Below are positions 1 through 64,000 of a DNA stretch of 64,000 nt, one piece after another. Source of the DNA: a bacterium (GTDB lineage: Bacteria; Patescibacteriota; Dojkabacteria; JAKAPS01; JAJZLI01); NCBI GenBank assembly GCA_021816845.1, contig JAKAWT010000001.1, positions 6,087 to 70,086 on the forward strand, given 5' to 3'. Positions within the stretch are counted from its first letter, which is position 1; every line of letters begins with the position of its first letter. The notes under the pieces are model-generated. The model did not search any database, was not told the DNA's origin, and worked only from the letters and a program-made list of their open reading frames with translations. The position numbers and the translations under genes were made by a program.

Positions 1-402
1 AAGAATAATAAAAAATCTCATAATAAACTTATTTTAGAATTTGCTGAATGGATGGATATTCAAATTGGCAATGATATTATAGCCGGACATAACCCATTTT
101 TTGATACCAGCTTCCTATTCTATTCATATAATAAATGTAAAATAATACCAACATTCCGTCATAGAATAGTAGATCTCCATTCAATATGTTATGCAAAAAT
201 ACTTAAAAATATAGAACTAAAAAATAATACAAATAGACTAACATCGAATGCTATATTCAATTATGTAGGACTTGACGATGAACCTAATCCACACAACGGT
301 CTTATGGGAGCCAAAATGGAGACAGAAGCATTATCACGCTTAATATTTGGAAAAAATATACTCTTAGAATTTAAAAAATTTAAAATACCAAAATATCTAT
401 AA
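1..402 (+). CDS. DEDDh-type 3'-5' exonuclease (DnaQ/oligoribonuclease-like), C-terminal part; 5' end lies outside the window
   Basis: Frame 1 is open from position 1. Exo III-like motif H-x-G-L-M-G-A-x-M-E-T (HNGLMGAKMETEAL) near the C-terminus. Confidence 0.45.
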   Translation, partial: KNNKKSHNKLILEFAEWMDIQIGNDIIAGHNPFFDTSFLFYSYNKCKIIPTFRHRIVDLHSICYAKILKNIELKNNTNRLTSNAIFNYVGLDDEPNPHNGLMGAKMETEALSRLIFGKNILLEFKKFKIPKYL

Positions 403-639
403 AATCATTATTAACCTGAACTAGCAATAGTTTATACTGAATTGATAGCATATCTATTGTTTTTGATCCCAAACATCCTTGACTCAAAAAAAATACTTTA
501 ATATCATTTATATACGGATACCTAGATATTACATTGTAATAATATCTATTACTATGGAATTTTTATGGGTAATTTATGATAATGACATAATTACGGTATT
601 CATTATAAAAATAGGACACAAGATACAAATACTAAAATT

Positions 640-1128
640 TTACTTATTCTTCCTATTCTCAAAATATGAACCAGTATATATGAAAAGTATACCAAATGCC
701 ATTGATAATATTGTAGATAATACAAATAATATCATCATTTCAAAAAAATATGATGAAGGAGTAAGGTATGTTATTGGAATACCTTGAGATTTGAATAAAT
801 GTTGGTTATTTTTTATTACTTGATTTTGATATATCCAAGGATGTGTCATAAGATCTATAATAAAAGTTAAAAGTGTACCCAATATTCCTGATATAAGATT
901 TAGAAAAACTGCGAAAAACACAATATTTTTCATAGAGAATTTAGCCCTTTGCATAAGATGTCCAACATACATGAAAAATAGTATAAAACCTATAAGTATA
1001 AACAAAGAAATTATATCGGGAACTATTGTCTTATATAAAATATCATCTATAAAGGTTAAAACTAAGTAGACTATTAAAAACCCCACACCATATAACTTTC
1101 TTGACATAACATTAATAGATAAATTCAA
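640..1128 (-). CDS. polytopic membrane protein of unknown function (paralog of 1163..1633)
   Basis: 162 aa with 4-5 hydrophobic helices. Shares a T(E/H)PW(V/I)Y motif and overall architecture with the adjacent ORF. Confidence 0.45.
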   Translation of the reverse strand: MNLSINVMSRKLYGVGFLIVYLVLTFIDDILYKTIVPDIISLFILIGFILFFMYVGHLMQRAKFSMKNIVFFAVFLNLISGILGTLLTFIIDLMTHPWIYQNQVIKNNQHLFKSQGIPITYLTPSSYFFEMMILFVLSTILSMAFGILFIYTGSYFENRKNK

Positions 1129-1162
1129 AAATTATTTAATCCAATGATCTGGTTCCTAGAAA

Positions 1163-1633
1163 TTAGTTTCTAGTTTTTGTATATTCATGGATTTTAGTGC
1201 CCATATATACAAATGCCAGATAAAATATAGTTAAAATCACTAGGTCCAATATGAATGACATAGATATTTGACCGTAAAAAGCTGTCTGAGATATTGATTC
1301 TATACTTTTATGGTTTATCGAATAATATAAATTAGAGAAATATACCCAGGGTTCTGTATATGAATCTATAAAGACTATAGTTACAAAACCAAGTATCTTT
1401 GTTGCAAAAATTACTAAAAATGCATATAAATAAGGTTCCATTTTAATATATTTTTTAAAATAGAAACCAAAATATACAAAAAACAATATAGAGACAACAA
1501 TCATAAAATAATATAATATTTCAGATAAAATAGTAGTCTGATAGAAAATCCCAGTAAAAATTGATACAAGAATATTTAGAAGAAAATATAGAATTATATA
1601 CCTTTGGATCAACCCTCTTTTTATGTTTCTCAT
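1163..1633 (-). CDS. polytopic membrane protein of unknown function (paralog of 640..1128)
   Basis: 156 aa, multiple TM helices, TEPWVY motif; tandem paralog. Confidence 0.45.
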   Translation of the reverse strand: MRNIKRGLIQRYIILYFLLNILVSIFTGIFYQTTILSEILYYFMIVVSILFFVYFGFYFKKYIKMEPYLYAFLVIFATKILGFVTIVFIDSYTEPWVYFSNLYYSINHKSIESISQTAFYGQISMSFILDLVILTIFYLAFVYMGTKIHEYTKTRN

Positions 1634-1730
1634 TAGATATAATTATTACATAACTGGGTATTAATATACAATACAACTCTAACAAAATTCACTGCAGAAA
1701 TTCAATTTTTATTTGATAAAGATAATAGAC

Positions 1731-3062
1731 TTATTTAAATATATAGAAATCCCCAGATAGGTTATCTGCATAAAATTTACCATTTGCATAAAACATACCA
1801 CCTACTGCAACCTTCCCTCCTGTAGTACGAGTAGCTAAATATTTACCTGTATTTTTATTATATACCTGAATATTTCCAAGACCGTTATCAAAATAAAGAA
1901 GATTACCAACTACAATGAAAGGTTTATTATTTAACCCAGCTGAGTGGATAGACCATATTATCTTTCCTGTACTTGTATTTACTGCGAGAATCTTTTGTGT
2001 TGCAGTAGACCCAACATAAACTATATTACCACTTATTGTAGGAACACTTCCTATCATTTGTGCACCATTAGGTAAATTCAAAGGTCCGTAGCCTTCATTT
2101 AGTGACCATACTATAGACCCTGTATTAGCATTTATTTTATACAAATACTCATATCCAGAGTTAGTCTTATCACTAACTAGTTTTGCTGCATCAGTGTAAA
2201 TATAACCGTTTGAATATGCAGGTATTACATCATCAAGCCCTTCATTAATTCCAATTTTTCCAAAATTGTTTTTCCATACTATTTGATGTGTTTGAATATT
2301 CACATCAAATAAATAGTAAGGATAAGAACCTCCAAAATATAGATTATTACCAACCAGAAGTGGAGATGCTTGTGAAGATATTGATCCATAATCTAGACTC
2401 CATAATACTTTTCCAGTACTAACATCAAGTGCATATAACATTCTATTTCCACCTATCGTATAAATCACTCCATTTTTGTATGCAGGGGTTGGTTTTCTTT
2501 GACCATTATTGACCGTAAATTTCCACAGAATCTTACCACTACTAATATCCAAAGCATAAACACCACTTAATCCAGTACCTCTATTAAAAGTGGTTTTAGA
2601 TGTTTTGAAAAACTCATCATTTCCTGTACTAACAATAACTAAGCCTAGTTGAGATAATACTAAAGGGTTATTCATTACAAGATTAGGAAAGTTTGTCTTC
2701 CATAGAATCTTCCCAGTATTGTTATCTATTTTTACTGTAGCACCCTGATAATTAGGGTTAGACACCCCATATGTTTGGAAGTAATTAGCTGTATCCAAAA
2801 AAGAGTAATCTCCTGAAACTACCGGTTGAGAAAAAAATGGAAGTCCATAATTTTTACTTAATACAACATTCTCTAAATATGTTTCTGTCTTCTTTACTAC
2901 AGAATTATTCCCCTCACTCCCATAAGCTGAAGAGACATTACCAGTATAGTAAGCAGTATGTGGTTTCAATATAACAGGCTTTTTAGTTACCAAAGACACC
3001 ACAACAACCAATGCTACTACTAACAAAACAGCAATAATGTATTTTTTATTATTTATTCTCAT
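1731..3062 (-). CDS. membrane-anchored PQQ-like beta-propeller repeat protein (BamB-like fold)
   Basis: N-terminal TM helix. Repeated G-K-(I/V)-(L/I)-W-(K/S) blade motifs (GKILWKT, GKVLWSL, GSIVWSL, GKIIWSI). Confidence 0.6.
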   Translation of the reverse strand: MRINNKKYIIAVLLVVALVVVVSLVTKKPVILKPHTAYYTGNVSSAYGSEGNNSVVKKTETYLENVVLSKNYGLPFFSQPVVSGDYSFLDTANYFQTYGVSNPNYQGATVKIDNNTGKILWKTNFPNLVMNNPLVLSQLGLVIVSTGNDEFFKTSKTTFNRGTGLSGVYALDISSGKILWKFTVNNGQRKPTPAYKNGVIYTIGGNRMLYALDVSTGKVLWSLDYGSISSQASPLLVGNNLYFGGSYPYYLFDVNIQTHQIVWKNNFGKIGINEGLDDVIPAYSNGYIYTDAAKLVSDKTNSGYEYLYKINANTGSIVWSLNEGYGPLNLPNGAQMIGSVPTISGNIVYVGSTATQKILAVNTSTGKIIWSIHSAGLNNKPFIVVGNLLYFDNGLGNIQVYNKNTGKYLATRTTGGKVAVGGMFYANGKFYADNLSGDFYIFK

Positions 3063-3499
3063 CTACTGATTATATATACATTTATAAAATAAAAAAAGTT
3101 TCACATATAAATGGAATATTTCATCTAAGTCTAAAATTCTCTTTCCATATAATCCTTAACCAATTATCTGAATATTCCTTTACATCAGTCATGCTATGGT
3201 TTGAGTATATAAGTACTTGCGTATTTGTACCATAGATATATTTTTGAGATATTTACCCTTATTGATTAGTATAGCTCTAAAATAGAATTCTTGATAAAAC
3301 TTAAGGACGCATTGATATATATTTTTTGGATAATTTAAAAATAATTTTCTAGATTCTTCAGCTGGTTCTGTCTTTAAACTCATATACTAATGTTTTATGT
3401 AGATTATAAGGAGACTTTCTGTTAATATTTCAATACCAAGTATAATTCATATACCAAAATTATAGTATTTCCCCTTCAAGAAAATTCCTTCTAAAAAAT

Positions 3500-4162
3500 T
3501 TATTCTATATAAAATACTATTGTTATTTCTCCTTTTATAGAAGTTTTACCTTTGTAGTATTCATATACCTTGGTTATATCTCCACTTTTAATATCCTCAT
3601 GCATTTTGGATATTTCTCTAGCTACAGTGATTTTTAGATTGGGATAATTTTTTTTCAAGATTGATAATGTCTTCAATATTCTATAAGGAGATTCAAAACA
3701 TATGCATGTGATACCTTTATATTGATCAATAAGACTAACCAACTTATTTTCTTTTTTTGAGAGAAATCCTAAGAATATAAATTTATCAGTGGGAAGACCA
3801 GAATAAATTAAAGCTGGCAATATACTTGATGCCCCAGGCAAAACTTCATATTTTATATCTTGTAATTTAAGTTCCCTTATAAGCTTATATCCTGGATCTG
3901 AAATTAATGGCATACCAGCATCTGATACAATTCCTACATTTTTTAAAAGTTTAATCTCTCCCACAATATCATAAATTAATCTTTCTTCGTTATGCTCTGT
4001 ATATCTTCGTAATTCATTTATCTTAATATCATAACATTTCAACATAAGATTGGTCCTTTGAGGATTTTCACAATACAATACATCTAGTGACTTCAGTACC
4101 TCTTTTGCTCTATCAGTGATATCTTTCAAATTTCCTATTGGCGTGGGAATTATATAAAACAT
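3500..4162 (-). CDS. rsmI: 16S rRNA (cytidine1402-2'-O)-methyltransferase RsmI-like (tetrapyrrole methylase fold)
   Basis: MFYIIPTPIGN N-terminus and GIVSDAGMPLISDPG motif typical of RsmI; 4-bp overlap with glyQS. Confidence 0.7.
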   Translation of the reverse strand: MFYIIPTPIGNLKDITDRAKEVLKSLDVLYCENPQRTNLMLKCYDIKINELRRYTEHNEERLIYDIVGEIKLLKNVGIVSDAGMPLISDPGYKLIRELKLQDIKYEVLPGASSILPALIYSGLPTDKFIFLGFLSKKENKLVSLIDQYKGITCICFESPYRILKTLSILKKNYPNLKITVAREISKMHEDIKSGDITKVYEYYKGKTSIKGEITIVFYIE

Positions 4163-5502
4163 GAGTCTAGGTATGAATCTATATCAGCTATTTTTATCCT
4201 TTCTTGTTCAGTTGTATCTCTGTCTCTTACTGTTACCATGTTATCATCTAGAGTTTGCACATCAAATGTTATACATTTTGGTGTACCTATCTCATCCTGT
4301 CTCCTATACCTTTTTCCAATAGACCCAGCATCATCATATACTACTCTATATTTAAACTTCAAAAGATTATATAGATCTAGTGCCATTTTATCTATCTTTC
4401 CATCTTTAAGCAGAGGAAATATACCTATCTGATATGGAGATAGTCTGTGTGATAATTTTAAAAATATCCTCTTCCTTCCATTAACTTCCTCCTCTCTATA
4501 ACCGTTAACAAGTAGTGCTAAAATCAATCTATCCAAACCAATGGATGGTTCAATTACAAACGGAATAAAACTTTCTCTTTTTTCTTGATCATTATAATTT
4601 AAGTTTTTTCCTGACGCTTGGGAATGCTTAGTAAGATCATAATCTCCTCTATTTGCAAATGATTCAAGCTCTTTAAATCCAAAAGGAAAATTAAAATATA
4701 TATCTATCGTCTTTTTTGAATAATGAGCTCTTTGGTTTTCATCTAATTCAACATATTTAAGGTTTTTTTTGTGTATCCCTATATGGGAGTACCATTTTTC
4801 AGTATACTTTAAAAGCTCATCAAAATATTTATCAGCATCCCTTGGATTTATGAAATATTCAATCTCTAATTGTTCAAATTCTAACGTTCTAAATATAAAA
4901 TTTCCTGCAGTAATCTCATTTCTAAACACCTTACCAATTTGTGCAACTCCAAAAGGTATTTTTACCCTACTGCTTTTTAAAATGTTATCAAAATTAATAA
5001 AAATCCCTTGTGCAGTTTCCGGTCTTAAAAAAACTGTCTCACCATTATCTTCTAAAGAACCTAGCGTTGTCTTAAACATCATGTTGAAATTTCTTACTTT
5101 AGTAAAACTCCCTCCACATACCTCACATTTAATATTATTCTCAAATATGAGTTTATCCATATCTTCATTTTTTAAACCTTCAGCCTTAATATTTAATTTT
5201 TCTTCTAATATCTGATCTGCTCTAAATCTTTTTTTGCATTTTAAACAATCAATAAGTGGATCATGAAAATGATCAACATGACCAGAGGCCTCCCATACTT
5301 TTGAACTTTGTAAAATTGAAGAATCTAATAAGACTATATCATCCCTAGACGTTACAAAAAACTTAATCCATTCATTCTTAATGTTATTTTTAAGTAAAGT
5401 CCCTAGAGGACCATAATCCCAAGAATTTGCGAGACCACCATAAATTCCTGACGACTGGAACAGAAAACCTCTTCTTTTAGCTAAAGATACTATGTTATCC
5501 AT
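4150..5502 (-). CDS. glyQS: glycine--tRNA ligase, alpha2 (single-chain) type
   Basis: 450 aa; class II aaRS motifs and a C-terminal anticodon-binding domain (FDVQTLDDNMVTVRDRDT); typical size and sequence of dimeric GlyRS. Confidence 0.85.
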   Translation of the reverse strand: MDNIVSLAKRRGFLFQSSGIYGGLANSWDYGPLGTLLKNNIKNEWIKFFVTSRDDIVLLDSSILQSSKVWEASGHVDHFHDPLIDCLKCKKRFRADQILEEKLNIKAEGLKNEDMDKLIFENNIKCEVCGGSFTKVRNFNMMFKTTLGSLEDNGETVFLRPETAQGIFINFDNILKSSRVKIPFGVAQIGKVFRNEITAGNFIFRTLEFEQLEIEYFINPRDADKYFDELLKYTEKWYSHIGIHKKNLKYVELDENQRAHYSKKTIDIYFNFPFGFKELESFANRGDYDLTKHSQASGKNLNYNDQEKRESFIPFVIEPSIGLDRLILALLVNGYREEEVNGRKRIFLKLSHRLSPYQIGIFPLLKDGKIDKMALDLYNLLKFKYRVVYDDAGSIGKRYRRQDEIGTPKCITFDVQTLDDNMVTVRDRDTTEQERIKIADIDSYLDSCFI

Positions 5503-5510
5503 ATATTTAG

Positions 5511-5538
5511 ATTATACCAATCTAGATTGTACACAATC
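5511..5538 (-). promoter_or_regulatory. putative promoter of glyQS: -10 TATAAT (5511-5516, minus) only 8 nt from the ATG (leaderless-type), overlapped upstream by hairpin AGATTG-TACA-CAATCT
   Basis: The reverse complement reads TATAAT with the glyQS ATG at 5500-5502. The palindrome at 5523-5538 overlaps the -35 position. Confidence 0.35.
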
Positions 5539-5547
5539 TTTAGCGTA

Positions 5548-5605
5548 TAGTCTAGGATATAAGTACCTAAGGTACAAGTACCTAGGGTACAAGTACCTAG
5601 GTAAT
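5548..5605. repeat. tandem array of about 3.5 copies of a 15-bp unit AAGTACCTAGGGTAC, rich in nested palindromes (GTAC, CCTAGG, GGTACC)
   Basis: Direct reading: aagtacctaaggtac / aagtacctagggtac / aagtacctaggta, with a partial copy upstream. Intergenic, upstream of glyQS on the minus strand. Confidence 0.6.
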
Positions 5606-5650
5606 AATCGAAAATTCAAAAATACTAACAACAGTTCAAGATCATAATTT

Positions 5651-6268
5651 CTACAACATTTTAGACTGTTTTCTTAGAAAATCTTTTACCTCATCCCAGT
5701 TTACATTGTATATAAGATTGATTGGAGTCTCATCTTCATCAGCAATATCAAAAAATGTTAGGGATTTTATATAGTGAAACTCATTCAAACTACTTTCACT
5801 AAACTTTTTATGAAAAACATCAAACAAATCTGTTATTGAATAATAATCCTTTAAAATAAAATAGAGATCATAAAAATCTTTTTTTACTCCCCTACTCCCA
5901 ATCGCTATGATCTTCATAAGGGCAATATCTTTTATTGATGCTAAATAAATACCTTTATACATTTTTCTCTTATCAACTAAGGGGTATTGGTAAAGAAAAA
6001 AACTTATCTCACAACCATCTGTAAATCCACGTAAGCTACCATCCGTTATAGTAACATCATGTAATTTAAATACCTTGTCAAGAGATTTTAATAAAACTGG
6101 ACTTTTGAATATATCAGGTGTAAAAAAATCCAAATCATAAGAAATTCTATGTCCAATTTGTAAAGATAAAGCTGTTCCTCAAGCAAGGTAGAAATTATTT
6201 ACAGCTTTGATATCTTTTAGTAAGGCCAGAGCACTTTTTGCTCCGGTATTGACTGTTTTGTCAAACAT
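5651..6268 (-). pseudogene. AbiEii/DUF1814-family nucleotidyltransferase (type IV TA toxin-like), disrupted by an in-frame TGA
   Basis: In the frame of the 160-aa ORF, ATG at 6266-6268 gives MFDKTVNTGAKSALALLKDIKAVNNFYLA*GTALSLQIGHRISYDLDFF... The TGA sits where the first Gly of the GGTAL motif is expected. The C-terminal KKDFYDLYFILKDY matches the family's conserved KDxYDLyyLL block. Confidence 0.5.
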
Positions 6269-6510
6269 AAAATTGGCTTTGAAATATTAAAGTAATTTTT
6301 AAAAAAATATGCTGTACGTCTACTGATTTCAGAAGAATGAATGATTGCATCAATTATTTCTTCATCTGAAAACAATTTTTGGATTTTTTTAAAATCTTCT
6401 AAAGTTCCATGATCTAATACTCTGCCTATGATATAGTTTTTATTCTTATGAATATCTAATTCATCAAACTTTGCATCATAAAGATACCTTTTAAATTCTT
6501 GAGGAATCAT
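6217..6510 (-). CDS. hypothetical protein overlapping the 5' end of the AbiEii-like pseudogene; possible cognate antitoxin, or a reading-frame artefact
   Basis: 97-aa ORF in a different frame, overlapping 6217-6268. No recognisable motif. Confidence 0.25.
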   Translation of the reverse strand: MIPQEFKRYLYDAKFDELDIHKNKNYIIGRVLDHGTLEDFKKIQKLFSDEEIIDAIIHSSEISRRTAYFFKNYFNISKPILCLTKQSIPEQKVLWPY

Positions 6511-6572
6511 ACTATTATTATAACAAATGGCTTCATAATAAACAATAAATTATATCTTCTATAAAAATAAGA

Positions 6573-7289
6573 TTATAAAATATAATTCTTTGATAATAAT
6601 TTTATATCAAATGACGATTCTAACAAATTTGTAGAAAATAATAAAATTTCCTTTAACACTGTCTCTTTAATATCAAATCCTAAATGAGGTGCTTTCAAAT
6701 CCAAATCTTTTATATACCTAAGAAGTTTTACTGTATCAATAGAGATTGGATAACCTCTAACATTGTATTCTCTAAGATCACATCCAAAATGTGATATACC
6801 CATCATGGATGATATGTTCTGGATATCAACTTCCAACGGTTTCAAGCATACAAAACAGTTTGTAAAATCTGATAATAAACCTTCATACAGCAGTGTTTTT
6901 ATGTTAAACAGTGATATATACAAATCTTGGTTTTTATAAAGGTTGGATAATGTAAAATTCAAAAGATCAAATAACTGACTTTCGTCCTGATCTACCCTAT
7001 CAATTTTAGATATGACCTCTAAAGGGTAAAAAATATATAATGAAGATTTATCTTTTGAAAGATGGAAAGAATTTCTCATAGATATTGTTGTTATAATATC
7101 TAATCCTTTACTTTTTATAGTCTGGAATTCTATATAGTTTGCAAGATCCAATAAGTTAGCCCTTTTACCTGATTTTGCACCCTTTGCTATTACACTCAGT
7201 TTTCCCTTTTTTGTAAAAATTGTGAGGATTTTATCATTATCTTTAAAATCAACCTGTTTTATAATAAAACCATTTTCTAAATTTTGCAT
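6573..7289 (-). CDS. recO: DNA repair protein RecO
   Basis: N-terminal OB-fold region (FIIKQVDFKDNDKILTIFTKKGKLSVIAKGAKS) and a C-terminal Cys-containing region typical of RecO. Confidence 0.7.
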   Translation of the reverse strand: MQNLENGFIIKQVDFKDNDKILTIFTKKGKLSVIAKGAKSGKRANLLDLANYIEFQTIKSKGLDIITTISMRNSFHLSKDKSSLYIFYPLEVISKIDRVDQDESQLFDLLNFTLSNLYKNQDLYISLFNIKTLLYEGLLSDFTNCFVCLKPLEVDIQNISSMMGISHFGCDLREYNVRGYPISIDTVKLLRYIKDLDLKAPHLGFDIKETVLKEILLFSTNLLESSFDIKLLSKNYIL

Positions 7290-7290
7290 A

Positions 7291-9237
7291 CTATAAATTT
7301 ATTGATAGATCCTTTGTTATATAGAATGATTTATTCAAGGATGTAGATCCTGATCCAGAGGATCCTGATCCAGATTCAAAATTAATCTTCTCCCATTCTC
7401 CTTTAATTCCTGGTTGCTTTTGAATTAAATAATGAGTCATATTAATTCCTTTAGGTAGATAGTATGTTATTGTCATGGTACCCTTTGCTGGAGGATCTGA
7501 CTTTGAAAGACGAGGAAGTATCCTTATATGGTTACCAAAAACTGTTTTTCCTACAGTTGTATTGTTATAATCCTGCGTGAATCCATCAACGCCTTTCATA
7601 GATATTAGGGTGGATCCAAGAGGAACATAAATCCTAACCCACGCCATATATGGACCTACAAGCCAATTATCATATATAGCTGGATTAGTCCAAGTTATAC
7701 TAACACTCTGCTCATATCTACCATTTGATGCTTTTTTAATATTTGAAACCACCGTCTCTCCCATAAAATAATTATCTTTAGCTCCTGCAAGGTTTGCTTC
7801 CACTACCTGAAGATAATCACCTTTTACGGAGGTTGGTATTACCCCTCCCCAGTTATAATGGTTAATTAGATTCTCAGTCTTTGGGTTATTGAAATATAAT
7901 AAGATTTGTTTTTGATCAAGAGAATCAAAAACTGTTTTAATAACATTTGTTAAAGTATTACCTGTAGAATGAAACACTTTTGTTATAAGTTCATGCATCA
8001 TGACTGAAATAAAATCTTTTCTTTCATTTTGAGGAAGATTAGATTTTTCAGCCATATATTCCATATAGTAATTAGCATTATTAGATGTTAAAACAAGATT
8101 ATTCCCATATAAACTTGGCATTGTAATATTTCCAACAGCTTTTATCAGAGAATCTACAAACCATGTATTTATAAAAATAACCCCATTAATTTGTGGAGCT
8201 CTAGGTATTGAATTATAGAATTTATATATATTAGCTACAGATGTTGGAACATTAGGAGAAGTATTTGCATCCCTTAGATGCCAGTGGTAAGTTCCGTTAT
8301 AAACATATAATGGTTTTGGAGCAAGAGGTACGTAATGGACTACGTTTGATAGAGCATAAATATTTTGAGCTGATATTTGGCCTAAATTTCCATTATTAAA
8401 ATTAATAAATCCAAAGGCAGTCATAAAACCTCCCGTAGGTCTAATTTCGCCTGAATTTTGGAACATCAGAAGATACCTCGTAGGGGTAGGTACACCTAAT
8501 GCATTTTCAATAACATTTACTGATCTATCAAAGATTGGTAAATTTAACGATATACCGGAAAAAATACTTTTTAAAGAAGATAAGGTTATACCATGAGACT
8601 TTAATAAAGATTCTGGGAAATAATTAGGATTTATCTTTTGTATATATAAATTTGCTTTTGTAAAATATGGATCAGCTGTATCCAAGGCTGGACCAAGTTT
8701 TGGTAAGGAATGTACAAATGCAGATATCTTTTGTTTTCCAGATAGAACCTGTGCTGATTTTTGAGTACTTGTTTGATATCCATCTAGTGTTGCTAGATTT
8801 GACAAAGATGGCATCAAGGTTTGCAACCCAGAAACAGCATAATATCCCCCATCAAGTAAATCTACAGCATTGTTATAATATCCACTCGCTATGGGCACAA
8901 TAGAAAGATACCCTAAAGTTCTTAAATTCGACTGCATAGAGATTATATTAGACTTAATTGTAGGTACTTCACTAGAAATCCCAACAAAATCTTTTGATTT
9001 CTGATAAGTTTTTGCTTTCTCAATATTGGAATATAGAATATCAAAGTTACTTTTTAAAGATAAAAGAGGAAGAACTAGAAAGAAAACTAATAGTATTATT
9101 AATACTACAACAAAGGACACAGTAGCAATAAACCACCTTTTTTTTATAAAGGCCCATTTTTGTTTAGGCTGATATTGAGCTAAATTTATAACTGTCATAA
9201 CTGATTTAGTAAGCTCCTCTTTTTGAGAAAACTGCAA
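7291..9237 (-). CDS. large membrane-anchored extracytoplasmic protein, possibly DUF4012 family (associated with polysaccharide clusters)
   Basis: 648 aa. N-terminal TM helix at about residues 33-58. C-terminal SGSGSSGSGS linker encoded by GGATCC-type palindromes. Sits first in a sugar transferase/GT4 cluster. Confidence 0.4.
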   Translation of the reverse strand: MQFSQKEELTKSVMTVINLAQYQPKQKWAFIKKRWFIATVSFVVVLIILLVFFLVLPLLSLKSNFDILYSNIEKAKTYQKSKDFVGISSEVPTIKSNIISMQSNLRTLGYLSIVPIASGYYNNAVDLLDGGYYAVSGLQTLMPSLSNLATLDGYQTSTQKSAQVLSGKQKISAFVHSLPKLGPALDTADPYFTKANLYIQKINPNYFPESLLKSHGITLSSLKSIFSGISLNLPIFDRSVNVIENALGVPTPTRYLLMFQNSGEIRPTGGFMTAFGFINFNNGNLGQISAQNIYALSNVVHYVPLAPKPLYVYNGTYHWHLRDANTSPNVPTSVANIYKFYNSIPRAPQINGVIFINTWFVDSLIKAVGNITMPSLYGNNLVLTSNNANYYMEYMAEKSNLPQNERKDFISVMMHELITKVFHSTGNTLTNVIKTVFDSLDQKQILLYFNNPKTENLINHYNWGGVIPTSVKGDYLQVVEANLAGAKDNYFMGETVVSNIKKASNGRYEQSVSITWTNPAIYDNWLVGPYMAWVRIYVPLGSTLISMKGVDGFTQDYNNTTVGKTVFGNHIRILPRLSKSDPPAKGTMTITYYLPKGINMTHYLIQKQPGIKGEWEKINFESGSGSSGSGSTSLNKSFYITKDLSINL

Positions 9238-9844
9238 ATGGGGTCTTAAATAAAATAATTATATTCCTTTTTATAGATCTCATCTTAGCATATTCTAAAT
9301 CAATTTTGATCCTTTTGTCAAAAGATATCTCTGAACGACCAGATATTTGCCATACACCTGTCAATCCTGGTTTGATACCAGTAATGATTGCAATGTCTTC
9401 TTCAACTTCTGGATTCATTGATATATAATACTCAAGTTCATCAAAATAATAGGCCCTAGGACCCACCAGTGACATATCCCCTTTTAATATATTGAAAAAT
9501 TGTGGGAATTCATCTATAGAATATTTCCTTATGAATTTACCGACCTTGGTTACTCTAGGATCATTCTTTAATTTATAACTATTTTTTTTATATTCCTTGT
9601 ATAATTTAGAATATTTGGGATCCTCTTTCAACATTGTATGTGCAGAAACGACCATAGATCTAAATTTATAAAATTTAAATGGCTGGTAATTCCGTCCAAC
9701 TCTTTCTGGCACATCCGCAAGTATTGGCCCTTTAGAGTCTATCATTATAAGTATCGCCGTAATTAGCATGATAGGAGAAAAGATTATTATCGCAAAGATA
9801 GAGACAATAATATCAATAATTCTTGTTACTATTTCATATACCAT
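9206..9844 (-). CDS. small monotopic phosphoglycosyl transferase (bacterial sugar transferase, PglC/WbaP C-terminal-domain type)
   Basis: N-terminal re-entrant helix and a DEFPQFFNILKGDMSLVGPRA signature. Confidence 0.8.
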   Translation of the reverse strand: MVYEIVTRIIDIIVSIFAIIIFSPIMLITAILIMIDSKGPILADVPERVGRNYQPFKFYKFRSMVVSAHTMLKEDPKYSKLYKEYKKNSYKLKNDPRVTKVGKFIRKYSIDEFPQFFNILKGDMSLVGPRAYYFDELEYYISMNPEVEEDIAIITGIKPGLTGVWQISGRSEISFDKRIKIDLEYAKMRSIKRNIIILFKTPFAVFSKRGAY

Positions 9845-10958
9845 TTTTTATTATATTATTAATTTTATTTTCTAAATTCTTTTTGAATATATCCTTAGAA
9901 AATCTCCTTGCATTATCTATACACTCTATAGGGTTAGATGGATTATCATAAATCTTCTTTAATGCTTTTTCAAGAGACCTAGATCCAAGAGATGTATCTT
10001 CATAGAAAAAATATCCTGTGACCCCCTCTTTTACACTTTCCATAGCCCCATCCTTAAATAATGCTACTACACCTTTCCCACAGGCCTGGGCTTCAATAGG
10101 TACAAGCCCAAAATCTTCTGCCCCAGGAAAGATAATAGCTTTAGACTGATTTATTATATCAATCATATCATCATCCCCAACATTGCCCAAAAATTCAATA
10201 TTAGATGATGATATCTTCTCTAGTTGATTTTTATATCCACCATCACCTATTATTTTTAATTTATAGTTAAGTTTTATACAAGTTTTTATTGCTATATCAA
10301 TATTTTTATACTTTTCTAGTCTTGATACAATTAGAAAGTAATCTCCATCAGTGAATTTATCATTTTTTAAAAATTTATTTGTATCAACATACGGATATAT
10401 AACGACACTATCCCTCCTATAAAATTTCTTTACTCTCCTTGATACTGCATTTGATATTGTAAAAAGATGATCTACCCTTTGGGCTGATGCAAAATCAATA
10501 ATCCTTAAATAATTATTGATAAAATATAAAGGTATTTTTTTTAGACCAGAGAAGGTATCTTGTCTAGAGTTAGGTAATCCCCATAAAAATCTAGGGGGTG
10601 TTAATATATAAGATATATGTAGAGTTGTATCAGATATAACAATGTTTTTTGCAAAACCAGCTGTAAGAGATAACACAATATCGTACTCATCAAAATTAAA
10701 TTCTTCAAATGCTAATGGATATAAAGGTGTCATAAACGGCCCAAAATATTTAAATAGTTTATTATACTTGCTCTCTATAATATTATATTCTCTAAACTTA
10801 TCTGGAAGTTTCTCTTTAATATACAAAGTTGTAAAAATTGGGGCATTTGGAAAGACTTCCATAATAGCTTCAAGATGCCTCTCTGCACCACCATATATTT
10901 TAAGAAAATCACATACTATAGCAATTTTAAAATCTGAATTCTTTACATTTTTTTCCAT
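9834..10958 (-). CDS. glycosyltransferase family 4
   Basis: GT-B fold. E-x7-E-like C-terminal motif region (FPGAEDFGLVPIEAQACGKGVVA). Confidence 0.75.
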   Translation of the reverse strand: MEKNVKNSDFKIAIVCDFLKIYGGAERHLEAIMEVFPNAPIFTTLYIKEKLPDKFREYNIIESKYNKLFKYFGPFMTPLYPLAFEEFNFDEYDIVLSLTAGFAKNIVISDTTLHISYILTPPRFLWGLPNSRQDTFSGLKKIPLYFINNYLRIIDFASAQRVDHLFTISNAVSRRVKKFYRRDSVVIYPYVDTNKFLKNDKFTDGDYFLIVSRLEKYKNIDIAIKTCIKLNYKLKIIGDGGYKNQLEKISSSNIEFLGNVGDDDMIDIINQSKAIIFPGAEDFGLVPIEAQACGKGVVALFKDGAMESVKEGVTGYFFYEDTSLGSRSLEKALKKIYDNPSNPIECIDNARRFSKDIFKKNLENKINNIIKNGI

Positions 10959-12064
10959 TTTGAGTTTACAAATTCTTCAATCTTTTCTCTAAATATTTCT
11001 CTGCTAAATCCCAAAGACACTCTTCTTAAATAATCTATATCAAATTCTATCTTCTCAAATCTTATAACTCCATCAATAACACTTTCTTTATCTTGTTTTT
11101 TAAAGAAGACACCTGTTTTTTGATCCTCTATGATATCTTTCACACCACCTTTGCCATATGCTATTACTCCTTTCCCACAAGCTAAAGCTTCAACAGGAAC
11201 TATTCCGAAATCTTCTTTTGATGGAAATAACAAACCCTTACATTTTAGTAATTGACTTTTTACCTCGTTATCATTTAAACCTTCATAAAATTTAATATTA
11301 TCTGTAAGACTTTCTTTAAGTCTATTTATATATGAGGATTCTCCATTACCTACAATATGTAACGGATATCCTAAAAATTTAAAAGCATCAATTAGAATAT
11401 CTACCCTTTTCCATGGAACAATTCTACCTATATACAGATAGTATCCTTGATCTTCTACTTTTCCATTTATGAATCTTTCAACATCAACTGGCGGATTGAT
11501 TATAACACTATCTTTATTATAGAATTTTTTTATTCTTTTTTGAGTAAATTCTGAATTTGCAATAAAAAAATCTGGTCTATAAGATGCCTGATAATCCCAA
11601 ATTCTCAAATATGAAACTAGTAATGGTAATATTTTCTTTTTTATACCTTTAATATTATACATCTTAATATATTCGTGATAGTCCCATATATAACGCGAAG
11701 GAGAATGCATATAGCATATATGCAACGTTCCTGGTTTGGTTATAATTCCATGAGCAAATCTAGTTGATGAAGAAATGACAACATCAAATTCATCAAAATT
11801 AAAACTTTCAAATGCTAAAGGGTATAAAAAGAAAAAACTTTTAGGATGTTTTTTTATAATTTTATATTTATTCAAAAAAGACATCCTTAAATTTCCAATT
11901 TTGTTAGGAATTTTTGATACTACAATATCTGATGATAAAGCAGTATACAAAGGAGGTTTTTCATACATATCAGATAGTTCTAATACCACTCTTTCAGCCC
12001 CTCCAAATTGGCATAGGTCATCATGAGCAAGAGCAATATTAATACCTACATCTTTATATTTCAT
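10943..12064 (-). CDS. glycosyltransferase family 4
   Basis: FPSKEDFGIVPVEALACGKGVIA motif; paralogous to the preceding GT4. Confidence 0.75.
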   Translation of the reverse strand: MKYKDVGINIALAHDDLCQFGGAERVVLELSDMYEKPPLYTALSSDIVVSKIPNKIGNLRMSFLNKYKIIKKHPKSFFFLYPLAFESFNFDEFDVVISSSTRFAHGIITKPGTLHICYMHSPSRYIWDYHEYIKMYNIKGIKKKILPLLVSYLRIWDYQASYRPDFFIANSEFTQKRIKKFYNKDSVIINPPVDVERFINGKVEDQGYYLYIGRIVPWKRVDILIDAFKFLGYPLHIVGNGESSYINRLKESLTDNIKFYEGLNDNEVKSQLLKCKGLLFPSKEDFGIVPVEALACGKGVIAYGKGGVKDIIEDQKTGVFFKKQDKESVIDGVIRFEKIEFDIDYLRRVSLGFSREIFREKIEEFVNSKWKKM

Positions 12065-12139
12065 ATTTGCATTATATCATCAGATATTTTTTTATGTATA
12101 TATTGACTTTACTAGAGATTTAGGAATAAATTATATAAT

Positions 12140-13126
12140 ATGAAAAATATATTAGTTCTTGGTGGTGCTGGATATATAGGGTCTCATACAGTATTAATGC
12201 TTGAAAGTCGAGGGTATAAGGCTATAGTTTTAGATAATTTATCTTCTGGACATAAACAATCCTTAAAAAATACTAATGCCACTATATATATTGATGAGAT
12301 ATCAAAAGAAAATCTAGAAAAGATAGCAGAAAAACACAAAATTGACGGAATTATATATTTTGCTGGATCTATAGCGGTTGGAGAATCTATGAGCAACCCT
12401 TCACTCTATCTACATAACAATCTTTTTAATGGGGTTACTATATTAGATTTTATGAAAGATAAGAACATTAATAAAATGGTTTTTTCTTCTTCAGCGGCTG
12501 TATATGGTATACCTTTAAAAGTCCCAATTTTTGAAGATGATAGAAAAAGTCCAATAAATGTTTATGGGTTTTCAAAAGCTGCATATGAAGATATTTTGAA
12601 GTTTTATGATCAAATATTTGGGATAAAATCAGTTTCATTAAGATATTTTAATGCAGCAGGTGCATCTTTAAAAAATAATATTGGGGAAGATCATAAAGAA
12701 GAAACACATCTTATTCCTCTAATTTTAAAAACAGCATTGGGTCAAAGAGAGTCAATAAAAATATATGGAGACACTTATAAAACATTGGATGGAACATGTA
12801 TTAGAGATTATATACATGTAGATGATTTAGCCCAAGCTCATATACTTGCATTAGAATATCTTCAAAATCATGGAGATAGTGATTATTTCAATATAGGCAA
12901 TGGATCTGGTCATTCTGTAAAAGAGATTATTGATTTATCAAAAAAGATAACAAATATTGACTTTAAGGTTGAGATAGAGGGTAAAAGAGAAGGTGATCCT
13001 GATATTTTAATTGCATCATCTTCAAAGATACAAAAAAAACTACATTGGAACTCACAATTTTCTATAGAAGATATAATAAAAAGCGCATGGACATGGCATA
13101 AAAATAACCCTAATGGTTTTGTATAA
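12140..13126 (+). CDS. galE: UDP-glucose 4-epimerase (NAD-dependent epimerase/dehydratase)
   Basis: N-terminal GGAGYIGSH Rossmann motif; catalytic YGFSKAAYE (YxxxK); 328 aa. Confidence 0.85.
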   Translation: MKNILVLGGAGYIGSHTVLMLESRGYKAIVLDNLSSGHKQSLKNTNATIYIDEISKENLEKIAEKHKIDGIIYFAGSIAVGESMSNPSLYLHNNLFNGVTILDFMKDKNINKMVFSSSAAVYGIPLKVPIFEDDRKSPINVYGFSKAAYEDILKFYDQIFGIKSVSLRYFNAAGASLKNNIGEDHKEETHLIPLILKTALGQRESIKIYGDTYKTLDGTCIRDYIHVDDLAQAHILALEYLQNHGDSDYFNIGNGSGHSVKEIIDLSKKITNIDFKVEIEGKREGDPDILIASSSKIQKKLHWNSQFSIEDIIKSAWTWHKNNPNGFV

Positions 13127-13185
13127 TGCTTTGTAATATATTGTTTTTGTAGTATACTCACTATTATTTTTAAACAGGGATTTAA

Positions 13186-14322
13186 ATGAAGTATATAGGT
13201 ATAGATTGTAGAGGTATAGAAGAAAAGCAAACAGGTATAGGAAACTATACAAAAAGCTTATTATCTGAAATCGTAAAGGAGGATAAAAATAATATATATT
13301 ATTTAATTTTTAATCAAAATAATATATTTTTAAAATATAAGGAACAATACACAAAATATAAAAATGTGAAAGTAGTTTCTATATTTTCTAAAAGACAAAA
13401 CCCTTTATCAGAAATAACCCTAGCTTTTGAACTTAGAGGTTTAAAAATTGACCTTTTTTGGACAGATATTTGGGGCAGTGTATACTATCATGGAGTAGAT
13501 TATGTTTTGTCACTACATGACATTATTGGTGTAAAAAGGAAAGATTTCGTAAGTTTGAAATATAGGATATATAATCTCTTCCATTTAAAATGGACAGTAA
13601 AACATGCATCTTTTGTATTTGTGCCTACCAAAGCTGTTAAGGATGATATAATAAAATATTTAAAAATAAGAAAGGGATCTAGATTACACAGATTTGGACC
13701 CAAGAGAATAAAAGTAACTGGAGAAGGTCTAACACGATTAAGATCATCGGTAGATCCAGAACTTGATAATGGAACATTTGAGAATATCTCTAAAAAATAT
13801 GGAATCAAAAATCCATATTTTATATATGTTGGTAACGATAGACCTCATAAGAATATAGAGGGATTGGTGAAAACATTTATAAGTTTTAAGAAAAAATATA
13901 AAAATGGTGCTCATTTAATACTTTGTGGAGTACCTAGAAATAATAAATACATTAAGAAAAGAAATAAAAGTTATATAGAGGCATTAGGGTATGTTTCTGA
14001 ATCTGAAAAATTTGCACTCTTAGAGCATGCTGTAGCATTTGTCACACTATCTTTTGATGAAGGATTCGGATTACCTCTCTTGGAAGCAACTGCATCGGGG
14101 TGTCCTGTTGTTTGTAGTGACATCCCTGTATTTAGAGAAATTATGGGGGATAGTGGAGCAATATTTGTGGATCCATATAGAGTCAGACCTGTTGCCAAAA
14201 GCTTAAATTTATTATACAGTGATAATATAAAAAGAGATGATCTTGTAAAAGAAGCTAAGAAAAATCTCAAGAGATTTAGCTGGACTAAAACGGCAAAAAG
14301 GATATTAAAATATTTAAGATAA
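13186..14322 (+). CDS. glycosyltransferase family 4
   Basis: C-terminal SFDEGFGLPLLEATASGCPVVCS motif typical of GT4. Confidence 0.7.
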   Translation: MKYIGIDCRGIEEKQTGIGNYTKSLLSEIVKEDKNNIYYLIFNQNNIFLKYKEQYTKYKNVKVVSIFSKRQNPLSEITLAFELRGLKIDLFWTDIWGSVYYHGVDYVLSLHDIIGVKRKDFVSLKYRIYNLFHLKWTVKHASFVFVPTKAVKDDIIKYLKIRKGSRLHRFGPKRIKVTGEGLTRLRSSVDPELDNGTFENISKKYGIKNPYFIYVGNDRPHKNIEGLVKTFISFKKKYKNGAHLILCGVPRNNKYIKKRNKSYIEALGYVSESEKFALLEHAVAFVTLSFDEGFGLPLLEATASGCPVVCSDIPVFREIMGDSGAIFVDPYRVRPVAKSLNLLYSDNIKRDDLVKEAKKNLKRFSWTKTAKRILKYLR

Positions 14323-14334
14323 AGGAATCTATAG

Positions 14335-15591
14335 ATGCCTCCTATAAAACTTAAAATTCCAAATAACATACTCTTAATACACCTTCTTAGAATTATTATC
14401 CTGGTTCTATTACTTTACCCTCTTTATTTGTATCTATCTAAAATTAATGCACTTTCATCAATATATTTAGTAATTATTGCTATTTTTATAAATGAAATAT
14501 TGAAGTTTCTATCTTCATTATTAATATATAAATTTGGTGTGGATAACATATTAATTGGGATGATTTCTTCTGTTATTGAAGGTTTAATAATTGTATTTAT
14601 ATTAAACTATATTGGTATATTATTCTCTATTGGAGATATTGTTTTAGCATTATCAATACTTGCAAACGCTATACTCTTCTCCTGGGAGGCAATACTGATT
14701 GAGGCAGTTATTGTTGGATTTACATACTTTTTTATAAATTTTGAAAAATATTCTATCACAAATTTAATTTACTATTTGTTACAGTCATTATTTATTCTAT
14801 CTGTAGGTATATTAAACTTTTTCATGCAGAAAAAATTTATCAAATTAGAAGACATGGTTTTAAAAAAATCAACAATAAAGGATTCAAAAAGTGCTGAAGA
14901 TGTTAAAGATGAATTTACAATTATAGCATCTCATAATCTTAGAACTCCTCTAGCAGCACTAAGAGGTTATCTTCAACTGCTTGATGGCACAGATGATGAT
15001 GAAACAAGAAAAAATTATTTAAATCTTTTAAAAATTAACGTGGATAAATTATCAAATATCATTGAAGAGATAGTAGGGATGCTTACTATAGGTGATCAAA
15101 CATCAGACAATAAAATCAATATTAGAATAATATTGACAGAATTGATAGAAGGATTTAGAGAACAAGTAAGGCCAAAAAATATCCATATTAATCTCCACTA
15201 TGATGAGGGTGTACCAGATGTAAATTTGAATGAATATAGAATTAAAATAATATTGAAAAATATAATAGACAATGCAGTAAAATACTCCTATAACAATGCT
15301 AATATAGATATCAATGTAAAATCAGATGTAAGTGATTTAATTATAAGCATACAAGATTATGGAGTAGGGATAGATCCTGAACAGTTAAAAAATATTTTTA
15401 ATAAATATCATAAAACATCTGATATTATGGACACAAATTTTGAAGGTATGGGACTGGGTCTATATTTAGTAAAAAATTTACTTGATATTGAGATGGGTAA
15501 AATAGAGGTCAGATCTGAAAAAGGGAAAGGAACAGAATTTATTTTAAGATTTCCAATAAATGATGTTTTACAATCTCTAGAAAGAAAATAA
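14335..15591 (+). CDS. sensor histidine kinase with polytopic (about 6 TM) N-terminal sensor domain
   Basis: H-box IASHNLRTPLAALRGY; HATPase_c N/G boxes (DNAVKYS, GMGLGLYLVK). Confidence 0.75.
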   Translation: MPPIKLKIPNNILLIHLLRIIILVLLLYPLYLYLSKINALSSIYLVIIAIFINEILKFLSSLLIYKFGVDNILIGMISSVIEGLIIVFILNYIGILFSIGDIVLALSILANAILFSWEAILIEAVIVGFTYFFINFEKYSITNLIYYLLQSLFILSVGILNFFMQKKFIKLEDMVLKKSTIKDSKSAEDVKDEFTIIASHNLRTPLAALRGYLQLLDGTDDDETRKNYLNLLKINVDKLSNIIEEIVGMLTIGDQTSDNKINIRIILTELIEGFREQVRPKNIHINLHYDEGVPDVNLNEYRIKIILKNIIDNAVKYSYNNANIDINVKSDVSDLIISIQDYGVGIDPEQLKNIFNKYHKTSDIMDTNFEGMGLGLYLVKNLLDIEMGKIEVRSEKGKGTEFILRFPINDVLQSLERK

Positions 15592-15634
15592 TTATAAATA
15601 TTCTATCTTTACTTATTTTTATATTTAATATAAA

Positions 15635-16897
15635 TTGGTATTAGATATGTTAAAAAAAGAGTTTTTTAAATTTCAAAGTGACTCTAGAATCTCTACTCCT
15701 GTAGCTTATGTAATATTTATAAGAATCTTTGTTAAGATTATAATTTTTGTTTCTGCACTATATTTTAAAGTTAGTATAGTAGATATTTTTATAATAGTCC
15801 TCATATTTCTAATATCTGAAATATATAGAAATCTAGGTACAATATTAGTTTCTTTAGGAAAACTACCAGAAGAGGCCGTAGGTGGAATTGTATCCGCAAT
15901 AGATGGTGCATTATTAGTGATACTTTTATATTATACAAACCTTTTAAGTACTGATCTATATCTCTTCATATTAATTTCAATTGCCTTTGATACAATAGAG
16001 TATGGTCTTGTTGCAGCATTTGCAGAAGGTGTAACAGCCAGTTTTTCATATGCCGCTTTTGCATTTTTGACAATGACCATAAGCCCTTTTTTCATATTAG
16101 TAAAAGTAGTTTTCATCATAACATTATCTTTAATAACAGGATGGCTATCTGAAAATTTAAAATCTACACAAATGGTATTACAAAACACACTTGAGAGGAC
16201 TAATAAAGAAGAAAGTTTAAATAAAATGAAAGATGAATTTATAGGGGCAGCTTCACATAATCTAAGAACACCTTTAAGTGTGATGAAGGGGTATATAGAA
16301 CTTATCCTGAATCATAGAGTAGGCCCAATAAATGATAAACAAAAAGATTATCTTTTAAATATAGAAACAAATATAGAATTATTACAAACATCTAGTGAAG
16401 ATTTGCTTAATATAATATCTCTTCAGGATAATCAAGTAACAGTAACTCCATCTTCAAATATAATATATGACTTCCTTAATGATATAGCGTTTGACTTCAA
16501 ATGGACTTTTAAAATTAAAGGAGTTAATTTAGAGACAAAATTTAATATCCCTACAAAGAAAATGGCAATATTTGATAATGATAAGCTCAAAATTGCAATA
16601 ACAAATATATTACATAAAGCTATATCTAATGCTAGAAAAGAAGTTTCATTTAAATCTAATATTGAGCAACAATATTGGACTATGGTCATTAAAGATGACG
16701 GACACGGTATCTCAAAAAAGGAAATTACTGATATTTTTAACAAAAATCAAGATATATTTGATACTATGAAGTCTTTACAGAAAAACGGAATTGGATTATA
16801 CATATCTAATGTTATAATAGAGTCTCATAAAGGACATATGGAAATTGTCTCAGTTGAAGGCGTAGGAACAACATTTAGAATTTACATCCCTATATGA
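15635..16897 (+). CDS. sensor histidine kinase, tandem paralog of 14335..15591
   Basis: H-box GAASHNLRTPLSVMKGY; polytopic N-terminus; HATPase_c C-terminus (GIGLYISNVIIESHKG). Confidence 0.75.
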   Translation: MVLDMLKKEFFKFQSDSRISTPVAYVIFIRIFVKIIIFVSALYFKVSIVDIFIIVLIFLISEIYRNLGTILVSLGKLPEEAVGGIVSAIDGALLVILLYYTNLLSTDLYLFILISIAFDTIEYGLVAAFAEGVTASFSYAAFAFLTMTISPFFILVKVVFIITLSLITGWLSENLKSTQMVLQNTLERTNKEESLNKMKDEFIGAASHNLRTPLSVMKGYIELILNHRVGPINDKQKDYLLNIETNIELLQTSSEDLLNIISLQDNQVTVTPSSNIIYDFLNDIAFDFKWTFKIKGVNLETKFNIPTKKMAIFDNDKLKIAITNILHKAISNARKEVSFKSNIEQQYWTMVIKDDGHGISKKEITDIFNKNQDIFDTMKSLQKNGIGLYISNVIIESHKGHMEIVSVEGVGTTFRIYIPI

Positions 16898-17256
16898 GTA
16901 AGATATTAATTGTAGAAGACAATAAAGATATATTAAGTATCTATAAAAAGGAGTTGGAGTATAACAAATACGAAGTAGAGTCAGCAGAAACTGGACAAGC
17001 TGGTATAGGTCTGATTGAAAAAGATTCTTTTGATCTAATTGTATTAGATATTATGCTTCCAGATATGTCAGGGATTGATTTACTTAAAAAAGCAAAAGAG
17101 AAAGATAAGAAACAAAAAGTTGTAATGTTAACTAATGTTGATATTCCTGCAGTTGTAAATGAAGCATATGCAAATGGCGCGGATGGATACTTGATCAAAG
17201 CTGAGTTATTACCATCTCAGGTTGTTGAAGAGATACAAAGATATCTAAACGGATAA
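16894..17256 (+). CDS. single-domain response regulator (REC only, CheY-like)
   Basis: 120 aa, D-D...D phospho-acceptor pattern (IVEDN...LIVLDIMLPDMSG), no output domain; 4-bp overlap with the upstream HK. Confidence 0.75.
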   Translation: MSKILIVEDNKDILSIYKKELEYNKYEVESAETGQAGIGLIEKDSFDLIVLDIMLPDMSGIDLLKKAKEKDKKQKVVMLTNVDIPAVVNEAYANGADGYLIKAELLPSQVVEEIQRYLNG

Positions 17257-17344
17257 AATTAATATCTTGCATTCAACAAAATTCATAATTTTATTGATAA
17301 AGATTATCATTTCGTATAAAATTGTGATAATAAAGGTATAATCA

Positions 17345-19036
17345 ATGAGTATTCTTATTACATATACAACAATAATACTTGCCTCAGCACTTATAGGGGG
17401 ATATATTGCTTCAAGATTTAATCAATATATTATTGTTGGATACATAATAATAGGATTAATACTAGGTTCATTCATAATATCATCACATTCTTCCCAAGAC
17501 TATTTAAATAGTCTTGCATACATTGGAGTAGCTTTATTAGTATTTTCAAACGGGACAGAATTTTCACTTTCAAAAATTCTAAACTATAGAAAAATAATAA
17601 TCTCTGGAACTTTGTTGCAAACTCTCTTAACTTCATTAATTCTAACTGTAATATTTCTATTTTTTGGACTTGCTATAATTCCTGCATTTGTTATTGGATC
17701 AGCTTTTGCAATGAGTTCTACAATAATTGTTACTAAGGTTTTAAAAGATCTTGATAGAAATTATTCCCAAGAGGGAGAGATGACTTTTTCCTGGTTGATG
17801 GTACAAGATATACTAACTATCCCACTACTTGTTTTTTTGACTAATCTTAGTATATCCGGAGGAAACTTACTGATACCTATACTAATAGCAATCCTCAAAA
17901 GTATACTTATTTTCCTAGTACTGTATTATTTAGGTTTGATAATAATTCCTTATATTCTATCTAAAATAGCTCAGACAGAAATAAGAGAACTTATGATATT
18001 GGCTATTATATCAATACTATTTATAATCATAGTAATATCATCATATTTTGGAATATCACCTATTATCGCAGCTTTCATGGCAGGGTTAATAATATCTAAA
18101 GGAATGATGAACCATCAAATAGCATCTGAAATAAAACCTTTTAAAGACCTATTTTCAGTATTTTTCTTCGTCCTTATAGGTGCAGTTACACCTCTTTCTT
18201 TTATAATAGGCAATTTTTTCATCATAATACTAATAGCATCATTAATAATTCTCGTAAAAATAGTCACGACTTATACAGAACTAAGAATATATAAATTCCA
18301 TTCTATGACATCATTTATTGTTGCATTAAATATGTTTCAAGCAGGAGAATTTTCTTTTGTAATAGGGACAGTAGCCTATCAAGGACATATAATATCTGCA
18401 TTTTCATACCACCTTCTACTCGGAGTTACGATATTAACCATGATATTAACTCCTGTTATAATCAAAAGAAATACTAGTATATATGACCATTTAAGTCTAT
18501 TTATAGATAAACATTTACATTTTCTGCATCATAAACTTTTTGACCGCAAAATTAAAGATAGTATTAAGAAAGAGAAACATAAAGAAATTATTATTGCAGG
18601 ATATGGGAGAGTAGGAAGGCAAATAGTAGATATTTTGAAGAAAAATAATGTAGAATGCAGTGTCATAGATTTTAACAAGGGCATAATGGAAGAACATAAT
18701 AGTCATAGCGTGAATTTTATATATGGTAATGCAGATAGTATGGATATATTAAAAGTTGCAGACATTATACATGCAAAAATAATGATAATAACAACCCCAG
18801 ATATAGAAATTAATTATAAAATAGCTCAAATATCAAAAAGTGTAAATCCAGCTATTAAAATTATAGCTCGTTCACACCTACCTCATCACAAAGATATTTT
18901 ACTGCAATCTGGAGTAGAATACGTTATAGAACCTGAAAAAGAAACCGCAATAACAATAGCAGATTTACTTTTAAGATATCTTGGTAAGGGTAAATCAGAT
19001 CTACGATTATCATTTGAGGGTACAAATACATTATGA
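17345..19036 (+). CDS. CPA2-family cation:proton antiporter (Kef-type) with C-terminal RCK/TrkA-N domain
   Basis: About 12 TM helices, then a Rossmann motif IIIAGYGRVGRQIVDIL. Confidence 0.7.
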   Translation: MSILITYTTIILASALIGGYIASRFNQYIIVGYIIIGLILGSFIISSHSSQDYLNSLAYIGVALLVFSNGTEFSLSKILNYRKIIISGTLLQTLLTSLILTVIFLFFGLAIIPAFVIGSAFAMSSTIIVTKVLKDLDRNYSQEGEMTFSWLMVQDILTIPLLVFLTNLSISGGNLLIPILIAILKSILIFLVLYYLGLIIIPYILSKIAQTEIRELMILAIISILFIIIVISSYFGISPIIAAFMAGLIISKGMMNHQIASEIKPFKDLFSVFFFVLIGAVTPLSFIIGNFFIIILIASLIILVKIVTTYTELRIYKFHSMTSFIVALNMFQAGEFSFVIGTVAYQGHIISAFSYHLLLGVTILTMILTPVIIKRNTSIYDHLSLFIDKHLHFLHHKLFDRKIKDSIKKEKHKEIIIAGYGRVGRQIVDILKKNNVECSVIDFNKGIMEEHNSHSVNFIYGNADSMDILKVADIIHAKIMIITTPDIEINYKIAQISKSVNPAIKIIARSHLPHHKDILLQSGVEYVIEPEKETAITIADLLLRYLGKGKSDLRLSFEGTNTL

Positions 19037-21291
19037 AGGTAAATGAAATAATTAATAATAAAGTTATACTTAAAATTGCAGTTCCTAAGAACAATGATAA
19101 AACACCTTTAGCAGCAGAACAAATGTTTGCTTCATTACATGGAATTATAGGTGATAATAAAAAATCAGCAGAACACATAGGATTTGAGATAGTATCATCT
19201 AAAACTGGCATTTTATTCTTTGCTATAACTACAAGAAATTATAAAGATTTTGTTATGGGACAGATATATGCACAATATCCTCACGCAGAGATTGATGAAG
19301 TAAATGATTATACAGAATCTTTTAAACATTTTAAATATTTTGCAATATCAGAAATATCATTAAAGAAAAACTACATTCTACCCATAAAAACTTTTGCTAA
19401 TTTTGACGTTGATCCTTTGTCAGCATTAACTAATGCTATGATTAAGAATAATTCTGATAATCTTTCTTCAATACAAATATTATTAAGACCTATTAATGGG
19501 GGTTGGCATAATAAGGCAAAAAAATATATCAATAGCAGTCGAGGAGCAGATATTGGATCTAGTATAACTACGTCATTATTAAAAATTATCACATCAGAAA
19601 TAGTATCAAACAAGAATAAAACTACACAAGTATCAAAGCCTACACTATCAAGTTTAGAGCAAGGCGCCTTATCAGAAATAGAGAAGAAAATAACAAAAGT
19701 AGGATATGAGGTTTTAATAAGGATTATATCTCTATCAAACAATAGTTATGAGCCTGAAAATACCATATCTCATATACAGGCAGCATTCAATCAATATAAC
19801 TACCCTCATTTAAATGCCTTTGATGTAAAGAAAACTAAAGATAAAGGACATATAATATATCAACAATTTATAAATAGATATATGGGTAAAAAAATATCAA
19901 CAGTACTAAATACAGAAGAAGTAGCATCTTTATACCATTTACCAGACTTATCAGTAGAGACACCGTCTATAATATACTCCAAAGCAAAAAAAGCAGAACC
20001 ACCAATAAATCTACCAACAGAAAATGTTAACTATATTGGAATAACATCTTTTAGAGGCATGAGTAATAGATTTGGCATAAAGACAGAGGACCGAAGACGA
20101 CATATGTATATATTAGGGAAAACAGGCACGGGAAAATCTACGATGATAAAGAATATGGTGATTCAAGATATTATTAATGGTAAAGGCGTTGGTATATTTG
20201 ACCCTCATGGAGATCTAGTAGAAGATATCTTAAATTTTATACCTCCTCAAAGGATAAATGATGTTGTAATAATTGATCCATCTGATACTGAGTACCCTGT
20301 ATCTATAAACCTTTTAGAATTAAAAGATTTATCTTTAAAAGATCTTGTTGCTGATAATATAGTATCCGTTTTTAAAAAACATTTTGATTCTTGGGGACCT
20401 AGATTAGAATATCTTTTACACAACTGTATCCTTACTCTAATCCAAGTAGATAATACATCTCTACTTGGTATACAAAGGATTCTCGTAGATAAAATATATA
20501 GGGAAAAAGTATTAAAACAAATAGATGACCCTATACTATTAAGGTTCTGGAATGAGGAGTATACAGCAATGGAAAAAAATCCTAGACTTGCTTCTGAGGC
20601 AATAGCACCTATACAAAACAAAGTTGGTAGATTTCTATCTAGTCAAACAATGAGGAATATTGTAGGTCAGGTAACATCAACAATAGATCTTGAAGAGATA
20701 ATGAATAATAATAAAATTCTCATTGTAAATTTATCTCAAGGTAAAATAGGTGAAGAACAGGCTTCATTATTTGGAGGAATGCTAATAACAAGACTACAAT
20801 CTGCAGCTATGAGTAGAATAAAAATAAAAGATGAAGAAAAAAGAAATGATTTTTACCTTTATGTTGATGAATTTCAAGTTTTTGCAACTAATGCTTTTGC
20901 AAAAATATTATCTGAAGCTAGAAAGTTTAGACTAAATCTAATTCTAGCACACCAATATATAGCTCAACTAGATATTGATATCAAAGATGCTATATTCGGT
21001 AATATAGGTACTACAATATGTTTTGTTGTAGGTCCTCAAGATGCAGGAGAACTTGAGAAAGAATTTATGCCAGTATTTTCACAAGAAGATCTAATATCTC
21101 TAGAAAAACATCATTTTTATACAAAATTAATGATTGATGGTATGATATCTACCCCATTTAGTGCAATATCTGAAGATCTTAGATATACAAAAAATGATAA
21201 CAAAGATAAGGTTATAAAAGTTTCCAGAGAGAGATATGCAAGAAGCAAAAGTGATATTGAGGATAAGATATCAAGATGGACAAAAAATTAA
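19033..21291 (+). CDS. soluble P-loop ATPase of the TraD/VirD4/TrwB (type IV coupling protein / FtsK-HerA) superfamily
   Basis: Walker A ILGKTGTGKST; Walker B FYLYVDEFQVF; C-terminal ARKFRLNLILAHQYIAQL resembles the T4SS-DNA_transf/TraM-recognition region; no N-terminal TM; ATGA overlap with the antiporter gene. Confidence 0.55.
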   Translation: MKVNEIINNKVILKIAVPKNNDKTPLAAEQMFASLHGIIGDNKKSAEHIGFEIVSSKTGILFFAITTRNYKDFVMGQIYAQYPHAEIDEVNDYTESFKHFKYFAISEISLKKNYILPIKTFANFDVDPLSALTNAMIKNNSDNLSSIQILLRPINGGWHNKAKKYINSSRGADIGSSITTSLLKIITSEIVSNKNKTTQVSKPTLSSLEQGALSEIEKKITKVGYEVLIRIISLSNNSYEPENTISHIQAAFNQYNYPHLNAFDVKKTKDKGHIIYQQFINRYMGKKISTVLNTEEVASLYHLPDLSVETPSIIYSKAKKAEPPINLPTENVNYIGITSFRGMSNRFGIKTEDRRRHMYILGKTGTGKSTMIKNMVIQDIINGKGVGIFDPHGDLVEDILNFIPPQRINDVVIIDPSDTEYPVSINLLELKDLSLKDLVADNIVSVFKKHFDSWGPRLEYLLHNCILTLIQVDNTSLLGIQRILVDKIYREKVLKQIDDPILLRFWNEEYTAMEKNPRLASEAIAPIQNKVGRFLSSQTMRNIVGQVTSTIDLEEIMNNNKILIVNLSQGKIGEEQASLFGGMLITRLQSAAMSRIKIKDEEKRNDFYLYVDEFQVFATNAFAKILSEARKFRLNLILAHQYIAQLDIDIKDAIFGNIGTTICFVVGPQDAGELEKEFMPVFSQEDLISLEKHHFYTKLMIDGMISTPFSAISEDLRYTKNDNKDKVIKVSRERYARSKSDIEDKISRWTKN

Positions 21292-21339
21292 ACATTTTGA
21301 AAATTTGCAATAAGACCAATATTTTATTAAAATAATACT

Positions 21340-21891
21340 ATGCTTAGAAGAGACTTAAACAACAAAATGATATTTGGTGTATGTTCTGGTTTATCAGAAT
21401 ATTTTAATATTGATGTTACTATAATAAGAATAGTTTTTATACTAGGGATATTCGTTGGAGGTATTTCTTTTGTACTTTATTTAATATTAGCTATAATTAT
21501 GTCAACGCCCGAAGGAAATACAGATAAACCTCATACTACAAAAAAATTAAATAAAAATGATATTAAGGTAGAATCCGGAATAATGGATAAAGCCAAAATA
21601 ACAAATCTAAATATGAATTATGATAAACGTAATGGTGCTTATTTTTTAATTTTACTTGGAATATTGATTTTATTATCTAACACTAATTTTTTGTATATAT
21701 TAACCTCAACACTATTTTGGGGTTTAGTTTTCATAATATTTGGGATACTTTCAATATTAAGTAAAGATAGATTATCATTTATTAAGATATTACTCATATT
21801 CATATTAATAATGATTTTAGCACTAGTATTGCAATGGTTATTCAAATACTTATCAGTAATACTCCCATATCCATTTAATGGATACTTATAA
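21340..21891 (+). CDS. PspC-domain membrane protein
   Basis: N-terminal KMIFGVCSGLSEYFNIDVTIIRIVFIL matches the PspC domain consensus; followed by TM helices. Confidence 0.6.
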   Translation: MLRRDLNNKMIFGVCSGLSEYFNIDVTIIRIVFILGIFVGGISFVLYLILAIIMSTPEGNTDKPHTTKKLNKNDIKVESGIMDKAKITNLNMNYDKRNGAYFLILLGILILLSNTNFLYILTSTLFWGLVFIIFGILSILSKDRLSFIKILLIFILIMILALVLQWLFKYLSVILPYPFNGYL

Positions 21892-21894
21892 TTA

Positions 21895-22173
21895 ATGAAT
21901 ATTGCTAATTTAGAAATATTAATAAATCATATTGCTATTGATTACCCGGTTGCTATAATATTTGCAATAATTATATTTATCATTTTCAGAAGATTTGTTA
22001 TTAAAAATTTCTTAATAGATTTTCTAGTATCATTTATAATTTTTACAATAGTCCTGGTATTTATATATCCAATATTGGATTTTAGTATCTACATACAACC
22101 CGTAATATTTATAAATAACCATATTACACAATTCATAAATTATCTAGTAAATATTATACTACTACATAAATAA
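21895..22173 (+). CDS. small hydrophobic membrane protein, unknown function
   Basis: 92 aa, 2-3 TM helices, 4 nt after the PspC gene. Confidence 0.3.
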   Translation: MNIANLEILINHIAIDYPVAIIFAIIIFIIFRRFVIKNFLIDFLVSFIIFTIVLVFIYPILDFSIYIQPVIFINNHITQFINYLVNIILLHK

Positions 22174-22187
22174 CTAGATTAATTTAA

Positions 22188-22718
22188 TTATGCCGGTTCT
22201 ACTAGACCAAAAGTGAAACCATCATCTCTTATATAAACCATAGCATACTTATCATTTTCTATATTTTTAAATATAAATGATTTATGGCCTAAAAGTGTCA
22301 TTCTTTCTATGGCCTCCTGAGGATGCATTGGTGTGTCATCTTCATATTTTTTTACTTTTATAACAGGTCTATATTCAACAAATGGCTTTTCATCTGTATT
22401 TTCAAAATCTTGCCATGGGGATTCACCTTCAAAATATTTTCTTGTCTTATCCTTATATCTTATTATATTTTCTTTCAGACTATCTATTGATTTTTCTAAG
22501 ATATCATAGAATTTAGAATCTTTTTTAGAAACTCTTATTGTTACGTGATCTAGTTTAACCTGTATATCTATTTTATATAATTTTCTTTTTTCTTCTGTTA
22601 TTTTAATGTCAATAGTTGAATTTGGAATTATGCTATTGAGCTTTGATATGTGATCTTCTATAAAGGATTTATCTCCATCTGTAAGTATATAGTTTATTAA
22701 TGTATATTTTATATCCAT
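22188..22718 (-). CDS. hpf: ribosome hibernation promoting factor, long form
   Basis: MDIKYTLINY... RaiA/HPF N-domain plus C-terminal dimerisation domain. Start moved to the internal ATG at 22716-22718, which has a GGAGGA SD 6 nt upstream; the longer ORF would overlap serS. Confidence 0.8.
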   Translation of the reverse strand: MDIKYTLINYILTDGDKSFIEDHISKLNSIIPNSTIDIKITEEKRKLYKIDIQVKLDHVTIRVSKKDSKFYDILEKSIDSLKENIIRYKDKTRKYFEGESPWQDFENTDEKPFVEYRPVIKVKKYEDDTPMHPQEAIERMTLLGHKSFIFKNIENDKYAMVYIRDDGFTFGLVEPA

Positions 22719-22734
22719 ATTGATTCCTCCTGGA

Positions 22735-24099
22735 TCAAGATCCTTTGATAAAATTAAAGCCAAGATAATCTCTCAAAACACTAGGTACCTTTATACTACC
22801 ATCTTTTTGCTGATAATTTTCCATTATAGCTATTAATGTCCTACCTATAGCACTACCTGTATCGTTGAGAGTGTGAGCAAATTGCAACTTTCCATCACTA
22901 TCCTTGTATCGGATATTAAATACTCTAGACTGGAAATCTGAAGCATTTGTATCGGTACCAACTTCCATAAATTTTTGTTGAGAAGGTATCCATGCCTCAA
23001 TATCATATTGTTTTGATGCAGCATAATATCCAGAATCACCACTACATTTTAGAATTACATGATAAGGGATTTCTAAAGATTCCCAAAACCATTTATTTAT
23101 ATCTAATAATTTCTCAAATACCTTATTTGACTCTTCTATAGATGACACAGCGCCCATCTCTAATTTATCAAATTGATGCAACCTTTTTATACCCTTAACA
23201 TCTTTCCCCCAAGATCCAGCTTCAGATCTAAAACAGCTGGTTACAGCAAAAAAATATTGAGGAAGATCATTTTCATTTAATATCTTATCCATAAAATACC
23301 CAAAATTAGATGGTTCTGAAGAGCCAACAAGGTATAATCTATTATGCTCTTCTGTATAATCTTTTTCTATTGCATATATCTGATCCTGATCAGCTGGAAA
23401 ATGGCTTGTCCCATACAATGCTCTATCTTTTACCAATAGAGGAGGAACTAGAGGCATAAATTTTTCTTTAATAAGTTTTCTAGATAAAAAATCAATAATA
23501 GCCATCTGAAGCAATACTGCTTCATTCTTTAGATATACAAATCTAGATCCAGACACTAAAGCTCCCTGATTAGTATCTATCATGTCCAAATCCCTTCCTA
23601 ATTCTAAATGATCTTTTATTTTGAAATCATGACTATCAGCATGAACGATATGCTCTGGCATATATTTTTTTGAAGCATCAAACATTCCAAGTTTATTTTT
23701 CTGAAGTTCACCATATTTTGGAGTCCATGCATAGATTTCAACATTATCTTCTTCACCAGATCCTACAGGAACATCTTCAGACAACATATTAGGAATCCAA
23801 TTGATAAGAGAGTTAAATTGTAGATTAATTTCTTTAAATTGTATATCTAATTTATCCCTTTCTTCTTTTATTTTTTTACCTTTTTCCCTTAACTTTAAAT
23901 TATGAGAAGATTCTTCCTGGAAAGCTTCTTTTGCAATTTTGTTACGTTCTTCATTTAAATTATTAATTTTTTGAATTATTGAAATTCTTTTAGAATCTAT
24001 TTCAAGGAGTTTATCAAGGTTGGATGGGTCAACCTTTCTAGAAATCATATTTTTCCTTACAGAATCTCTATTTTCTCTTATATATTCTATAGATAGCAT
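22735..24099 (-). CDS. serS: serine--tRNA ligase
   Basis: N-terminal coiled-coil arm and class II core (FRSEAGSWGKD, GSAIGRTLIA). Confidence 0.9.
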   Translation of the reverse strand: MLSIEYIRENRDSVRKNMISRKVDPSNLDKLLEIDSKRISIIQKINNLNEERNKIAKEAFQEESSHNLKLREKGKKIKEERDKLDIQFKEINLQFNSLINWIPNMLSEDVPVGSGEEDNVEIYAWTPKYGELQKNKLGMFDASKKYMPEHIVHADSHDFKIKDHLELGRDLDMIDTNQGALVSGSRFVYLKNEAVLLQMAIIDFLSRKLIKEKFMPLVPPLLVKDRALYGTSHFPADQDQIYAIEKDYTEEHNRLYLVGSSEPSNFGYFMDKILNENDLPQYFFAVTSCFRSEAGSWGKDVKGIKRLHQFDKLEMGAVSSIEESNKVFEKLLDINKWFWESLEIPYHVILKCSGDSGYYAASKQYDIEAWIPSQQKFMEVGTDTNASDFQSRVFNIRYKDSDGKLQFAHTLNDTGSAIGRTLIAIMENYQQKDGSIKVPSVLRDYLGFNFIKGS

Positions 24100-24188
24100 T
24101 ATAATTTTATATTATCACATAAAAGGGTCAATTTACTATACTTATAATACTATTTACATGGAAAAATAAATACTGTATCATATCTTTA

Positions 24189-24578
24189 ATGAATAAAAAA
24201 ATAGGTTATACTAAATCAACAGATAAACCAGTAGACTATATAAAAAGGGTACTCCAGGAAGAATTCAGGAAGGAAGGGTTTGTTCCTATATTTGATTTAG
24301 ATATGAAAAATACAGCCAATGAGAAGTTATCTGAGAATTTTACTCAATACTACATATTAGGCTATTACAATATTTCATATGCTATTAGTGCTATAGAAAG
24401 GAATCCTAACGCAGGATTACTCATTCCTACAGTTCTGGTTTTATATGAGATTAATGGTATAAGGTACTTATCGGGAACTGAACCAACAAATATAGATAGT
24501 TTATCTGATGAAATGGAAAGCTTTATAACACAGATTGATAGCATTATAAAATCAGTTATTGACAATGCTATTGATTAG
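24189..24578 (+). CDS. DUF302-family protein
   Basis: 129 aa; the GLLIPTVLVLYEINGIRYLS block resembles the DUF302 core. Confidence 0.45.
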   Translation: MNKKIGYTKSTDKPVDYIKRVLQEEFRKEGFVPIFDLDMKNTANEKLSENFTQYYILGYYNISYAISAIERNPNAGLLIPTVLVLYEINGIRYLSGTEPTNIDSLSDEMESFITQIDSIIKSVIDNAID

Positions 24579-24579
24579 A

Positions 24580-25704
24580 TTAGTCCCATCTGAAGTATTT
24601 AAGATTGATAGCAAAGAATATTAGAAACCAGACAAATAGTCCTACTAAATCTCCTTTGATACTAAATAGTGAATAACCATTCAGATATACTCCACGTAAA
24701 GCATTAACAAAAAATGTCAGAGGTAAGTAAGCAGCTATTTGTGCTAGCCAGGAAGGTAAGCTTGTAGTAGCAAAAAATACCCCTGAGAGGAAAAACATAG
24801 GTAGGGTTATAATATTTGCTATTGGCATTGCAGTATTAACTGAATTTGATAGAGAAGATAATAGTAATGCTAGAGTTATAAACATAAGGCTACCTAGTAT
24901 AATGACAATTCCAAGATTTATATAACTGCCTTTTGGTACAATATTATAAACACCTGCAACAACTGCAAATAGGACTATAGCTTGGAATATTGCGACTACA
25001 AGCCTTGATAATGTTAAACTAGCTAGAAAATTAGACTTTGTTAAAGGTGTTAGAAATAATCTTCGTAGAATCTGTAGCTCCCTATAATTAATAATTATAG
25101 TAATAACACCAAAAATAATACCATTCATTATACCCAAAGCCACGATACCGGGAGTTAAAAACGTTATATAACTATAACCTCCTTTTGAGATCACATTTTT
25201 CTGAGAGAAAGTAAATATTTGATTTTTCAAACCTTCTTGTTGTAGTGCACTATATTTAATTTGATCTATCAAAAGCAATACATATGAATAATTTTGATCA
25301 TTTTTATTTGTATAAAAAACAACATTATACCGAGGTGTAACTATAGGTAATAATCTAGTATTGTAAGGTTCTACTGGGGGTTTATTTTGAAACTTCACAG
25401 CTTGAAGATCAATCACAAGATCTACATTTCCTTTATTAAGATTTGAAGTTGCTTTGGCAAGATTATTTAAATTTGTGGTTTTTATAGATCCTGCTTTTTT
25501 AAATATTTTATCATACAAAGCTGCAATTGTAGCTGTTTTATTATTAGATATAATATCAATTTTTAGAGTAGGTGCTTTTTGGGAGTTGAAAAGACCAAAA
25601 ACAAGAATAAAAACCAAGGGAAAAAATAATGTAAAAAATAGATTGGTCCTATTTCTAAAGGTCATTTTTAAAAATGCAATTGTGAGATAATAGGTTCTTT
25701 TCAT
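24580..25704 (-). CDS. ABC-2 type transporter permease
   Basis: N-terminal TM, a large extracytoplasmic loop, then 5 C-terminal TM helices; adjacent to the ABC ATPase. Confidence 0.65.
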   Translation of the reverse strand: MKRTYYLTIAFLKMTFRNRTNLFFTLFFPLVFILVFGLFNSQKAPTLKIDIISNNKTATIAALYDKIFKKAGSIKTTNLNNLAKATSNLNKGNVDLVIDLQAVKFQNKPPVEPYNTRLLPIVTPRYNVVFYTNKNDQNYSYVLLLIDQIKYSALQQEGLKNQIFTFSQKNVISKGGYSYITFLTPGIVALGIMNGIIFGVITIIINYRELQILRRLFLTPLTKSNFLASLTLSRLVVAIFQAIVLFAVVAGVYNIVPKGSYINLGIVIILGSLMFITLALLLSSLSNSVNTAMPIANIITLPMFFLSGVFFATTSLPSWLAQIAAYLPLTFFVNALRGVYLNGYSLFSIKGDLVGLFVWFLIFFAINLKYFRWD

Positions 25705-25707
25705 AAT

Positions 25708-26469
25708 TTAATCTCTTAATTTATTACCGGTAAGATCTATAAATACATCTTCTAAGTTAGCTCTTGTATCTTGAACTTTTTTTTCAAACCCTCTATCAAG
25801 GAGACTCTTAATAAGATTGCTTGGTGTATCATTAACAATGATTTTACCGTTATCCATAATGGCGACTCTATCTGATAGATATTGTGCCTCATCCATAAAA
25901 TGAGTAGTTAATAATATTGTCTTACCTGCAACCTTCAAAGATTTAACAATATCCCATAAGTGCCTTCGTGCTTGAGGATCTAATCCATTAGTAGGTTCAT
26001 CCAAAAATAGAATTTTAGGGTTATTTATGAGTGCCAAAGCTATAACAAATCTCTGTTTTTGTCCTCCAGAAATATCTTTATATAATACTTTTGCTTTCTC
26101 ACTTAAAGATACTTTTTCTAAGAATTCTCCAGTGTTTACATCTATACCAAAAAGGTGTCCAAATAATTTTAATATATCTGTTATCGATAAATCATCAAAA
26201 AAATTATTTGCCTGAAGAGTCACACCTATTATTTTCTTTATATCACTGCTATGTTTTGCTATATCCATTCCATCAATGACGACACTACCTTTATCCATAC
26301 TAAGAAGACCTTCTATCATCTCTACTGTAGTCGTTTTACCAGCACCATTAGGACCAAGAAGGCTAAATATTTCACCATCATTTACACTAAACGATACTCC
26401 TCTTACAGCTTTTATTTTTCCGTCCTTAAAAGTTTTCTCTAAATTATCTACTTTTATAATGGGATTCAT
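25708..26469 (-). CDS. ABC transporter ATP-binding protein
   Basis: Walker A GPNGAGKTT; signature ISGGQKQR; Walker B ILFLDEPT. Confidence 0.85.
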   Translation of the reverse strand: MNPIIKVDNLEKTFKDGKIKAVRGVSFSVNDGEIFSLLGPNGAGKTTTVEMIEGLLSMDKGSVVIDGMDIAKHSSDIKKIIGVTLQANNFFDDLSITDILKLFGHLFGIDVNTGEFLEKVSLSEKAKVLYKDISGGQKQRFVIALALINNPKILFLDEPTNGLDPQARRHLWDIVKSLKVAGKTILLTTHFMDEAQYLSDRVAIMDNGKIIVNDTPSNLIKSLLDRGFEKKVQDTRANLEDVFIDLTGNKLRD

Positions 26470-26543
26470 CTCAAATTATGATAACAAAAACATATTTACT
26501 ATTCAACGGTTATGTTATAATCAATTTTAAGGATTAGTATCCA

Positions 26544-27152
26544 ATGGAAAGCAATGCTCAAATAAGAAACCTACTCATAGCAACATTTATACTCATAATA
26601 GTTATTATAATACTTACGTTGTCTCCCCCTAAAAATAAGGGCGAATTGGTTGGAAAGATCACGAGGTCAGGATTAAGTGCAAATAATAGTCAAGGTAATT
26701 CAGATGGAGTACATAAATATAAGGAATACAATGGAGTATTAAATCTGAAAACTAAATTTTCTTTTCAATATCCGTCTACATGGAAAATAGTGTCCTTAGA
26801 AAAACCTTTTTATAAAAATACAACATATTCAATATCATTAGAAGATCAAAATATATTAACTAGGCTGACAGTGTATCCAAGTTGCGTTGCTATACCAACC
26901 GTAACTTCCTTAAAACCATATTACGTGGTAAATTCAAAAAAAATAAAAACTGGAGGAATAGAGTATCTTCTATATGAAAATGATACAATTGTAGCAATAT
27001 TTTATTATAACAATAATATTAGTATACTATTAAATTACCATAAAATAGTGACTAATTATTTTGGGTCTTCTATAGATAAAAATACTGAGAGTGAGTTTAA
27101 TATATTAGTGTATTCTGTAAAAATAATAGGTGGAGAATACAAGTGCAGCTAG
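26544..27152 (+). CDS. membrane-anchored extracytoplasmic protein, unknown function
   Basis: One N-terminal TM helix, then about 170 soluble residues; no recognisable motif. Confidence 0.4.
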   Translation: MESNAQIRNLLIATFILIIVIIILTLSPPKNKGELVGKITRSGLSANNSQGNSDGVHKYKEYNGVLNLKTKFSFQYPSTWKIVSLEKPFYKNTTYSISLEDQNILTRLTVYPSCVAIPTVTSLKPYYVVNSKKIKTGGIEYLLYENDTIVAIFYYNNNISILLNYHKIVTNYFGSSIDKNTESEFNILVYSVKIIGGEYKCS

Positions 27153-27156
27153 ATGA

Positions 27157-27621
27157 TTATATATGGGATATAATATAATATATTAAAATTCCATATGCAG
27201 TAGCTACATTTAGCGAATTTTTTTTACCATACATTGGAATCTCAATAATTTTATCTGAAGCATCTAGTATATTATCCTCAACTCCAGATATTTCATTACC
27301 CATTACAAGACACATTCTTTGTGGGTATGTAATAGAGTTATATAATACACTTTTTTTTGTTTGTTCAGCAGAGAATATTGGAATTTTCTCATCTTTAAAT
27401 TTTTTAATAAATATATTAACATCCTTCTCATATTCCCAATCCACAAAATCTAGAGACCCTAATGCTGTTTTTTCTAGTTTTAAATTAGCTGGGGTTGGAG
27501 AATAACCAGACAAATATATTTTAGATATCCCTGCAGCATCTGATGTTCTAAAAATAGATCCTACATTAAATGCACTCCTTATATTATTAATCAATACATA
27601 GATTTCTGGTTTTAAGTTCAT
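27157..27621 (-). CDS. SpoU/TrmH-family RNA 2'-O-methyltransferase (TrmL-like size)
   Basis: 154 aa. AFNVGSIFRTSDAAGISKIYLSGY and MGNEISGV motifs of the SPOUT class. Confidence 0.65.
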   Translation of the reverse strand: MNLKPEIYVLINNIRSAFNVGSIFRTSDAAGISKIYLSGYSPTPANLKLEKTALGSLDFVDWEYEKDVNIFIKKFKDEKIPIFSAEQTKKSVLYNSITYPQRMCLVMGNEISGVEDNILDASDKIIEIPMYGKKNSLNVATAYGILIYYIISHI

Positions 27622-27644
27622 AAGAATATATTAACAAATGACGA

Positions 27645-27692
27645 GAGGAAGATACATATTACACAGATTGTGTAAAAATGTAGAGCTTCCTC
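27645..27692 (-). terminator. stem-loop (GAGGAAG...CTTCCTC with nested ACACA-GAT-TGTGT) downstream of the 27730..28101 gene
   Basis: 7-bp outer stem, a nested inner hairpin, and a moderately U-rich 3' flank on the minus strand. Confidence 0.3.
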
Positions 27693-27729
27693 TAATCACA
27701 CGCCCATAAATGGGAGAAGTTACTATTAA

Positions 27730-28101
27730 CTAGCCATCCTGGCGAATACCTCCATTACGTTGGTCAAACTTATGTATTTGTGTTTCCACAAATGCCATTA
27801 GGACTACTACTAACGCAAAAAGTATTTCTCTTGGAGTAAACAAAAACCAAACTTGCAGGAAGATTCCAAATGAGAATGGTAATGCATACTGAATGAGAAA
27901 CCTTTTGTTTCCACCTTTCATAAATACCGTAAAAACAAGGATTAGAATCATAAAAACCAAAGAGTCATTTACTCCCAAAACAAATGCTTTAGCAATATGT
28001 TCTGTTATATAAAAGACAATCCCAGGGATCAGTGTTCCAAAAAGTGCTATAGATAGTACAATAAGAATAGAACGAATATTGCCAAGACGACGCGAGCTCA
28101 T
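27730..28101 (-). CDS. small integral membrane protein (4 TM), unknown function
   Basis: 123 aa, hydrophobic, SD AAAGGGG 5-6 nt upstream; lies downstream of the hammerhead motif; GC-elevated. Confidence 0.45.
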   Translation of the reverse strand: MSSRRLGNIRSILIVLSIALFGTLIPGIVFYITEHIAKAFVLGVNDSLVFMILILVFTVFMKGGNKRFLIQYALPFSFGIFLQVWFLFTPREILFALVVVLMAFVETQIHKFDQRNGGIRQDG

Positions 28102-28234
28102 AAAAACCCCTTTCTTATGACAACCTAAGACCTAGAGAATATCCAGGTGTTCGGCATGTCTTGTAAACGTGCTTTTGGATTTTATCATAAAAAATACTAT
28201 AAGGCAATTTATGTAAATCACTTTTAGGCTATAA

Positions 28235-28287
28235 TTCTCTTTCGTCATTTTTGACTCATCAGATCAAGTACACACTTGATGAGAGAA
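28235..28287 (-). ncRNA. hammerhead ribozyme motif, type III topology (open stem III)
   Basis: Minus-strand RNA 5'-UUCUCUC|AUCAAGU-GUGU-ACUUGAU-CUGAUGA-GUCA-AAAA-UGAC-GAA-AGAGAA-3'. Stem I 7 bp; conserved CUGAUGA core; stem II 4 bp with G10.1-C11.1; G12-A13-A14; stem III 6 bp AGAGAA/UUCUCU; cleavage triplet CUC with predicted cut after + position 28281. Confidence 0.6.
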
Positions 28288-28288
28288 G

Positions 28289-28336
28289 GACAAACCTTAA
28301 GTTTTTAATTTTTTAGATTAAAAATTAAGGTCTGTC
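28289..28336 (-). terminator. long imperfect hairpin (about 17 bp) just after the 28354..29475 stop and just 5' of the hammerhead motif
   Basis: GACAAACCTTAAGTTTTTAAT / ATTAAAAATTAAGGTCTGTC inverted repeat with one mismatch and one G.U pair. Confidence 0.4.
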
Positions 28337-28353
28337 CAATCCCGGCTTAGTTC

Positions 28354-29475
28354 TCAGAAATTTCTCTGTATGATAGTTTCTCCTTTCTTTCCTAGAGGAT
28401 TAAATCCAGTATCAGTATTTGGATTGTATCCAGGTAGCAGCTGGTTGAATGGGATATCCCAAATATATATGCCTTTAACAAAAGACAGACTTCTGAGTGA
28501 AGTAAATGCAGCATCATAATAGTCTGCTTGAGCAGAAGAACTATATATACCAGTGCTACTTGATACCCATGGTTTGCTATAAGATCCCTCCTGTGAAGCT
28601 GCTCCAATTTCTGTTACCACTATAGGCATATTATACTGTTTGTATGCCTGCTCAAGTGCTGACAAATAGGGGCTCCAAGAAGATATCATATCTGTAAGGC
28701 TCGGACCTTGTACTGGCACAAATAGATCTGTACTTATGAAATTGAGTTTATTCCAAAATTGTACATTACTAGATACCAATTGTGGCCACCAATTACTAGA
28801 ATAGGTTATCTCCCCACTAAAAACACTTCTAACCTTTTGTATAAGAGTATCCCAATACCCTGTATACTGCTCCATGGAATTTAGTTCAGCACCTACTGTA
28901 AGTATGCTCCCTTGAGCACTTTGTAGTAACATCGCATAACGAACAATCATATTTGTGTATGATTGAAACCAACTTGAGATATCCTGAGGTTTTATTATAC
29001 CTCTCCAGCCATCACCTCCTCCCTTGAGATTCTTTTGATCCAATATTGGCCTTAGATTAGTACTCAGACCAAAACTGTGTGCTGTTTCCAGTATATCCAT
29101 GAGCTCCAGACTAGTAGGAGTGGATTCACCTGTATACACGCTTGATGCATACAAGTTATCCATGTAGAAAGGGAAATTGATAGATATACTGTTTACTCCA
29201 ATGCTCTTAAGATGAGTAAACAGACTACTAGAAAGTCCTTTTATATCAGGATAGTTCCCGTATAGAAGAATATCAATGCCCTTTTGATAGGATACCTGTA
29301 TTGGTAGTTCTGGTGTCTTGGGACTTGTTACTGGTTTTGGTGTTGTAGTTTTACCTTTTCCCTGGCTTGTTATTTTAATTGTATTTGTAGTTGTTGCACA
29401 TCCTGAAAGAATTGATGCAAAAAGGACAAATACTAACAACCCTCCTATCTTAGATCCTTTTTTGTATGACATCAA
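28354..29475 (-). CDS. lipoprotein glycoside hydrolase (TIM-barrel, clan GH-A-like; GH5/GH113-like)
   Basis: Signal peptide plus lipobox LSGC; Thr/Pro-rich linker; candidate catalytic residues GAELNSME and VVTEIGA. Confidence 0.5.
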   Translation of the reverse strand: MMSYKKGSKIGGLLVFVLFASILSGCATTTNTIKITSQGKGKTTTPKPVTSPKTPELPIQVSYQKGIDILLYGNYPDIKGLSSSLFTHLKSIGVNSISINFPFYMDNLYASSVYTGESTPTSLELMDILETAHSFGLSTNLRPILDQKNLKGGGDGWRGIIKPQDISSWFQSYTNMIVRYAMLLQSAQGSILTVGAELNSMEQYTGYWDTLIQKVRSVFSGEITYSSNWWPQLVSSNVQFWNKLNFISTDLFVPVQGPSLTDMISSWSPYLSALEQAYKQYNMPIVVTEIGAASQEGSYSKPWVSSSTGIYSSSAQADYYDAAFTSLRSLSFVKGIYIWDIPFNQLLPGYNPNTDTGFNPLGKKGETIIQRNF

Positions 29476-30859
29476 ACCCTTCCTTACGCAGTAGGAACTC
29501 TATAAGACCTAGAAGAGACGTTATTGATTCCACTACTGGAATCAGGAATACTCCTGGTATAGCTACTGCCATATGAAGATACTTCTTTAAAGTACCTCCT
29601 TTCTCTGATACACCTAGATTGATTTTAACACCTTCCATATAGCTCCATATTTGAAAAGCCATATTGAAACTCCAAAGTAAAACAATGCCTTTGAAGACAG
29701 GTGCAGTATCTTGACCAATCAGTAACCCTATAAGGATTACAACCCAAACGTTCTGTGCAAAACCAACGAGCCATATAAAGACTGCATAGGATAAAACCTT
29801 TTTGTCTCTAAGATGGATGGATTTATCTGAAATGAGATGTATCAGTCCAGAAGACCACCTCCGACGTTGCTTTATTAGGTCTTTCACACTTGATGGAGAT
29901 GATCCATAAGTTGCACTATTTAAGAATCCAGATTTACCAGGATATTTCTTTGCAAAGAAAAGTGCAAAATAAGCATCCTCTACTTTAACTTTTTTTCCGA
30001 AATCCCAACCTATTGTTTCTTCTATATCACTTCTTAGGAGTAGATGTTCCCCGTGTAATCCCATCCTGGGAGTTCCACCACCTGTGAAAAAATAGAATTT
30101 TGATAGATCATCAATCGGTCTAATTGAATCAGCGAATCTACTTATTGCACTATTTGAACGCTCATACGGAAAGGTCAGTACTCCTTGTGCTAGATAAAAT
30201 TCATTGCCTTTTTTGGAAATGAATTCTGCTATTGATGATATTGTGTCAGACCTTACAGAAGTATCATCATCAAGATGATACACCCAAGTGTTTGCACAGT
30301 TTTCTCCATCAATAGCTCTAACCATCATTGCATATTGATTAGCTCTCGCTTTGTACTTAGTACCATTAGGAGTAGAGTAATCATGAGGAACTACAAGAAT
30401 CCTTACCAAATTACTAGATCCATAGATCTTCTGTAGTATTGAGATACCTTCCGAGCCTTCGTCAACGACAACGTCTATTCTGAAATTTACCATATTGAAT
30501 GGAGCAAATTCCAGAACTGAATCTATCACCCTTTTTAAAGCTGGAATTACATTTGATCTTGCGACAGACGGGACTATAAATATTACTTGATTATTTATAG
30601 TTTCACAGAACCTAGATGGAACTACTTTATACCTCTTTAGGGCTACTATTCCTAAGAATGATATAACCGCTAGTGGAACATTCAAACTCCAAATTAAGGT
30701 TACATACCAATTAAGGGCCTGATATCTAGAACCACCAGTGATATACCAAGAGATTGCACCAAGTATTGTAAAAACTAATAGAAACCTCCAAATATTGACA
30801 TTGAATATACTACGCTTCCTACGACCAGATTCCCCAATATATATTGGAACTGTAGACAA
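29450..30859 (-). CDS. processive family-2 glycosyltransferase (PgaC/IcaA/NodC/cellulose synthase-like polysaccharide synthase)
   Basis: 2 N-terminal and about 4 C-terminal TM helices; central GT-A domain with DDD motifs and a Q-R-R-R-W (QxxRW) motif (IKQRRRWSSG). Confidence 0.7.
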   Translation of the reverse strand: MSTVPIYIGESGRRKRSIFNVNIWRFLLVFTILGAISWYITGGSRYQALNWYVTLIWSLNVPLAVISFLGIVALKRYKVVPSRFCETINNQVIFIVPSVARSNVIPALKRVIDSVLEFAPFNMVNFRIDVVVDEGSEGISILQKIYGSSNLVRILVVPHDYSTPNGTKYKARANQYAMMVRAIDGENCANTWVYHLDDDTSVRSDTISSIAEFISKKGNEFYLAQGVLTFPYERSNSAISRFADSIRPIDDLSKFYFFTGGGTPRMGLHGEHLLLRSDIEETIGWDFGKKVKVEDAYFALFFAKKYPGKSGFLNSATYGSSPSSVKDLIKQRRRWSSGLIHLISDKSIHLRDKKVLSYAVFIWLVGFAQNVWVVILIGLLIGQDTAPVFKGIVLLWSFNMAFQIWSYMEGVKINLGVSEKGGTLKKYLHMAVAIPGVFLIPVVESITSLLGLIEFLLRKEGFDVIQKRI

Positions 30860-31198
30860 CTGTGACTTATCCTCCTTTTAGTTGTAAAAGAACTTGCCGG
30901 ATTATACGTGTACCAATACTACTAACATTACTGTCATTTATATATGGTATACACAAAGTGCATTGTACTAAAAAATAAATTTATAATCAAATGTATAGTG
31001 TCTACATAAGTTGAGATACTAACCTTTTTTTTAAAACATTAGATTTTTTATACAATAATTAAATCCTATAGTGTAATAGGGAATAGGGTATGATTTTAAA
31101 AGCAGGGAGGGTTTATCAACTACATAAATTATACAAAAGAACAATATAAAATAACTGAGTATAATATTATTAGTGGGGGATAGGGTAGGGAGCCATAA

Positions 31199-33943
31199 TT
31201 AGATATTCTTTCCATGACAATTTTTATATTTTTTTCCAGAACCACAGAAACAAGGATCATTCCTTCCAATCTTACTTGCACCAGAAGGTAAATTGGATTT
31301 TTTAGTATTAGTCATTGTTACCTTACTATTATTTTGAGACAAATTAGCTTCTATCTTTTCCAAATTCTCCAACATTAATGGTTCCTGTACTTCTACTTTC
31401 TGGACGTAAAATACTCTTCTTGCAAATTCATACTCGACTGCATTAATGAATCTATCAAACATAGTAAACGCTTCCTGTTTATATGCAACTAGAGGATCAA
31501 CCTGAGCATATCCTTGTAACCCTATACTCTGTTTTAAATAATCCATAGCATCAATATGATCAGTCCAAAGGTAAGATAATACTTGTAGATAAGAATCCTT
31601 CATTATTTGTCTAAACACCTCCTTAGTAAATATCTCTTCTTGCATTGATAGTGCTTCTTCTACTATTTTCTTCAACTGATCCAAAAGATCTTCTTTAATG
31701 ATAACTTTAGATTTTATTGATTCTGATTGTCCAAACAATAAATCTTTCCAATCATTATATGAGATCCCTGATGATTTCAAAACTGTCTCAAAGATCTCTT
31801 TGGGGATAATCGCATATAAGTCATTTATTAAAGTTTCTAATTCTTCTTTAGTTATATCTTCATTTGGGGCTATAGATTCTACTATATTGGTAACTTGGAG
31901 ATTAATTTTATCCAGTACTTCTTTTTTATAGTCAAATTTTTCATCTTCCATATTGTTCAGAAATTTTTTCCTTTTTCTGAATACAACTTCTCTATGTTTA
32001 TTCATAACATCATCATAGTCAACAAGAGATTTTCTAGTATCAAAATTATATGCTTCTATCTTCTTTTGGGATGATTCAATCTGTTTAGAAATAATACCTG
32101 CTTCTATAGGAACATTTTCATCTACTTTCAAAGTAGAAAGAATTCTTGCTACAGACTCTCCTCCAAATATTCGCATTAAATCATCATCAAGTGACACGTA
32201 AAATCTAGCTGATCCAGGATCACCTTGTCTTCCAGTTCTACCTCTAAGCTGATTATCAATCCTTCTCGATTCATGCCTTTGAGTTCCTATAACATGTAAA
32301 CCCCCAAGTTCCTTAACACCTTCACCCAAAACTATATCAGTACCTCTTCCTGCCATATTAGTAGCTATAGTTACTTGTCCTTTTTCTCCAGCATGAGATA
32401 TTATTTCAGCTTCCTGTTCATGATATTTAGCGTTTAAAACAGTATGGGGAATACCTTCTTTAGAAAGTAGATTAGATAGATATTCAGATGTGTCCACAGA
32501 GGTTGTACCAACAAGTAGTGGTCTCTTTTTTTTATTATTTTCTTTGATTTCATCTATTACAGCTCTAAACTTAGCATCCTTATTTCTATATACCCTATCG
32601 GCATAATCTATCCTTATATTAGGTCTGTTAGGAGGTATAGCAATAACATCAAGATGATAAATCTTGAAAAATTCTTCAGCTTCTGTCATTGCTGTCCCAG
32701 TCATTCCTGCAAGGTATTTATATAATCTAAAGAAATTTTGGAAAGTTATCGTAGCTAAAGTTCTACTCTCTTGTAAAATTTCAACTCCCTCTTTAGCTTC
32801 TATTGCTTGATGAAGACCTTCTGAAAATCTTCTATCAGGCATTATTCTACCTGTAAATTCATCAACTATTATAACTTTTCCATCTTTTACAAGGTATTCA
32901 TCATCCTTAATGAAAAATGATTTAGCTTTTAAAGCATTTTCCAGATGATATGTGTTCTTATAATCACTCCATATATCATCAACATGCATAATCTTCTCTA
33001 TTTTGTCTATACCGTTTTCTGTCAAAGTTACAGACTGTATTTTCTCATCAAGAATATAATCATCTCCAACCTGTAATTGTTGCGCAATTTGGGCAAAACG
33101 TGTATATAAAGATACATCACTCTCAACTGGGTCAGATATAATTAATGGGGTTCTAGATTCATCAATTAATACTGAATCAGCTTCATCAACTATGCAAAAA
33201 AAGAGTTCTCTTTGAGAAAAATCAGATTTTGAATATACAAGATTATCTCTCAGATAATCAAATCCAAAATCATTATTTGTACCATATGTAATATCACATT
33301 CATATGCTTCTTTTTTTGTACATTCAAAAAGTTGTGCACCATGCATACTATTAAGCCTAAATCCTTCCTTTTTAAGTGAATCTATTTCAGACTCTGTTTT
33401 TCCATATTCTTTTAATTTATCTAAAGGAATAAACTTATATGTTTTATCAGAAGTAACAACTCCTACTGAGAGTCCTAAAAAAGAATAAATATGTCCACAC
33501 CATTCAGCATCTCTTTTTGCAAGATAATCATTAACAGTAACAATATGAGCTCCCTTTTTAAATAAAGCATATAAAGTCAGTGGTAGTGTAGCAACAAGAG
33601 TCTTTCCTTCTCCTGTTAAAAGCTCTACAAGCCTTCCTTGTGCCATGGCAAGACCAGCCATAAGCTGAACATCATAGTGCCTATGATTTAAAGACCTTTT
33701 AGCAGCTTCTCTCACTATTGCAAAAACTTCTGGAAAAAACTCATCTCTCATCCTCTCTATATCATCATCTTTAGTCTTAGAGAGTTTCTTTATTATATCT
33801 TGAATCTTAACTCTCATCTCATCATCAGATAATTTTGATACTTTATCCTCAAGATTATTTATAAGTATAATTTTTCCCTCAAGCCTTTTTACCTGTTTTT
33901 GATTGGAATCGAAAAATTTATTAAAAATAGACATAACAGTCAA
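31199..33943 (-). CDS. secA: preprotein translocase ATPase SecA
   Basis: 914 aa; DEAD-motor motifs (GEGKTLVATL, IVDEADSVLIDE); C-terminal zinc finger CFCGSGKKYKNCHG. Confidence 0.95.
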   Translation of the reverse strand: MTVMSIFNKFFDSNQKQVKRLEGKIILINNLEDKVSKLSDDEMRVKIQDIIKKLSKTKDDDIERMRDEFFPEVFAIVREAAKRSLNHRHYDVQLMAGLAMAQGRLVELLTGEGKTLVATLPLTLYALFKKGAHIVTVNDYLAKRDAEWCGHIYSFLGLSVGVVTSDKTYKFIPLDKLKEYGKTESEIDSLKKEGFRLNSMHGAQLFECTKKEAYECDITYGTNNDFGFDYLRDNLVYSKSDFSQRELFFCIVDEADSVLIDESRTPLIISDPVESDVSLYTRFAQIAQQLQVGDDYILDEKIQSVTLTENGIDKIEKIMHVDDIWSDYKNTYHLENALKAKSFFIKDDEYLVKDGKVIIVDEFTGRIMPDRRFSEGLHQAIEAKEGVEILQESRTLATITFQNFFRLYKYLAGMTGTAMTEAEEFFKIYHLDVIAIPPNRPNIRIDYADRVYRNKDAKFRAVIDEIKENNKKKRPLLVGTTSVDTSEYLSNLLSKEGIPHTVLNAKYHEQEAEIISHAGEKGQVTIATNMAGRGTDIVLGEGVKELGGLHVIGTQRHESRRIDNQLRGRTGRQGDPGSARFYVSLDDDLMRIFGGESVARILSTLKVDENVPIEAGIISKQIESSQKKIEAYNFDTRKSLVDYDDVMNKHREVVFRKRKKFLNNMEDEKFDYKKEVLDKINLQVTNIVESIAPNEDITKEELETLINDLYAIIPKEIFETVLKSSGISYNDWKDLLFGQSESIKSKVIIKEDLLDQLKKIVEEALSMQEEIFTKEVFRQIMKDSYLQVLSYLWTDHIDAMDYLKQSIGLQGYAQVDPLVAYKQEAFTMFDRFINAVEYEFARRVFYVQKVEVQEPLMLENLEKIEANLSQNNSKVTMTNTKKSNLPSGASKIGRNDPCFCGSGKKYKNCHGKNI

Positions 33944-33952
33944 CCAATGTAT

Positions 33953-34438
33953 CTAATTTTCTATACTTAATATAGTATATTCTACTATATCATCACCCAC
34001 GGTTACATTAACACTATCCCCTTTCTTTTTTTTAACTAAAGCTGCTCCTATAGGAGAATCAACTGATATTTTACCCTCCATAGGGTTACTCTCTGAAACA
34101 CCTACCATTATAAGTGTCTTTTCACCTTTATCTGATTTTACAACAATTTTAGAACCTATTTGGACTATATTGTCATCTCCTCTATCTGTTGCAATAACAT
34201 AGTTTTTTAGTATATCTTCAATCTCACTTATCCTAGCCTCGTTAAGCTCTCTCTCAAGCATAGCAGCAGAGTATGCACCATTTTCAGATAAATCACCTTC
34301 TAAACGTGCTCTATTAATATCATCATTAATACTTTTTCTTTGTATATTAACTTTATTACTGTATTCCTCTTTTAGAGCCTCCAGTCCTTTTTTAGTTAAT
34401 AAAAATTTGTTAGAAAAATCTCTGTTTTTCTTTATCAT
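33953..34438 (-). CDS. greA: transcription elongation factor GreA
   Basis: 161 aa; N-terminal coiled-coil with acidic tip and a C-terminal FKBP-like domain. Confidence 0.85.
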   Translation of the reverse strand: MIKKNRDFSNKFLLTKKGLEALKEEYSNKVNIQRKSINDDINRARLEGDLSENGAYSAAMLERELNEARISEIEDILKNYVIATDRGDDNIVQIGSKIVVKSDKGEKTLIMVGVSESNPMEGKISVDSPIGAALVKKKKGDSVNVTVGDDIVEYTILSIEN

Positions 34439-34569
34439 AACACTTAATTATATAAATCAATAGGAAAAATAAGCCTCCTTCTAAATAAGCTTACTTGTAA
34501 TGTACGATTGTAGCATAAATAGTAATATTTTCATATATCAAAAATACTATTATTATAGGTGTATACAAC

Positions 34570-35544
34570 TTAATAGTGATATGCCAATCCTGCTACAGTG
34601 ACAGCATTATCTGTACATAATTCTATTGGAGGGAAATACAGGCTAAATTCATCCCTGTACTTTTCAAATTCTTTTCTTATCCTTAAATTTGCAGCAACCC
34701 CTCCAGCTATTGTGATTGTATTTATATTAAGAGTTCTTGCTGCTTTTATAGTTTTCCTAACTAATATATCTGCAACTGCAAACTGAAATGATGCAAGTAC
34801 ATCTTCCCTATTTACACCTTTATGACTTTTCATATAATATAATACTGACGTTTTCAACCCTGAGAATGAGAAATTAAAATCATTAGATCCTATCATTGGC
34901 CTTGGAAAATCTACAAAATTTTCATTACCAGAATCAGATATCTTTGATATATGTGGTCCTCCAGGATAAGGTAGTCCAAACATTCTTGCAACCTTATCAA
35001 ATGCCTCCCCTGCTGCATCATCAACAGTTTGACCTATAACTTCCATGGATGTTGCTGATAATACTTTTATTATCTGAGTATGACCTCCAGATATTAGTAG
35101 AGAAATATGTGGAAACTCTATATTAGGATTTGTTAGAATATTAGCATATACATGAGCATATAAATGATTAATATTAACAATTGGTAAACCTTTTGTCTTG
35201 GATCTAGATCCCCAGGATCCAGATCCCTTGGGTCTAGACCCCTTGGCAAAGCCATGGGCAAAAGAAACCCCTACTAATAAGGCTGGAACCAATCCTGGAT
35301 TCAGGGTTACAGCTATCTTTGAAATTTCAATATTAGAATTTCTATTTATTATCTTATCAATTAATAGTGGTAAAACTTCAATATGCATTCTTGAGGCTTT
35401 TTCAGGAACAACTCCACCAGTATCAACATGATCTTGAGAAGATAACAGAGAATCTATTATCACAAAACCATTCTTTACTATTGCAACTCCAGTATCATCA
35501 CAAGATGTTTCAATGCCTAATATATTAATATCACTTTTTTTCAT
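34570..35544 (-). CDS. tsaD: tRNA N6-adenosine threonylcarbamoyltransferase TsaD, with a low-complexity insertion
   Basis: N-terminus ILGIETSCDDTGVAIV; His pair (HLYAHVYA); about 16 extra aa (KGSRPKGSGSWGSRSKTKG) relative to canonical TsaD, encoded by GGATCTAGATCC-type palindromes. Confidence 0.85.
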   Translation of the reverse strand: MKKSDINILGIETSCDDTGVAIVKNGFVIIDSLLSSQDHVDTGGVVPEKASRMHIEVLPLLIDKIINRNSNIEISKIAVTLNPGLVPALLVGVSFAHGFAKGSRPKGSGSWGSRSKTKGLPIVNINHLYAHVYANILTNPNIEFPHISLLISGGHTQIIKVLSATSMEVIGQTVDDAAGEAFDKVARMFGLPYPGGPHISKISDSGNENFVDFPRPMIGSNDFNFSFSGLKTSVLYYMKSHKGVNREDVLASFQFAVADILVRKTIKAARTLNINTITIAGGVAANLRIRKEFEKYRDEFSLYFPPIELCTDNAVTVAGLAYHY

Positions 35545-36056
35545 AATGTTTTTATGTATAGAGGAAGTACATATAAAGGATCATCAAATTCTCTACTCTT
35601 TATTTTCCTTTTTATAATTTTAAAAAAAATATTATAATCTAGCTCAATAGGTATAAATTCCTCATCATGTATAATTTCATAACCTTTAACGTTGGATCTA
35701 GATTCTGAGGATTTAGATCCATTTTTTATAAATATATTTCCCCTTCCTGCAGATACAATCTCAGGCTTTCCCATTTCTTTGAGTACATCAAATGATGATA
35801 TAGCCACAATAGGAGTTTTCCTTGCAAGTGAGTATCCTTTAACATAAGCTAGAGATGCTCTAGTACTTGTAAAAGAACCAGGCCCTTTATTAATACCTAT
35901 AAATCTCACGTTACCAAACACATCGAAAATATTGTCTAGAGATAAGAATACATTATTAAGTTCACCTTCAAACTTTTTTTCAACCTTATCATCCTTATAT
36001 AAAAAACATTTTAGTTTATCTTTTGTAGCATCAATTATTAAGATTTCCATATTCAA
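35541..36056 (-). CDS. tsaB: tRNA threonylcarbamoyladenosine biosynthesis protein TsaB (YeaZ-like, short)
   Basis: 171 aa; FIGINKGPGSFTSTRASLAYVKG; adjacent to and overlapping tsaD and tsaE. Confidence 0.65.
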   Translation of the reverse strand: MNMEILIIDATKDKLKCFLYKDDKVEKKFEGELNNVFLSLDNIFDVFGNVRFIGINKGPGSFTSTRASLAYVKGYSLARKTPIVAISSFDVLKEMGKPEIVSAGRGNIFIKNGSKSSESRSNVKGYEIIHDEEFIPIELDYNIFFKIIKRKIKSREFDDPLYVLPLYIKTL

Positions 36057-36528
36057 CCTCTATTTCCCTAACATTATTACTTCTAGAACCATATGATTCC
36101 AATTGTACATGTTTAAAATATATTTTTATAATTTCACCCTGATTGGAGAATTTTGATCCTAAAGATGCAGATTTAAGACTATCTATAATATGATTAAATT
36201 TATCTGCCCACTCAATAATTACCACACCATGCCCCAAAACATCATAAAAATCTACTCTCTCCAAATCCTCTGGATCATCTAACCTATACCAGTCAAAATG
36301 ATATAGAAACATACCATTATTTTCATGATCTGCCCTTATTATAAAGGTAGGAGATGTTATCTCGTCTTCGAACCCTAATGATTTAGCTAACATTTTTGTA
36401 AATGTAGTTTTACCTGCCCCTAGATCCCCGTATAAACATAAAATTTCATTACCCTTTATGCTCTTTGCTAATTTTTCTGCAACTCTATTTGTATCAGAAA
36501 CATCTTCTGATTTATATTTCATTATCAT
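36031..36528 (-). CDS. tsaE: tRNA threonylcarbamoyladenosine biosynthesis ATPase TsaE
   Basis: Walker A GDLGAGKTTFTK; 165 aa. Confidence 0.75.
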   Translation of the reverse strand: MIMKYKSEDVSDTNRVAEKLAKSIKGNEILCLYGDLGAGKTTFTKMLAKSLGFEDEITSPTFIIRADHENNGMFLYHFDWYRLDDPEDLERVDFYDVLGHGVVIIEWADKFNHIIDSLKSASLGSKFSNQGEIIKIYFKHVQLESYGSRSNNVREIEVEYGNLNN

Positions 36529-36635
36529 ATAAAAACAAATTAAACCTTATTATACTATAAAAGTATCACATCAATACAATTATTAGTAAAATAAATTAAT
36601 AGGATATTTCAGAACTAAAGAATTATTTTGATAAT

Positions 36636-37067
36636 TCAATACCTTTTTAAATTTCTATTTATAATTCTCTGCAATATAGTATTCCCATACTTATACCTAT
36701 TCAAATTTCCCAAAGATAAATTAATTTCATCCTTTATATTTTTTGGGATCTCATTCCATGATTTTATATCTGTTTTTTTTAAGACTAAATTTTCAGCTAA
36801 TATATTAGCTTCTCCTTTATTGATTTTTAATTTTAAAAGAATACTGACTACCTCACTACGAACTTTTAAAAGTCTATACATGTACCTAAATTCATAAAAC
36901 AACTTTGTTGTGTAAAAAGCTATAAAAAGTACAATAGCAACGTAAATTACAGACAAATAAAAATTTAGGTGTACTACACTCTCATATGCATTATATGTAA
37001 AATATATTCCTACTACTATGAGAGCAAATAATATAAGGGATTTAATTCTTTGATCGTTTTTGCTCAT
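36636..37067 (-). CDS. membrane protein (2 TM plus cytoplasmic tail), last gene of the cyt b-like operon
   Basis: 143 aa; preferred over the antisense ORF 36628..36897; overlaps the upstream gene. Confidence 0.4.
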   Translation of the reverse strand: MSKNDQRIKSLILFALIVVGIYFTYNAYESVVHLNFYLSVIYVAIVLFIAFYTTKLFYEFRYMYRLLKVRSEVVSILLKLKINKGEANILAENLVLKKTDIKSWNEIPKNIKDEINLSLGNLNRYKYGNTILQRIINRNLKRY

Positions 37068-38028
37068 TATAGAACCTTCTCCATATAATCTTATACACTG
37101 GTATTATGTATGGTATCCTACGTAACCCAGGAATTAGGGGTAGAAATGTAATGATTGCAATCAGCAGAGAGAAAGTTGCAAAGGCCATAAGATCTGCTGC
37201 TGGTGAATTAGCATAAAAAGGTGTTTGGTATAAAGATGTATAAAATACAAGCCACCAAGGACCAGGATAAGGACCAGTTTCTTTTAATATACCCCACTCT
37301 CCTCCAAGCATATTTAGACTCGCAGCCTTAGCTTGCAGTGGTGCTCCTTGAAGGAATAGTAATCTATTTTGTTCATTATAGGTATATACTCCATTATTAT
37401 CTACATTTTCTCTTGTCAATGCTCTTGAGAACAAACCACTTTGTCCTAATTTTAAAAGTTCATTTAACATTTGTACTACTGGTCCATAGTTACCATTAGG
37501 AAATATAACAAGCCCATCTTCATATCTAGCATTAGGAAGAGCTTTTAGGGTATTCTGTTCCCAAATATTTTGTTGTCTTTTTGTTGCATTATTATATTCG
37601 TTAAGTATTAAACTGATGTTAGGGTTAATACTTGATTCCATCTGCAATGGAATTATCACAAAATCATTTTTTGTATTAATTGGCAATGTTACTCCTTCAA
37701 TACCTCCAGGCGATATTGGCCCTATATTTTGCGCTGTGCCATTGTTATTAAATGGAGGTCCATATGTTGCAATCGCACTTGTACCCATAAGATCATGTAG
37801 TGTAGTTGTAACAAAACCAATTGGGTGATTTTTAGCATACCCTCTAACTGATAAAGGTGGGGTATTAGGAGATTTTAGAAATATAGAAAGCAGTATAACT
37901 AAAACTATAATCGCAATAAAGCTCACAGATGCTTCTTTCACTAAATCTGATTCTTTCAAACCTATATTTTGTGAATCTAGACTCCTTGAGTCAAGACTCT
38001 TTGTATCAACATTTCTATTATCCATCAT
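37042..38028 (-). CDS. cytochrome b C-terminal-domain / subunit IV-like protein fused to a large Cys-free extracytoplasmic domain
   Basis: N-terminal TM, about 230-aa ectodomain, then PGPWWLVFY (PEWY-like Qo motif) and 1-2 TM helices; overlaps the cyt b6-like gene by 11 nt. Confidence 0.4.
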   Translation of the reverse strand: MMDNRNVDTKSLDSRSLDSQNIGLKESDLVKEASVSFIAIIVLVILLSIFLKSPNTPPLSVRGYAKNHPIGFVTTTLHDLMGTSAIATYGPPFNNNGTAQNIGPISPGGIEGVTLPINTKNDFVIIPLQMESSINPNISLILNEYNNATKRQQNIWEQNTLKALPNARYEDGLVIFPNGNYGPVVQMLNELLKLGQSGLFSRALTRENVDNNGVYTYNEQNRLLFLQGAPLQAKAASLNMLGGEWGILKETGPYPGPWWLVFYTSLYQTPFYANSPAADLMAFATFSLLIAIITFLPLIPGLRRIPYIIPVYKIIWRRFYNEQKRSKN

Positions 38029-38611
38029 AACCTATTGGAGGTACAACATTTTTGCTCCTTATAAAATATAAATGTATCACTAAAAGCAAAATTAAAACTA
38101 AAGGTAGAATTACTACATGCAATCCATATACCTGACCGTTATCTAATATATTAAAAAAGAATGTCGCTCCTATAGCATTCATAGCGTCTTTAGCTTGTAC
38201 CTGATTCCATTGGGCAAAAAACCCTCCTCCCATTAAATATCCCATAAAAGCTTCAAACATAGATATACCAAATAGTAAGGATCCACTTATCCATGTAATT
38301 ATTCTTCCTTTTCTCCATCCTGCTATAAAAAAATTTGTAAGAAAATGTACTGTCATAAAGAAAAAGAAAACTTGGGCTGCCCAAAAATGCATAGACCTAA
38401 AAAAGAATCCTATTTGTGAGTATTGATACCATATAGGACCTTCATAAACCATAATAATTCCTGTAATTATAAGTGTCACAAAACAAGCAAGGGTCAAAGA
38501 TCCAAACATATAAACAAATGAAGATACATATATTGGTAATTCTTCTGGAAGGAGTGTGTCTGGGTCTAAATCTTTTTTTATTCTTTTTTTAAGTTCACTT
38601 GTCAGATTCAT
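38018..38611 (-). CDS. cytochrome b6-type (N-terminal four-helix, di-heme) subunit
   Basis: Helix B FRSMHFWAAQVFFFFMTVHF (His spacing 14) and helix D LHVVILPLVLILLLVIHLYF (His spacing 15) align with b6/QcrB. Confidence 0.7.
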   Translation of the reverse strand: MNLTSELKKRIKKDLDPDTLLPEELPIYVSSFVYMFGSLTLACFVTLIITGIIMVYEGPIWYQYSQIGFFFRSMHFWAAQVFFFFMTVHFLTNFFIAGWRKGRIITWISGSLLFGISMFEAFMGYLMGGGFFAQWNQVQAKDAMNAIGATFFFNILDNGQVYGLHVVILPLVLILLLVIHLYFIRSKNVVPPIGYDG

Positions 38612-38793
38612 TCTCTTTCTTTTTTGATTTCTTGCTTTCGAATGATGGATATGGAAGAATTATTGCTACTATAAATACAACTATCAATAATCCATATATA
38701 AAAATATCTATAGCTAAAGACGACGTCATAATAGAGTTACATTACTATCAATTATGAGTTTTGTCAATAATAAATCTGAGAGTAATTAGAATC

Positions 38794-39348
38794 CTAATTT
38801 TTAAATGCAATAATTTGATAAAAATTTTCTGATATATCTTGTACTTTAATATCTGAAAAATTGGTTCTTTTTAATAGCTCTTCTGCCTCAGTTTCAGATA
38901 ATCTTATACTCAATGGAGGTCCCATTTTTGTATCTTTCTTCTTCCAATCAAAATCAACTAATTTACCTTTATTTTTTAACATTGAAAAAGAGTTTTGTAA
39001 AACTTTAAAAGGGTCTTTAAAATCATGTAATACTGTACCAAGGAAAATAATGTCTGCAATATTTTCTCCCCCTAAAAAATTCTCACCCTCTGATATAACA
39101 GTCTCTATATTATTAATACCATTATCCATAATTTTATTTTTGAGTCTCTCTATAGCAGTAGAATCTATATCAATAGCATAAACCTTACCATTTAACCCCA
39201 CTATTTTAGATGCAGGAACAGAGAAAAATCCATCGTTTGATCCTATATCTATAAAGGTATACCCCTCTTTTAAACCTATACTTTTAAGTATTTTAAAAGG
39301 GTCTTGAATCTTTAATCTTATCTCTTCGTTATATTGGAATTTATGCAT
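38794..39348 (-). CDS. class I SAM-dependent methyltransferase
   Basis: Motif I FIDIGSNDGFFS and motif II region; 184 aa. Confidence 0.6.
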   Translation of the reverse strand: MHKFQYNEEIRLKIQDPFKILKSIGLKEGYTFIDIGSNDGFFSVPASKIVGLNGKVYAIDIDSTAIERLKNKIMDNGINNIETVISEGENFLGGENIADIIFLGTVLHDFKDPFKVLQNSFSMLKNKGKLVDFDWKKKDTKMGPPLSIRLSETEAEELLKRTNFSDIKVQDISENFYQIIAFKN

Positions 39349-39450
39349 TTTGTATTGTATGAAGTATCGTCATAGTAGATAGAGAACATTAATATTAAAT
39401 TAATAAAAAAATTTGTACAAAAACTATAGGTTATGGCATAGTTTGTACTT

Positions 39451-39768
39451 ATGGAAATTAATCAAATACAAAATAACGAAACCTTAGAAGAAACATTACC
39501 AGGAGTAATAATGCTCATGGGAAAAGGAGACCCTTGGAAAGATGAAGCTGAAATGGCTGCACTAAGATCAATGGCAACATCAACAGCACTGCTATGGCAC
39601 TTAGCTCCAGATTCAAGAAAGCCATATATACTGTCAACCGCAGCTAATATTGAAGATAGTGATAACCCTCAATGTCAAGAATACTCAGATGTTTTATCAT
39701 CGCAACTTTTAGATCTTGGATCTGGATCCCTTGGAATAGATCCTAAATATTTTATTTTTAGAGATTGA
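39451..39768 (+). CDS. hypothetical protein (GC-elevated, no homology recognised); possibly a gene remnant
   Basis: 105-aa ORF followed by non-coding sequence holding an acylphosphatase-like fragment (…GKGRIEIVAFHNKERVKKLLSFL) in another frame. Confidence 0.25.
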   Translation: MEINQIQNNETLEETLPGVIMLMGKGDPWKDEAEMAALRSMATSTALLWHLAPDSRKPYILSTAANIEDSDNPQCQEYSDVLSSQLLDLGSGSLGIDPKYFIFRD

Positions 39769-40024
39769 GCATTTGAGACAAACATAGAATTAAGGCTTCT
39801 AAGGAGATTATACCTTTCTCATTTTAAAGGCACAGGTAAAGGAAGAATAGAAATTGTGGCATTCCATAATAAGGAAAGAGTGAAGAAATTATTATCTTTT
39901 CTAAGTACTCAAGATAAAGATATTCCTGGAGAAATAATAGAAGAAAAACATATAGAAGAAAGGCTATTGATATGGTAAACCAATTATCTAAAATATGAAA
40001 TAACTACAGTATTTGTAGTATTAA

Positions 40025-40098
40025 TTGACCTTGGCGGGATTCGAACCCGCGATCTTTAGGATGAGAACCTAATATCCTAGACCACTAGACGACAAGGC
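40025..40098 (-). tRNA. tRNA-Glu (anticodon CUC)
   Basis: Minus-strand GGCCUUG acceptor stem (G2.U71), D-arm UCGUCUAGUGGUCUAGGAU, anticodon stem UUAGG/CCUAA with loop UUCUCAU, T-arm GCGGGUUCGAAUCCCGC, discriminator A, no encoded CCA. Confidence 0.8.
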
Positions 40099-40158
40099 CA
40101 TATTGAAGATTATATATTAAGAATAATGTTTTGTGAAATCAATTGGTATTCAATATTC

Positions 40159-41349
40159 TTATAGAGTTGAATACAAAGTACTATCATCTGATCCTAGAAT
40201 AACTATTATATTCCCAGTATAAAAAGATGGGTTGTGTTTAATTAATTTTACATTACTTGGACCTAAAATATCTATTATCTGATTCACTTCATATTTATAT
40301 TGAGAATAATTGCCAACATATATCTCATCTTTTGTTAGTGTTTGATTATATATACCTATAGATGATATTGTACCTCCAAGGTTTTGTATATATCTTGAAA
40401 ACTGATATACTGCATTATTTGATGAGGAAGAATCTAATATTTGTACTGAAACGCCACTCTTTGCAAATGTTGTACTTGTAAAATTAGACCTTATAAATGC
40501 ATCAATATTTTTTAAATTAATCAAACCACTAGCCTTATATTCTAATAAATTAATATTTTGAATTTTGAGTTTATATATAGCATATAGTAGATTAAATATA
40601 TTTTGACCTTCTATATTAGATCTGAAAATAGTTTGTATATATCCTATATCTGAACTAGTATTAAGCAAACTTAAAGGTGATAGTATATTTGATAAAATAC
40701 CTTGAAAAATAAGATTTTTAATATACAGATTATCAAATGTATCTGATTTTGAAGATAGTATTATTATTGCTTGGCCTGCAGTTAATGTATTTTCTCCATC
40801 ATTTATTGGAACACCGTCAATATTAGTACTTAAAGATGACACTATGGATATATTTCTAGTTCCTAGTAAAGAACTAGAACTTAGTGATATATATCCATCT
40901 ATTGGTATTGCTAAATTATATCTTATAACTTTTAAAAGAAGATTCATGCCATCTTTTGGAGCATTTAAATTTCCAATTGGATAAATAGTTCTTAAAGTCT
41001 GATTTGATGAGAGAGAAGTATAAAAGTTCATATTAGATGGTAAAGCCATCAAAGTTGTAGATGTTCCAGGAGTAACAGTTAGGATAGCATTATATGTATT
41101 AACGGTGAATCCATTATCTTTAGATTCATAAACAATGAGTATACTGGTGGTGTTATTAGATGATACTGTAGCTAGTCCACCACTATATCCAGAATCTCCA
41201 TTAATAGTTATATTATTTAATCTTGTAACATTAGAAAACAAGAAATAAATAATATATAAGAATATTATAATAGCAATTATTATTATAAGGTGACTTGATT
41301 TTCTTCTCTTTTTATAGGCTTGCATAGTATTTATATAAAACATTAACAT
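40159..41349 (-). CDS. LytR-CpsA-Psr (LCP) family cell-envelope polymer transferase with LytR_C-like C-terminal domain
   Basis: N-terminal TM; LCP core blocks (ILIVYESKDNG…NTYNAILTV…TLMALPSNM…KDGMNLLLKVIRYNLAIPIDGY); C-terminal VQILDSSSSNNAVYQFSRYIQNLGG. Confidence 0.65.
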   Translation of the reverse strand: MLMFYINTMQAYKKRRKSSHLIIIIAIIIFLYIIYFLFSNVTRLNNITINGDSGYSGGLATVSSNNTTSILIVYESKDNGFTVNTYNAILTVTPGTSTTLMALPSNMNFYTSLSSNQTLRTIYPIGNLNAPKDGMNLLLKVIRYNLAIPIDGYISLSSSSLLGTRNISIVSSLSTNIDGVPINDGENTLTAGQAIIILSSKSDTFDNLYIKNLIFQGILSNILSPLSLLNTSSDIGYIQTIFRSNIEGQNIFNLLYAIYKLKIQNINLLEYKASGLINLKNIDAFIRSNFTSTTFAKSGVSVQILDSSSSNNAVYQFSRYIQNLGGTISSIGIYNQTLTKDEIYVGNYSQYKYEVNQIIDILGPSNVKLIKHNPSFYTGNIIVILGSDDSTLYSTL

Positions 41350-41390
41350 TAAAAATTTACTTTGTAAAATATTTTTAGTAGAATAAGCTT

Positions 41391-42158
41391 ATGTTTACCA
41401 AGTTTAAATCAATATTTTTCCCTACTAAGGAAAATAAATATCATTCACCAATATTATCCTACAAAGTACTCCTGATTTTTATAGTGTTCTTATCTTTTAT
41501 CAATCTTGCACTCCCCTCTTTTGCATATGGCTCTGGTATAAACAATAGTCAGATATTTATAAGTTTAAATAAGATCAGACAAGATAACAATGAGTCCACA
41601 TTATACATGAACCAAAACTTGGATCTATATGCAAAAAATATAGTTAATAATATGTTTCAATATCAGTATTTTGGAAGAATAAATCCGGTAAAAGGTACAT
41701 CTTTCTATTCATTTGTAAATATGAATAAATTCAGCAATATGAATTTGATTCTATTTAAAAACTATGTCTCACAATCATCATTTTCAAATACACTAATACA
41801 GAATTATAAAAATATTATTACCAGTCCCAATATTAATGATATAGGCATTTATGAAGGCAATGGAGTTTTAAATGGAAATAATGTCAATATTATTGCCATT
41901 CTAACAGCTAAAGGTGTTCCTTCAAATATTATTCCGTTATTTTCTAATAATAATCAAAGTAGTTTTATAAATTATAAAATTATTGAATATACCGATCTTT
42001 TTGTACTACTTTTTATAACATTACTTCTTATCACTGATGTGATAGTTACTTATTATTACAAAATTGAAAGAGAAAAAATGATATCAAATATGCATTTACC
42101 TCTACTTTTTGTATCTATAATAGTTGTATTTGTACTTATAATAGGGATATCTTTATGA
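41391..42158 (+). CDS. CAP/SCP (YkwD-like) domain protein with C-terminal TM anchor
   Basis: Signal/TM at the N-terminus; LNKIRQDNNESTLYMNQNLDLYAKNIVNNM and NIITSPNINDIGIYEG blocks resemble CAP domain motifs. Confidence 0.45.
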   Translation: MFTKFKSIFFPTKENKYHSPILSYKVLLIFIVFLSFINLALPSFAYGSGINNSQIFISLNKIRQDNNESTLYMNQNLDLYAKNIVNNMFQYQYFGRINPVKGTSFYSFVNMNKFSNMNLILFKNYVSQSSFSNTLIQNYKNIITSPNINDIGIYEGNGVLNGNNVNIIAILTAKGVPSNIIPLFSNNNQSSFINYKIIEYTDLFVLLFITLLLITDVIVTYYYKIEREKMISNMHLPLLFVSIIVVFVLIIGISL

Positions 42159-42979
42159 AAAATATAATAAGATATGAAATAGAATTTACCACAAGTATAT
42201 TTTTTATACTCTTAGAAATATTATTTTTTGTAATATTGTTATCTTCAATAACTATAGTAGTTGCTTATGTAATACTATCAACAATATTTTTCATCCTTTT
42301 TATAATTGATAGTATAAAAAGATTTAGAAAATATATAAAACAGATTAATTCTGAGGAAGCTAAAAAAATAAATAAAAATATCTATTTGTTTAATCAGATA
42401 ATTTTACCAATTGCAACATATATTGGAACTCTATCTTTTATACTTTTAAACACATTGGACTTATTAACTATCCAATTTTTTATAGTACTATCCACTGCAC
42501 TCTTCTATATTCTTATAAAACATATAGAAGTATATCTTGAAACTTTTGAATTTGATGAGAGAACCCACTATATAATAAATGGAGTCAAAGTATACATTTT
42601 CTTTCTTTTATCATATTCAGTTTTACAAATATCTTCTATTATAAATTTATCTAACCTCCTTGTTCCTGTGTTCATATTTTCTATATCTTTAACTCTACTG
42701 TTATTACTTATACAAAGAAATAAACAATTCCTAAATAGTACTATCTGGTATGCTATATTAATATCATTTGTGATCGGATGCTCTGTATTCTTGATGGATA
42801 TATTTGTTAATAATGCAATAATAACTGCATTCACAATAACTTCTCTCTTTTACTTTTTTGAAGCAATTCTACACCATAAATTAGAGAATAAGCTATCTAA
42901 TGAACTCATAATAGAATATATCCTATTTTTAGTCATTATATTCCTTATAATTAAAGGGTTATTTGGAATTTATGTGTAG
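42155..42979 (+). CDS. polytopic membrane protein, unknown function
   Basis: 274 aa, about 8 TM helices, ATGA overlap with the CAP-domain gene. Confidence 0.4.
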   Translation: MKNIIRYEIEFTTSIFFILLEILFFVILLSSITIVVAYVILSTIFFILFIIDSIKRFRKYIKQINSEEAKKINKNIYLFNQIILPIATYIGTLSFILLNTLDLLTIQFFIVLSTALFYILIKHIEVYLETFEFDERTHYIINGVKVYIFFLLSYSVLQISSIINLSNLLVPVFIFSISLTLLLLLIQRNKQFLNSTIWYAILISFVIGCSVFLMDIFVNNAIITAFTITSLFYFFEAILHHKLENKLSNELIIEYILFLVIIFLIIKGLFGIYV

Positions 42980-42992
42980 AAACTATTTAGAA

Positions 42993-44261
42993 TCAAAATA
43001 CTATTGCAGAAAAGATACCCGATTCTGAATATGTAATACCACCACCCATATATTGTCCAAATGTCAAATTTGGACCAAACCAAGGATCTTGCATTGTACC
43101 TGTAGCACCTAAAGGACCAGTCATGGTAACAAAATGTGTACCAAATTGATTATCATTGGTATATAAACCAACGACTACTGGGGTAGATGGTGATGCATAT
43201 GTATTAATTAAATCTATTGATGATGTATTACCAAAAGATTCTGTTTGTATACCAGGAAAATCACTAAAAATTGCACCGTTACTGTCCCAATATTGAGAAG
43301 AATTTACATCATATGGATTAAATCCTGTATTGCCAATAAGATTTTCAGCTATAATAGCTGCAATTAATGAACAGCCAGCGTTCGAGTAAGTGTATCCAGT
43401 ATTAGCCAGATCAATATTACCCCATGCTGGACACTCTTGTGAATAATATGCACCTATATTACAAGGGGCATTTCCAATTACTCCTGGCGTTCCAGATTGT
43501 AATGCAAGCCTGTCAATTTGGGCAAGTATACTTTGCATCTTGGCTTGAGTTTGAGCATTTTGTGAACTTAAACTATTATTTACATTTGCAAGAGAATTTT
43601 TTTCTTGTTGTAGTGTACTTTGATCAGCAAGTAATGTTTGTTGTTGTGTTTCAAGACTGTTATATAAATTAGTAGCATCCTTCTGATTTAATGCTACTGT
43701 AGCTTTATTCGAATTAAGTCTTGAAATTATAACAATTAATTCTTGCGCTAACTGATTCTGATGTTGGATTGATGCATTAAAATATTCAACTGATGCAAGA
43801 GCGTTATTTATATTAGGGTTACCTATAAACATTTCTGCAGGAGGAATATATGTTTGCTCATATCCAGATTTAGCATTACTATTTATTTTACCCTTTATAA
43901 CAAGAATTTTTGATTGTTCTTGGGCAATTTGTATATTTAGCTGAGCAATTTGATTATTTAACTGATTTATCTGTACTTGTTCATTAGAAATGAGTGCCTG
44001 TTTTTGTAAGATCAATTGCTGATAAGTATTAATCTGTGGTATAAGATTTGCAATTGCTCCGTTATTAGCATTGATTTTTGATTGATTCTGATTTATTAAA
44101 CCTTCTAACTGTTGATATTGTTGTTGCAAGGAATTTAGAGAATCACCAGCACCTACAGTATGAGGACTAGTAATTAATAGGGTAGAAAAAAATGATAGTG
44201 TTATAATTGAAAATAAAACTATCCTAAAAGACTTATTTTTATACAACTTAAATATTCTCAT
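42993..44261 (-). CDS. PcsB-like secreted protein: Gln-rich coiled-coil N-terminal domain plus C-terminal Cys/His (CHAP or NlpC/P60-like) putative peptidoglycan hydrolase domain
   Basis: Signal peptide; long heptad Q/N/L-rich region; C-terminal domain with candidate Cys (NAGCSLIAA) and His (GTHFVTMTG); immediately downstream of ftsE-ftsX. Confidence 0.55.
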   Translation of the reverse strand: MRIFKLYKNKSFRIVLFSIITLSFFSTLLITSPHTVGAGDSLNSLQQQYQQLEGLINQNQSKINANNGAIANLIPQINTYQQLILQKQALISNEQVQINQLNNQIAQLNIQIAQEQSKILVIKGKINSNAKSGYEQTYIPPAEMFIGNPNINNALASVEYFNASIQHQNQLAQELIVIISRLNSNKATVALNQKDATNLYNSLETQQQTLLADQSTLQQEKNSLANVNNSLSSQNAQTQAKMQSILAQIDRLALQSGTPGVIGNAPCNIGAYYSQECPAWGNIDLANTGYTYSNAGCSLIAAIIAENLIGNTGFNPYDVNSSQYWDSNGAIFSDFPGIQTESFGNTSSIDLINTYASPSTPVVVGLYTNDNQFGTHFVTMTGPLGATGTMQDPWFGPNLTFGQYMGGGITYSESGIFSAIVF

Positions 44262-44358
44262 ACTTATATATTGACACGAATAAATATAGCATTATATAAG
44301 ATTTTTTACAAACACAACAATAAGAATACTAACACTATAGTATTTTAAAGAGGTCTAT

Positions 44359-45279
44359 TTATTTTAAATATTTTGTAATAGAGATAGAGGAAGCTATAGC
44401 TCCTATCACTATACCTATAAGAGCCTCTACACCAACTACCTCTAAAACTAGAAACAAAGAATAATGTGGGAGTGGAACTCCTTGAAAAAATTGTTCTAGT
44501 GGAAACAAGATGGTAGCTCTATAATAAGTACTTATAATAATAAATATTAGGTATAAAACAATACTAGAAATAAAAACTCCTAAAACTCCATACAAGGCTC
44601 CCTCCATTATAAAAGGCCCTACTACATATGTAGTAGATGCACCCACTAATTTCATAATTTCAATATCCTCAGAATGTGAATTTATTGTTATAGCTATAGT
44701 TATGATTATAATAACAAATGCTATAATACTAAGGAATATTATAAGCCCCAGACCAACATCACTTATTACTGATACTGCCTGCTTTAGAAACTGTACAACA
44801 TTTTTAAAATATAGTATGTTATCAATCTCTCCATGGCTATTTTTCTTTAATTTATATAAAGTATTTGCAACATCCTGAAGATTAGAAAGATTTTGGGTAC
44901 TAACTTCAAAAGATGGTGGTAAAGCATTCATATCTACTGATTTTGCTAAAGTAGGATTCTGGGTTTTTAATAATTTTACAAACCTTTGATACGCAACTTC
45001 TTTTGATATGAATTTGATTGATGTAACCTTCCCAGTATCTTCTATATTAGTCTTTACCTGGGATATGTAAGTTTGAGATGCTTGTGGGTTAAAGAATACA
45101 ATAATTTGAGATTTTGATTCATAATAGTGAAGAATAACATTCACAGAATAAAGAGTAAATATGAATATAGATATAACAAAGAACGTTAGCGTCATTATTG
45201 CAACAGAAGAGAATGATAACCATCCATTTCTTCTTATATGTTCATACGTATATTTTATTAATCTCCTAACTTTTATCAT
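44359..45279 (-). CDS. ftsX: cell division permease FtsX-like
   Basis: 4 TM helices with a large first extracytoplasmic loop; 4-bp overlap with ftsE. Confidence 0.75.
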   Translation of the reverse strand: MIKVRRLIKYTYEHIRRNGWLSFSSVAIMTLTFFVISIFIFTLYSVNVILHYYESKSQIIVFFNPQASQTYISQVKTNIEDTGKVTSIKFISKEVAYQRFVKLLKTQNPTLAKSVDMNALPPSFEVSTQNLSNLQDVANTLYKLKKNSHGEIDNILYFKNVVQFLKQAVSVISDVGLGLIIFLSIIAFVIIIITIAITINSHSEDIEIMKLVGASTTYVVGPFIMEGALYGVLGVFISSIVLYLIFIIISTYYRATILFPLEQFFQGVPLPHYSLFLVLEVVGVEALIGIVIGAIASSISITKYLK

Positions 45280-45950
45280 TCGTTATAACCTCCCATAGAA
45301 TCTCTAACAATTTTACCTTCATCCAGAGAGATTACTCTCTTTTGCAGTGAATTGACTATATCAGAAGCATGTGTTGCCATTAGGATCGTAGTACCCCAAT
45401 TATTTATTTTATTTAAAAGTTGTACTATATCCCATGAAACATTAGGATCCAAATTTCCAGTAGGTTCATCTGCAATCAATATATGTGGGTTGTTTACCAT
45501 TGCTCTTGCTATAGCAATCCTTTGTTTCTCTCCTCCTGATAACTGGTGAGGGAATGACCTGGATTTTGCTGAAAGTCCAACAAGATCCAACATATAATTA
45601 ACGGCCTTTTTTATTTCTCTATTAGAAAAATCAGAAACCTCCATAGCAAAAGCTACATTTTCAAATGCAGTTTTCCTAGGTAATAGTTTGAAATCCTGAA
45701 AAACAACCCCAATTTCACGACGTAGATGTGGGAGAGCTTTACGGGACAATTGCTCTATATCATATCCAGCAAAATGTATACTACCGGATGTTGGAGTCTC
45801 TTCTCTTATTAAAAGTTTTACTAAAGTACTCTTTCCAGCTCCAGAGTGACCAACTAGAAAAACAAATTCTCCTTCTTCAATATGAAAATTTATATCATCA
45901 AGAGCAACTCTATTACCATATTTTTTTGAAACATCTTTGAATGTAAGCAT
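45276..45950 (-). CDS. ftsE: cell division ATP-binding protein FtsE
   Basis: Walker A GHSGAGKST; signature LSGGEKQR; 224 aa. Confidence 0.85.
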   Translation of the reverse strand: MLTFKDVSKKYGNRVALDDINFHIEEGEFVFLVGHSGAGKSTLVKLLIREETPTSGSIHFAGYDIEQLSRKALPHLRREIGVVFQDFKLLPRKTAFENVAFAMEVSDFSNREIKKAVNYMLDLVGLSAKSRSFPHQLSGGEKQRIAIARAMVNNPHILIADEPTGNLDPNVSWDIVQLLNKINNWGTTILMATHASDIVNSLQKRVISLDEGKIVRDSMGGYNE

Positions 45951-46003
45951 ACTACATATTACAGGATATAATAAAAATCATCAATTTTCAAATGCCTATG
46001 AAG

Positions 46004-47077
46004 TTATAATTTAATCTCTTCAAAAATAAACATATCTAAATCTCCTCCTAACACAGCTTCTGTATTAGTTGTTTCCATCTTTGTACGCAAATCCTTGACA
46101 AGTTTATATGGATTTAGAACGTAATTCCTTATCTGGTTTCCCCACATAGCAACTTTGTGTTCGCCTTTAAGGTCAGACATTTCTTTTTGTTTTTTTTCCT
46201 CACCAAGCTTAAAAAGTTGTGCCTTTAATTTTCTCATAGCATACTCTCTGTTTTGCACTTGAGTTCTTTCTGATCCAGCAGAAACTACTATGCCAGTTGG
46301 TATATGTTTTATAATAACCTTGGAATTAACTTTATTAACGTTCTGCCCACCAGGGCCACCACTTCGTGTAGTTTGGAATTCTAAATCATCATTTTTTATT
46401 TCTATCTCATCATCATCTTCTATAATAGGCATAACCTCAACTAGAGCAAAAGATGTCTGTCTTAATCCTTGAGCATTAAAAGGAGATACACGCACTAATC
46501 TATGAGTACCACTCTCTCTTTTTAGATATCCATAAGCATAAATGCCATTTACTTCCATACTAACGCTAGATATCCCAGCTTCATTACCAGAAAGAATATC
46601 AGTAATTTCATATTTCCATCCTTTTTTATTAAAATATCTTGTATACATCCTAAATAACATATCTGTCCAATCCATAGCCTCTGTACCGCCTTGACCAGCA
46701 TGTATAGAGAAAATAGCTCCAGCCTTATCATATTTAGATGATAAGTACGTGCTTAGTTCCATTTCATCACACTCTTTTTTAATTTTTTCTATCTCTTTTG
46801 TAATTTCAATATAATCTTCTTCCTTAGATAACAAAAAGAGTTCATCAATATATTTTATCTTCTCCTCAAGGTCTAGAATTTTATTAACTTCACCTTGGTT
46901 AAAGGTTAATTCTTTTGCTATTTTAGTAGCATTCAAACTATCTTCCCAAAAACCTTCAGTAGAACTCTCTATTTCAAGTTCCTCTATCCTTTTCTCTAAA
47001 GCGGGTATATTTATTTTATCCCGTATATTTTTTATCCTTTCAGTTAATATGGATATTTGTTCTTTTATATCATTCAT
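46004..47077 (-). CDS. prfB: peptide chain release factor 2
   Basis: SPF tripeptide (VRVSPFNA); GGQ motif (SGGPGGQNVNK); full-length ORF, so no programmed frameshift is needed. Confidence 0.85.
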   Translation of the reverse strand: MNDIKEQISILTERIKNIRDKINIPALEKRIEELEIESSTEGFWEDSLNATKIAKELTFNQGEVNKILDLEEKIKYIDELFLLSKEEDYIEITKEIEKIKKECDEMELSTYLSSKYDKAGAIFSIHAGQGGTEAMDWTDMLFRMYTRYFNKKGWKYEITDILSGNEAGISSVSMEVNGIYAYGYLKRESGTHRLVRVSPFNAQGLRQTSFALVEVMPIIEDDDEIEIKNDDLEFQTTRSGGPGGQNVNKVNSKVIIKHIPTGIVVSAGSERTQVQNREYAMRKLKAQLFKLGEEKKQKEMSDLKGEHKVAMWGNQIRNYVLNPYKLVKDLRTKMETTNTEAVLGGDLDMFIFEEIKL

Positions 47078-47487
47078 CAGGATTCTTTCAATTTCAGTAT
47101 TTCTTTTACTTCATCAAGTACTTGTTGGGGGTTTTGATAAGATTTTATTAGGTATCCAGAAGCCTGTCTAGCAAATCCTTCTTTTATAGTAGTTTCATCA
47201 GAAAGATTAGTTAACAGTATTACAGGAATATTCATTGTAGACGGAGATGTTTTAAGCTCTTTTAGTACATCTAACCCATTAATACCTGGGAGCATTATAT
47301 CAAGAACTATAATATTTGGTTTCTCATTTTTTGCTAGTATTAAACCATCCTCTCCATTATATGCATTAACAACAGAAAATGAGTCGTTTTCAAATATTCT
47401 TGAATAAATAAATGCTAGATCCACATCATCCTCAACAAACAGTACTTTAATTTTATTTCTAGAATTCATACTATCTACATTATACAT
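47077..47487 (-). CDS. single-domain response regulator (REC only)
   Basis: VLFVEDDVD…IIVLDIMLPGINGLDVLKELK; 136 aa; 1-nt overlap with the prfB start. Confidence 0.7.
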   Translation of the reverse strand: MYNVDSMNSRNKIKVLFVEDDVDLAFIYSRIFENDSFSVVNAYNGEDGLILAKNEKPNIIVLDIMLPGINGLDVLKELKTSPSTMNIPVILLTNLSDETTIKEGFARQASGYLIKSYQNPQQVLDEVKEILKLKES

Positions 47488-47551
47488 ATTGCATGTAAAA
47501 ATTAAAGCTCACTACGAAAGCTATTGATTTTTTTTATATTGCAAGTATACT

Positions 47552-47992
47552 ATGAGATATGATATACTCCATTTTCTTATGATAGAGCAAGAACCAACAG
47601 AAAACACAGAAATACTAGATCCTCGAAAGGTTGAAGAGGAATTATATATAAAGATGAGAGGATTCAATTCCCATCTTCATGCCAGGTTAGAATCAGTTGA
47701 CATGGGGACTATAAAATGTAACTATGTATATTCTGATGAAAGGGATAGTGTATTACCTCATGAAAAAACAATATTTGTAGATCCTGAGAATGACGAAATA
47801 TTAAGAACAGATTATATTGGTGATAAATTAAAAGTTACCGTATGGTTCAATGCTAAAACCAGAAGAAATTCTAGTATAATACAGTTTGAAAACCCTATTA
47901 TAACTTTATTTTCACCCGAAGAAGATATGGATTATGTTTCATATTTACCACTGAAAGACAAATTTATAAGGACAATTATTCCAAAAAGATAA
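47552..47992 (+). CDS. hypothetical small acidic protein (family member 1 of 3)
   Basis: 146 aa; weak similarity to the two downstream ORFs. Confidence 0.35.
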   Translation: MRYDILHFLMIEQEPTENTEILDPRKVEEELYIKMRGFNSHLHARLESVDMGTIKCNYVYSDERDSVLPHEKTIFVDPENDEILRTDYIGDKLKVTVWFNAKTRRNSSIIQFENPIITLFSPEEDMDYVSYLPLKDKFIRTIIPKR

Positions 47993-48027
47993 ATTTTAGA
48001 TTTAGATTATTTTAGTTTTTTAATATT

Positions 48028-48429
48028 ATGTTAGAACAATTCACATTTACTGAACAACCACAAAATATGTTACTTACAGCAGAGGACACAGAGAGAGATA
48101 TCAAAGAGACATTAAAAGGTATTTCTTTTATGGAAGATGTAAGAGTAATTATTAAAACCAAAGAAAAACAACAGCTTTCAGTTAATGGTGAAGAATATGG
48201 ACCATTCGAAATAGAAAATGATATGTATCCAAAAAACGAAACAATCAAAATAACAGTAGAAAATGGCCAAACTATTGTTTCACTAAAGGCTAGACATCCA
48301 GGTAATTATGTTATATCTATAAAAGATCCAGAAACAATAACAATACATGATAAAAATATGGACTTGATAAGGGGATATATTCATACAACTGAAGGACATT
48401 TTCAATTAATGGAAATTTTAACTTATTAA
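48028..48429 (+). CDS. hypothetical small acidic protein (family member 2 of 3)
   Basis: 133 aa; LKGI…IK.K…NG…F…D and IKI..E blocks shared with 48434..48823. Confidence 0.4.
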   Translation: MLEQFTFTEQPQNMLLTAEDTERDIKETLKGISFMEDVRVIIKTKEKQQLSVNGEEYGPFEIENDMYPKNETIKITVENGQTIVSLKARHPGNYVISIKDPETITIHDKNMDLIRGYIHTTEGHFQLMEILTY

Positions 48430-48433
48430 ATAT

Positions 48434-48823
48434 ATGGGAGAAACTGAGACAATATTCGAACAACAAGAACAATATGAAGATCTAAAACCAGAAGATATAT
48501 ATCCCTATTTAAAAGGTATCTTGGATACCAAAGAAAAAGCATTTATAAAGATTAAAGGAGATGGAGAACCAGCATATATTAATGGTCATCCAACATTTGA
48601 CATGGATAGAGATGTATTTCTTGTATTAGTTGATAATAACACAGAGAATTCTCCCTCTATAAAGATTGCTATAGAAAAAGTATACCTACATAATACTAGG
48701 CCAAATATTCATATTATTGTTAACAATTTAGATGAGATAGTTATATATACAATGGATGGACAAACAAAAACAAGAAGGTATAAGAAAGATAAAGAAGGGG
48801 TATTCAGAGTTTCTATTGACTAG
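48434..48823 (+). CDS. hypothetical small acidic protein (family member 3 of 3)
   Basis: 129 aa; paralog of the preceding ORF; 4-nt spacing. Confidence 0.4.
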   Translation: MGETETIFEQQEQYEDLKPEDIYPYLKGILDTKEKAFIKIKGDGEPAYINGHPTFDMDRDVFLVLVDNNTENSPSIKIAIEKVYLHNTRPNIHIIVNNLDEIVIYTMDGQTKTRRYKKDKEGVFRVSID

Positions 48824-48831
48824 ATATTAAG

Positions 48832-48850
48832 AACAAATATTTGTTTTTTA
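48832..48850 (+). terminator. palindrome AACAAATATTTGTT followed by TTTTT downstream of the small-protein triplet
   Basis: Perfect 14-bp palindrome directly followed by a T-run. Confidence 0.4.
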
Positions 48851-48898
48851 CCCAAATTAGGTATAGAATTACTTCATTAATATAAACTTAAATAACAT

Positions 48899-49822
48899 AT
48901 GCAAGAGAGCATGCCCGGGAGATCTCCGGCAAGTCCATTAGCTTCAGTTCTATTTCTACTAATTATAGTTGTTGGATTTTTTATTGGACTTCCTTTATTC
49001 TCATCAAATTTTCAACTTGCGGTAACATTATGGGTAATATTTTTCTTGCTTGCACTTTTAGTCTCAATATCTGTACATACAGCAGCAGAATGGGATAGAG
49101 CAACAGTTTTAAGATTAGGAAAATTTGCTCGAATATCTGGACCAGGGATATTTTTTATAATACCTGTTTTTGAAACTATTCCATATTGGATAGATTTAAG
49201 GACAATGTCAGTACCAATCAAGGCGGAACAGACATTAACCAAGGATAGTGTTCCAGTATCAGTTGAAGCAATTTTGTTCTTTAGAGTTATCAACGCAAAA
49301 ATGGCATCTCTAGCCGTTGCAGACTATTACAACTCAGGAATCCTTGCAGCACAAACTGCACTAAGAGATATTATAGGTAAGAGTGAATTATCCACCGTAC
49401 TATCAGAAAGAGAAAATATTGACGAGGCATTGAAAGTAGTCATAAGTAAAAGGGTAAGTCCTTGGGGTATTGAAGTTATATCTGTAGAAATGAGAGATGT
49501 TATTATTCCAGAGAATCTTCAAAATGCAATGAGTCAAAAAGCACAATCAGAAAGAGAAAGAGAATCTAGAGTAATCCTTGGTGATTCAGAAAGAATAATT
49601 GCAGATAGCTTCAGACAAGCAGCAGAAAAATACAGAGATAACCCTATGGCATTACATTTAAGAGCTATGAATATGCTATTTGAAGGTTTGAAAGAAAAAG
49701 GAGCGTTGATGATAGTCCCATCTTCGGCCCTAGATTCAATGAATCTAGGTACTCTATCTGGGCTTGCATCTTTAGGTGGTGAAAGATTAAATCAAGATAA
49801 ACCAAAGAATCCAAAAAAATAA
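48899..49822 (+). CDS. SPFH/Band-7 (stomatin/prohibitin-like) membrane protein
   Basis: Two N-terminal TM helices, then an SPFH domain (VSVPIKAEQTLTKDSVPVSVEAILFFRV…) and a coiled-coil C-terminus. Confidence 0.75.
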   Translation: MQESMPGRSPASPLASVLFLLIIVVGFFIGLPLFSSNFQLAVTLWVIFFLLALLVSISVHTAAEWDRATVLRLGKFARISGPGIFFIIPVFETIPYWIDLRTMSVPIKAEQTLTKDSVPVSVEAILFFRVINAKMASLAVADYYNSGILAAQTALRDIIGKSELSTVLSERENIDEALKVVISKRVSPWGIEVISVEMRDVIIPENLQNAMSQKAQSERERESRVILGDSERIIADSFRQAAEKYRDNPMALHLRAMNMLFEGLKEKGALMIVPSSALDSMNLGTLSGLASLGGERLNQDKPKNPKK

Positions 49823-49849
49823 TCTCAATATTTATCCATAAGAACTCTC

Positions 49850-50701
49850 ATGAAAAAAATCGTAATTGTAGGAGGAACAGCCTCTGGTAAAACTAGTTTA
49901 GCATATAATATTGCAAAAACTTTTGATGGCGAAATCATATCTTCTGACTCAAGACAAGTGTATAAATACCTTGATATAGGGTCATCTAAAGAAAGATTTA
50001 AAGATATAAAAACACACCTTATAGATATCATAAACCCAGATCAAAGATATTCTGCATTTTTATTTAAACAAGATGCAAAAAAAATAATAAAAGATATCGA
50101 GCTAAAAGGTAAAATCCCTATAATAGTTGGAGGTACTGGGCTTTATACAAAAGCACTTGTATATAATCTTTCTTTAGGCAAAAGTCCTAATTTTAAACTT
50201 AGAAAGGAACTTAAAAATAAAACAAAAGAAGAATTACAAAATACATTATATTCTATAAACCCAAGATTTAAAGAAATATTAAATAATTCAGATATAAATA
50301 ATAAAGTAAGATTAATAAGATATATAGAGAAAGGTGAAATAACAAAAGATCAATTTAAAAATAAAGAATATTTGCAAGTACAAATAAACATAGACAAAGA
50401 AGAAGTAATAAAAAGAATAAAAAATAGAACTGACAATATGATTGAGTCTGGCATCATTGATGAAACTTTAAATGTATTAAAACTAGGTTACAAAAAAGAT
50501 GATCCGGGACTTTGTATGATAGGATACAAAGAGTCCATAGAATTTATTGAAAATAAGATAAATCAACAGGAATTGATTGAGAAAATTAACAAAAATACAA
50601 TCAATTTATTAAAAAGACAAATAACATATTTTAGGAATGATAAAAATATCCATACTCTAGATAGTGATAAAATATTAGATTTTATAAAAACTACCATCTA
50701 A
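49850..50701 (+). CDS. miaA: tRNA dimethylallyltransferase
   Basis: P-loop IVIVGGTASGKTSLA; SDSRQVYKYLDIGSSK motif. Confidence 0.75.
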   Translation: MKKIVIVGGTASGKTSLAYNIAKTFDGEIISSDSRQVYKYLDIGSSKERFKDIKTHLIDIINPDQRYSAFLFKQDAKKIIKDIELKGKIPIIVGGTGLYTKALVYNLSLGKSPNFKLRKELKNKTKEELQNTLYSINPRFKEILNNSDINNKVRLIRYIEKGEITKDQFKNKEYLQVQINIDKEEVIKRIKNRTDNMIESGIIDETLNVLKLGYKKDDPGLCMIGYKESIEFIENKINQQELIEKINKNTINLLKRQITYFRNDKNIHTLDSDKILDFIKTTI

Positions 50702-50809
50702 TTGAAAATCTGAACTACATAGTATATACTATGCCAGTCCTCATAAAATGATGCAATTGATATTGGACATTCCAGTATCCATCTTAATGAGAAAGCAAGG
50801 GAGTCCTTT

Positions 50810-51103
50810 ATGAAAAGTAGTATTATCGTGGTATTTGTCTTTATTGCTCTTGCAATAGTAACTCATTTCGCTTTCTTATATATTCTTGGTAGTACACCAA
50901 TAGTTGCACAAGGAACACTATCATCAGCTATGAAAGATACAGTAGGAATACTAAAAAGCATTAGGGTTGTATGTTTATACATTATACCAGCAATTTTTTG
51001 TATTGCCGCTTTTATAGCATGGGTGTATGCAAGAACAGATCCTAGATACATAATTCAGAGTGATTACTACAATCAGCATAGCTCCTTTGGCGAGTGGTCT
51101 TGA
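50810..51103 (+). CDS. small membrane protein (2 TM), unknown function
   Basis: 97 aa, SD AAGGGAG upstream; locally GC-elevated. Confidence 0.35.
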   Translation: MKSSIIVVFVFIALAIVTHFAFLYILGSTPIVAQGTLSSAMKDTVGILKSIRVVCLYIIPAIFCIAAFIAWVYARTDPRYIIQSDYYNQHSSFGEWS

Positions 51104-51220
51104 TCAGCAAAAGCTGAAAAAGATTCGAAAACCTAGCAAGAGAGCTGGATAAGAATGATCTTTGGATATAAAAATCCATTGTTTCCTTCTTACCCAGCCT
51201 CTCTGCTACACATATATTAT

Positions 51221-51253
51221 TGTATAAAAAAACAAACCCCACTTCTATGTGGG
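51221..51253 (-). terminator. rho-independent terminator of hup
   Basis: Minus-strand CCCAC-AUAGAA-GUGGG hairpin followed by GUUUGUUUUUUU, 30 nt after the hup stop. Confidence 0.55.
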
Positions 51254-51284
51254 ATTTGAAATTTTACTTATTAAAAAATAAAGC

Positions 51285-51557
51285 TTATTTTACTGCTACT
51301 TTTAGTGCCTTTCCAGCTCTAAATGCAGGAGATTTTGTTGCTGCAATTCTGATTTTTGCTCCAGTTTGAGGATTTCTTCCTTCTCTTTCGGATCTACTTC
51401 TAACTTCAAACTTACCAAAACCAGTAATTAAAACATCATCTCCTTTTCTTAAAGCTTCAGTAACTGCATCTACAAAAGCATCTAATGCTTGATTTGCAGC
51501 TCTTTTTGTAAGCCCTGTTGAGGCTGCCATTTTCTCAGCTAATTCTGTTCTTAACAT
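51285..51557 (-). CDS. hup: DNA-binding protein HU
   Basis: 90 aa; MLRTELAEKMA…GFGKFEVRSRSEREGRNPQTG…; strong SD AGGAGGTGA 7 nt upstream. Confidence 0.85.
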   Translation of the reverse strand: MLRTELAEKMAASTGLTKRAANQALDAFVDAVTEALRKGDDVLITGFGKFEVRSRSEREGRNPQTGAKIRIAATKSPAFRAGKALKVAVK

Positions 51558-51754
51558 TGATAATCACCTCCTTTATTTGAATCACTTTTGGGTATTTCTA
51601 AATGTCGACACTATAGAAAATACCTCTATGATAACATTTAAAGGAAGTATATACATATTTAGCTGTAATTGCAATATATATGCAACTAATTATTAAATTA
51701 TGCCTTTAATTCAACACTTTTCTGTATACAATTTCCTTTATAATTTATATATAT

Positions 51755-52258
51755 TTATTTGGGATCTTTATATAGAATTTCCAAGTCTTTGTCTGTTAAA
51801 AGTTTAATGGGTTCTTCCATCCTATCAAGAAACATTAATCCATCCATATGATCAATTTCATGTTGTAATAAATGAGAATAGAAACCCTCAAATTGCATTA
51901 TCCTTCTTTTAAATGACTCATCTTTATATTCAACTATAATTTTAGATGGTCTTTTAACATTACCATATAAATTACCTTCCTTAAGACTCATACATCCTTC
52001 CCACTCATCAGACATAGTATTTGATCTATATATTATTTTAGGGTTAATAAAAACATTCCACTTACCATCTATCTCTGCTACACACATTCTTTTATTCTCT
52101 CCAACCTGACACCCACACAGCCCAACACAGTTATTTACAGATTGTCCATATTTAATCATTTCTAAGGATAACTTCTTTAAATCTTTATCAAACTTAGATA
52201 CCTCCTCTGATTTTTGAGTTAACCTCTTATCGCCTTTTAATATAATATTAATACTCAT
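51755..52258 (-). CDS. def: peptide deformylase
   Basis: Motifs GLCGCQVG (G-x-G-x-A-A-x-Q-like), EGCMS (EGCLS) and HEIDHMDG (HExxH). Confidence 0.8.
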   Translation of the reverse strand: MSINIILKGDKRLTQKSEEVSKFDKDLKKLSLEMIKYGQSVNNCVGLCGCQVGENKRMCVAEIDGKWNVFINPKIIYRSNTMSDEWEGCMSLKEGNLYGNVKRPSKIIVEYKDESFKRRIMQFEGFYSHLLQHEIDHMDGLMFLDRMEEPIKLLTDKDLEILYKDPK

Positions 52259-54216
52259 TGTCTTTTTACTTTATTTACACCCTTTATATCTTGTAGAGTT
52301 ATTATTATATCATTAAGCTGATTTTTTGTGGACACATTTATATCTATTACAGTTTCAAAATGATCATCCAAAGATTTAGTGTTAAAGTTTTCTATCGTTA
52401 TTTGTTTTTTTAATATTATATTTAAAATATTATCAATACTGGCTTTATTTGAGCTCTCTACAAAAAGGGAAGTTGTTATACAAGCATCCTTATTATTCCA
52501 TATAACATCTACGTATCTATGTTTATCATCAGATATTCCTAAATCTATATTTTTACACGAAGATTTGTGTATCATAATAAGTCCAGATAAAGAGACACAG
52601 CCAGTAATATGATCTGGAGGTATAGGATTGCAACATTTTGCAAATTTATATGGAACATTTGATGCTCCTTTTATAATTACTATATCCTTACTTTGATCAT
52701 TATGTTTTTTAAATTTTATATTTTGATCATGTACTTTACCAATTTCCAAATTTTTATTCTGTTCATTCAATTTCTTCTCTTCGTCTTCTATCCTCAACCA
52801 TTTCCTTATAACATTTCTTGTCTGAGACATTTTAGCGTAATTAAGCCAATCTCTTTTAGGATATTTCCTTTTATTGTCTACAATTATCTCTATAATATCT
52901 CCAGTTTGTAATTTGGTATCTATAGGAGATAACTTCCCGTTAATTTTAGCCCCATTCATAGCATTTCCTATATGGGTGTGTATTGTATATGCAAAATCTA
53001 CAGGTGTAGAATCCTTATCAAGCTCCTTAACAAGACCTTCTGGGGTACATACAAAAATACGATTAAATATAAGGTCTTGGTCAAGAAGAATATCTCTCTT
53101 ATTCCATTCCATTAAATTCTTTATCCAAGCGAATTTATCTGTACCACTATCCCCATTTCCTTTAATTTTATAGGCAATGTGGGATGCAGGCCCATATTCA
53201 TTATATTCATGCATTCTATGTGTTTTAATTTGTATCTCTACAGGTTTATTATCAATACTAACGGTTGTTTGTATAGCTTTAAATCCGTTCTTCTTGGGAC
53301 TTGCTATATAATCATCAAACTTATCTCTTTCATAATTGTATGTAGTATGTATAACTCCCAAACTACGATAACAAGCTTCTTTAGTGTCCACAAGAACTGT
53401 AAATGCCCACAAATCAGATAATCTAGATATATATTCCACATCAAAATAACCATTACGTTTCAATATTTTATTATATATACTATACAAATTTTTCCTTCTT
53501 CCAAATACCTTGGATCTAATACCAGCTCTCTTTAGGTCATGAAAAATTTGTAATTCTGTTTTTTTTATAAATTGAGCATTGTATTCAGTATGAGATTTAA
53601 AATATTCATTTATCATTAGACTCTCTTCGGGATTCAATATTCCAAAGCATATATCATCAAGTTCAGCTTTCATAGCTCCCATACCAAGATATTCAGATAT
53701 TGGAGAATAAACCATCATTGTATCTTTTGCATATTTTATCTGTTCTTCTTCAGTTTTTACCCCTATAGTTCTCATATTATGCAGTCTATCTGCAATTTTT
53801 AGGATAATAATCCTGATATCTCCAGAAGATGAGATTAATAATTTTCTTAAATTTTCAAAATTCTGATTCTTAGAATCACTACTTTTATGAGCTATAGTTT
53901 TTATTTTTGTCACCCCATCAACGATATTTGAAACTGTTTTCCCAAATTTTTCTTCTATTTCTGGTAATGTAACATCAGAATCTTCTACAACATCATGAAG
54001 GAGTGCAGCAATTATGGAATCTCCGTCAAGACCAAGATTAGACAGTATTAATGCAACAGCTAAAGGGTGGTGTATAAATGGTTCCCCAGTTAATCTAAAG
54101 GTCCCTTTATGTGCATTTCTAGCTAGTTCATAAGCCTCTTCAATTTTGACCAAATTTGAAGTTATCTTTTTCTTTCTTATATTAGAAATTAAATCTGAAT
54201 ATTCTACTATCTCCAT
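52255..54216 (-). CDS. rel: bifunctional (p)ppGpp synthetase/hydrolase, RelA/SpoT family
   Basis: HD domain (HDVVEDS); RelA_SpoT synthetase domain; TGS and ACT-like C-terminal domains; 653 aa. Confidence 0.85.
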   Translation of the reverse strand: MEIVEYSDLISNIRKKKITSNLVKIEEAYELARNAHKGTFRLTGEPFIHHPLAVALILSNLGLDGDSIIAALLHDVVEDSDVTLPEIEEKFGKTVSNIVDGVTKIKTIAHKSSDSKNQNFENLRKLLISSSGDIRIIILKIADRLHNMRTIGVKTEEEQIKYAKDTMMVYSPISEYLGMGAMKAELDDICFGILNPEESLMINEYFKSHTEYNAQFIKKTELQIFHDLKRAGIRSKVFGRRKNLYSIYNKILKRNGYFDVEYISRLSDLWAFTVLVDTKEACYRSLGVIHTTYNYERDKFDDYIASPKKNGFKAIQTTVSIDNKPVEIQIKTHRMHEYNEYGPASHIAYKIKGNGDSGTDKFAWIKNLMEWNKRDILLDQDLIFNRIFVCTPEGLVKELDKDSTPVDFAYTIHTHIGNAMNGAKINGKLSPIDTKLQTGDIIEIIVDNKRKYPKRDWLNYAKMSQTRNVIRKWLRIEDEEKKLNEQNKNLEIGKVHDQNIKFKKHNDQSKDIVIIKGASNVPYKFAKCCNPIPPDHITGCVSLSGLIMIHKSSCKNIDLGISDDKHRYVDVIWNNKDACITTSLFVESSNKASIDNILNIILKKQITIENFNTKSLDDHFETVIDINVSTKNQLNDIIITLQDIKGVNKVKRQ

Positions 54217-54229
54217 ATATTTAAATTAA

Positions 54230-56029
54230 TCAAACTACATGTGGTTTTAGATCAATAATTTTAAGTTGTAGAGTGTGTTTATCTCTCCATATATTGTCCT
54301 CCAGAGTAAAAACAATATCAATATATGAAAAATTTATTATCTGATCAGGTTTATATATTGATGCAAACCACACAGCATCAAATATATTTTCTGAATTTTT
54401 ATCTGTAATTTTCATTTTTATAAAATTATCATTAGAACCTATATTAAATACTGACAATACTTCAGCTCCGGTAATTTTAAAAATAGGTACAGTATTCCCC
54501 CTACCATGAGGTTCTAAAATCTTAATTTTATGGAGAAAATCAAAATTTATATCGCCCAAAGATATCTCAGTATCTACATAAACTACTTTAAAGTCATTTT
54601 CAAGATTTAAGGATTTATTAAAATATGTTTTTGCAAATTTATTAAGTTCAAGGTGCAATTTCTCTATATTTTCCTTTTTTATTTTCAAACCACAAGCTCC
54701 AGCATGCCCACCATACGATTCTAAAATATTTGAGGATCTAGATCTTAAGGATCCAGATCCTGAGGATTGGTCTAGTGCCTCAATAATATTAAATCCATCT
54801 ACAGACCTTCCTGAGCCTATATACAGATCACCTTTTTTGGTTAGTGCAATAGTAGGCTTTCCGGTATCAGATGTTAGTCTACCTGCAACAAGGCCTACAA
54901 TACCTTCATGCCATGTATCATCATAAACAAGATTGAAAAAATTGTTTTTATCGATTTTGGATTTAGCTTGCTCTACAGCATACTTTGTTAACTTTTGCCT
55001 TTCAATATTCATATTATGTAATTTTTTTGATAATTTCTCTGCAACTTCTTTACTTTGTGTATTTAATAATCTAACCCCATCTAGAGCATCATATAATCTT
55101 CCTGTAGCATTAATCTTAGGGCCTAATATATATCCTATCTTATAAACGTCAATATTATCGATTTCAGATATACTAATAAGTGCATCTAAACCTTTCCTCT
55201 TTCTCATATTAATAACATTAAGACCTTTTTTTACAATTGATCTATTTTCTAGAGTTAGATTAGACACATCACAAACAGTAGCCAACGTAGCAAGATCATA
55301 ATATTCACTTATATCAAAATTTTTATATGAAGATGTTTTAGATAATGCCTCAACAATTTTCAATGCAACTCCTGCCCCACATAAATCTGGATAGTTATAA
55401 CCTATCATAGGATGAATTATTGCATATGCACTAGGGAGGATTTCAGGAGGTAGGTGGTGATCTGTAATTATAAGGTCTATTCCTAGATCTTTAGCAATTT
55501 TAGCATTCTCAACATCTCTAATACCACAATCTACAGTTATAATTAGAGTTATACCTTCTTTCGCTGCTTTTTCTATCTGATCCTTATTAAGACCATATCC
55601 ATCCGTAAATCTGGACGGGATAAATGGTCTTACATCAGCTTTCATCTTGTTATATAGAAAATCCCATAAAATTGAAGTTGCACATATACCATCAACATCA
55701 TAATCTCCATAAATCTGTATTTTTTCCCTGGATCTAGATCCATGAGACTTTACAGCTTTATTTATTCTCATAACAACACGTTTCATATCTTTAAATTTAT
55801 AGGGATCTCTATTTTTTAATATCACAGGATCTATTTCATCATAAAGAAAAGCTTTTAACTCCTCTAGACTAGAATCTTTTTTTAATATACCTCTGTTATA
55901 TAAAAGTTGGATTATAATATCATCCAAACTTAAATCTCTATATAAAGATTTATCATTTTGATTTAAATCCTTTATATCTAGGTCCAGACCCAGGTCTGTT
56001 ATTTTAGGGTATAATTTCCATTGAGCCAT
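54230..56029 (-). CDS. recJ: single-stranded-DNA-specific exonuclease RecJ
   Basis: DHH motifs (YGDYDVDG, DLIITDHH), DHHA1 region; two low-complexity palindrome-encoded insertions. Confidence 0.8.
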   Translation of the reverse strand: MAQWKLYPKITDLGLDLDIKDLNQNDKSLYRDLSLDDIIIQLLYNRGILKKDSSLEELKAFLYDEIDPVILKNRDPYKFKDMKRVVMRINKAVKSHGSRSREKIQIYGDYDVDGICATSILWDFLYNKMKADVRPFIPSRFTDGYGLNKDQIEKAAKEGITLIITVDCGIRDVENAKIAKDLGIDLIITDHHLPPEILPSAYAIIHPMIGYNYPDLCGAGVALKIVEALSKTSSYKNFDISEYYDLATLATVCDVSNLTLENRSIVKKGLNVINMRKRKGLDALISISEIDNIDVYKIGYILGPKINATGRLYDALDGVRLLNTQSKEVAEKLSKKLHNMNIERQKLTKYAVEQAKSKIDKNNFFNLVYDDTWHEGIVGLVAGRLTSDTGKPTIALTKKGDLYIGSGRSVDGFNIIEALDQSSGSGSLRSRSSNILESYGGHAGACGLKIKKENIEKLHLELNKFAKTYFNKSLNLENDFKVVYVDTEISLGDINFDFLHKIKILEPHGRGNTVPIFKITGAEVLSVFNIGSNDNFIKMKITDKNSENIFDAVWFASIYKPDQIINFSYIDIVFTLEDNIWRDKHTLQLKIIDLKPHVV

Positions 56030-56039
56030 ATAAACAATG

Positions 56040-57062
56040 CTACATCTTTGATCTTACCTCTTCTTCAATCTTTTTGTACAAAGATTCATCATCGTGAAGA
56101 AGTGTTTTCATAGCGTCTTTACCTTGAGCAAGCTGTGTATCTCCCATTTTAAACCAAGCACCCGATCTTTCTAAAACACCTAGAGTTAGTGCAGTATCAA
56201 TAAGAGCACTCTCACGAGATATTCCATCGGGAAAAATTATATCAAAAGAAGCTTCTTTAAATGGAGGCGCTACCTTATTTTTAACAACCTTAGCTAGGAC
56301 AACATGACCTATAACTGTATCTCCTTTTGTAATTTTTTCTTTTCTTCTAACATCAATTCTTATTGACGAATAAAATTTTAAAGCATTACCTCCAGTTGTA
56401 GTCTCTGGAGATCCAAACATAATGCCTATTTTCATTCTTAATTGGTTTATGAATATGACAGTACAGTTAGATCTTGCTGATATTGATGTGAGTTTCCTCA
56501 TAGCTTTTGACATTAATCTTGCCTGTAAACCCATTGAGGTGTCAGACATCTCTCCTTCTATTTCTGCCTTTGGTGTTAATGCTGCAACCGAGTCAATAAC
56601 AACAACATCTATTGATCCTGATCTTATCAGTGTCTCTGTAATTTCTAATGCCTGCTCCCCATAATCCGGTTGAGATAAAAAAAGATTATCTATATCAACT
56701 CCTATCCTCCTTGCATAATTTGGATCTAGAGCATGTTCTGCATCAATATACACTGCTTTACCACCAGCTTTTTGTGCTTCTGCTATAATATGAAGTGCCA
56801 AAGTAGTCTTACCAGAAGATTCAGGGCCATATATCTCTATTATTCTACCCCTAGGAATTCCTCCAACCCCTAATGCGTAATCCAAAGATATAGCTCCTGT
56901 TTTGTATACATCCATCTTCCCTTGAGGCCTATCTCCAAGTTTCATAACAGATCCAGATCCAAATTGTTTTTCAATCTGATCTAAAGCTATTTTTAATGTT
57001 TCATCTTTGTTGAAATCCACTTTTTTCATGTTTTCAACTTTACTATTATCTCCCTTAGCCAT
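56040..57062 (-). CDS. recA: recombinase RecA
   Basis: Walker [10 protein letters not shown]; L1/L2 loop regions; 340 aa. Confidence 0.95.
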
Positions 57063-57158
57063 GGACGCATATATATAATATTATTATTTCATTATATCAA
57101 ATTAAAAAATATATTAACATAAAATATACATTCTCTAAAATTCATTGTAATATGGAAT

Positions 57159-58478
57159 TCATTCTTTTCTTTTTGAAAGATTGACAAATTGTGCCTGTTC
57201 TTTTACAAATTTCAATTCTACCTGACCAGTCGGTCCATTCCTATGCTTTGCAATAATAACATCTGCTATGCCTTTCCTCTCTGTATCAAAATCATACAGC
57301 TCTTCCCTATCTAAAAATATTACAACATCTGCATCTTGCTCTATAGCACCTGATTCTCTCAAATCAGAAAGTTGAGGTCTACGCGATGTACGTGTTTCAA
57401 CTGCACGTGAAAGTTGGCTAGCTGCAATAACAGGAACCTTTAGTTCTCTTGCCAGATTTTTTAAAAACCTAGATATTTCTGAGACTTCCTGTACCCTATT
57501 CTCTGTATTAACACCAACAGCAAGTTGTAGATAATCAACAATAATCATATCTATCCTAGTTTCAATATTTAGCCTACGTGCTTTAGTCCTCATTTCAAGT
57601 ATAGTTTGACCTGGAGTATCATCAATAAATAAATTTGCCTCTGATAATCTTCCCATAGAATCTGCTAATTTTTCTAGTTTTGATGAATCAATATGACCCA
57701 TTCTATAATCCCATAAATTTATACCAACTTGGCTAGAAATTAAACGATCCGTTAATTCCCCAGAAGACATTTCTAAGGAAAACATTGCAATATTCTTTTT
57801 TGATGACAACGCTGCATCTCTAGCTATATCAAGTAGGAATGAAGTTTTTCCTACTGAAGGACGTGCTGCTACTATTATAAGGTTTGATTCTTGGAATCCA
57901 CCTAAAATGTTATCAAGATCAATAAAGCCAGAAACTATACCACGAAGTTTATCTCTACTTTCTTCTATTTCTTCTGCCTTCCTATAACTTTCAGACAATA
58001 AATCTTTCACTGGAACGAAATCACTTTTTATATTTGAAGATGAAACATTGAAAAGATGTTTTTCAGATTCATTAATAACATCTTGTATTTTTACATCTTC
58101 TCTAAAGGATAGATCTACAATATCAGAACCAGTTTTTATTAGTTCCCGTCTTATATATAAATCTTTTACTATTTGAGCATAATGTACAGCAGAGGATGAA
58201 AGTGATGTGTTCTCCATTAAAGAGGCAAGATAAACGTCTCCTCCTACCTTTTCTAACATTTTTCTTTTTTTAAGATTTGACTTTAGAGTTAACAAATCTA
58301 TAGGTAGCCCCTCTCCAAATAGATCTAATATAGAAGCATATATTTCTTTATTTGCATTATTATAAAAGTGTTCTGGACGTAAAAATTCAATAACATCAAG
58401 TAGAGATTCTTTGTTAATCAAAATCGCACCAAGTGTTAATACTTCTGCTTCTATATTTTGTGGAGGTATTCTTTCCAT
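57159..58478 (-). CDS. dnaB: replicative DNA helicase DnaB
   Basis: N-terminal domain (IPPQNIEAEVLTLGAIL) and C-terminal RecA-like ATPase domain (ARPSVGKTSFLL). Confidence 0.9.
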   Translation of the reverse strand: MERIPPQNIEAEVLTLGAILINKESLLDVIEFLRPEHFYNNANKEIYASILDLFGEGLPIDLLTLKSNLKKRKMLEKVGGDVYLASLMENTSLSSSAVHYAQIVKDLYIRRELIKTGSDIVDLSFREDVKIQDVINESEKHLFNVSSSNIKSDFVPVKDLLSESYRKAEEIEESRDKLRGIVSGFIDLDNILGGFQESNLIIVAARPSVGKTSFLLDIARDAALSSKKNIAMFSLEMSSGELTDRLISSQVGINLWDYRMGHIDSSKLEKLADSMGRLSEANLFIDDTPGQTILEMRTKARRLNIETRIDMIIVDYLQLAVGVNTENRVQEVSEISRFLKNLARELKVPVIAASQLSRAVETRTSRRPQLSDLRESGAIEQDADVVIFLDREELYDFDTERKGIADVIIAKHRNGPTGQVELKFVKEQAQFVNLSKRKE

Positions 58479-58519
58479 TTTATATGAACCATTAATTGTT
58501 TGGATTTAAAACCTTTAAT

Positions 58520-59179
58520 CTAATCCTTGAATAAAATAACTTTAGTTTCAAAATCTTCATCTTGGAATTCAGTTCTATTTACCTCTAATGTCTCTACCTC
58601 TAATGACATAGCAGGGAAGATATTCAGGAAATCATCAATTAAAGCTAGAGGACTCTGAGTATCTCCTTTCTCTTTATAATGCATTGGTATAATCATATGA
58701 GGGTTCAATTGTTCAATAACTTTAATGGCGTCTTTAGAGTCGATAGTATAATGACCTCCAACAGGAATAAATAATATATCAACAACTCCTAAATCTTCAA
58801 TCTGAGAATTATCAAGTATCGTTCCTAAATCCCCAAGATGGACAAAATTAACTCCATCAAAATTTACAGAATACATAGTATTCATACCTCTCTCACTACC
58901 TTTAACTTTATCATGAAAGGAATTAACTCCAATAATAGAAACCTCTGATATATCATATTCTCCAGGATTAGATACTATATAAGTTTTATCAGTAGCATAA
59001 TCTCTATTATTATGATCAGGGTGTTCATGTGTGATTAATATAATATCAGGTTTATCAGAAAGCTTTGGAGGATTAAGATTCCCTACTTTAGAATATGGAT
59101 CTATAAATACAGTAGTTTTCTTATCTGATAATTTAAAAAAAGCGTGTTTTAGATATGATACTGTGATTGAATTATACAT
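58520..59179 (-). CDS. MBL-fold metallo-hydrolase
   Basis: H-x-H-x-D-H motif (THEHPDHNN) and downstream His/Asp ligands; 219 aa. Confidence 0.6.
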   Translation of the reverse strand: MYNSITVSYLKHAFFKLSDKKTTVFIDPYSKVGNLNPPKLSDKPDIILITHEHPDHNNRDYATDKTYIVSNPGEYDISEVSIIGVNSFHDKVKGSERGMNTMYSVNFDGVNFVHLGDLGTILDNSQIEDLGVVDILFIPVGGHYTIDSKDAIKVIEQLNPHMIIPMHYKEKGDTQSPLALIDDFLNIFPAMSLEVETLEVNRTEFQDEDFETKVILFKD

Positions 59180-59240
59180 GCCCTGAGTATATCAAAATGA
59201 AAATGCAACTTCAATCTCGTGTATTAGATATTTTTACTAA

Positions 59241-59269
59241 TTGCTCAAAGTAGATTCTTTTGATATAAT
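59241..59269 (+). promoter_or_regulatory. sigma70-like promoter of rpmE (-35 TTGCTC, 17-nt spacer, -10 TATAAT), implying a leaderless transcript
   Basis: The -10 hexamer ends 7 nt before the rpmE ATG at 59277. Confidence 0.4.
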
Positions 59270-59276
59270 TGTAGTT

Positions 59277-59603
59277 ATGAAAAATATACACCCTAATTAT
59301 GTGCAATCAAAAGTAACATGTTCATGTGGAAATGTTATGACTTTCGGTTCTACAGTCCCTTCTATGACTGTAGAGCTTTGTTCTTCATGCCATCCTTTTT
59401 ACACAGGAGAACAGAAGATTGTTGATACAGCAAATAGAGTTAAGAAGTTTACAGCTAGATCAGAAACTGCACAAAAAATAAAAGCTGTTAAGAAAACACA
59501 AGAAAAAATTGTGGAAAAGGTACAAAAAAGGTCGACACCAATGACTTTAAGAGAAATGATGCAATCCTTGAATCAAGAAAATTCAAATTCTTCAAATAAA
59601 TAA
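59277..59603 (+). CDS. rpmE: 50S ribosomal protein L31 (zinc-binding type) with C-terminal Lys-rich extension
   Basis: [26 protein letters not shown]…[10 protein letters not shown]; start moved to the internal ATG at 59277. Confidence 0.85.
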
Positions 59604-59621
59604 GATTACAGGCCCAGCATC

Positions 59622-60644
59622 ATGGATCTTCAAAAATATATAAATTTTAAGGATAAACTCCCTTCTATTGAAGACAAAATACAAAATAATCCAAAAGAAA
59701 TAAACTCCGTGATAGATGAATATAATAAAGTCAAATCTTTCATAAAAGATTTTGAAGAGGTTGAATCATTAAAAAATGAGATACTAAAAAATAATAATAT
59801 TAAAGATTTAGCACTTAAAGATATTATTGAGGAAGAAAACGAAACCCTTAAAGTGAAGATACAGAATATAGAAAATAAATATAAAGGTCAAGGACAATAT
59901 GATGATAAGGATGTAATACTTGAAATAAGGCCTGGTACAGGAGGTGATGAGGCATCATTATTTGCCAGAGAAATGTATGAAATGTACAAAAAATATGTAA
60001 AAGATAAAGGTTGGAGAGAAGAGATAGTGGATATGGTATATGATGATAAAGGTGGGATAAAACAATTAGTAACTGAAATAAAAGGTAATTCTGTATACAG
60101 AGAATTTAAATATGAAAGTGGAGTACATAGAGTGCAACGTGTACCTAAAACTGAAAGTAGTGGCAGAATACATACATCCACAATATCAGTAGTGGTACTA
60201 CCAATAATTAAAACATCAGATTTTGAGATCAATGATAAGGACCTAAAAATTGATTATTATAGAGCATCAGGTGCTGGAGGGCAACATGTAAATAAGACCT
60301 CATCAGCTGTAAGAATAGTCCATATTCCCACAGGAATAATGGCAACTTCACAAAAAACTAGCTCTCAATTGCAGAATAAGGAAAATGCTATAGAAGTTTT
60401 AAGATCAAGATTATATTTAAAAAATCAAGAAGATGAAACAAAAAGGAATTCTAAACAAAGACAAGAGCAAATGGGAGGGGGTGAACGATCAGAGAAGATT
60501 AGAACATATAACTTCCTTCAAGACCGCATTACTGACCATAGATTAGGAAAACAAATGAATTTCCATATCCAAGATATATTTGAGAGAGGCAAATTACAAG
60601 AACTCATAGACCTTGTAAGAGAAAATCATGCTCAAAGTAATTGA
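59622..60644 (+). CDS. prfA: peptide chain release factor 1
   Basis: P-x-T-type tripeptide region (RVQRVPKTESSGRIHTS); GGQ (SGAGGQHVNKT). Confidence 0.85.
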   Translation: MDLQKYINFKDKLPSIEDKIQNNPKEINSVIDEYNKVKSFIKDFEEVESLKNEILKNNNIKDLALKDIIEEENETLKVKIQNIENKYKGQGQYDDKDVILEIRPGTGGDEASLFAREMYEMYKKYVKDKGWREEIVDMVYDDKGGIKQLVTEIKGNSVYREFKYESGVHRVQRVPKTESSGRIHTSTISVVVLPIIKTSDFEINDKDLKIDYYRASGAGGQHVNKTSSAVRIVHIPTGIMATSQKTSSQLQNKENAIEVLRSRLYLKNQEDETKRNSKQRQEQMGGGERSEKIRTYNFLQDRITDHRLGKQMNFHIQDIFERGKLQELIDLVRENHAQSN

Positions 60645-61389
60645 TGTATTAAAATACAATGGTATAAATACTAATAATGCTCGGGACTACAGATTAATAC
60701 TACAATCTATAATCAAGAATAAAAAAATACAGGACTTAGAATATACTCTTTCACAAAATGAAGAGAGAGAGTTTATAAACCTAAAGAGTAGAATTGACAA
60801 TGATGAGCCAATAGAATACATATTAAACACTGCATATTTTAGGAATTATACTTTTTATGTTGATAATAATGTATTGATTCCACGTAAAGAAACCGAAACT
60901 ATAGTTCCTTATTTATCTTCATATAAATCTGTCCTTGATCTTGGGTGTGGGTCAGGTGCTGTTGGTATAACACTAAAAAAAGAATATAACAATATAAATG
61001 TAACAATGTCAGATATTTCACCTGAAGCAATAAAAATTGCCCGTAGGAATTCAAAAAATATAGATATTCAAATAATAAAGTCAGATCTTGTATCTAATAT
61101 TAATATATCAGAATTCGACTGTATATTTGCTAATCTACCTTATATAGACATTGATAAAAAAGATGAAGTAGTAAAATCTGTATATTCCTATGAACCTCAT
61201 ATTGCCCTTTTTGCAAAATCAAAGGGTCTCTTTTTAATTAATAAATTAATTCAAGAATTAAATAGAAAGAGATTTAAAGGATGTCTTTTTCTAGAACTAG
61301 ATCCATGGCAAATAAGATATATATCAAAAAATAAAGAAATTATAAAAGATCAATTTGGACAAAATAGATTTATCAAGATAGAATATTAA
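60628..61389 (+). CDS. prmC: release factor glutamine N5-methyltransferase PrmC (HemK)
   Basis: Follows prfA with overlap; SAM motif LDLGCGSGAVG; NPPY-like NLPY. Confidence 0.75.
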   Translation: MLKVIDVLKYNGINTNNARDYRLILQSIIKNKKIQDLEYTLSQNEEREFINLKSRIDNDEPIEYILNTAYFRNYTFYVDNNVLIPRKETETIVPYLSSYKSVLDLGCGSGAVGITLKKEYNNINVTMSDISPEAIKIARRNSKNIDIQIIKSDLVSNINISEFDCIFANLPYIDIDKKDEVVKSVYSYEPHIALFAKSKGLFLINKLIQELNRKRFKGCLFLELDPWQIRYISKNKEIIKDQFGQNRFIKIEY

Positions 61390-61401
61390 TAATACTTAAA
61401 A

Positions 61402-62523
61402 ATGAAAACTTTCATTATTAAACAAAAATATAAGAATCTAAACAAAGTAGAAATTAGTAAGAATAGTTTGATATCTAATTATAATTATTATCAAAATCTG
61501 TACCAAGATGTAAAGATTGCCCCAGTATTGAAAAGTAATGCTTACGGACACGGTATTTTAGAAATATCCAAAATTATAGATTCTCTAAATCCTCCTTTCA
61601 TAGTTGTTGATAGCTTGTATGAGGCATACAAATTACAGAATATAAAAATTAAAACTCCTATACTTATTACTGGATACACAATAAAAAATAATTTTAAATT
61701 TAGAAAAATTTCTAATATCAAATTATCCATTTATGATATTGACACACTAAAATATATACATAAAAACCAAAATAAAATAAATATACACATATTTATAGAT
61801 ACAGGAATGCACAGGGAAGGGATACAAATACAAGATGTCCCTAATTTTATAAATAGTATATCAGAGTATAAAAACCTTAAAATTGAGGGGATCATGAGTC
61901 ATTTAGCTGATGGGAATGATACTACTTTTTCAAAATACCAACTAGATAATTTTAAGATAGCAATAGATTTGTTTGAGAAGGCAGGATATAAGTTTAAATT
62001 TAAACATATAACTGCAACATATGGATTCATTAATAAAAATTTAGATTTTAACTTTTGTAATGTAGCAAGAATAGGTTTAGGGTTATATACACCACCAAAT
62101 TTAAAGATGAGAGAATACATAAGACCTGTATTATCATTAAAATCAACTTTGGTTCAAATTAAAAATATAAAACATAATGAATTCATTGGCTATGATAGGA
62201 CTTTTAGAGTAAGACGAAAGTATGGAATGAAAATTGGAATAGTATCAGCAGGTTATTTTGAGGGAGTTGATATAAATTTATCCAGTAAAGGATTCGTATT
62301 TTATAATGGTAAATTATGTAAAATTATAGGTAAAGTAAGTATGAATATATCAACTATAGATCTATCAAATATAAAAAATCCTAATATTGAGGATGAAATT
62401 ATAATTTACAGTAATAATTCTAAAGATAAAAATAGTATCCAAAATACATCAAAAATTACAAAACAGACTCAATATACTATTTTAACTCATATACAAGATT
62501 CTATTAAAAGAGAGATTATCTAA
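61402..62523 (+). CDS. alr: alanine racemase
   Basis: PLP-lysine motif VLKSNAYGHG; two-domain size (373 aa). Confidence 0.8.
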   Translation: MKTFIIKQKYKNLNKVEISKNSLISNYNYYQNLYQDVKIAPVLKSNAYGHGILEISKIIDSLNPPFIVVDSLYEAYKLQNIKIKTPILITGYTIKNNFKFRKISNIKLSIYDIDTLKYIHKNQNKINIHIFIDTGMHREGIQIQDVPNFINSISEYKNLKIEGIMSHLADGNDTTFSKYQLDNFKIAIDLFEKAGYKFKFKHITATYGFINKNLDFNFCNVARIGLGLYTPPNLKMREYIRPVLSLKSTLVQIKNIKHNEFIGYDRTFRVRRKYGMKIGIVSAGYFEGVDINLSSKGFVFYNGKLCKIIGKVSMNISTIDLSNIKNPNIEDEIIIYSNNSKDKNSIQNTSKITKQTQYTILTHIQDSIKREII

Positions 62524-62526
62524 ATT

Positions 62527-63738
62527 CTAAAGTAGGCTTATAGCTTTATTAAGTTGAGTATCTATGCCCTTGGAAAACTCTTTTGAGGAAAGGCTAACTT
62601 TTATATTTGGTATTATAGGATGCTGAGGTGTAATCCATCTGCCTGAAGGGAGTAACCAATGTTCTGTCGTCATTATAAGTAGAGATCCATTGGAAAATGT
62701 AAATACATTCTGAGCAGTACCCTTACCATAAGTATTCTCGCCAACTACAGTAGCTCTGTGATAGTATTGCATGGCACCTGTAAGAATTTCAGCTGCTGAG
62801 GCGGTTCCCCCATTTACAAGAATAACCATTGGAGTTGATTGTAGGGGACCTTGATAACTTGTATAAAATTCATTATATGTACCATTCCTATTTTGTTGTT
62901 TTGCTACAAGGGTGTTTGCAGGTAAAAACTCTCCTGCTGCATAAATTGCAGCTTCAAAAAAACCTCCTGGATTACCCCTTAGATCTAGTACTATCCCTTT
63001 AGGATGCATTGCTATAACTTGTCCCATCTTTTGCTTAAAATCATTCTCCCATTGAGTGAGAGAATTATCAGAAAATCTTAAAATCTCTATATCCACAATC
63101 CCATTTTGCAATTGTTTTATATAAATACTTGAGACATGCACAGACTCTCTATCTAATTTATATGTCACAACACTACCTGTATCTGTTTTTAATGTGAGCG
63201 TTATAGGAGTCCCCTGTTTACCACGAACAACAGTAACTACATTATTTATGTTAGAAACTCCACTAGTTTTACCATTTATACTAACTATGGTATCACCTAC
63301 CGCTATTCCAGCCTTCTTGGCTGGAGTATTTGGTAGTACCTGTTCTATTGTTACTTGGCCATTTTTGTTATATCCAAGAGATACCCCAATACCGGCAAAA
63401 GAATTCCCAGAAACTGCTTTATAATAAAGTTGTGCTTGACTTGGATCATAAAAAACAGTATGTGGATCTCCTAGTGACGACACCATGCCAGATATGGCAC
63501 CATAATCTAGAGATACATTTGATACATTAGGATAAAAGTATTGTGTATGAATCAGATTCCATACATTATTGAAAAGACTAGAATTTACACCATTGGAAGA
63601 TAATCCTTGAGAAACTGCAGAAACCGGTACATATGATGTTTGAGGAAAATTTTCCCCCACCCAGTATCCTATAGCTACAGCAATTATCAAAGCTAAAATA
63701 ATATTTAAATGTTTCTGGTTGAAAAAATTACGCATCAT
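62527..63738 (-). CDS. ctpA: S41-family C-terminal processing peptidase with PDZ domain
   Basis: N-terminal TM; PDZ (GDTIVSINGKT); S41 core (LDLRGNPGGFFEAAIYAAGEFL; …GTASAAEIL…TYGKGT). Confidence 0.8.
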   Translation of the reverse strand: MMRNFFNQKHLNIILALIIAVAIGYWVGENFPQTSYVPVSAVSQGLSSNGVNSSLFNNVWNLIHTQYFYPNVSNVSLDYGAISGMVSSLGDPHTVFYDPSQAQLYYKAVSGNSFAGIGVSLGYNKNGQVTIEQVLPNTPAKKAGIAVGDTIVSINGKTSGVSNINNVVTVVRGKQGTPITLTLKTDTGSVVTYKLDRESVHVSSIYIKQLQNGIVDIEILRFSDNSLTQWENDFKQKMGQVIAMHPKGIVLDLRGNPGGFFEAAIYAAGEFLPANTLVAKQQNRNGTYNEFYTSYQGPLQSTPMVILVNGGTASAAEILTGAMQYYHRATVVGENTYGKGTAQNVFTFSNGSLLIMTTEHWLLPSGRWITPQHPIIPNIKVSLSSKEFSKGIDTQLNKAISLL

Positions 63739-64000
63739 TATATTATACCAATAACATCATCTGATTGCACACTAACCTCTACATTTGAATCTAGTAGTAC
63801 ATTTATATTAGATACATCTGGATTCACATTAACAACTTTGCCAGAGTATCCCCAATATGGTAGAGCAAAAATTTGGACGATATCATTAACATTCACTTTC
63901 CTTATATATGCAGATTTAACATCTTCTGCAGAGACTTTATCTGGTATAATAATAGAATTTGTTTCATTCTCTATTAATATTTGTTTTTTTTCAAAATTTT
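63738..64000 (-). CDS. unknown protein, C-terminal fragment; 5' end lies outside the window
   Basis: Open minus-strand frame ending at TAA 63738-63740 (1-nt overlap with the ctpA start); C-terminal …VQSDDVIGII. Not in the ORF track because the start lies beyond the window. Confidence 0.3.
   Translation of the reverse strand, partial: NFEKKQILIENETNSIIIPDKVSAEDVKSAYIRKVNVNDIVQIFALPYWGYSGKVVNVNPDVSNINVLLDSNVEVSVQSDDVIGII

Follow-up and report, generated by a model that had tools for sequence, protein, structure and literature searches.

Cytochrome b is the ancient core of the bc1 and b6f complexes, in which it is normally tied to a Rieske protein, and in the canonical complexes the Rieske gene lies adjacent to that of cytochrome b. 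The b6f complex also contains the single-TM small subunits PetG, PetL, PetM and PetN. Some homologues of cytochrome b work without a Rieske protein. Examples are ExtP and the Cbc-type cytochromes b in Geobacter, and SoxC in the SoxABCD oxidase of Sulfolobus; their electron acceptors, multihaem cytochromes c or a haem-copper oxidase, are encoded together with them. Escherichia coli CybB represents another solution, a stand-alone di-haem four-helix bundle that links a small-molecule reaction on the outer side to quinone on the inner side. The cytochrome b phylogeny of Dibrova et al. 2017 (PMC5600118) contains a 'subfamily G' and, among its short cytochromes b, sequences of the Patescibacteria group, of Saccharibacteria and of Ktedonobacteria; orphan short cytochromes b of obscure function, for example the cyanobacterial subfamily K, are mentioned there as well.

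The locus described here resides in a 64-kb window, the whole stretch of DNA analysed, from a small-genome Patescibacteria bacterium; a previous sequence-only reading had already proposed a reduced genome. Four genes with overlapping reading frames are arrayed on the minus strand and encode, in order, a 44-aa peptide, a cytochrome b, a 328-aa partner and a 143-aa protein. The features are as follows.

38739..38767, minus strand: TTGACA-17-TAATGT, candidate promoter read from the sequence, with its end 9 nt upstream of the start codon (ATG) of the 44-aa ORF
38595..38729, minus strand: 44-aa single-TM subunit (ORF; one hydrophobic segment, TM at about residues 7–25)
38018..38611, minus strand: cytochrome b, b6-type N-terminal domain, 197 aa, four TM helices (Pfam, PDB profile, TM prediction)
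38072..38389, minus strand: whole span of the four haem-ligand His codons, invariant columns aligned to the b6 ligands of 1q90_B (HMMER)
38387-38389, minus strand: codon of haem-ligand H75
38345-38347, minus strand: codon of haem-ligand H89
38117-38119, minus strand: codon of haem-ligand H165
38072-38074, minus strand: codon of haem-ligand H180
37042..38028, minus strand: 328-aa partner, overlapping cytochrome b by 11 nt (ORF, TM segments, AF2 model)
37279..37866, minus strand: extracytoplasmic domain of the partner, residues ~55–250, mostly alpha-helical (AF2 pLDDT 75–98 over residues 60–200)
37249..37269, minus strand: YPGPWWL motif of the partner, residues 254–260, at the p-side membrane interface (alignment of 26 homologues)
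36636..37067, minus strand: 143-aa protein, two-TM hairpin (residues 8–26 and 31–49) plus a charged cytoplasmic tail (ORF)

The cytochrome b ORF exceeds the cutoffs of two Pfam models, PF13631 (50.8 bits, cutoff 27) and PF00033 (45.9 bits, cutoff 27.2), and a profile built from 18 cytochrome b homologues retrieves cytochrome b6 as best PDB match (1q90_B, E=2.8e-18). These results bear out the b6-type assignment made from the sequence alone. The His pairs recognized at that time are separated by 14 residues (H75/H89) and 15 residues (H165/H180), are invariant in 18/18 homologues and constitute the sole His residues of the protein; the conserved segment ITWISGSLLFGISMFEAFMGYLMGG is present as well. 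G37/G51 and G110/G124, with 14 residues within each pair, are also invariant in the 18 homologues, and this quartet on helices A and C presumably represents the Gly residues against which the haems pack. The comparisons establish a four-helix b6-type core, for which two bis-His b haems are predicted, one near each membrane face. Departures from b6 are equally consistent. The position of b6 Cys35 (FYCIGG) is occupied by M, S, L or F (VYMFGS) in 18/18 sequences, and haem cn is predicted to be absent because the CxGG Cys is missing from this family. The NCBIfam cytochrome b6 model PRK03735 returns 59.4 bits against a cutoff of 325. The cd-loop of the family reads QWNQVQxKDAxN and is invariant, including Lys141 on the p-side, and the alignments of cytochrome b and of its partner exhibit invariant polar residues on n-side and p-side alike.

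A scan of species-representative genomes yields at least 563 loci with the core of peptide, cytochrome b and partner, distributed over Patescibacteria, Bacillota, Chloroflexota, Dormibacterota, Actinomycetota and Proteobacteria. The query of this search was a 12-sequence subset of the 26-sequence partner alignment. Gene neighbourhoods were surveyed in 88 loci, with ±6–10 kb around each; the 80 loci kept are those closest to the acid-habitat query. When the genes of these neighbourhoods are clustered, the partner is recovered in 82/88 loci and cytochrome b in 66/88, and the next largest cluster spans 16 loci. No universal conserved neighbour of the module exists among the 88 loci, and the recurrent ones observed in other phyla (a NarL/GAF-kinase pair, an SQR-like flavoprotein, an AhbD-like TIGR04053 radical SAM enzyme with VIT1, and PAP2) give no single functional direction. 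Stand-alone operons of two or three genes occur in Proteobacteria, Ignavibacteriales, Mesoaciditoga and Spirochaetia. The Patescibacteria copies indicate long-term purifying selection, since they form a single clade that retains every invariant residue across genomes of 25–59% GC.

A motif scan and Pfam labels uphold the earlier statement that the 64 kb are devoid of Rieske, cytochrome c and oxidase genes. The Rieske CxH...CxxH motif has no credible occurrence in the window or in the 88 loci (±6–10 kb), where the sole pattern match, in locus L015, was judged to be due to chance; the Rieske Pfam label falls on no gene in the labelled regions of the window and of the relative loci. CxxCH is encountered in the window in ribosomal protein L31 alone and, in the 88 loci, in L31 of two Patescibacteria loci and in seven ORFs of five other loci, so that no recurrent cytochrome c gene accompanies the module in this set. 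Judged by gene content, the Rieske protein and c-type cytochrome of the bc1 and b6f complexes are not part of the unit. Within the 82 kb inspected of the 484-kb contig there is no Ndh2 or quinone-biosynthesis gene either.

The partner begins with a cytoplasmic tail (residues 1–32) and a TM helix (33–51), continues with the ectodomain (~55–250) and a second TM helix (281–299), and ends in a conserved, basic, amphipathic C-tail (IPVYKIIWRRFY). The first ~270 residues had been portrayed as a Cys-free extracytoplasmic domain fused N-terminally to a subunit IV-like half. The lack of Cys is correct and extends to the entire protein, but the topology had to be revised, as the tail and first helix precede the ectodomain, which is an insertion between two helices. 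The ectodomain harbours nine invariant residues (Y89, G90, P92, P127, L128, P183, G198, L224 and G228), and the alignment of 26 homologues discloses in it no conserved Cys or His, no metal-binding motif and no recognisable cofactor or substrate site. The partner has no match in Pfam or NCBIfam and no sequence match in the PDB, and Foldseek detects no PDB structure similar to the ectodomain fold at E<0.1. Its homologues include 31 close ones and at least 1070 clusters at 50% identity. The PGPWWLVFY string picked out previously is located at residues 255–263. In the overlapping YPGPWWL motif Y254, P255, G256, W259 and L260 are invariant in the 26 homologues, whereas positions 257–258 are variable (PW, QA, QS, QQ, AV); on this alignment the motif is the putative positional counterpart of the PEWY/Qo motif.

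That the cytochrome b is split and b6-type is confirmed; the subunit IV-like nature of the second half requires a more nuanced verdict. The partner gene directly follows cytochrome b in nearly all of the 88 loci, and the parts of the protein succeed each other as TM helix, p-side loop, conserved Trp motif and TM helix. Natural fusions of cytochrome b and partner are known in P0065, in more than 100 Ktedonobacteraceae proteins and in some Actinomycetota-like proteins, and P0071 unites peptide, cytochrome b and partner in one chain. Low-stringency hhalign places the partner collinear with PetD (D28~D35, SP~EP, PWW~PEW, helix F) at a probability of ≤9%. Gene order, fusions and collinear motifs speak for the earlier proposal and suggest, with no statistical support, descent of the partner from subunit IV, but Pfam, hhalign significance, motif and TM count speak against it. 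None of the 26 partner members matches PF00032, even at E<=10, and PDB profile searches with the whole partner and with its C-terminal 90 residues found no cytochrome b. The hhalign probabilities against PetD amount to 2.7–8.9% for the full protein, the C-terminal part and an 'ectodomain-deleted' construct, and the score of 20.5 is not above the controls, which consisted of reversed and block-shuffled sequences: 7/60 of the latter reach the same value. The consensus Y-P-G-x-x-W-L deviates from the P-[ED]-W-[YF] Qo motif, the Trp alone corresponding and a Leu replacing Tyr/Phe; known PEWY variants comprise APWY, GPWY, GPWF and PPWY (PMC4122944). Finally, the partner contains two TM helices and not the three (E, F and G) of subunit IV, helix G being the one that is missing.

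Structural models provide a further perspective. In the AF2 model of the fusion P0065, which has a pLDDT of 81.9 and a pTM of 0.78, cytochrome b and partner appear to pack against each other, and the partner TM helices, which show pLDDT 67–76 in the partner-alone model, attain 85–95 when cytochrome b is present. Foldseek ranks full-length cytochromes b first for the P0065 model, with 460–540 aligned columns in a superposition that fits well over ~200 residues alone (TM-score 0.33–0.50, rmsd ~20 Å). The two helices are probably the counterparts of helices E and F of cytochrome b/subunit IV.

Two small proteins flank this pair. The 44-aa subunit displays LPYP after its TM segment, followed by a Lys-rich tail, and its stop overlaps the start of cytochrome b by 17 nt. 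Formerly reported at 38601..38729 as a peptide of ~43 aa, it is a real gene conserved across phyla, with coordinates now corrected to 38595-38729 and a length of 44 aa. Homologous small ORFs lie directly upstream of cytochrome b in Patescibacteria, Bacillota, Proteobacteria, Dormibacterota, Ignavibacteriales and Mesoaciditoga, and in P0071 and P0123 the peptide segment is fused to the N-terminus of cytochrome b. At the opposite end of the operon, the start of the 143-aa gene overlaps the end of the partner by 26 nt. The product is, as had been noticed, a membrane protein; it has two TM segments and is conserved in Patescibacteria relatives, 13 loci of which encode an orthologue of 119–143 aa 3' of the partner. 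More broadly, a small hydrophobic ORF with one or two predicted TM segments comes after the partner in 49/82 loci. Because the similarity of the downstream two-TM proteins across phyla is weak (hhalign probability ~12%), they are treated as putative positional analogues. Cytochrome b, partner and peptide are viewed as one functional unit because of the gene overlaps, their co-occurrence, the conservation of the peptide and the natural fusions.

Upstream of the operon, the TTGACA-17-TAATGT sequence once regarded as a likely promoter is present at 38767-38739, but evidence for a promoter is lacking: TAATGT matches three of the six consensus bases of a -10 box, the site is not among the picks of a consensus scan, and promoter-like sites are not enriched in the region (13 found versus 19.2 ± 4.0 expected from shuffles). 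A UbiE-like methyltransferase gene (38794-39348), also upstream, was considered as a quinone link and rejected, its best matches being generic, ArsM or CbiT-type and far below the family cutoffs.

The module is most likely, on these comparisons, a self-contained, Rieske-independent transmembrane electron-transfer complex. The partner would supply two further helices to the cytochrome b bundle, and its ~200-aa cofactor-free helical domain would take the place of the short ef loop, forming a cap over the outer (p-side) face. Electrons would cross the membrane via both haems. The inner (n-side) site would be composed of the conserved cytochrome b residues W99, R100, R103 and R185 together with partner D28, K31, E32 and the C-terminal IWRRxY. 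This site may hold quinone in a Qi-like pocket, or it may be where a soluble reductase docks. The outer site would combine the invariant cd-loop, the YPG..WL motif and the cap. As there is no Rieske centre, no bifurcated Q-cycle would be expected; electrons would simply be conducted through the complex, towards or away from a p-side quinone or some small external substrate. In the fermentative Patescibacteria host it would most plausibly serve as a redox-balancing outlet, using scavenged haem. All four overlapping genes are predicted to contribute to a single self-contained membrane complex with nine TM helices, and the explanation as a whole is given an even chance of being right. A bolder proposal, advanced here as a rather doubtful one, is that the family constitutes an unrecognised class of cytochrome b complex, in which a cofactor-free ectodomain derived from the ef loop replaces the whole high-potential branch (Rieske protein and cytochrome c1/f), two dedicated mini-subunits are added and electrons pass directly across the membrane, out to or in from an external substrate. 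For Patescibacteria this would make the complex the sole electron-transport component of an otherwise fermentative episymbiont, dependent on haem, and perhaps quinone, from the host or environment.

A specific version of the favoured conduit would be an extracellular electron outlet, in which quinol, supplied for instance via an Ndh2-type dehydrogenase, feeds the two haems and these reduce Fe(III), flavins or another acceptor under the cap, thus allowing fermentative Patescibacteria of acid habitats to reoxidise NADH. The habitats of many close relatives point in this direction, as these derive from acid-mine-drainage MAG series or are iron- or sulfur-oxidising acidophiles (Sulfoacidibacillus, Alicyclobacillus ferrooxydans, Sulfobacillus, Acidithiobacillus, Acidihalobacter). 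This signal is biased, however, because the 80 loci retained are the ones that most resemble an acid-habitat query. The family is plentiful, too, among soil Ktedonobacteraceae and Dormibacterota, and one of its hosts is a marine Oricola. Iron-related genes are found close by: Nramp and ferritin adjoin the module in Sulfoacidibacillus, and VIT1 is nearby in four Bacillota loci, Sulfoacidibacillus among them. CPR bacteria of acid-mine-drainage sediment often possess Ndh2 and DmkA/B, but no known downstream electron-transfer components; they also carry FmnB, without EetA/B and PplA (PMC12153355). The 82 kb inspected here, on the other hand, contain no Ndh2 or quinone-biosynthesis gene and the cap has no conserved metal-binding motif. 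This version is considered unlikely.

Two further functions appear quite improbable. One is scavenging of reactive oxygen species in the manner of E. coli CybB, with superoxide or another small oxidant or reductant reacting at the outer haem and quinone at the inner one. CybB (cytochrome b561) reportedly operates as a superoxide:ubiquinone oxidoreductase, a mechanism said to have been worked out by Lundgren and colleagues in 2018. A self-contained di-haem bundle without high-potential partners, the invariant Lys141 in the p-side cd-loop and hosts that for the most part live aerobically, in places rich in iron or acidic, would all suit such a role. A weak hint comes from synteny: in relatives the module sits between PAP2 and rpsF, and in the present genome this slot holds a Ni-superoxide dismutase and a signal-peptidase-family (S24/S26) protein, an arrangement that fits an accessory-gene hotspot equally well. 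CybB, however, comes from another di-haem family and works without additional subunits, and in the present complex the large cap would make the outer haem less accessible. The other function, to which a similarly slim chance is assigned, dispenses with electron transfer and envisages haem sensing, storage or handling, or a structural or transport reuse of the cytochrome b scaffold. Patescibacteria are generally not known to have respiratory chains or haem synthesis, which would favour it, as would a cap devoid of redox cofactor ligands, the loose resemblance of the Trp-rich motif at the outer interface to the WWD motifs of haem-handling proteins, and the AhbD-like radical SAM gene that adjoins the module in four Bacillota loci. 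Against it, none of the eight residues that specify two tightly packed bis-His haems varies, and residues on both membrane faces are likewise invariant; such invariance suits an electron wire and not a haem-releasing carrier.

That the genes belong to an ordinary Rieske/cytochrome b complex, with the genes for its Rieske protein and cytochrome c in another part of the genome, is extremely improbable: although the inspected DNA amounts to ~82 kb of the genome and automatic database annotation labels the cytochrome b a menaquinol-cytochrome c reductase subunit, no Rieske motif emerges within ±6–10 kb in 88 loci of many phyla and CxxCH ORFs are sporadic there, the p-side cd-loop differs from the canonical PWGQ/PWDQ, a 200-aa domain stands in the place of the short ef loop, helix G is missing, and in Bacillota the module is an extra gene set in up to three copies.

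If the Rieske-independent conduit is real, it would represent a third use of the cytochrome b scaffold, distinct from Q-cycle enzymes and from Cbc/Sox-type complexes and endowed with a cap and mini-subunits of its own. Patescibacteria are regarded as lacking electron-transport chains, and a conserved, vertically inherited di-haem protein would imply that at least one lineage of this group acquires haem and carries out some redox chemistry at the membrane. A full-text literature search found no functional study of the family of Rieske-less cytochrome b and partner. Its members occur, sometimes in multiple copies, in the culturable bacteria Alicyclobacillus, Sulfoacidibacillus, Acidithiobacillus sulfurivorans and Oricola, and their function is therefore directly testable.

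The top NCBIfam match of the present cytochrome b is ExtP (64 bits, cutoff 290), one of the homologues that dispense with a Rieske protein, and SoxC scores 30 against a cutoff of 740; unlike ExtP, Cbc and SoxC, the module has no multihaem cytochrome c or oxidase partner near it. CybB is a working analogy alone, a single subunit of PF01292, not PF00033, with no cap domain. The short cytochromes b of Dibrova et al. 2017 can be likened to the family by host, Patescibacteria group and Ktedonobacteria being common to both; the searched passages of that paper (PMC5600118) do not describe an ectodomain partner, small subunits or a Rieske-less operon for them. With respect to b6f and QcrB-QcrC, the module differs in having no Rieske protein, cytochrome f or c, CxGG Cys or haem cn; the cd-loop QWNQVQxKDAxN contrasts with PWDQ of b6; and, compared with subunit IV, the partner has two helices instead of three, a ~200-aa ectodomain for the ef loop and no homology detectable by Pfam or hhalign. 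As in PetB/PetD of b6f and QcrB/QcrC of Bacillota, cytochrome b is split into a four-helix subunit of ~200 aa and a second gene product with further helices. As in b6f, a single-TM small subunit is present, and the conserved Trp motif of the partner aligns with PEWY of PetD in low-stringency hhalign (probability <=9%). The His spacing of 14 in helix B and 15 in helix D and the four Gly are those of cytochrome b6, which is also the best PDB sequence match.

The cytochrome b module of this genome is encoded on the minus strand by four ORFs that overlap head to tail and specify nine TM segments in all by simple hydropathy. Comparative analysis shows that they belong to a conserved, putative multi-subunit membrane unit with a predicted two-haem cytochrome b core and without haem cn, a Rieske protein or a cytochrome c. 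The four genes and a methyltransferase directly upstream on the same strand are arranged as follows:

38794-39348, minus strand: class I SAM methyltransferase, 184 aa, with a UbiE/COQ5-family Pfam match
38595-38729, minus strand: 44-aa ORF, one TM segment, overlapping the next ORF by 17 nt
38018-38611, minus strand: 197-aa ORF (cytochrome b), four TM segments, overlapping the next ORF by 11 nt
37042-38028, minus strand: 328-aa ORF (partner), two TM segments, overlapping the next ORF by 26 nt
36636-37067, minus strand: 143-aa ORF, the last of the four, two TM segments

The window as a whole has ~29% GC and its closest protein relatives come from genomes of Patescibacteria (CPR). Pfam labels across the window and its 10-kb flanks on either side comprise tRNA synthetases, SecA, TsaBDE proteins, glycosyltransferases, histidine kinases and similar genes, together with a Na+/H+ exchanger, RecA and DnaB, and include no respiratory genes. 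Within the window ribosomal protein L31 is the sole carrier of a CxxCH motif, and the claim of the sequence-only reading that these 64 kb contain no Rieske, cytochrome c or respiratory genes stands. None of the 88 module-bearing loci shows a credible Rieske motif, and CxxCH proteins are sporadic among them. The upstream methyltransferase is not credible as evidence of menaquinone methylation: its best NCBIfam matches are of the ArsM/CbiT/UbiE type, all far below cutoff. The sole RNA gene found across the 64 kb is tRNA-Glu(CTC) at 40025-40100 on the minus strand.

The 197-aa protein scores above threshold for Pfam PF13631 and PF00033, and a PDB profile search with 18 homologues ranks chloroplast and cyanobacterial cytochrome b6 first (E=2.8e-18), followed by actinobacterial QcrB and then by bc1 cytochromes b. 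Its only histidines, H75, H89, H165 and H180, are invariant in the alignment of these homologues; the first two lie 14 residues apart and the last two 15. Likewise invariant are G37/G51 and G110/G124, 14 residues apart within each pair, which we take to be the haem-packing glycines of cytochrome b. The Pfam thresholds, the b6 match in the PDB and the invariant His and Gly residues identify the protein, by homology, as a true b6-lineage cytochrome b with two haems, as had been proposed from its His pairs. It lies outside every named subfamily model, since the NCBIfam equivalog models ExtP, b6, QcrB and SoxC are matched far below their cutoffs. Where b6 has the haem cn-bearing Cys of its CxGG motif, members of this family have M, S, L or F. 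On the p-side, the cd-loop residues Q134, W135, Q139, K141, D142 and N145 are invariant across the family, and the loop differs from that of canonical cytochrome b, where the segment reads PWDQ or PWGQ.

The partner has no match in Pfam or NCBIfam, and a Pfam scan of all 26 aligned homologues at E<=10 likewise finds nothing; it has neither a PDB sequence match nor a Foldseek match, and public annotations call it a 'hypothetical protein'. AF2 places a confident, mostly helical ectodomain (residues ~60-200, pLDDT 75-98) between two TM helices. Residues invariant among the 26 homologues are D28, K31 and E32 ahead of TM1; Y89-G90-P92, P127-L128, P183, G198 and L224-G228 in the ectodomain; YPG-x-x-W-L (residues 254-260), followed by Y263, Y267, Q268, P270 and D279; and P297, P300, P306, I315, W316 and Y320 in the basic C-tail. 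The partner contains no Cys and no conserved His, and should therefore lack additional haem or metal centres of any common type.

The cytoplasmic tail of the partner contains an inserted stretch, KSLDSRSLDS, that homologues of 80-82% identity lack. Its coding sequence is a degenerate copy of the palindromic 12-mer GGATCTAGATCC, which is strongly over-represented in the window (20 matches at <=2 mismatches against 2.2 expected) and frequently occurs in tandem, with copies 15 nt apart:

7339-7371: GGATCTAGATCC copies
35200-35241: copies
35694-35720: copies
37972-38004, minus strand: degenerate copy in the partner gene
39718-39729: copy
54734-54760: copies
55730-55741: copy

These copies are located within coding genes (tsaD, tsaB and others) and encode short Ser/Arg/Asp/Gly-rich in-frame inserts; the pattern resembles that of a mini-repeat which propagates in frame from gene to gene in this AT-rich genome.

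The earlier description of the partner as a 'subunit IV-like half' is supported in part, by position, fusions and collinear motifs, and not by alignment statistics or helix count. Because evidence for and against stand together, descent from subunit IV is plausible but unproven. In its favour, the partner gene lies directly 3' of cytochrome b, natural cytochrome b-partner fusions exist, and its elements run in the order n-side tail, TM helix, p-side loop, conserved Trp motif, short helix, TM helix and basic n-side tail. A low-stringency hhalign alignment is collinear with PDB-verified PetD sequences, pairing D28 with D35 of NDLLY, SP with EP at the end of helix E, PWW with PEW, YQIP with FQILR, and PFIP with VPFLE at the end of helix F. 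However, the hhalign probabilities are 3-9%, seven of 60 block-shuffled controls equal the score, and a PDB search with the C-terminal profile of the partner did not find cytochrome b. Also in favour, an AF2 model of a natural fusion (pLDDT 81.9, pTM 0.78) raises the partner TM helices from pLDDT 67-76, when modelled alone, to 85-95, and its top Foldseek ranks are full-length cytochromes b over 460-540 aligned columns, but at TM-scores of 0.33-0.50 and an rmsd of ~20 A, with just ~200 residues superposing well. The partner also has two TM helices where subunit IV has three, and Trp is its sole invariant Qo-motif residue; its motif is not among the natural variants on record, namely APWY, GPWY/GPWF and PPWY (PMC4122944).

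The partner profile retrieved at least 1070 clusters at 50% identity from 1.84 billion representatives and at least 563 loci in GTDB species genomes. Hosts include Patescibacteria, Bacillota (Alicyclobacillus, Sulfobacillus, Sulfoacidibacillus), Chloroflexota, Dormibacterota and Actinomycetota, as well as Acidithiobacillus, Acidihalobacter, Sulfuriferula, Oricola, Ignavibacteriales, Spirochaetia and Mesoaciditoga. When all ORFs of the 88 loci are clustered, cytochrome b and the partner form the only widely common clusters, and the single-TM peptide gene directly upstream is kept across phyla. In 49 of 82 loci the partner gene is followed by a small hydrophobic ORF with one or two predicted TM segments; its Patescibacteria form is a protein of 119-143 aa, as in the window, and the small proteins of different phyla show weak likeness to each other. 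Cytochrome b is naturally fused to the partner in the homologue P0065 and in >100 Ktedonobacteraceae proteins, and the homologues P0071 and P0123 join peptide, cytochrome b and partner. Proteobacteria, Ignavibacteriales, Mesoaciditoga and Spirochaetia harbour a free-standing two- or three-gene operon. Because the Patescibacteria partners form one clade of a neighbour-joining tree, spanning genomes of 25-59% GC, the module is, on phylogenetic grounds, old in this lineage and not a recent import.

Several organisms carry multiple module copies (protein cluster P0021; loci L019/L086, L028, L022/L026 and L035/L042). The three cytochrome b paralogues of Sulfoacidibacillus ferrooxidans all fall into one cluster at 90% identity; in Alicyclobacillus mengziensis two module copies lie ~20 kb apart, and a single locus of one MAG carries two copies that face in opposite directions.

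The module of relatives is located between PAP2 and rpsF. A different cargo was found in this genome:

L090:5816-6630 (locus L090, ~window 67.1-67.9 kb), ~3.5 kb past the window end: Ni-superoxide dismutase (PF09055), then an S24/S26 signal-peptidase-like protein

This pair is flanked by a 187-aa ORF without a Pfam match, at the PAP2 position of relatives, and by rpsF-ssb-rpsR. One slot thus holds the module in related Patescibacteria and the dismutase pair here, a weak contextual hint at the donor and acceptor of the complex; either the slot is an accessory-gene hotspot or its two cargoes are functionally related. Elsewhere, three types of neighbour are recurrent, though not universal. In 16 loci, which come from several phyla and include L036, L056, L065 and L081, the module has a NarL/LuxR-type response regulator as its neighbour; seven of these loci also contain a GAF + HisKA_3 histidine kinase of NarX/DevS-like architecture. 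Such neighbours suggest that regulation in the lineages concerned is linked to redox state or anaerobiosis. An SQR-like flavoprotein occurs near the module in seven loci, and a TIGR04053 radical SAM enzyme (AhbD-like) with VIT1 in four. In Alicyclobacillaceae and Sulfoacidibacillus (L057, L058, L041, L038) the module is followed by the TIGR04053 radical SAM/SPASM protein, the nearest relative of haem b synthase AhbD, and by the VIT1 iron transporter; Nramp and ferritin also lie near the module in Sulfoacidibacillus.

Invariant polar residues are present on both membrane faces. The two haems would pass electrons across the membrane. The inner site would be a Qi-like one or else a surface where a soluble reductase docks; the outer site may be one that the cd-loop, the YPG..WL motif and the cap domain form together. 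Lacking a Rieske centre, such a complex could not run a bifurcated Q-cycle. Module relatives are plentiful in acidic, iron-rich habitats and in iron/sulfur oxidisers, a weak hint as to donor and acceptor from a sample biased towards the query. A similarly slight hint comes from CPR bacteria of acid-mine-drainage sediment, in which Ndh2 and DmkA/B are frequent and known downstream electron-transfer proteins are absent (PMC12153355).

Cytochrome b in Patescibacteria, Saccharibacteria and Ktedonobacteria is already on record, since Dibrova et al. 2017 assign short cytochromes b of these groups to 'subfamily G' (PMC5600118); the searched passages of that paper contain no description of the partner, the mini-subunits, the fusions or the Rieske-free operon. 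The closest known system is the cytochrome b6/subunit IV pair, and the nearest functional analogies are offered by Rieske-less b-type cytochromes (ExtP/Cbc, SoxC) and by CybB.
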